A stretch of 24,962 bases of DNA from an uncultured Chthonomonadaceae bacterium. Its GTDB lineage: Bacteria; Armatimonadota; Chthonomonadetes; Chthonomonadales; Chthonomonadaceae. Under the pieces are notes generated by a model, which was not told where the DNA came from, ran no database searches, and saw nothing but the letters and a program-made list of their open reading frames with translations. Shown here piece by piece: positions 1 through 24,962 of this stretch (position 1 is its first letter; every line of letters begins with the position of its first letter). The stretch lies in assembly GCA_963835065.1 (NCBI GenBank), contig CAWIEK010000052.1, forward strand, positions 1 to 24,962, read 5' to 3'. Both the position numbers and the translations under genes were made by a program.

Positions 1-1844
1 AACATTTCGGTTTCATGGCGCATGGACATGCGCAGGTATTCGTCAAAGTCGGGAAAGCGCTGACGATCCGGCTTGACCAATTCAAGGGCGCGGAATTGCA
101 GCCATTGCCCGGAAAAGTTCTGCGACAGCGCACTCGAACGAGGGTCTTTCAGCATCCGCCGAACCTGCGCGGCTAAGACGCCGGGACTGCGCAATGTCTG
201 CTTATCGGCGCAGGCGCGAAGTTGTTCATCCGGCATACTGCTCCACAAAAAGTAGGACAGGCGCGACGCCAGTTCATGCTGCGTAATCAGGTGGGACGTG
301 TCGCCGCTTGTTACCGGTCGGGCTTGTGTTACGGTTGGATCTTGCTCGATACGGTACAGGAAATGTGGCGATACCAGAATTCCCTCCAGCGCGAGGCAAA
401 TTCCTTCTTCAAACGAGTCGCCCTGCTTACGGGCCAGAGTCACGAGATTTGTAAAGCGGTTGATTTCCCGTTCCGTCACGGGGCGGCGGAAGGCGCGGCT
501 CGCAAAATCGCTGATGATCTTATGGGCGCAGGCTGCATTGTGCCCGCCATGCAAATGCCCGCAGGTGAACACTTTGCGCAGGCTTGTCTCGGACGGCCCC
601 TTGGCCTGATTGTACGGCCCGCCGATTTCCAGCCCGCTCACCCGCGCGTCGTTGACAACAACCTTTTCCTTCTGGCGGGCTTCAAAGCGCTTGCGAAACT
701 CCGCGATGCGTTCCGGGGGCAGGCCGGGGAACGGCTTGAAGACGGGCGGGGCAACGGTTTTTTGCGACGGGTTCGGCCCGCCAACCTCTTTTGGCAGGCC
801 CTCGTACATCCGTCCCACAGTGGCGGCAATCCAATGCTCGCCCCCCGTCACTCTGAGCCGACATTCCACCGTTCTGCCGGAAAAATCCTGACGATCCGGG
901 TTGAAGGCGGCATCCCCGGTTGGGTCGAACGCCTGCTCCTCCATCTGCTTGCCGTCTATCCAGATACCAAAGTGCAGCGCTTCGGAACCGAGCGGGCGCA
1001 GGCCGTCCAATCGGGTGCGAAACAGGTACTCGCCATCGGCGGGGAACCGATGCGTGACATGGAAGGAATTGGGAACCGTCAGGCCGGAAGCGTCGTAACT
1101 CGCCGGAACCTTGAAGGTGGGCACGATGTTGCGGCCCGAAGCGTCATGCCGCGCCAGCGTTGGCTTCAGTATCTCCGGGCCGTAAATCGCCGTTCGCGCC
1201 AGCTTTTCGGCGGACGCCAGATAGCGATCCATCTGCGCGGGAGCCAGGGAAAGCACATCGCCATTGTTATCGAAACCATAGCCGGAATCATCCTGCGGAA
1301 AATCGTCGGCAGGCCGGATGTTGACGCCAAGCAGGTCGTGAACCGTGTTGTTATATTCGGCGCGGTTCAATCGCCGCGCGGTCACTCTGCCCGGATTGGA
1401 AGCGGCAAGGCGATCCGCGCGTTCGAGTTCGGCCTCGATACGCTGCGTCACGTCCTTGACCTGCGCCCCACTCGGCTTCGGCGAACCCGGCGGCGGCATT
1501 TCTCCGGTACGAACTTTGCGGACGATACTTTCCCATGTTTCGCGGCTGCGCGTGAGGGAAGCACGGAAGGAACCCGCATGGCTGAGAGACTGCAAATCCA
1601 GCCCGCCCGCTTTGGCTTTGGCATTGTGGCAGGACGCGCAGCTTTGGGTAAAAAACGCGGTTGTGGTTTTATCAAAGGCGGATTTATCGAAGGCTGCGGT
1701 ATCCGGCGCGGCTTGTGCGGGAGCGGAGACATGCGGCTTCGGAGTTGTCTTCTGCCTGGTCTGTCCGTTCGAGGGAAGCAGAAGTGCTGTCGCCAAAAGC
1801 GGCACGGAACTTATCGGCAGTATAAATGGGAGCCACGAGCGCAT
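1..1844 (-). CDS. DUF1592/DUF1587-family protein with N-terminal planctomycete-type cytochrome c domain (3' end runs off the window)
   Basis: Manual minus-strand translation from ATG at 1844 gives MRSWLPFILPISSVPLLATALLL (signal-like), FFTQSCASCHN (CxxCH), PGRVTARRLNRAEYNNTVHDLLGV (DUF1587-type) and QVRRMLKDPRSSALSQNFSGQWL (DUF1592-type). The same frame holds at both ends. It is absent from the ORF track because no stop lies in the window, and the + ORF 222..1880 is its antisense shadow. Confidence 0.9.
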   Translation of the reverse strand, partial: MRSWLPFILPISSVPLLATALLLPSNGQTRQKTTPKPHVSAPAQAAPDTAAFDKSAFDKTTTAFFTQSCASCHNAKAKAGGLDLQSLSHAGSFRASLTRSRETWESIVRKVRTGEMPPPGSPKPSGAQVKDVTQRIEAELERADRLAASNPGRVTARRLNRAEYNNTVHDLLGVNIRPADDFPQDDSGYGFDNNGDVLSLAPAQMDRYLASAEKLARTAIYGPEILKPTLARHDASGRNIVPTFKVPASYDASGLTVPNSFHVTHRFPADGEYLFRTRLDGLRPLGSEALHFGIWIDGKQMEEQAFDPTGDAAFNPDRQDFSGRTVECRLRVTGGEHWIAATVGRMYEGLPKEVGGPNPSQKTVAPPVFKPFPGLPPERIAEFRKRFEARQKEKVVVNDARVSGLEIGGPYNQAKGPSETSLRKVFTCGHLHGGHNAACAHKIISDFASRAFRRPVTEREINRFTNLVTLARKQGDSFEEGICLALEGILVSPHFLYRIEQDPTVTQARPVTSGDTSHLITQHELASRLSYFLWSSMPDEQLRACADKQTLRSPGVLAAQVRRMLKDPRSSALSQNFSGQWLQFRALELVKPDRQRFPDFDEYLRMSMRHETEM

Positions 1845-1905
1845 TCTCGGTCTCTCTTTCCGGCAATGAGCGCCGCTTAAAATCATGTGGTATACGCAGT
1901 AAGTA

Positions 1906-1934
1906 AGCGTACCATAAGGCGTCGGCGCTGTCAA
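1906..1934 (-). promoter_or_regulatory. sigma70-type promoter for the DUF1592 gene
   Basis: Minus strand reads TTGACA-17 bp-TACGCT with an extended -10 TG, about 60 bp upstream of the ATG at 1844. Confidence 0.6.
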
Positions 1935-1988
1935 CACGCCGGGAAGAAAAGGCCAATCATTGAAAACAGGCACCAAAACAGACACAGC

Positions 1989-2022
1989 AAAAGGGAGCGA
2001 TATTCCTTCAGTATCGCTCCCT
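1989..2022 (-). terminator. intrinsic terminator downstream of the FAD oxidase
   Basis: Perfect 11-bp stem AGGGAGCGATA (1992-2002) / TATCGCTCCCT (2012-2022) with a 9-nt loop, followed by a short T-run on the minus strand. Confidence 0.7.
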
Positions 2023-2089
2023 GGTTTCTTTACTTCTGCCTGGCTGCGCCGCTTACGGCTGCAAATTACACGATGAACTTAGTCCGCTG

Positions 2090-3469
2090 CTACGACGCCG
2101 GCTTGATATTCTGATTGACGTGAAAGAAATTTTGCGGATCGTATTTGGCTTTGACCTGTGCCAGGCGCGGATAGTTGTCGCCATAGGCGGCCTTCACCCG
2201 GTCCTCGCCCTCATCCATAATCATGTTCACGTAGCCGCCGCCGCTCGAATAGGGATGCAGGGCCTGCCAGTAATCCTTTGCCCATGTGGTCATGCGCGTA
2301 TTGTTTTGCGGGTCGGGGTCAACGCCGACAATAACCTGGGCAAAGTTGGTGTTGCGATAACCCCAGGCCGTATCCCCCGCCCCTACCCGGCTCGCTGCGC
2401 CGTTGATGGGATAGATGTGCATGGTCGAGTGCATGGTCGGTAATTGTCCGCCGTATTTGCCGTGCAGATCAATCGCTTTGGCATCGTAGCCATTGAAGAA
2501 GTCCGCCCGCCAGTACCATTGCAGCCCCGCCGGGTACAGCGCGTCGAACATGCCCTGAATCATTGGAAATGGAATCGTCCCGGCAAAATCAATTGCAGGC
2601 GAACCGAATTGGCGGATAGGTTTGAACGCGGCTTCGGCGGTTTCCGGCGCGCCGGTGTAGCACCAGACAATAACGCACATCTTTTGCAGATGATACTCTT
2701 CGGGAAAAGGCGCGGCCGGCGGCACGGTCACAAAGCCGAACCAGCCGTTCATGTCGTCGGGCGCGTTGACAATAAAGTCCTGCCAGAAACGCATCAATCC
2801 GGCGGCCTGTTCCAGCGGCCAGAAAATCGGGCCTCCATAAATGGCGCTGACGGGGCAGCCCCGGAAAAGGAACGACGTGACAACGCCGAAGTTGCCGCCG
2901 CCGCCGCGTACAGCCCAGAAAAGATCGGCGTTCTCCTCGGCGCTTGCCGTGATAAACCGCCCATCCGCCAGCACCATGTCTACTTCCAGCAGATTATCAA
3001 TGGTCAGGCCGTATTTGCGCGTGAGATAGCCGATGCCGCCGCCAAGCGTCAGCCCGCCCACTCCCGTGCTGGCAATAAACCCGGAAGGGACCGCCAACCC
3101 AAAGGGATGGGTCGCATGATCCACCTCGCCCCAAACACAGCCTCCTTCCACGCGCGCGGTTTTGTTGGCAGGGTCTACGCGAATACCCTTCATGCGGGAT
3201 AAATCAATGACCAGGCCATCCTCGCAGGTTCCAAAGCCGGGGCCATTGTGTCCGCCGCCGCGTACGGCGACGGTAAGGTTGTTCTCCCGGCCAAAGTTGA
3301 CGGCGCTGATGACATCGGCCACATCCACGCACCGGGCAATGAGCGCCGGGTATTTGTCAATCATGGCATTGTGAACTTTGCGCGCCTCCTCGTAGGGCGC
3401 GTCTTCGGGTTCAATCAATTCGCCGCGCAGCAGCGCGCGAAATTCACTAATTTCTTGTTGAGATAACAT
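2090..3469 (-). CDS. FAD-linked oxidoreductase, VAO/berberine-bridge-enzyme family (FAD_binding_4 + BBE)
   Basis: RGGGHN (His at the covalent FAD site), GVGGLTLGGGIG, DLFWAVRGGGGNFGVVT and a C-terminal YVN...YGDNYPRLAQVKAKYDPQNFF BBE motif. Start placed at ATG 3469 after the RBS AGGGAG. Confidence 0.92.
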   Translation of the reverse strand: MLSQQEISEFRALLRGELIEPEDAPYEEARKVHNAMIDKYPALIARCVDVADVISAVNFGRENNLTVAVRGGGHNGPGFGTCEDGLVIDLSRMKGIRVDPANKTARVEGGCVWGEVDHATHPFGLAVPSGFIASTGVGGLTLGGGIGYLTRKYGLTIDNLLEVDMVLADGRFITASAEENADLFWAVRGGGGNFGVVTSFLFRGCPVSAIYGGPIFWPLEQAAGLMRFWQDFIVNAPDDMNGWFGFVTVPPAAPFPEEYHLQKMCVIVWCYTGAPETAEAAFKPIRQFGSPAIDFAGTIPFPMIQGMFDALYPAGLQWYWRADFFNGYDAKAIDLHGKYGGQLPTMHSTMHIYPINGAASRVGAGDTAWGYRNTNFAQVIVGVDPDPQNNTRMTTWAKDYWQALHPYSSGGGYVNMIMDEGEDRVKAAYGDNYPRLAQVKAKYDPQNFFHVNQNIKPAS

Positions 3470-3543
3470 GTATTCTCCCTGGTTCCACCCTGGAACCTGT
3501 GTCGGCTCGTTACAAAGCTCCGGCGAGATTTGTAACTGAGGGC

Positions 3544-3576
3544 AGTTTACCAAAAGAGGCGTTAGACAAACGTTAG
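3544..3576 (-). promoter_or_regulatory. putative SARP/OmpR-type direct-repeat operator plus -10 box of the oxidase promoter
   Basis: Minus strand reads CTAACG-tttgt-CTAACG (11-bp period; 3576-3571 and 3565-3560), then 10 bp, then TAAACT preceded by TG (3549-3544). Confidence 0.55.
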
Positions 3577-3632
3577 TTGCGCGGATAGCAGGGAATTATT
3601 TGGAAAAAAGTGATAAAATTTGATAATTAAAT

Positions 3633-6600
3633 TCAGTAATTAAATAAATATCCTAAAGCTGTGCCATCAATGCCTGCGCGGTCTTGCAAATCCGGGGTAT
3701 CAAAGCCTTCAGTAAACCAAGCAACTACTCGGGACAGGCATTGTTTTGCCTCTGACAAGCGAGAATGGGCCTGCCATAAGCGGGACAGGCTGGCAGCGGC
3801 CCGCAATTCAAGCGACCGGGACTGTTGGCTTCGGGCAATTTCAAGGGCGCGCAGAAACGCCGCTTCGCTGTCGCCCAAAGCCGCGCCCTGCGCCCACATC
3901 AATTCGCCGCGCAATCGGTGAATTTCCGCATCCCACCAATGCTCGTTATTCTGAAACGATTCCTCCAGCGCCTGCTCCAGCGCGTCTAGACCTTCCTCCC
4001 ATTGCCCGGCTTTGAGACACGCCTGGCCCAGGTAGGAAAAATAAACGGGTAAGCGGATGCGCGCCCCGGTGTCGGCAAAGACCTGAATCGCGCTGCGTAA
4101 ATCGCTTATGTTGTCCGCGCACGGCTGCTGCATTGCCCGCGCAAAACGCCTCTGAATACTCGCCCAGGCATGGTAGTAGGGCGCTTTACAATCTATTGCC
4201 AGTGTACAGGCATCTTCCGCGCAGGCCGCATAACTATCCCTGTCGGCCTGCCAGCTTTGCAGCATTGCCAGATAGGTAATCGCCAGCGCTTGGCTGAAGG
4301 GCTGGGCATATTCGCGGGCATGTTCGATTGCCGCCTGAGCGCTGCGCAGCGCCCGCTGAGGATAGCCCAGACACCACAGCGCGTGTGAGTTCCAGGCCAA
4401 TCCATGTACCAGAAAATTGAAGTCCTGCGACTCTTGCAGTTCTTGAGTATGCTTGTTATCGCGAGCAGTGACGATCTTTTCAAACAGCTCCTGGGCTTCC
4501 ACCATCTGGCCCATCTGCAATCTGGCGCCTGCCAGGTAAATTTCGGCAAATAGCGGCGGCGTGTTCTGCGCCTGCCTGTACAGTTGATCCACCTGCGCGC
4601 AGGTCCGCTCTACCTTTTCATATTGGGCTTGAACCACATAAAGCGCCTGTACGCCAAACAGGGTGCGGATGCGCTGCTCGGCATCACCCACCTTAGCGCT
4701 CAAGACCATTGCGCGGTTTATCACCCGCTCTTCTTCCGGCGAAGTCCAGCCTTTGCTGATGCGATACAGGGTCGCCAGCGCCAGCTGGATGCTCAATTCC
4801 TGCGTGTCCCGTTTCACGCTGGCCGGCAATTGTTTCAACAGTTCCAGCCCGCGATTGTACAGATGGATAGCGTCTTCATTGGCATACACGTCGGCGGCAA
4901 GGGAACCGGCCCGTTGAAAGTAGGGAAGCGCTTGCTCCAATAAGCCGGCCTGCTCATAGTGCGCGGCAATCCGGGCGCTGATCGGATCAAGGTTCTCGGT
5001 ATGGAGCATTTCAAGCGCGCAGGCGATGCGGCGATGCAATAATCGGCGCTGGGGCTGGCTGGTTTCGGCATAGGCTACTTCACGCAATTTGTCATGCGTA
5101 AAGTCGAACACATTGGCGCTCTGTTCGCGCGCAATGCGCCTCTGCCACAATTCGTCCAGAGCGCGGAGAATGGTATCTTCGTTTTCCTGGCCGACAAGGG
5201 ATAGCAGTTCCGGCGTGAAAGCGCGGCCAATGGCGGCTCCAATCTCGGCCACCGCGCGGGCGGGTGGGGAGAGTTGGGCCAGCCGGCCTGCAATAACCGC
5301 CTGAACGCGCGGCGGAAGGCCGGGCGCGTCAGGGAAGGCTGCTTCTATAGAGGTACCTGTTTGTGAGGGCGCAGTCATGGCTATTCCCGCCCGAACTGCT
5401 TCGATAACAAACAGCGGATTTCCCTCGGTTTCACGATACACCCGGACGTTTGCCCCCTCATCCAGAGTATAGCCCTGCACCTGGGAAGCCAATGTTGCCG
5501 TTTCAACCGCATCGAGCGGTGAGAGTTCGATAACGGCAACGCGGTTGTCGGCCAGCAATTGCCGGGTGAGGGCAAAAAGGGGATGATCGGGCGGCGACTC
5601 TTCCATGCGGGCCGTGCCAAGCAGAAATATGGCGCTGCGCGGTTCAAAGCGCAGCAGGAAATGGAGCCACTCCAGCGTCTCCTGGTCACACCATTGCAAG
5701 TCGTCAATCCATAGCAACAAGGGGCGGGGCGCGGCGAGTACCCCGCGCGCCAGCGCCTCAAAAAAGCGCTGGCGCCGTCCATATTCGGTGATGGGTTCAG
5801 GCCGGGAAAGAACAGGGTATTCGCTGCAAAGTTCGGGCAGCAGGCGGGCCAGTTCCGTCAGCCAGACCGGATCGAGCGCAGCCAGGTGAGGACGCAAGGC
5901 CGCGCTGCGCAGCCATTCGGTAATCGGCGCCAGCAATAGATTCCCTTCCACGCTGTAGGAGCGAGTTTGAGCGGCTGTAAAACCCTGGCGCGCGACCCAG
6001 TTGAACAACTCCTCCGCTAAACGCGATTTCCCGATGCCCGCTTCGCCGGTAATCAGGCCCATCTGCGCCCCTCCTCCCGCCGCGCGCTGCCAGGCCGCCC
6101 GCAATCGCTGCCAGGCCGCCTGCCGTCCCACGAGCCGGTTGGAACTCGCAGACGTGTCGGCCTCGCTGAAGAGAGTTGTTCGCGACGCGCGCTGCAAGCA
6201 GTGGTACGCGGCCTGAAGTTCCTCGCCTGGCTCGGCATCCAATTCACGCCGCAGTGTTTCGACAGCGGCCTGGTACGCGCGCCGGGCGCCGGCGCGATCC
6301 TCATTCAAGCTATACAAACGGATGAGCGACACGTATGCGCTTTCATCAAGCGCATCCAACCGTTGCAGGCGTTGGGCTATTGAAAGCGCCGCCACATACT
6401 CGCGCTGTATTTCGAGGACCTGTATCAACTTCCGGCAAGCACTCCCGCACTGCTGGCGCAAGCGCTCCCGCTCCAGAAGGAGCCAATCATCGTAACAGCC
6501 GGGCAGCAAATCCCCCTGAAAGCGCGCGACCGCCTGCTCAAGTTGATGACGGCAGGCAGGGGCATCGCCGCGCCGCTCGGCGGTTTCCGCTTCCCGCAGG

Positions 6601-6971
6601 GCGCGTTCAAAACAATGAACATCAATGACTTGCTCCTCGTCCGTTTTCCAGTACACGCTATTGGTGTCGGCCAGCAAAAAGCGGTCGGGGTCGGGGAGCG
6701 CATGACGGAGTTGATATAATAGTTGACGCAGGTTGTTGCGAGCCTGCGGCTCGGCCGCATCGGGCCAGAGGAGAAAAGCAAGGTGACGGCGTGGCCGGGG
6801 AGTATCCGCATGCAGAATCAAATACGCGAGGAGAGATTGCAGACGCGCCGAATTCAGGCCGGTAAGCGGCGCATCATTACAGATGAGGTTAAAGCCGCCC
6901 AGAAGCTGGACGCGCAGAACAGGGGGCGGCATACGGCTGGCCTTTCTGGGTGTAGCGCAGGCTGAAGTCAT
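3633..6971 (-). CDS. SARP-family transcriptional regulator (wHTH-BTAD-AAA ATPase-TPR); probable frameshift in the last ~10 codons
   Basis: LRVQLLGGF, LAFLLWPD...ARNNLRQLL (OmpR-like wHTH), BTAD helices, LVGR, Walker A GEAGIGKS, Walker B LLLWIDDLQW, TEGNPLF, FTHDKLRE and a C-terminal ELRAA...WFTEGFDTPDL. Removing one base near 3683 gives the more family-typical end DLQTAQALMAQL* (stop at 3653). Confidence 0.9.
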   Translation of the reverse strand: MTSACATPRKASRMPPPVLRVQLLGGFNLICNDAPLTGLNSARLQSLLAYLILHADTPRPRRHLAFLLWPDAAEPQARNNLRQLLYQLRHALPDPDRFLLADTNSVYWKTDEEQVIDVHCFERALREAETAERRGDAPACRHQLEQAVARFQGDLLPGCYDDWLLLERERLRQQCGSACRKLIQVLEIQREYVAALSIAQRLQRLDALDESAYVSLIRLYSLNEDRAGARRAYQAAVETLRRELDAEPGEELQAAYHCLQRASRTTLFSEADTSASSNRLVGRQAAWQRLRAAWQRAAGGGAQMGLITGEAGIGKSRLAEELFNWVARQGFTAAQTRSYSVEGNLLLAPITEWLRSAALRPHLAALDPVWLTELARLLPELCSEYPVLSRPEPITEYGRRQRFFEALARGVLAAPRPLLLWIDDLQWCDQETLEWLHFLLRFEPRSAIFLLGTARMEESPPDHPLFALTRQLLADNRVAVIELSPLDAVETATLASQVQGYTLDEGANVRVYRETEGNPLFVIEAVRAGIAMTAPSQTGTSIEAAFPDAPGLPPRVQAVIAGRLAQLSPPARAVAEIGAAIGRAFTPELLSLVGQENEDTILRALDELWQRRIAREQSANVFDFTHDKLREVAYAETSQPQRRLLHRRIACALEMLHTENLDPISARIAAHYEQAGLLEQALPYFQRAGSLAADVYANEDAIHLYNRGLELLKQLPASVKRDTQELSIQLALATLYRISKGWTSPEEERVINRAMVLSAKVGDAEQRIRTLFGVQALYVVQAQYEKVERTCAQVDQLYRQAQNTPPLFAEIYLAGARLQMGQMVEAQELFEKIVTARDNKHTQELQESQDFNFLVHGLAWNSHALWCLGYPQRALRSAQAAIEHAREYAQPFSQALAITYLAMLQSWQADRDSYAACAEDACTLAIDCKAPYYHAWASIQRRFARAMQQPCADNISDLRSAIQVFADTGARIRLPVYFSYLGQACLKAGQWEEGLDALEQALEESFQNNEHWWDAEIHRLRGELMWAQGAALGDSEAAFLRALEIARSQQSRSLELRAAASLSRLWQAHSRLSEAKQCLSRVVAWFTEGFDTPDLQDRAGIDGTALGYLFNY

Positions 6972-7057
6972 GCGCCCCAGGCGTAAACGCCGGGGTTTGT
7001 CCTTCCCTCGTTCCTACGCGGTTGCAGCAATTGCAGGGAAGGAACCAGTACCGGCTG

Positions 7058-7780
7058 TCAGTGGTGAGACAGCGATTTCAGCCGGGACAGGTTCGTCACG
7101 GTGATGACTTTCGCGCCTTTCTCAAAGTTAATGATGCCCTTTTCTTCCTTCAATTTTTTAAGTTCGCGGCTTAATGTCGGCGGCTCAACGTCCAGCCACT
7201 CCGCCGTTTCCGCCAGGCTTCTTGGCAGGCGTATCACAATGTTGCCCTGCTCATCCCGTTCTCCCACCTGATCGGCCAGCAGCGCCAGCTCATTGCAGAT
7301 ACGCCCCTGAACGGAATGGCGCGTCAGTTCTTCGAGGCGCTGCCCCGCATAACGAATCTTTTCGGAAAGACAATGGACAACGTTCCACGCGAACTGCCCT
7401 CCGCCCCGAATCAATCTTTCGTAATCCGCATGGGAAAGCCCCAGTAACACACATTCGGTTTCGGCCTGCATCCCCCCCGCGAAAACGGCGCTCGGATTGC
7501 TTCCGCTGACTTCGCCGATAATCTGCCCCGCGCTTCTGCGGGCGAAGAAAAGCCGCTGCGCCCCGGTGTAGGAGGATCGCCAGACGAGCAGCTCGCCACT
7601 GAGGATCATATACACCACCTTCAACGGTTCATCCTGCTTGAAGATTGGCTCTCGCGGCGTACACTCGCGGAGTTCGCCGCAATCACACAATGCTTCCAGT
7701 TCGGCTTGCTTCAGCCCGGTACAAATAGGGTGCAGGTCCGCCATCAGGCGCAGGCACTCTTCACGCTGTTTGTCCTTCAT
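7058..7780 (-). CDS. Crp/Fnr family transcriptional regulator
   Basis: cNMP-fold N-terminus (IFKQDE...YMILSG...GQIIGE), long C-helix, and a C-terminal HTH LAETAEWLDVEPPTLSRELKKL. AAAGGA-type RBS upstream. Confidence 0.88.
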   Translation of the reverse strand: MKDKQREECLRLMADLHPICTGLKQAELEALCDCGELRECTPREPIFKQDEPLKVVYMILSGELLVWRSSYTGAQRLFFARRSAGQIIGEVSGSNPSAVFAGGMQAETECVLLGLSHADYERLIRGGGQFAWNVVHCLSEKIRYAGQRLEELTRHSVQGRICNELALLADQVGERDEQGNIVIRLPRSLAETAEWLDVEPPTLSRELKKLKEEKGIINFEKGAKVITVTNLSRLKSLSHH

Positions 7781-7961
7781 TATCGCTTGTTCCTTTCTGT
7801 TCGTTGGGCAAATGCTTTTCCGGCTCCCGTCTGTGTTCTCGCGCTAACATCTGCTGAATAACAGGACATTTGCTGAAGAATAAGACCTTTGTTGCCGTTC
7901 ATAACCCCAATCATTGTACCATAACATGTTCACAATCATGTAATTTTTTATGTGCTGCCGC

Positions 7962-7975
7962 TTGATCCAAATCAA
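7962..7975. promoter_or_regulatory. FNR-consensus palindrome (Crp/Fnr binding site)
   Basis: TTGAT-CCAA-ATCAA is an exact match to TTGAT-N4-ATCAA. It lies in the divergent intergenic region next to the Crp/Fnr gene, with a TACAAT -10-like hexamer at 7988-7993. Confidence 0.65.
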
Positions 7976-8159
7976 CTTATTTGGCGCTACAATAGATGAG
8001 GGTGCAGCGCTAGTGTGTTTGCTCACATATTTTTGCAGAGCAGGCTGAAGACACATTCGGGCGATGTTGAGGCTGGAAGGGTTGATCGGCGGCGGAAAAT
8101 GTTGAAACGAAGCGCGGTTCCGCCATTCAAAACGCTGCCGCGTTGGGAAGGAGCAGAGG

Positions 8160-9288
8160 ATGCTTGGCCCGGAACTGACTTTTGTGGATCGAACCGGTGT
8201 GCTGTTCGAGGGACGGGAACTGGCCTTCTTTGGCGGCAACGACTACCACCGGCTTTCCAGCCATCCCGACGTGCTGCGCGCCCTGGCGGATGCGGTCGGG
8301 CAGTATGGCCTGAACCCGGCGGGGTCGCGGGTCACCACCGCCAACCATCCGCTTTATCTCCAACTGGAAGCGAAAATCGCGGCCTTCCTCGGCGTGGAAG
8401 CGGCGGCGACTCTGCCTGCGGGCTACATGAGCAACGCGGCGTTGCTGCAAGCGGTTGCGGAAGAGTTTACCGTTCTTCTGGTGGACGCAAAGGCGCATTC
8501 CAGTCTTCGGGAAGCAGCAGCGGAAAGCGGAAAGCGCAGGATTGTCTTCCGCCATTACGATCCCGACGACCTGGCTGAGCAATGCGCAAAATTTCTCAAA
8601 GCCGGGGACAGGCCGCTGCTCCTGACGGATGGCGTTACGCCCAATACCGGCGACGTGGCTCCTCTGGCGGCTTATCTGGAGGCGCTGCGCCCCTGGGATG
8701 GCCGCCTGCATGTGGATGATTGTCATGGCGTAGGATTATTGGGCGTGACGGGCAAGGGGAGTGGGGAAGCGGCAAACATTCCCCGCGAATTTATTTATCA
8801 AGCAGGCACACTCAGCAAGGCGCTTGGCGGGTTTGGCGGATTTGTAGTCGGCACGGACGCGCTAATTCAGCGCCTCCATACGCGCAGTACGGGGTTTATC
8901 GGCAGTACGCCCATCCCCCTGCCCATAGCCGCCGCCGCGCTGCGCGCCCTCGAAATCCTGATGGATACGCCGGATATGATTTCGCAGCTTTCTCAAGCGC
9001 GTACTGAATTTCAAAGCGTTTCTGCGTTCGCAGGGATTTCGAGCGGCGGCAGGCGCGTCGCCCATCTGCTCCCTCACGTTCCATGACCCAACCCGCAATC
9101 AGGCTCTTTACCGGCGGTTGCTTGCGAACGGCATTTACCCCTCCTTCATCAACTATCCCGGCTGTCCCTGCGGCGGCCACTTCTGCTTTACGCTTTCGGG
9201 CTTGCATACCGAAGAACAACTCAGCCGACTGCGCGACGCTATCGAAACCTGCGTTTGCGAGGGCGGCCCACCCACACCATCATCATAG
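8160..9288 (+). CDS. PLP-dependent alpha-oxoamine synthase family protein (8-amino-7-oxononanoate synthase/KBL-like), frameshifted near 8990
   Basis: FGGNDYHRL, GSR, GYMSN, HSSL, FRH, TDGV, VDDCHG and GTLSKALG (Schiff-base Lys). After a one-base shift near 8989-8991 the expected C-terminal domain continues as SPICSL...LLANGIYPSFINYPG...HFCFTLSGLHTEEQL to TAG 9286-9288. Confidence 0.85.
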
Positions 9289-9329
9289 GTACTGAGATTA
9301 GGAATTTAGATCAGGAGAAAGGAACTCAC

Positions 9330-10838
9330 ATGGATGCGCCAAACACGATAATGCTACGTTCCGAAGAACGTACCGTGATGGGAATGAACAAAGCCAAGTG
9401 GCTTATCATATTGATCGCCTGGTTGGGATGGGGATTCGACGTCTTCGATGGGCTGTTGTTCATCTATGTCGCTCCGAATTGCGTTCCCACGTTGCTGCAT
9501 CTGCAAATCGGCTCGTCCCAGGCGCAATCGGCTACCCTGGCATGGGTTGGCGGGCTGACGTCGATCCTCCTTTTGGGATGGTGTGCGGGCGGGATATTTT
9601 TCGGTTGGCTGGACAGCCGCATCGGACATATACGCACACTCCTGCTCACGATGGCGCTGTACTCGCTTGGAACCGCTTTATGCGCGGTTGCGCCGAACAT
9701 CTGGATACTGGCGCTTTGTCGGCTGGTCGCGAGTCTTGGTATTGGCGGCGAATGGGCGGCAGGCGCGGCCCTGGTAGCGGAAACCGTGCCTCCACAGCGG
9801 CGGGTCGAGGCGGGCGCATTGCTGTATACGGCATCGCCCATCGGCCTGTTTCTGGCCGGCCTGGTGAACTATCAGGTCGCCGGGGTGTATTTCAAGGCCC
9901 ATCCCGAAGTGTCATGGCGCTATGTCTTTCTGTTCGGATTGTTTCCCGCCTGCATCGCCCTGCTGCTGCGCCTGTCCTCGCTCGTCCGCGAACGCCGCGA
10001 AGCAACAAACGCAACGCCGGTTAAAGCAAGCGCAGCCGCGACCCGGCCTCAATTAAGCGATCTGTTCAAGAGGAAGCACAGCAATCCTGGTGGCCGCGTA
10101 TCCATAACCTCACCAACCGGCGGTAACACCGATCCTTGCGAACTGGCCGTTACAGATTTACGAACGCGCGCCCGCAAAGTTATAGATTTACCAACCCGCA
10201 CCCTCAGCGGCTTTCTCATGGCGTTGATTGCCCTGATAACCTGGTGGAGTACCAACGCTTTTATACCGACTATTGGGACGGAACTGGCGCGGCACAGCGC
10301 GAAACTGCATGGGCTGGACACGGCTGCGACAGCGGCATTGGGCGAACAGTGGAAGGCAACGGCGACCAACAACTTCAATCTGGGCGGCTTAATCGGCATA
10401 CTGCTGACAGTTCCCATTGCCCTCAAGTACGGACGAAAGCCGATGTTCGCGATATACTTCGCGGCTTCCTCCCTTTCTCTTCTCGCCGCGTTTGGCCTGA
10501 ACCTGCCGCCACAAACGCGCCTGTTCATGTATTTTCCAATCGGCCTGAGCGTGTTCGGAATTTTCTCCAGCTTCACTTTTTATCTTCCAGAGCTATTCCC
10601 CTGGCGGTGGCGGGCCATAGGAGCCGGATTTTGCTACAATATAGGGCGCGTCCTTGCCGCCATCGGGCCGTTCCTGGTGGGCCACATCTCCTCATTGGGC
10701 GCAAACGCCCTGACAAGCGCGCTGGCCGCGCTCTTCTGGGTGGGCTTCGTTCCCATTGCCGGACTGCTCGCGCTTCCCTGGGTACTCGAAACGCGCGATT
10801 GGAAATTTGAAACGCCACCTTCCTCCGTAAAAATATAA
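9330..10838 (+). CDS. MFS transporter (sialate/aromatic-acid:H+ symporter-like)
   Basis: About 12 hydrophobic segments, AWLGWGFDVFD, a motif-A-like GWLDSRIGH, LGIGGEWAAGAALVAE and YLPELFP..R..GAGFCYNIGR. ATG at 9330 follows AAAGGA. Confidence 0.9.
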   Translation: MDAPNTIMLRSEERTVMGMNKAKWLIILIAWLGWGFDVFDGLLFIYVAPNCVPTLLHLQIGSSQAQSATLAWVGGLTSILLLGWCAGGIFFGWLDSRIGHIRTLLLTMALYSLGTALCAVAPNIWILALCRLVASLGIGGEWAAGAALVAETVPPQRRVEAGALLYTASPIGLFLAGLVNYQVAGVYFKAHPEVSWRYVFLFGLFPACIALLLRLSSLVRERREATNATPVKASAAATRPQLSDLFKRKHSNPGGRVSITSPTGGNTDPCELAVTDLRTRARKVIDLPTRTLSGFLMALIALITWWSTNAFIPTIGTELARHSAKLHGLDTAATAALGEQWKATATNNFNLGGLIGILLTVPIALKYGRKPMFAIYFAASSLSLLAAFGLNLPPQTRLFMYFPIGLSVFGIFSSFTFYLPELFPWRWRAIGAGFCYNIGRVLAAIGPFLVGHISSLGANALTSALAALFWVGFVPIAGLLALPWVLETRDWKFETPPSSVKI

Positions 10839-10841
10839 GGC

Positions 10842-10912
10842 GTAGGGGCAAACCCCTGTGTTTGCCCGAATGTAGGGGCAACCCCCCGTGTTTGCCCCCA
10901 ACGTGTTTGCCC
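10842..10912 (+). repeat. tandem GTAG-type REP elements
   Basis: GTAGGGGCAAACCCCTGTGTTTGCCC (10842-10867) and GTAGGGGCAACCCCCCGTGTTTGCCC (10872-10897) repeat at a 30-bp period. Each is GTAG plus a GGGCAA..TTGCCC hairpin. A third partial copy CGTGTTTGCCC is at 10902-10912. They sit between convergent stop codons. Confidence 0.75.
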
Positions 10913-10940
10913 GCCCAACTGGTTATAGAATCACAATCCT

Positions 10941-12569
10941 TTAGCGGCGGGGCGTGCCGATTTTCACCAGCACAACGCCGTGCGAGGGAACGGTTGCGCT
11001 GTAGCTGTCGGAGAAAGCGCCCATATCCTTTTGACGCCACAGGTCGCGCACTTTCTGGCGTCCGCTCAATTTCAAGTCGGAGAAATTGACGCTGACGGAC
11101 ATTTCGGTTGGGCCGACATTGAACAATCCTACTGCAAGCGTACCGTCTTCCAGTTCTTTAGAGTAAACAAAGGCGTTGCCGCCGGGGTTATCGGCGGGCG
11201 GCGTATTGTACGCGGGAACCGTAAACGTCGGCCCGGAAATTTTGACCGCGCCCTTGCCCAGAGCGTCCTGATTGACGGCAAGCACTTCGTCGTTGGTGAG
11301 CAGGCTGAGGGTGAACGGGTCGAGTTTTTCCATGTCGCAGCCGATGAGGAGCGGGGCGGACAGCAGGCTCCACATCGAAATGTGGGTAAACTGCTCATCG
11401 GGCGTCAGATGGGTGTAGTGCATCGGCTGCGCCAGGCTCACGGTTCCCAAAACGAGCATATCCGTGTCGTTCCAATGCCCCGGCCCGGAGTAAGGCTGCC
11501 AGCGATCCTGCGAAAAGGCGATTTGCCCCATGCCGTTCTGCCATCGCTGCCGGGCGCGTCCCCAACTGTCGGCAATGTCGCCTGTCGTGCGCCAGGCGTT
11601 GGCAAGCCGCACCCAATCCTCGGCGTGATTGAGCGGCGCGGAATTGGAAAGGCTCAACACGATGTCGCGCCCGCTTTTGCGCAAAGCCTGATTGATCTCC
11701 GACGTGCTTTCCACATCGTTCGGGTTCCAGTCGTATTTCAGATAGTCGAAGCCCCACGCGGCCCACTGTTTGGCGTCCGCATCGGCAAAATGGTACGGCC
11801 CGATGTGCTGATACTGGCCGTTGGCCTGCGCCCGCGTCCACGTTCCTTCGGGCTTGTCGCTGGAACCGCCGGGGTAACTGGCATACGAGGTCATCCAGGG
11901 CGTGGAGTAAATGCCGGCTTTCAGTCCCATGCCGTGCAGTTGGTCGCACAGGCTTTTCATATCCGGGAATTTGGAATTGGCTTGCAGCGCGTGGTCCGGC
12001 CCCGTCCGCTCGCCCTGCCACGTATCGTCAATGTTGACATAACTCCAGCCGTGATTGACAAGGCCGGAAGACACGATGATTTTGGCCGAGCGCAGCACCT
12101 TTTCCTGATCCACCCGGCCCGCCCAACTGTTCCAACTGTTCCAGCCGAGTGGGGGCGTGAGCGCGATTTTGTCGCCGAGGATGATTTTCAGGGTTTTGTT
12201 CGCGGTTCCCTGCGCATTGCGGGCCGTGAGCCGGACATTAAACTCGCCCGCTGTGGCTGCGACACCGGTGATAATGCCGGTCTGCGGGTCGAGAGTAAGC
12301 CCTTTAGGCAGGCCGCGCGCGGCAAACGTCATGGGGCGAATGCCGGTTGCCGGAATGGTATACATAAACGGGCTGCCGGGCCGCTGTCCGTACACATTCG
12401 CGCCGTTGATGCGCGGCTTGTCGGGCGCGGGCGGCGTCAAAATACGCGCCGAATAATCCGGCGTTCCCGCTTGCTGAGGGGCAGGAGAAGTCGGGTTCTG
12501 CTGCGCGCGTCCGGCAATGGAGAGGAGACACAGCAAACCTGCCGCGCCCAAAATTTTCGCTTGATTCAT
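10941..12569 (-). CDS. secreted GH27 alpha-galactosidase-like glycoside hydrolase with an N-terminal putative Ig (He_PIG) domain
   Basis: Signal peptide MNQAKILGAAGLLCLLSIAGRA, He_PIG-like GLPKGLTLDPQTGIITG, TPPLGWNSWN, IDDTW, FDYLKYDW (nucleophile Asp), WRTTGDI (acid/base Asp), GHWNDTDML and a C-terminal beta-domain RDLWRQ...VPSHG. ATG at 12569 follows GGAAGG. Confidence 0.92.
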   Translation of the reverse strand: MNQAKILGAAGLLCLLSIAGRAQQNPTSPAPQQAGTPDYSARILTPPAPDKPRINGANVYGQRPGSPFMYTIPATGIRPMTFAARGLPKGLTLDPQTGIITGVAATAGEFNVRLTARNAQGTANKTLKIILGDKIALTPPLGWNSWNSWAGRVDQEKVLRSAKIIVSSGLVNHGWSYVNIDDTWQGERTGPDHALQANSKFPDMKSLCDQLHGMGLKAGIYSTPWMTSYASYPGGSSDKPEGTWTRAQANGQYQHIGPYHFADADAKQWAAWGFDYLKYDWNPNDVESTSEINQALRKSGRDIVLSLSNSAPLNHAEDWVRLANAWRTTGDIADSWGRARQRWQNGMGQIAFSQDRWQPYSGPGHWNDTDMLVLGTVSLAQPMHYTHLTPDEQFTHISMWSLLSAPLLIGCDMEKLDPFTLSLLTNDEVLAVNQDALGKGAVKISGPTFTVPAYNTPPADNPGGNAFVYSKELEDGTLAVGLFNVGPTEMSVSVNFSDLKLSGRQKVRDLWRQKDMGAFSDSYSATVPSHGVVLVKIGTPRR

Positions 12570-12898
12570 CACTATGCTTCCTTCCAGGTAATTCTTTCCA
12601 AAAGAGAAGGGTTTACCGCGTCGCTGCGGAGTCGCCGTACACGGTTCCGCGTCCGCGTATGCGGACGTAAACACGCTTGACGTAAACACGCCTATAGATA
12701 CGTGAATCGCCCGGAATTTGCAGCACCGGTCCCTATGGATGCGCGTCGTCATGGATACGCGCTCAGGTTTCCCGACGTCATTGGAGCTAAATCGGCCCCC
12801 AACACCGTTGAGTACGCCGACGTACTCGCCACTCCCTCCTCCCTGTTCCTCAAAATGGGCTGTAGACGGAGGAAGAAAAGCGAAAAGTTCGCTTGCGC

Positions 12899-12967
12899 AA
12901 AAATTTATGAAAAATTTATGAAAGAATTTGCGTTTTTCTGTTCAAACGCCGAAAATTGGTTTATAAT
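12899..12967 (+). promoter_or_regulatory. 11-bp-period direct repeat upstream of a TATAAT -10 box
   Basis: AAAAATTTATG x2 (12899-12920), an imperfect third unit AAAGAATTTGC, and TATAAT at 12962-12967, between the divergent GH27 and FGE genes. Confidence 0.45.
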
Positions 12968-13179
12968 GGAGATGGCGTTCCCAACGGTACCTTTACCGGC
13001 AGTTTGAACGCGCTTCCTTTTCCCCGCTGAAAAACCCTGCTGGCCCCTGTCCGGCCACTCCGCCCGCGAAAGCGCCCTTGCATCCGCCACAATGCCGTGG
13101 TTGAGAAATGTTTCTCGTTTCCAGCCTATTGGCTTGTTCCAGCCTGAGCGCAAGATGTTTTTTCAGGAGCGAAGTTGTC

Positions 13180-14247
13180 GTGCTTTTTTACCCTGTATTG
13201 CCTGCATTGCCAGTCATCCTGCGCGTTCTATTCCCGCATGACAAACCGGCATTGTCCGAATACCGAACACCGAACGCCGAACACCGCCCCGCGCATGTCG
13301 CGTCCTCTCCGGCTTCCACACCTGCTGGCATGGCGCGGATACCGGCGGGACGCTTTGCAATGGGATCGGATTTTCCGCAATTTACGGATGCGCGGCCTAT
13401 CCATGCCGTTACGCTGGACAGTTTTTACATGGATCGCGCGCCCGTGACCAATGCGCAGTTCGCGCGTTTTGTCCGGGCTGCGGGCTATGTGACGGTTGCC
13501 GAGCGCAAGCCCGACGCGCGCAATTTCCCCGGCGTTCCCGCCGACAAGCTCGTGCCCGGTTCCGTCGTGTTCCTGCCGCCCAAACGCGCCGTGCCCCTCG
13601 ACGATGTTTCGCAATGGTGGCGGTACGTGCCGGGCGCAAGCTGGAAACACCCGGAAGGGCCAAACAGCAGCCTGCATGGACGCGAACAGCATCCTGTCGT
13701 GCAGGTGTGTTGGGAAGACGCCGTTGCGTATGCGCGCTGGGCCGGTAAGCGATTGCCGACCGAAGCCGAATGGGAGTACGCGGCGCGGGGCGGGCTGGCG
13801 CGGCAGCCGTATGTGTGGGGCAAGGTGTTCCGTCCCGGCGGCAAGTACATGGCGAACACATTCCAGGGGCATTTCCCTAATCAAAATCAGAAATCGGATG
13901 GATGGGAGCGCACCTCACCCGTCACCCGTTTCCCCGCCAACGGTTTCGGGCTTTACGACATGGCCGGCAATGTGTGGCAGTGGTGCCAGGACTGGTATCG
14001 GCCCGATTATTTTGCGCACAGCCCGGTCCGCAACCCTTCCGGCCCCGCTGATAGCGCCGACCCGATGGAACCCGGCGTCCCCAAGCGGGTGCAAAAGGGC
14101 GGTTCCTTTTTGTGTTCGGAGCAATACTGCTGCCGCTATATGCCGGGCGGGCGCGGTAAGGGCGCGGTAGATACGGGCGCTTCTAATGTTGGTTTTCGCT
14201 GTGCGGTGTCCCTGCGGGATGCGGCGCGGGTACGAAGAGGCTTATAA
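13180..14247 (+). CDS. formylglycine-generating enzyme (SUMF1/FGE-sulfatase family)
   Basis: GRFAMGS, PVTNAQF, HPVVQVCWEDA, KRLPTEAEWEYAARGG, NGFGLYDMAGNVWQW, KGGSFLCSEQYCCRY (catalytic CxxxxC pair) and NVGFRC. The start is uncertain: GTG 13180 follows AGGAG, but the ORF is open from 13108. Confidence 0.9.
   Translation: MLFYPVLPALPVILRVLFPHDKPALSEYRTPNAEHRPAHVASSPASTPAGMARIPAGRFAMGSDFPQFTDARPIHAVTLDSFYMDRAPVTNAQFARFVRAAGYVTVAERKPDARNFPGVPADKLVPGSVVFLPPKRAVPLDDVSQWWRYVPGASWKHPEGPNSSLHGREQHPVVQVCWEDAVAYARWAGKRLPTEAEWEYAARGGLARQPYVWGKVFRPGGKYMANTFQGHFPNQNQKSDGWERTSPVTRFPANGFGLYDMAGNVWQWCQDWYRPDYFAHSPVRNPSGPADSADPMEPGVPKRVQKGGSFLCSEQYCCRYMPGGRGKGAVDTGASNVGFRCAVSLRDAARVRRGL
13256..13285 (+). repeat. 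heptamer tandem repeat (CCGAAYR x4) inside the FGE N-terminal linker
   Basis: CCGAATA CCGAACA CCGAACG CCGAACA, translated within SEYRTPNAEHR. Confidence 0.8.
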
Positions 14248-14267
14248 AAGGCTTAAAAGGAATACTT

Positions 14268-15704
14268 ATGCTGAAATGCCTGCTTGCAACCCTGTTTCTG
14301 TTGTGCGCGATTTTCCCCGCGCAATGCCAAACGCGCTCTGATACGCGCCCCAACATCATTTTTATTCTGGCCGATGATTTAGGCTATGGCGATCTGGGCA
14401 GTTACGGGCAGAAGTGGATACGGACGCCCAATTTGGATCGCATGGCGCGCGAGGGGATGCGCTTCACGCAGTTTTACGCGGGTTCCACCGTTTGCGCCCC
14501 TTCGCGCTGCGCCCTGATGACCGGCCTGCACACGGGGCACAGCATCGTGCGCGGCAACAACTCGTTCGGCCTGCGCCCCAATGAAAACACGATTGCCAAA
14601 ACGCTGAAGCAGGCGGGCTACCGCACGGGATTGATTGGCAAATGGGGGTTGGGCGACGAGGGCAGCGCGGGCGTCCCGCTGTGCCAGGGCTTCGATTATT
14701 TCTACGGCTACCTGAACCATATCCATGCCCACAACAATTATCCCCGCTTTTTGTGCCGCAACAACGGGCGCGTCCTTCTGCGCAACGTGGTTGCCAACGA
14801 GGGCCGCGATGGGCAGGGAATGGCGACCACGCGCCGACAGTACAGCAACGATCTGTTCGCGGGGGAAGCGCACCGCTACATTGACGCCAACAAGGACAAT
14901 CCCTTTTTCCTGTACCTCGCGTTTACGATTCCCCACGCCAACAACGAAGCGCGGCGCAACGGCATGGAAGTGCCCTCGCATGGCATGTACCGCGACAAAC
15001 TGTGGCCCCGCTCCGAAAAAGGCTATGCGGCCATGATTACCCGCCTGGACAGCTACGTCGGCAGCCTGATGGCGCATCTGCAGCGGCTCGGGCTGGACAA
15101 AAACACGCTGGTCATCTTTTCCTCGGACAACGGCCCGCACAACGAAGGCTACCACAACCCGCTGTTCTTCGGGTCGGGCGGTCCCTTGCGGGGTATCAAG
15201 CGGGACTTGTATGAGGGCGGCGTCCGCATCCCGATGATCGCGCGCTGGCCCGATACCATCCCTGCCGGCGTGGTTTCCAATCAGGTCGGCTGGTTCCCCG
15301 ACTTCTTCCCCACGCTTTCCCGGCTTGCCGGCGCGCAAACCCCCAGGGGTCTGGACGGCGTGAACCTGCTGCCCACCCTGTTCGGCCAGCCCAATCGCCA
15401 GAAACAGCATCCTTATCTGTACTGGGAATTCAACGAACGGGGATTTTCGCAGGCGGCGCGGGTTGGCGATTGGAAAGGCATCTATGTGAACCCGGGCATG
15501 CCCATGCAGTTGTTCGATCTGCGCTCCGACATGGGCGAAACGCGCGATGTCGCCGCCGAACATCCCGACGTGGTCGCGAAACTCCAAAAGGTGATGCAAA
15601 AGGCGCATGTCCCTGCCCCCAACTGGCAAGCGCCCGGCCAGAAGAGCCGCCTTCCCCTTTCCGCAACCCTCGCCGCCGCGCCCCCATCCCGCCCCGCCCG
15701 CTAA
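14268..15704 (+). CDS. secreted Cys-type (formylglycine-dependent) arylsulfatase-family protein
   Basis: Signal peptide, RPNIIFILADDLG, the CAPSR signature (CxPxR) with LMTG, GKWGLG, SSDNG, KRDLYEGGVR and LFDL..D.GE. Confidence 0.93.
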   Translation: MLKCLLATLFLLCAIFPAQCQTRSDTRPNIIFILADDLGYGDLGSYGQKWIRTPNLDRMAREGMRFTQFYAGSTVCAPSRCALMTGLHTGHSIVRGNNSFGLRPNENTIAKTLKQAGYRTGLIGKWGLGDEGSAGVPLCQGFDYFYGYLNHIHAHNNYPRFLCRNNGRVLLRNVVANEGRDGQGMATTRRQYSNDLFAGEAHRYIDANKDNPFFLYLAFTIPHANNEARRNGMEVPSHGMYRDKLWPRSEKGYAAMITRLDSYVGSLMAHLQRLGLDKNTLVIFSSDNGPHNEGYHNPLFFGSGGPLRGIKRDLYEGGVRIPMIARWPDTIPAGVVSNQVGWFPDFFPTLSRLAGAQTPRGLDGVNLLPTLFGQPNRQKQHPYLYWEFNERGFSQAARVGDWKGIYVNPGMPMQLFDLRSDMGETRDVAAEHPDVVAKLQKVMQKAHVPAPNWQAPGQKSRLPLSATLAAAPPSRPAR

Positions 15705-15744
15705 CCCCCTCCGCGCAACCCTGCTTTTGTCCCATCAAACACAC

Positions 15745-15780
15745 TTCCGGCGCTTCTGAAACTTCTCAGAAACGCCGGAA
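15745..15780. terminator. hairpin between convergent genes (probable terminator)
   Basis: TTCCGGCG-c-TTCTGA / TCAGAA-a-CGCCGGAA stem with one mismatch and a 6-nt loop. Confidence 0.6.
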
Positions 15781-15803
15781 TAACGATCCCTTGACTTTCT
15801 CGT

Positions 15804-16775
15804 TTTTCAGGTCAATCATTTTTTGTTTCCTGTTCCTGTGGCTGGCTTGGATGAAGCAGTTCGCTAATGGACGCTTCCTGAGCATTGGAAACACCCCGCA
15901 ACAAGGTTTCACCGGGCACAGAGGCAGCATCCGAGGCGCGTACCAACGTTCGGCTTTGTTGGGCTTCGGCCCATTGTGACTCCAGGCTTTTCAAGCAATT
16001 CTCCGCCGCCAGATAGATGGGAACATTGACGGACGCGGCTCCCAGATTCTTCGCGGTAATGCGCTTCAATGCAGGCACGGCATCCACATCGCCGATAGTC
16101 CGTAAACAGTGGATGATAGCCAGCACGAACTCCTGCTTGGTGTTGTGATTTCCGTTCATCGCCCGATACAAGCTTTTCCTGGCCTCTGCATCCAACAAAG
16201 CCGAGCCATTCGGTCCTGCTATTGGCAGAAGGCGCGTCAGGACATATTCTATTTCCTGCGCAACAATATGCGTACTCGTGTGGAGCGCTTTGGCGAGACA
16301 GCCGATAGATTGCTTGTCCTCTGCAGTCTTCAAAACGGCGATGCCTTGAACTACAGCGCGCCCTGTGTCGGCTTTTAGTTTTTCGACTTTGAAAACGTAT
16401 GCTGCCCATAGGACGCCGCCTACAATCCCAACGACGCCGGAACTAATCTGGCGTTCGACGCAAGACACGGTAAAAAGAAAAATAAATATAACAAGTGGTA
16501 TACCTATTATAGGCAAACCGTTAATGCGTATGTTCGTAGGTGAGAGCAGCCATGTTAAGTTGTGCAGGCGGGCGGTTTTGTCCAGTCGAGCAATCCATTC
16601 AGAATTGATGATATTCGGCTCACCATCTTGTGTAGAAACAACGAAGTTGTTCGTTGTTTGAACCTTTCCATCTTCGGACATCACGTAAGCGCTCCTGTCT
16701 GAATCCTTATCGAACTGCCTGTCGCAGCAAATCCTATTCCTATAATACCTGCGTTGACAACTCTTTTCAGGTCAA
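15804..16775. repeat. 12-bp direct repeat TTTTCAGGTCAA (15804-15815 and 16764-16775) flanking one gene
   Basis: Both copies are exact and each is preceded by TTGAC, giving TTGAC-N15-GTCAA and TTGAC-N12-GTCAA. The left copy contains the enclosed gene's stop codon. Confidence 0.6.
15812..16684 (-). CDS. hypothetical membrane protein: two TM helices followed by HEAT/PBS-like helical repeats
   Basis: Two hydrophobic segments, then DKQSIGCLAKAL, FVLAIIHCLRTIGDVDAVPALKRI and AAENCL, and a C-terminal TLVRAS...ETLLRG...ELLHP. The DNA is visibly AT-richer than its neighbours. AGGAG RBS upstream. Confidence 0.7.
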   Translation of the reverse strand: MMSEDGKVQTTNNFVVSTQDGEPNIINSEWIARLDKTARLHNLTWLLSPTNIRINGLPIIGIPLVIFIFLFTVSCVERQISSGVVGIVGGVLWAAYVFKVEKLKADTGRAVVQGIAVLKTAEDKQSIGCLAKALHTSTHIVAQEIEYVLTRLLPIAGPNGSALLDAEARKSLYRAMNGNHNTKQEFVLAIIHCLRTIGDVDAVPALKRITAKNLGAASVNVPIYLAAENCLKSLESQWAEAQQSRTLVRASDAASVPGETLLRGVSNAQEASISELLHPSQPQEQETKND

Positions 16776-16783
16776 ATTATAGT
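16754..16783 (+). promoter_or_regulatory. sigma70 promoter for the PSD1 gene
   Basis: TTGACA (16754-16759)-18 bp-TATAGT (16778-16783). Confidence 0.6.
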
Positions 16784-16963
16784 TTTAGGTAGCAGAAACC
16801 CGTTACTTGTAGGTTTGTAACAAAGCGCCTTTTCGTTTGCAAAGGTCGGATTCCTGCCAAATTGGGAAGTCAGCCAACGCCAAACGTGGTAAGATAGAAG
16901 AGGATGTTTTCTTTTCAATGTCTTAATTCTGATGTTGTTTTCGCTTCCATGAGGAATACTCCT

Positions 16964-19900
16964 ATGTTTTTCGGGTGTGCGCGTCGGGGCGCAAGCTTTG
17001 CGGTTCTGGCGCTTTTCAATATGCTGCTTCCTGGCGGGGCTTTCGCGCAGGCGGGTTCTCCTTCCAACATCAAGCCTGCTCAGGCCGGAGCCGGGATTAT
17101 GCAAGCCGGAGTCGAGTTTACGCGGGACGTACAGCCGCTGTTGAAGGCGCATTGTTTTCAGTGTCACGGCGGAACGCAGGCGCAGGGCGGGCTGCGGTTG
17201 GAAACGCGGACGTTCAGATGCTGGCGGGCGGCACTTCGGGAACCGCGCTGGTTCCGGGGAACGGCGATAAAAGCCTGTTGCTGACGCGGATTTTGGGACA
17301 TGGCGGCAAGGCGCGGATGCCCCTGGGCTTCGCGCCGTTTACCGCTAGCAGCAAACCGCTGTTATCCGCAACTGGATCAATGGGGGCGCGGTTTGGCCGG
17401 ACAGTAAAAATGTTAAAAAGCACTGGGCGTATGTGGCTCCCGTTCGCCCGCGCGTTCCCAACGTGAAGAACGCGGTTTGGACGCGCAATCCCATTGACCG
17501 CTTCATCCTTGCCCGCCTGGAAAAAGAAGGCGTGTCTCCTGCTCCCGAAGCCGACAAGATTACCCTGCTGCGCCGCGTGACGCTGGACCTGACCGGCCTG
17601 CCGCCCACGACCGGCGAAACCGACGCTTTTCTGGCGGACAAATCCCCGAACGCTTATGAGAAAGTGGTAGACCGCCTGCTTGCCAGCCCGCATTATGGCG
17701 AGCGCATGGCATTGCCCTGGCTGGACGCCGCCCGCTACGCCGACAGCAACGGCTTTCAGCAGGACGGCGACACGTACCAGTACATCTGGCGGGATTGGGT
17801 TGTCCGCGCCTTCAACGCCAACATGCCCTTCGACCGCTTCACCATCGAGCAGCTTGCCGGCGACCTGCTGCCCAATCCTACGGACGACCAGAAGATCGCC
17901 ACAGCCTTCAATCGCTGCCACCTGCTCAACGGCGAGGGCGGCGCGATTGCCGAAGAGCAGCGCAATGTGATTCTATTTGACCGCGTGGACGTGACCGCAA
18001 CCACCTGGCTCGGCGCGACACTGGCCTGCGCCCAGTGCCACGACCACAAATATGATCCGCTCACGCAAAAAGACTACTACTCGTTCATGGCGTATTTCAA
18101 CAACGTGCCGGAATCGGGAACGCCGCCGTTCGGAGGCCAGTACCGCATAGCCGATCCGTGGATGACAGCCGGCACTGACGCGGAAAACGCCAAATTGAAA
18201 GCCTTTGAAGCGCAGTTGGCGAGCGCGAAATCGCAGGCCGACAATTACGAGCGCGAACACGGGCCGGAACTGCAAGCCGCGCAAACCGCATGGGAAGCCA
18301 TCACCATAGCCAATGCCCTCCCCGCTCCAAAACTGGATTCGTGGAGCGTGGTCGGGCCTTTTCCCGCCGATTCGTTCGACGCGGCGTATGATACGGCTTT
18401 CGTTACTGAAAAGCAGACCGAACGGGCGCAAATTTATGCCGAGGGAACCCCAAACGGTAAATTCAAATGGACGCCGCGCCCGGAATGGACGGACGGCAAA
18501 GCGGTTGTGCTGACGGGAGAAAACACGGCCCTCTATTTGTACCGCGTGATTCATGCGCCACAGGCGATGCCCCTGTCTTTGTCGTTCGGCAGCGACGACG
18601 CCATTAAAGTATGGTTCAACGGAAAGCCGATTGTGGCGGATAAGGTCACGCGAGCCGTTGCGCCCGATCAGGAAAAAGTCACGGTCAATTTGCGGGCGGG
18701 AGATAACGTCCTGCTGATGAAGATCGTTAATGGCGGCGGTATCGGCGGCTTTTACTTCAAAGCGCAGGAAACCGGCCTGCCCGCCAACATCGCCACCCTT
18801 CTGAAAACGCCCCCGGCTTCACGCTCCGCAGTAGACGCCAAAACGGTACGCGATTACTTTCTTGCTAACAACCCGCCGGTGGAACTGAAAGCGGCGCGGG
18901 ACAAAGCCGCAAGCGCGCAAAAGGAACTGGACGCTTACCGCATGAGCCTGCCCCGCGTGATGATTATGTCGGACGCGCGCCCGCGCAAAACGCATGTTTT
19001 GCAGCGCGGCAACTACGAAATGCCGGGCGAGGAAGTGACGCCTGCCACGCCCGTCAATCTGTCGCCCCTGCCTGCCGACGCGTCCCCCAACCGGCTCGGC
19101 CTGGCGCAATGGCTGGTCAGCGCCAACAACCCACTCACAAGCCGGGTACAGGTCAACCGTTACTGGCAGATGTTCTTCGGCGTGGGACTGGTGAAAACGT
19201 CGGAGAATCTGGGAACGCAAAGCGACCCGCCCACGCACCCGGAATTGCTGGACTGGCTTGCCGTCGAATTCCGCGAATCGGGCTGGAATGTGAAGCAGAT
19301 GCACCGCCTTATGGTGACGAGCGCCACGTACCGACAAACTTCCAAAACCACGCCCGCCCTGCGGCAGCGCGACCCGGAAAACAAGTTGCTGGCGCGGGCC
19401 GCGCGGTTCCGCCTGCCGTCCCTGATGCTGCGCGACGTAGCCTTAGCCTCCAGTGGCCTGCTCAACGCGCAAATCGGCGGCAAGCCCGTGTACCCCTACC
19501 AGCCGAAAGGCATTTGGGACGGCCTTGCCATCACCAACGAGCGCGATTTCACGTACCCGCAATCCAAAGGCGCGGATTTGTTCCGCCGCAGCCTGTACAC
19601 CTTCTGGCGGCGCACCGTTGCGCCCGCCAATATGTTCGACGCGAGTACGCGCACAACGTGCAAAGTGCGCCTGCCCGTGACCAGTACGCCCCTGTACGCC
19701 CTGACCACGCTCAACGACGTAACCTGGGTGGAAGCGGGACGCGCCCTTGCCGAACACGTCCTCCACGACGTTCCCAACGCTCCCGGCAGTTCCGGCAAGG
19801 GCGCAAACGCCGGTTCCGCCGCCAACAGCGTAAACGTCGGTTCCGCCAATGCCAATGCCGATGCCCGCCTGACGGAAGCGTTCCGCCGCGTGTGCGTCCG

Positions 19901-20108
19901 CCGCCCGCTTCCCGATGAACTGCGCGTCCTGCGCCGCAGTCTGGATCGCGCCCTTGCCGCGTACCGCGCCGATCCTTCTGCCGCCGACGCTTACCTGAAA
20001 GCCGGTGACAGCCCCCGCGATACAACGCTCAACCCCATCGAACACGCCGCGTATGCCAGCGTCTGCCTCGCCATTTACAATTTGGATGAAGCGCTCACAC
20101 GGGAGTAG
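16964..20108 (+). CDS. PSD1/planctomycete cytochrome c protein (PSCyt1 + DUF1549 + beta-sandwich insert + DUF1553), split by two frameshifts near 17210 and 17345
   Basis: Three consecutive frames join into one protein. Signal peptide + VEFTRDVQPLLKAHCFQCHG...GGLRL; then QMLAGGTSG..LVPG..DKSLL..RI...RMP; then IRNWINGGAVWP...HWAY..P, NPIDRFI, LLRRVTLDLTGLPP, YGERMA..WLDAARYADSNG, CAQCHDHKYDP, NPLTSRVQVNRYW, HPELLDWLA, RRSLYTFWRRT and NLDEALTRE*. Confidence 0.88.
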
Positions 20109-20109
20109 G

Positions 20110-20148
20110 AACCTCACCCCGGGCGTCCATTTATGGACACCTTCTCTT
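20110..20148 (+). repeat. possible CCTCACCCC...CCTTCTC-type REP half-element with an inner hairpin
   Basis: AACCTCACCCCGGGC-GTCCATTTATGGAC-ACCTTCTCTT starts 2 bp after the PSD1 stop. Confidence 0.35.
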
Positions 20149-20149
20149 G

Positions 20150-20380
20150 ATTGCTCCTCGTTTGCCGGGTATTTTCAATGCTTGCTGTGGAATGGCCGTA
20201 TCCTGTCTGTTGCCGGGTACTGAAAGTACCCGGCAGGACAAAACAAGCGTCTTTCAGACGTGGGAATCTTGATGTAGAGAATCGCGTCTGTAGGACGCTT
20301 GCACTTTCCTGCCGGGTACTTTCAGTACCCGGTCAGTATTTCACAGCAAGCATTGAAAACACCCGACAGACTGGAACAAT
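20150..20380. mobile_element. ~230-bp nested palindromic element (REPIN/MITE-like, non-autonomous)
   Basis: Outer imperfect IRs of about 43 bp (20150-20193 / 20338-20380, core TTTTCAATGCTTGCTGTG). Inner perfect 26-bp IRs CCGGGTACTGAAAGTACCCGGCAGGA (20213-20238 / 20307-20332), each itself a hairpin. Innermost CAAGCGTCTTTCAGACG / CGTCTGTAGGACGCTTG. Confidence 0.7.
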
Positions 20381-20405
20381 GTGAGCGCCCTGAATTGAAA
20401 CGCAA

Positions 20406-21236
20406 TCAGGTATCAAGGAGCAGGAGGCGCGTCAGGCGGGCGAGGGCGAGGAGGCCGGGGTTGTCTGCCGTCCATTGCACGAGGGGGAGGTTCTGGCAGA
20501 ACAGGGCAAGGGCGTAGCGCCTGCCGTCCGGCGACTCTACCAATCCTACATCGTTGCGCACGGGGTTAACGGCGCCGGTTTTGCCCATGTATTTCCAGTC
20601 TTCGGGCAGCAGGCGGGGAATGGCGTCGCGGTAGAACTGCCCGGCAAGGATATGCAGAATGTCTTTGCTGGTGGCTTCGTCGCCGATCTGCCCCTCGGCA
20701 AGCCGAACCATCAGGGACAGCATCTCATCCGGCGTGGTTACTCCCAATCCGTACAATTTACTGGCTTCCGTGTCCGGCGCGTAGGCTTTGCGGAAGCAGG
20801 TGGTAATGGGCAGGCTGAGCGAACGCATCCGGGCGTTAATGGCATCCGCGCCTACATGCTCAATCACCATGTTCGTGCCGGTGTTGTCGGATACGACAGT
20901 CATCAGGGTACAAACGTCGCGCAGGGACAATTGCAGCCCCGCCGTCATCTGCGTCAGCACTCCCGAACCATCCACTTTCTCCGCTTCGGTCAGCGTCAGG
21001 GGTTCCTCCCACGTCAAACTGCCTTCCCGAACACACAGCGCGACATGAACCAATATCGGCAGCTTGATAACGCTGGCCGTTTTGCACTTATCCCCACTCT
21101 TCCAGCCCACCATATCCCCGGTTTGCAAATCCTTCACGGCAAAATGCAGCGTTCCCCCACACGCCTGTTCCAGTTCCGAAACAAGAGACGCAAGTTCATC
21201 GTTAAAAAAGCGGCTTAAAGGTGATTGGTTGGTCAT
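20406..21236 (-). CDS. class A beta-lactamase-like serine hydrolase (Beta-lactamase2 family), no signal peptide
   Basis: ASVIK (SxxK), VSDN (SDN loop), TTPDEM, GKTG and RNDVG. Confidence 0.85.
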   Translation of the reverse strand: MTNQSPLSRFFNDELASLVSELEQACGGTLHFAVKDLQTGDMVGWKSGDKCKTASVIKLPILVHVALCVREGSLTWEEPLTLTEAEKVDGSGVLTQMTAGLQLSLRDVCTLMTVVSDNTGTNMVIEHVGADAINARMRSLSLPITTCFRKAYAPDTEASKLYGLGVTTPDEMLSLMVRLAEGQIGDEATSKDILHILAGQFYRDAIPRLLPEDWKYMGKTGAVNPVRNDVGLVESPDGRRYALALFCQNLPLVQWTADNPGLLALARLTRLLLLDT

Positions 21237-21303
21237 GGTACTTATAAGGACGGTTATTCGCTACGAAGCGGAGGGACGCTGAAAGTTTGTAGTTCCTGCA
21301 TCC

Positions 21304-21333
21304 CTATCAACTAAGAACTATCAACTATCAACT
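21304..21333. repeat. heptamer tandem repeat CTATCAA x4
   Basis: CTATCAA CTAAGAA CTATCAA CTATCAA, immediately after the stop (21336) of the minus-strand gene. Confidence 0.75.
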
Positions 21334-21335
21334 CT

Positions 21336-22233
21336 TTAACCGCTCACGGCCTTGAAATCGGAGGGACGATCTAAATCGGTGGCGAGTTCGGGGTCTTGAG
21401 AAATGTAAGCATTGGCTTTGCCGCCGAGCAGCCGTCCGATGCGGGCTTCGAGCAGAGGCAGGGTGAGCAGGCCGGGATTGAGTTTTTGCGACAGAACGAG
21501 ACGGCCTACCGTGCCGAAGCCGAGCATGGCGGCGAGTTTGAGCGGGCTTTTGCGCGCGGCATACGCCCCTGCGATGCGGCGTTCCTGCGCGAATAAAAAC
21601 CGGGGGCGCACCAGCGCGAGATTGCCGCCCGTAAATTCTCCCTTCGCTGAGTTTCAGGGCCGTGCGCTTCACACCGGGAAACCGGGCATAACACGCCTGC
21701 ACGGGCACAATCGGCCATACAATGTCGCTGTCATGCGCCTGCGCATACGCCAATCCGCCCCGGGCAAAATCACCGGCAACGCGGCCCGTCATAAACGGCA
21801 GGTCGGACGTGGCTATCAGCACGTATGGCGCGTCGGCAAACTGCGCCAACCCCGCAAACACATTGGCAACGAAATCCCCCGCATCCGGCACACTGATATA
21901 ATCCTTACTCGGCGGCATATCGCCGACAACCGCGAGCGGGCCGAGCGGGAGGTTCTCTTCCCCGCCCGTCAGCAGCGCGTCTACGACATGCCGCAGCAGG
22001 GTCTTGCCGTTGATGGTGACAAGCGCGCGGCTGCTTTGCCCCGTCAGCGTCTGCATATCCGCTTTGGCCTTGCCGCCGGCGAGAATAACGGAAGGCAAGG
22101 ATGAAGGATGAAGGATGAAGGATGAAGGCATTGTTGATTGCCGATTGCCGATTGCCGATTGAGTTCCTTCTGTTCCCTGTTCCCTTTTCCCTGTTCCCTC
22201 TTCTTCTTTTCTCCTTTTCTCCTTTTCTATCAT
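21336..22233 (-). CDS. MobA-like NTP transferase domain protein, frameshifted near 21640, with a repeat-encoded N-terminal extension
   Basis: VILAGG, RALVTINGKTLLRHVVDAL, TSDLPF and FPGVKRT.LKLSEG. After a one-base shift in the G-run (21640-21642) it continues EFTGGNLALVRP...RKSPLKLAAMLG...ELATDLDRPSD. The ATG overlaps the ispE stop (ATGA). Confidence 0.8.
22097..22228. repeat. composite array of four short-repeat families inside the NTP-transferase 5' end
   Basis: AAGGATG x4+ (22097-22128), GATTGCC x3+ (22136-22161), TGTTCCC x4 (22171-22198, one variant unit) and CTTTTCTC x~3 (22206-22228). Confidence 0.85.
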
Positions 22234-23171
22234 AACGTAACCTCCTCCCTTCCCTCTGTCGCTTGCGGATTGGATGTGGCGCGGAGCAGGGTGTGGGCGG
22301 CGTGGGTTTGCGGATATTTTTTGCGGAGCAGGGCGGCGATGCGCTCCGCCTCGGCAGGGGTAGGGACAATACCGTAAAGCGCGGAGCCGCTGCCGCAAAG
22401 CCGCGCGATCAGGCAGCCGGCCATCATCAATTCGTCGTGCAGCCAGGCGAGTTTGGGATAGTGTTCAAAAATGGGCTGTTCAAAATCGTTGCTTTGAAAG
22501 GCGAGAACGCGGTCATGGTCGCCGCTGCGCAGGGCTTCCTCCATGCGCTTGGTGGCGCGGTGCGATTTGCGGTCGGGCTGCGCGTCGAGCGCATTGTACG
22601 CCCAGGCGGTGGAAACGCTTTCTTCCGGTTTCACAACCACAAGGGCAAAGTTCGGGGCATCGGGCAGCGAAGTGAGGTTTTCGCCCCGGCCCCGTGCCGT
22701 CGCCGTGCCGCCCATCAGGAAAAACGGCACGTCGGAACCTAATTGCGCGGCAAGCGGCTTTAAGGGCAGTTCGGCGTCCGTCAGGCCGAACAGGTTTTGA
22801 ACGCCGCGCAGGGCAGTGGCCGCGTCGCTGCTGCCGCCGCCCAACCCCGCCTGCGAGGGAATCCGCTTGATTAAATGAATTTCTGCGCCGCATTCCAGGA
22901 TATGCCCGCTTTCCCGCGCCTTTTCCATAACAAGCAGGGCGGCGCGTACAACGAGATTGGTGGCATCCGTAGGCACGTCGGGCGCGTCCGGCGCGTCACA
23001 GGTAAACCCGATACCGGGCTGTTCCCGGCGCGTAAAATGCAGCGTGTCATGCAGGGAAATCGTCTGCATCACGCTGGCAATATCATGGTAGCCGTCCGCC
23101 CGCTTACTGAACACATCCAGCGTCAGGTTGATCTTTGCATACGCATGGTAAACCAGAGGTAAACTTGACAT
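22230..23171 (-). CDS. ispE: 4-diphosphocytidyl-2-C-methyl-D-erythritol kinase (GHMP kinase, MEP pathway)
   Basis: AKINLTL, DGYHDI, KRIPSQAGLGGGSSDAA, LGSDVPFF, GRGE, NDFE and CGSGS. Start at ATG 23171 (alternative GTG 23183). Confidence 0.95.
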   Translation of the reverse strand: MSSLPLVYHAYAKINLTLDVFSKRADGYHDIASVMQTISLHDTLHFTRREQPGIGFTCDAPDAPDVPTDATNLVVRAALLVMEKARESGHILECGAEIHLIKRIPSQAGLGGGSSDAATALRGVQNLFGLTDAELPLKPLAAQLGSDVPFFLMGGTATARGRGENLTSLPDAPNFALVVVKPEESVSTAWAYNALDAQPDRKSHRATKRMEEALRSGDHDRVLAFQSNDFEQPIFEHYPKLAWLHDELMMAGCLIARLCGSGSALYGIVPTPAEAERIAALLRKKYPQTHAAHTLLRATSNPQATEGREEVTL

Positions 23172-23220
23172 AAGAACAAACACCTATTGCCTTCACGGAC
23201 GTATACGCGCCTGAAAGCAT

Positions 23221-23255
23221 CCTAAAACCCTAAAACCTTAAAACCCTAACACCCT
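23221..23255. repeat. octamer tandem repeat CCTAAAAC x4
   Basis: CCTAAAAC CCTAAAAC CTTAAAAC CCTAACAC CCT, just after the stop (23259) of the upstream minus-strand gene. Confidence 0.75.
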
Positions 23256-23258
23256 GCT

Positions 23259-24689
23259 TTACGGCATTTGAAAGCGCGTCGCGTCGCGTATCGTGTCACT
23301 GGGCGCAAAGGCAAACCAGTGAAACGGTATTTCGATGCTGGAACCGGCGGCAAGCGTGTCGCCGCGCCCCTCGCCCACAGCCTGCGCTCCCAACACAAAC
23401 GTAACCAGGCCATCCGCAAGCGGCAGGCGGCTCCACTTCCACGCGGGGAACGGCGGGTCGGAAGGCCAGGCAACCCCGAACGTGACGCCGCCGTTACGTC
23501 CGGCAGCCAACCGCGCATCATCGGGAATCAGCGCGGCAGGTTCGGGCAGAAGCGAGGGCGAGCCATCGGCGCGGGGAACGGGCAGGGTCTTATCGTCCGA
23601 AACGGTTTGCAGGGCGGGCAGTTGGATTCCCGAAAGGCGCAGAGGCCGCAGGGCGGTAAAATGGACTTTGCCGTTGAGAACGCACGTATCGGGCCGGGAT
23701 TCCAGCGTAATTTCCGCGCGGCAGGCATTACCGACACTGCCCGTCAGCGTGAGTGTGGCGCTGGTTTTATCTTCGCGGGAGCGTACCTGCTGACAGCGAA
23801 ACGTTTGCCACCAGGGCGATTGCCCGTCCTCGCCCACGCACACGCGCAGGGGAACCAGGCTGCCCGCCACGCTGCGCCAACCCGCGCCGTCTTTCACGCC
23901 CAACACCAGCCCGGTTTCCCGCCGCTCACCCATCTGAACCCGCGCGGCCACGCGGCTGTTGAGCAGCAAACTCGTCGCGCCCTGTTCCCCCGCATGTGCC
24001 AGCGTATCTTTTATCACAGGCACATCCCCAAGCGTCAGCGGGCGCGGCAATCGTGGCACGACGGCGAAAGCGAGTTGGGTGTTGGGTGTTCGGTATTCGG
24101 TATTCGGTGTTGGGGTGTTCTGTTCCCTGTTCCCTGTTCCCTGTTCCCTCCCTGCCCCCTGCTCTGCCTTTTCCAGCACGACGCCCGCGACAAGGGCGCT
24201 GCGGCCTTCGGAGGGGGCGAAGCGCCAGCGGTACGCGACGGCCTGGCCGGGAGCGAGGGCGGGAAGAACTGGCAGCAGGTTGCCGTTGGTGTAGTCCAGC
24301 CCGGAAATGGGGTAGCAGCGCAGGCGCAGCAGGTTTTCGGGCAGGGGCGCGCTGCCCATATTGCGCACCACGCACAGCAGCACGGCGTTTTCCGCCCCGA
24401 CAACATACCCCCGTTCCGCCGCAAACGTTTCAATCCGAACGTCGTTGGTGGCGGGTGGCTGGTGGTTGGTGGTTAGGGCAACGGGTATTGGGGGTTGCGC
24501 TGTTGCTGTTCCCTGTTCCCTGTTCCCTGTTCCCTGCCTTTCCTTTTCTCCTTTTCTTTCCGCTCGCGCGAGAACAGCGCCCAGGCTCAGGCAGGCGCAG
24601 GCGGCGAGGGCGGCGACCCGATAGCGTGGGCGGCGGGCGGCGGGGATGGCACAGCAAAGGGCAGAACGTGAAAAGCGGGGCACGGGCAT
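23259..24689 (-). CDS. hypothetical secreted protein (beta-rich; possible CARDB/Ig-like first domain) with repeat-encoded linkers
   Basis: Long ORF with Arg-rich plus hydrophobic signal-like segment (RRPRYRVAALAACACLSLGAVLARA) and an Ig-like VRNMGSAPL...LAPGQAV pattern. Start taken at ATG 24689 (ORF open to 24875), with TATAAT on the minus strand at 24746-24741. Confidence 0.7.
   Translation of the reverse strand: MPVPRFSRSALCCAIPAARRPRYRVAALAACACLSLGAVLARAERKGEKERQGTGNREQGTATAQPPIPVALTTNHQPPATNDVRIETFAAERGYVVGAENAVLLCVVRNMGSAPLPENLLRLRCYPISGLDYTNGNLLPVLPALAPGQAVAYRWRFAPSEGRSALVAGVVLEKAEQGAGREQGTGNREQNTPTPNTEYRTPNTQLAFAVVPRLPRPLTLGDVPVIKDTLAHAGEQGATSLLLNSRVAARVQMGERRETGLVLGVKDGAGWRSVAGSLVPLRVCVGEDGQSPWWQTFRCQQVRSREDKTSATLTLTGSVGNACRAEITLESRPDTCVLNGKVHFTALRPLRLSGIQLPALQTVSDDKTLPVPRADGSPSLLPEPAALIPDDARLAAGRNGGVTFGVAWPSDPPFPAWKWSRLPLADGLVTFVLGAQAVGEGRGDTLAAGSSIEIPFHWFAFAPSDTIRDATRFQMP
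24074..24148. repeat. two adjacent heptamer arrays inside the CDS
   Basis: GTTGGGT/GTTCGGT/ATTCGGT x5-6 (24074-24120) next to TGTTCCC x4 (24121-24148), encoding REQGTGNREQNTPTPNTEYRTPNTQ. Confidence 0.85.
24447..24558. repeat. heptamer/octamer arrays inside the CDS after the signal peptide
   Basis: GGTGGYK x4 (24447-24474), TGTTCCC x4 (24507-24534) and CCTTTTCT x2 (~24542-24557). Confidence 0.85.
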
Positions 24690-24865
24690 CTTCTTTCGCG
24701 GCAAAGTGGTTTCGGGCGTTCCTCGAACGGCACGGCATTGATTATACCCTATACCATTCGCGCAGCCGGAACGCAAAAGCGGGAAGCAGGCACTTTCGCG
24801 CAATTTTGTCTTGACGGCCTTGCATTCAATCAGCCACAATATCTGAATGAGGAAGTTGTTCCCGT

Positions 24866-24962
24866 CTTGAACCATGATTTTTCATGATCTTAATGATTAC
24901 CATGAGGAACGCGCCTCCTAAATCATGCCAATCACATAAATCATGAAAAATCATGGTTCAAG
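24866..24962. repeat. ~97-bp palindromic element built of 9-10-bp ATGAT units
   Basis: Perfect 23-bp IR CTTGAACCATGATTTTTCATGAT (24866-24888) / ATCATGAAAAATCATGGTTCAAG (24940-24962). Four ATGA(T) units on the left arm and four (A)TCA units on the right. Confidence 0.8.

Follow-up and report, generated by a model that had tools for sequence, protein, structure and literature searches.

The window analysed here, 24,962 nt in length, is a whole contig of the 8.0-Mb genome (G000) of a Chthonomonadaceae soil bacterium, phylum Armatimonadota. It is rich in short tandem repeats, which raises the question of whether such arrays grow in place by slippage or are copied from elsewhere in the genome. Between positions 13256 and 24557, TRF reports exactly 12 period-7/8 arrays from eight canonical unit families (Table 1), in agreement with the several families listed in the initial annotation. 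The same units recur in unrelated genes, as had been claimed: CTGTTCC is found three times in the window, AGAAAAGG twice, and CCGAAYA in two genes. All window families are common to the whole genome rather than site-specific, with 24 to 293 arrays per family.

Table 1. Arrays and their host genes in the window (positions of the whole stretch).
Feature	Copies	Position	Strand	Description
FGE-sulfatase gene		13108-14247	+	Pfam FGE domain from residue 73
CCGAACA (CCGAAYA) array	4.4	13256..13286	+	TRF; FGE-sulfatase gene, post-signal-peptide linker
CTATCAA (AACTATC family) array	4.3	21304..21333	.	TRF; intergenic
MobA-like NTP-transferase, array host gene		21336..22233	-	Pfam; frame break near 21640 in assembly
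CTTCATC (sense; TRF AAGGATG) array	4.6	22097..22128	-	Encodes PSSFILHPSS, directly before NTP_transf_3 domain (Pfam)
CAATCGG (sense; TRF GATTGCC) array	3.7	22136..22161	-	In frame, likely N-terminal extension of NTP-transferase
GGGAACA (sense; TRF CTGTTCC) array	4.9	22170..22203	-	NTP-transferase N-terminal extension
AGAAAAGG (sense) octamer array		22204..22228	-	TRF row 22183-22228, CCTTTTCT x6.0, overlaps GGGAACA array 22170..22203
CCTAAAAC/GTTTTAGG octamer array	4.4	23221..23255	.	TRF; spacer between stop of 23259-24683 gene and IspE start
Secreted two-domain hypothetical protein, array host gene		23259..24683	-	Five arrays in its two variable linkers
Mixed AACACCC/AACACCG/AATACCG array (TRF GTTCGGT)	6.6	24074..24120	-	Inter-domain linker, 23259-24683 protein
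GGGAACA (sense; TRF CTGTTCC) array	4.3	24120..24149	-	Inter-domain linker, 23259-24683 protein; encodes GTGNREQ
AACCACC (sense; TRF GTTGGTG) array	4.4	24444..24474	-	Post-signal-peptide linker, 23259-24683 protein
GGGAACA (sense; TRF CTGTTCC) array	4.4	24506..24536	-	Post-signal-peptide linker, 23259-24683 protein
AGAAAAGG (sense; TRF TCCTTTTC) array	2.1	24541..24557	-	Post-signal-peptide linker, 23259-24683 protein

The genome holds 2,792 period-7/8 arrays of at least three copies, or 35 per 100 kb. By period, TRF arrays number 2,801 (period 7), 975 (period 8), 380 (period 6) and 517 (period 10). Perfect tracts of at least three units number 1,330 at period 7, 123 at period 8, and 31, 32 and 6 at periods 5, 6 and 9. 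These counts are far above chance, as a 4-Mb order-5 Markov simulation gave no perfect tract of at least three units at periods 6-9. Period-7 arrays of at least three copies comprise 144 canonical units, the top 30 of which cover 88%. Gene positions stem from our own crude gene caller, which called 75% of the genome coding, and relatives were sampled mostly at 8.5-100 kb each.

In the window the arrays occupy tolerant places, as first proposed: the post-signal linker of the FGE protein, the N-terminal extension of the NTP-transferase, two linkers of the 23259-24683 protein, and two post-stop sites. The post-stop arrays, at 21304 and 23221, both start 3 nt past stop codons. The former follows the NTP-transferase gene, lies upstream of a beta-lactamase-family gene and belongs to a family with 293 arrays genome-wide (AACTATC). 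The AGAAAAGG array at 22204..22228 begins 2 nt after an ATG (22233-22231) sharing bases with the IspE stop codon; GGAGG and the ATGA start/stop overlap of IspE and NTP-transferase are kept in the congener G002. The FGE orthologue of relative G001 has a signal peptide and a non-repeat linker at the spot of the array. No Pfam family matched the 23259-24683 protein, which has a match in 39 of the 40 relatives searched (40 of 41 genomes when G000 is counted).

Array size is quantised near 4.4 units, irrespective of unit length. For period 7, the peak of TRF lengths lies at 30-33 bp (1,241 of 2,322 arrays, with only 94 at 37-40 bp), and for period 8 at 34-37 bp; of the 2,298 perfect tracts, only 31 are longer than 34 bp. 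An assembler that collapsed tandem repeats to a fixed length would leave such a sharp ceiling, and the G000 assembly does contain indels of 1 nt, whether errors or variants; at 21643, contigs of runs X1, X2 and X4 lack one nucleotide. We find an artefact hardly credible. The samples of G002 (from a 910-kb contig) and G023 (from a 2.96-Mb contig) show the same 30-32-bp mode, and arrays of about 4.4 copies occur in unrelated phyla, including an isolate genome of Ruminococcus flavefaciens. Arrays are also in frame within conserved genes, and longer ones, of up to 28 copies, were assembled around PF05635 cassettes in relatives.

Arrays of any one family tend to share the phase in which they start and end. 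Among perfect ACTACTG tracts, 58 of 61 begin CTACTGA and 52 are one identical 33-mer; 57 of 64 AAGGATG tracts begin in one phase. The start phase is blurrier for AACAGGG, the main coding family (AGGGAAC 66, CAGGGAA 34 and ACAGGGA 31 of 148 tracts). Identical 30/33-mers are found at 33-52 unlinked sites, dominant exact 30-mers recurring 33-41 times. The fixed phase is partly inherited, because some arrays belong to larger repeated elements, namely the ACTACTG hairpins and AACTATC leaders. Arrays are also clustered, with neighbour gaps of at most 15 nt in 14% of cases against 0.5-2% expected.

Ordinary simple-sequence repeats could arise by in-place polymerase slippage, with heptamers favoured by the contact length of the polymerase, and with selection or mutation bias repeating units and sizes. 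This hypothesis, credited to Mrazek and co-workers, is quoted in a passage of PMC4692102, and passages of PMC4679880 and PMC4990558 report strain differences in 7-nt steps. Slippage does occur here. There are 2-5 one-unit indels in intragenomic pairs, and the contig of run X3 has one additional 8-nt unit, CTTTTCTT, inserted behind 24550. Many families are one base apart (AACACCC, AACACCG, AATACCG) and mixed arrays exist (window positions 13256 and 24074); both could have come about through mutation and homogenisation by slippage. As a general origin of the arrays, however, slippage is unlikely. Five units make up 44% of the 2,322 period-7 arrays, identical 30/33-mers share their phase at tens of unlinked sites, and the length distribution is a sharp peak with no decaying tail. 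In addition, each slip in any of the 584 coding arrays would cause a frameshift, yet the host genes are open.

Comparison with the congener also counts against slippage. G002 has an array density similar to that of G000 and a different leading family. This family, ACGAGAT, has 20 arrays in 400 kb of G002 and none in 8 Mb of G000, whereas ACTACTG 26-mer matches number 212 in G000, 5 in G001 and 1 in G002, and the 38 other relatives have none. At orthologous coding sites of G000 and G002 with well-aligned flanks, both species have arrays at 9 of 15. Alignments of these nine, read by eye, gave five sites with wholly different families and four with one module in common and the remainder different. 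In the window, the CTTCATC array of the NTP-transferase is also present in the G002 orthologue, where an ACGAGAT-family array replaces CAATCGG at 22136..22161; at 24120..24149, G002 has an AATCGGC array. In an approximately 93%-identical strain (run X3), 131 other letters stand in place of 23141-23263. Of the two patterns first considered for orthologs, presence/absence and a swap of family, different families at the same site were found, and none of the 15 sites was empty. Together with the size peak, the phases and the identical tracts, these differences make local slippage alone insufficient, as the initial annotation had argued.

The arrays change slowly. In 291 kb of intragenomic pairs, 93-99.7% identical, substitutions amount to 23/2,980 (0.77%) within arrays, 1.80% outside them and 2.42% in non-array intergenic DNA. 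Only 2 unit-size indels lie at or near 119 query-side arrays of at least 2.5 copies, and 3 other 7-nt indels were seen. The slower change could be due to selection on function as an alternative to re-copying.

We suggest that the window arrays are part of an STRR-like system that spans the genome and comprises about 2,800 modules with 7-8-nt units and fixed size and phase. With modest confidence, we favour spread, and replacement at existing sites, by copying from copies elsewhere over growth by slippage; the copying would be of a copy-paste or gene-conversion-like kind. New modules would come from templated copying, preferentially beside or in place of older arrays, and occasional one-unit slippage and point mutation would act on them afterwards. 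The findings on size, phase, turnover, stability and cassettes therefore partly support non-local templated copying or replacement. The trans-acting process of the initial annotation stands as far as non-local copying fits the shared units, size, phase and family swaps; no insertion event, donor or enzyme was found, nor any empty-versus-filled or donor-recipient pair in the comparisons made.

STRR sequences are short tandemly repeated repetitive heptanucleotides of heterocystous cyanobacteria (Calothrix/Anabaena). Like the present arrays, they are tandem heptamers with several unit families per genome at many dispersed, mostly intergenic loci, and we know of no established mechanism of their spread. 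The system described here differs in its Armatimonadota host, its density of 35 arrays per 100 kb, its quantised size of about 4.4 units, its hundreds of in-frame genic copies and its octamer families, which behave alike. STRR sequences are cited in a passage of PMC4692102 (Rehm et al. 2015), which describes GGGAATC and GGGGA(T/C)T repeats of Xanthomonas and Nostoc. In the passages concerned, these are over-represented intergenic heptamer arrays, some in inverted pairs, and close species differ extensively in length and sequence at the same intergenic sites. Their units are G-rich and were studied there as quadruplex formers, whereas most families here have no G-tract units.

About 60% of the arrays lie between genes, where they often form inverted hairpin pairs or directly precede ribosome-binding sites. 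An inverted same-family partner was found for 837 of 2,792 arrays; polarity in these pairs is fixed, and the gap between partners is most often near 55 nt. Hairpins also lie between cistrons of a ribosomal-protein operon. In the listed intergenic families, 18-33% of arrays are followed by a Shine-Dalgarno motif and start codon, in one orientation only (background 3.5%). The inverted partners, operon hairpins and oriented arrays would suit miniature hairpin transposons (MITE-/REP-like), that is, inverted-arm elements moved by a transposase in trans, with single arrays as decayed halves, kept as leaders and as hairpins for RNA processing or stability. The ACTACTG burst in one species only, and the heptamers in the RNase III-cut stem of the Coxiella intervening sequence (IVS; a passage of PMC4990558), point the same way. 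We nevertheless consider this origin doubtful. Loops of the ACTACTG hairpins (n=64) average 42% pairwise identity while the arms are near perfect (90 of 128 exactly 33 bp, 52 of 128 with the exact consensus), the reverse of what recent whole-element transposition predicts. Moreover, 70% of arrays lack an inverted partner, those in coding sequence occur singly, in direct series made up of different families, and between inverted arms we found only PF05635 genes and nothing transposase-like. REP/BIME and MITE elements are likewise high-copy intergenic hairpins between co-directional genes with species-specific bursts, but here the arms are tandem heptamers that stay near perfect while loops diverge. 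In the copying model that we favour, inverted pairs may form 30-33-bp stems of the kind cut by RNase III in rRNA intervening sequences, and oriented single arrays upstream of ribosome-binding sites may act as leader elements.

These oriented arrays before start codons resemble the TAACTGA direct repeats of marine Beggiatoaceae, cyanobacteria and Bacteroidetes (MacGregor 2015, PMC4679880). As described in passages of that paper, the latter are 2-6 oriented tandem heptamers ending a few nt upstream of start codons, in ribosomal-protein operons; horizontal spread is suspected there, with no mechanism given in those passages. They are of one unit type, with related heptamers rarely repeated, whereas here there are approximately 30 major families, arrays also form inverted pairs, and many copies are coding.

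About a fifth of the arrays (584) are robustly in frame, in 266 genes. For 7 of 7 families that are stop-free both ways, arrays in genes more often take the orientation with the more hydrophilic peptide (e.g. AACAGGG, 148 versus 15), and families that carry stops whichever way they are read are hardly ever found in genes. The linkers that hold in-gene arrays are already present in array-poor relatives. The in-gene arrays look like survivors of selection: copies adding stops or hydrophobic peptides would be purged, so that only sense-oriented, in-frame, hydrophilic inserts of 10-11 residues would persist in genes, in variation-tolerant linkers. The initial view that the system writes peptide linkers as its purpose is not supported, given the intergenic majority, the orientation bias and the occurrence of the linkers in array-poor relatives; nor is adaptive linker diversification supported.

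Four-helix-bundle proteins and reverse transcriptases had been named as candidate enzymes. Each of the 20 PF05635 (23S-rRNA-IVS protein) genes examined, which come from 14 genomes, lies between inverted arrays of heptamers or octamers (3/3 in G000, 17/17 in 13 relatives), and the flanking unit varies from cassette to cassette. PF05635 is also present in 10 of 22 array-poor relatives and is therefore not sufficient. The copying enzyme was not found among these candidates. A similar arrangement is known from the 23S rRNA IVS of Coxiella burnetii, which carries an S23p/PF05635 ORF (Warrier et al. 2016, PMC4990558). Passages of that paper describe a small four-helix-bundle gene inside an approximately 28-bp inverted-repeat stem; the stem region contains tandem heptamers, and RNase III cuts at the first repeat. 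In contrast, the three G000 cassettes sit between protein-coding genes, not in rRNA genes, their arm unit varies, and the same kinds of array occur thousands of times without a PF05635 gene.

A DGR-like reverse-transcriptase system could use an Avd-like four-helix-bundle protein and rewrite protein linkers for adaptive benefit. We take PF05635 proteins to be of the same family as DGR Avd, and array content at fixed protein sites does vary between congeners. Such a system is very improbable here, since about 60% of arrays lie outside coding sequence, sequence change within arrays is slower than in the flanking DNA at 1-7% divergence, and no template/variable repeat pair was seen. Nor do the two RVT_1 reverse-transcriptase genes of G000 (contigs C49 and C50) adjoin the PF05635 genes (C8, C25 and C33). 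By our own reading of the translations, the neighbour of the C49 gene is Cas1-like, and that of the C50 gene encodes a SWIM/BRCT-like protein.

The window is the whole of contig C52 (24,962 bp). Its genome, G000, comprises 8.0 Mb on 71 contigs with 57% G+C, and its closest named relatives are uncultured Chthonomonadaceae/Chthonomonadales MAGs (Armatimonadota). TRF found 2,801 non-redundant period-7 arrays in the whole genome, 2,322 of them with at least 3 copies and 1,721 with at least 4, as well as 975 arrays of period 8, 380 of period 6 and 517 of period 10. Tracts of 3 or more perfect units number 1,330 at period 7, 123 at period 8, and 31, 32 and 6 at periods 5, 6 and 9, respectively; an order-5 Markov simulation of 4 Mb gave zero such tracts at periods 6-9. 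The 2,322 heptamer arrays comprise 144 canonical units, 30 of which cover 88%, and the five commonest are AACTATC (293 arrays), AACAGGG (235), AATGCCT (234), ACTACTG (145) and AAGGATG (125). The initial annotation had noted that the same units return in unrelated genes of the window, and every one of its families does recur across the genome, in 24-293 arrays each.

Heptamer arrays, on record since 1990, occur in excess in many bacterial phyla, with their origin and spread unexplained. To our knowledge, polymerase slippage is the only standing idea. The arrays of G000 resemble STRR sequences in having tandem 7-nt units and several families, each dispersed at many unlinked loci. STRR as first defined belong to filamentous heterocystous cyanobacteria, whereas G000 is a member of the Armatimonadota.

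The arrays are of fixed size. Nearly all commoner period-7 families average 4.0-4.8 copies, and the range over the families listed is 3.8-5.0. According to TRF, 1,241 of the 2,322 period-7 arrays fall in a length peak at 30-33 bp, with 520 at 23-27 bp, 94 at 37-40 bp and 20 at 44-47 bp, and only 31 of 2,298 perfect tracts exceed 34 bp. Period-8 arrays, leaving aside a separate 3-copy, 24-bp family, peak at 34-37 bp; the constant is therefore the number of units (~4.4) and not of bases. Slippage-type contingency repeats have an open-ended copy number and vary frequently by unit steps, whereas the present arrays peak at 4.4 units. The register is fixed too, as arrays of one family start and end alike. 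Among the ACTACTG perfect tracts, 58 of 61 begin CTACTGA and 52 are one identical 33-mer, and a single start phase is found in 57 of 64 AAGGATG and 71 of 98 AACTATC tracts. Each of the most frequent exact 30-mers is found at 33-41 unlinked sites. AACAGGG, the main coding family, is less sharp, with three adjacent starts (66, 34 and 31 of 148).

Self-BLAST of all 71 contigs gave 47 pairs of segments, 291 kb in total and 93-99.7% identical, that mostly lie at contig ends (e.g. C30:49571-66592 and C21:1-16992), which suggests strain heterogeneity or redundant assembly in the genome bin. At or near the 119 query-side arrays of at least 2.5 copies only two 7-nt indels were found, with three more elsewhere in the pairs. 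Slippage thus does occur at a low rate, as these unit-size indels and a +8-nt variant of one array in a related strain (run X3) testify. Substitutions within arrays, counted over the 98 that have 3 or more copies and lie fully within pairs, amount to 23/2,980 (0.77%), compared with 1.80% outside arrays and 2.42% in non-array intergenic DNA. MITE copies are alike over their whole length, terminal inverted repeats included, whereas the 64 ACTACTG hairpins have near-identical arms (exactly 33 bp in 90 of 128) around loops whose pairwise identity averages 42%. Arrays thus stay more uniform than the DNA around them, and either selection or re-copying could do this. Families related by a single base, and mixed arrays, fit mutation plus homogenisation.

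Array density was sampled in 26 relatives (8.5-400 kb each). G000 has 35 arrays per 100 kb, G002 of the same genus 28.5, G023 of another genus 34, G019 12.5 and G021 23.5, the last in a sample of only 8.5 kb. The remaining 22 genomes have 0-5, among them the congener G001 with 4.0. The size mode is kept across relatives (30-32 bp in G002, 32 bp in G023) and the families differ. The top four families of G000 have 2, 0, 0 and 0 arrays in the 400-kb sample of G002, whose own top family, ACGAGAT, has 20 arrays there and zero in G000. Matches to an ACTACTG 26-mer number 212 in G000, 5 in G001, 1 in G002 and 0 in 38 other relatives. Unrelated phyla also have heptamer arrays of ~4.4 copies at their IspE loci, often in inverted pairs behind genes; they were seen in Pyrinomonadaceae/Blastocatellia, in Clostridia and in an isolate of Ruminococcus flavefaciens.

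At a threshold of at least 55% identity, 275 G000 proteins have a match in the 400-kb G002 sample, and for 49 of these an array is present in one or both species. Both flanks are well aligned at 15 orthologous sites, nine of which have TRF arrays in both species. In alignments read by eye, the families at five of the nine are entirely different, as in an 89%-identical protein with AAAAGGAG+AGAGGGGG in G000 and ACTCATC+AATGATG in G002, and at the other four one module is common and the rest differs. At none of the remaining six is the site cleanly empty: several contain array-like sequence in degenerate form, and one proved to be a false positive. Of the two patterns that the initial annotation had considered for orthologues, family swaps at the same site are therefore observed, but clean presence/absence is not seen at any of the 15 sites. 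Since both species mostly carry arrays of differing families, the array sites in proteins are old and shared, and their content has been replaced.

Purely local slippage does not fit as the origin of the arrays. The observations speak for copying from one site to another, in part by replacement at sites already present, and for subsequent selection. The templated spread in trans proposed at the outset agrees with this as far as non-local copying and replacement are concerned, but neither an insertion event nor a donor was seen in the data compared.

Genes were called with our own crude caller, which gave 6,212 genes and a genome only 75% coding, so that genes are under-called. With these calls, 738 of 2,792 arrays lie inside genes, 931 upstream of a start with a stop codon between, 364 upstream of a start with the frame open, 538 downstream of a gene and 221 far from genes. 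At least 40 called codons on either side are found for 584 arrays, in 266 genes. AATGCCT, ACTACTG and AAAACCCT, which have stops in both orientations, are practically absent from gene interiors. Families that are stop-free both ways have a strong sense bias (AACAGGG 148:15, AACACCC 47:2, AATCGGC 34:0, AAGACAG 34:0, AAAATCG 24:0), and in seven of seven the orientation used is that of the more hydrophilic heptapeptide, e.g. NREQGTG and not PCSLFPV. Judged from sequence, about 4% of G000 genes are predicted to carry translated repeat inserts of 10-11 residues, which matters for annotation and for protein-family alignments.

Arrays are clustered, with gaps between neighbours of at most 15 nt in 14% of cases versus 0.5-2% expected, and up to five different families per run. 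For 837 arrays there is an inverted partner of the same family, usually at a distance of ~55 nt and without exception in one polarity. In the ribosomal-protein (spc-type) operon at C49:675000-679000, ACTACTG- and AATGCCT-armed hairpins with arms of 30-33 bp and loops of ~55 nt stand between successive cistrons. By eye, the loop halves contain no convincing sigma-70 -35/-10 pair. In the intergenic families listed, 18-33% of arrays, in a single orientation, are followed by a Shine-Dalgarno sequence and a start codon within ~40 nt, against a background of 3.5%. This agrees with MacGregor's description of TAACTGA repeats (PMC4679880). Many AACTATC arrays have a conserved ggttgaacgttggtagttc before them and aagggaggtgc...ATG after (e.g. 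C16:112764-112793, C16:147015-147044 and C22:95471-95501).

In the window, TRF found exactly 12 period-7/8 arrays, between 13256 and 24557, and the first 13 kb is essentially without any. They belong to eight canonical families: AACACCG/AATACCG, AACTATC, AAGGATG, AATCGGC, AACAGGG (three arrays), AAAAGGAG (two), AAAACCCT and AACCACC. All are cassette-free, as none of the eight window proteins scanned belongs to PF05635, the 23S-rRNA-IVS protein (S23p) family.

Genes of the window as assigned with Pfam
Feature	Position	Strand	Basis
FGE-sulfatase	13108-14247	+	Pfam
Sulfatase	14268-15704	+	Pfam
PSCyt2/PSD1 protein	17433-20108	+	Pfam
Beta-lactamase-family protein	20406-21236	-	Pfam
MobA-like NTP-transferase	about 21336-22233	-	Pfam
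IspE-like GHMP kinase	22230-23183	-	Pfam
Protein without Pfam family	23259-24683	-	Pfam

The protein without a Pfam family has orthologues in 39 of the 40 relatives searched. Its two array blocks coincide exactly with the post-signal and inter-domain linkers, which in other genera are Pro/Ser/Ala-rich and variable in length. At the position of the FGE array, the orthologue of G001, a congener poor in arrays, combines a signal peptide with a linker that is not repetitive. It had been proposed that the arrays serve to diversify protein linkers. Nothing suggests so, because most copies are non-coding and the coding ones lie in linkers that array-poor relatives also have.

At the probable start of the NTP-transferase gene, GGAGG and an ATG that overlaps the stop codon of IspE (ATGA) are conserved in both G000 and G002. 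Between this ATG and the domain, both species have arrays in frame, with extensions of 46 and 30 residues made of different arrays. This lends modest support to predicted translation of the arrays, modest because the chance of in-frame agreement in both species is ~1 in 9. The arrays at 21304 and 23221 are intergenic, each beginning 3 nt past a stop codon.

The window was also compared with four low-depth sets of Logan contigs (sequencing runs X1-X4), with three usable results: the +8-nt variant, one 1-nt indel and one replaced spacer of 121 nt. The frame of the NTP-transferase is broken at 21639-21643, with ORFs at 21336-21611 and 21328-22398 in different frames. One base at 21643 is absent from the contigs of runs X1, X2 and X4, which makes an assembly indel or a frameshift particular to the strain the probable cause of the break. 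In run X3, a ~93%-identical strain represented by one contig of 1,975 nt, the spacer 23141-23263 (~121 nt), which held a GTTTTAGG array, is swapped for 131 other letters, and the flanking genes still align on both sides. Joints at arrays are not assignable to the window locus, because contigs of many loci collect there. The PSD1 protein has a low-complexity stretch rich in Gly/Ser/Ala/Asn at 19789-19865, with 27-nt and 6-nt periods, that lies outside the heptamer system.

G000 has three PF05635 (23S_rRNA_IVP) genes, all between inverted arrays, with arms of ACTACTG on C8, AAAAGGAG on C33 and GGGAACA/GGTTACA on C25. The 17 further PF05635 genes examined in 13 relatives are bracketed likewise, also in array-poor genomes, where arms reach 17-28 copies. 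All 20 thus have the layout of IVS-type cassettes, a PF05635 ORF in inverted repeats able to form a stem of ~28 bp or longer. The two arms of a cassette share a unit, and the unit varies from cassette to cassette. Cassettes of the IVS type are inserted in a 23S rRNA helix and excised by RNase III; the three of G000 lie between protein-coding genes. According to Warrier et al. (PMC4990558), the Coxiella intervening sequence has an RNase III-cut stem region with tandem heptamers, of which strains differ by one, and S23p is reported as a homopentameric ring from a Xanthomonas structure cited there. G000 has 157 pairs of inverted arrays of one family that are 120-3,000 nt apart, and of these only the PF05635 cassettes look like true small ones; the others are either adjacent hairpins flanking ordinary genes or members of the separate 8-mer family. 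This family has exactly three copies of GCCTCTGT/ACAGAGGC (or ACACAGAG) as inverted ends around interiors of 120-270 nt that share Lys/Arg-rich pseudo-ORFs (~67 arrays; e.g. C29:40401-40682 and C57:44785-45083), and it looks MITE-like.

PF05635 scores above the Pfam cut-off in five of five array-rich or intermediate genomes and in 10 of 22 array-poor ones, and is absent from the other 12, counts that are not independent as the genomes are related. PF05635 could be necessary for array richness; as a sufficient driver it is ruled out by those 10 array-poor relatives. A far-reaching reading, which we consider improbable, is that a DNA-writing process is tied to the S23p/PF05635 cassette, with the arms as masters from which ~five heptamer registers would be copied from arm to arm and elsewhere, overwriting older arrays between genes and in linkers. 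In its favor are the inverted arrays of all 20 cassettes, array-poor genomes included, the unit common to the arms of one cassette and different between cassettes, and a constant copy number of ~4.4 in 7-mers and 8-mers alike. In G000 and G023, the units of cassette arms also rank with the most frequent dispersed families; the two cassettes of G023 have the two commonest families of its sample, but this does not apply to G002. If true, this would amount to a mobile 'micro-cassette' writer of a new kind and would solve the 35-year-old STRR puzzle. More generally, copying by an enzyme would make the system a natural writer of short inserts.

G000 is an unusually rich test bed, with ~2,800 arrays and, among its close relatives, both array-poor genomes and genomes rich in arrays of other families. 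Any mechanism has to account for ~4.4 units whatever the unit length, the family-fixed phase, family turnover at shared sites, arrays that change more slowly than their flanks and the obligatory array bracket around S23p genes. The kind of repeat itself is already known. The Armatimonadota host, the extent of the predicted in-frame translation, the exchange of families at orthologous protein sites and the 4.4-unit quantisation appear undescribed in the literature searched, the last with the limit that supplementary tables of PMC4679880 and PMC4692102 may hold copy-number distributions. Among the papers that the search listed, none pairs Armatimonadetes, Armatimonadota or Chthonomonas with heptamer, heptanucleotide or tandem repeats.

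The co-occurrence with candidate enzymes envisaged in the initial annotation is seen for PF05635, with arrays around all 20 genes examined, but not for the two reverse transcriptases of G000. In DGRs a reverse transcriptase adjoins an Avd-like gene and a template/variable repeat pair, whereas the two RVT_1 genes of G000 are on C49 and C50 and the PF05635 genes on other contigs. Reverse transcriptases were rejected as drivers, as the two of G000 are not near PF05635 genes and operon spacers account for the hairpins beside them. Loss of mismatch repair or of a hairpin nuclease was likewise rejected as the cause of array richness, since mutS1 and sbcD occur in rich and poor genomes with no correlation (mutS1, TIGR01070, matched in 41/41 genomes; sbcD, TIGR00619, in 38/41). 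In G000, mutS (C37:163551-166162) is hit by the family model as two separate parts; its frame changes near 164,030-164,100, and 164139-164175 is occupied by an array-like insert of AAAGGCA x5.1. The mutS of G002 is in four frame-shifted pieces. The split genes are probably due to 1-nt long-read indel errors, the alternative being real decay. At C49:679200-683500, the reverse-transcriptase gene adjoins Cas1-like and other CRISPR-type genes. The second reverse transcriptase (476 aa; C50:52482-56022) adjoins a 660-aa protein whose sequence reads as SWIM/BRCT-like, and this locus looks like a putative defence system.
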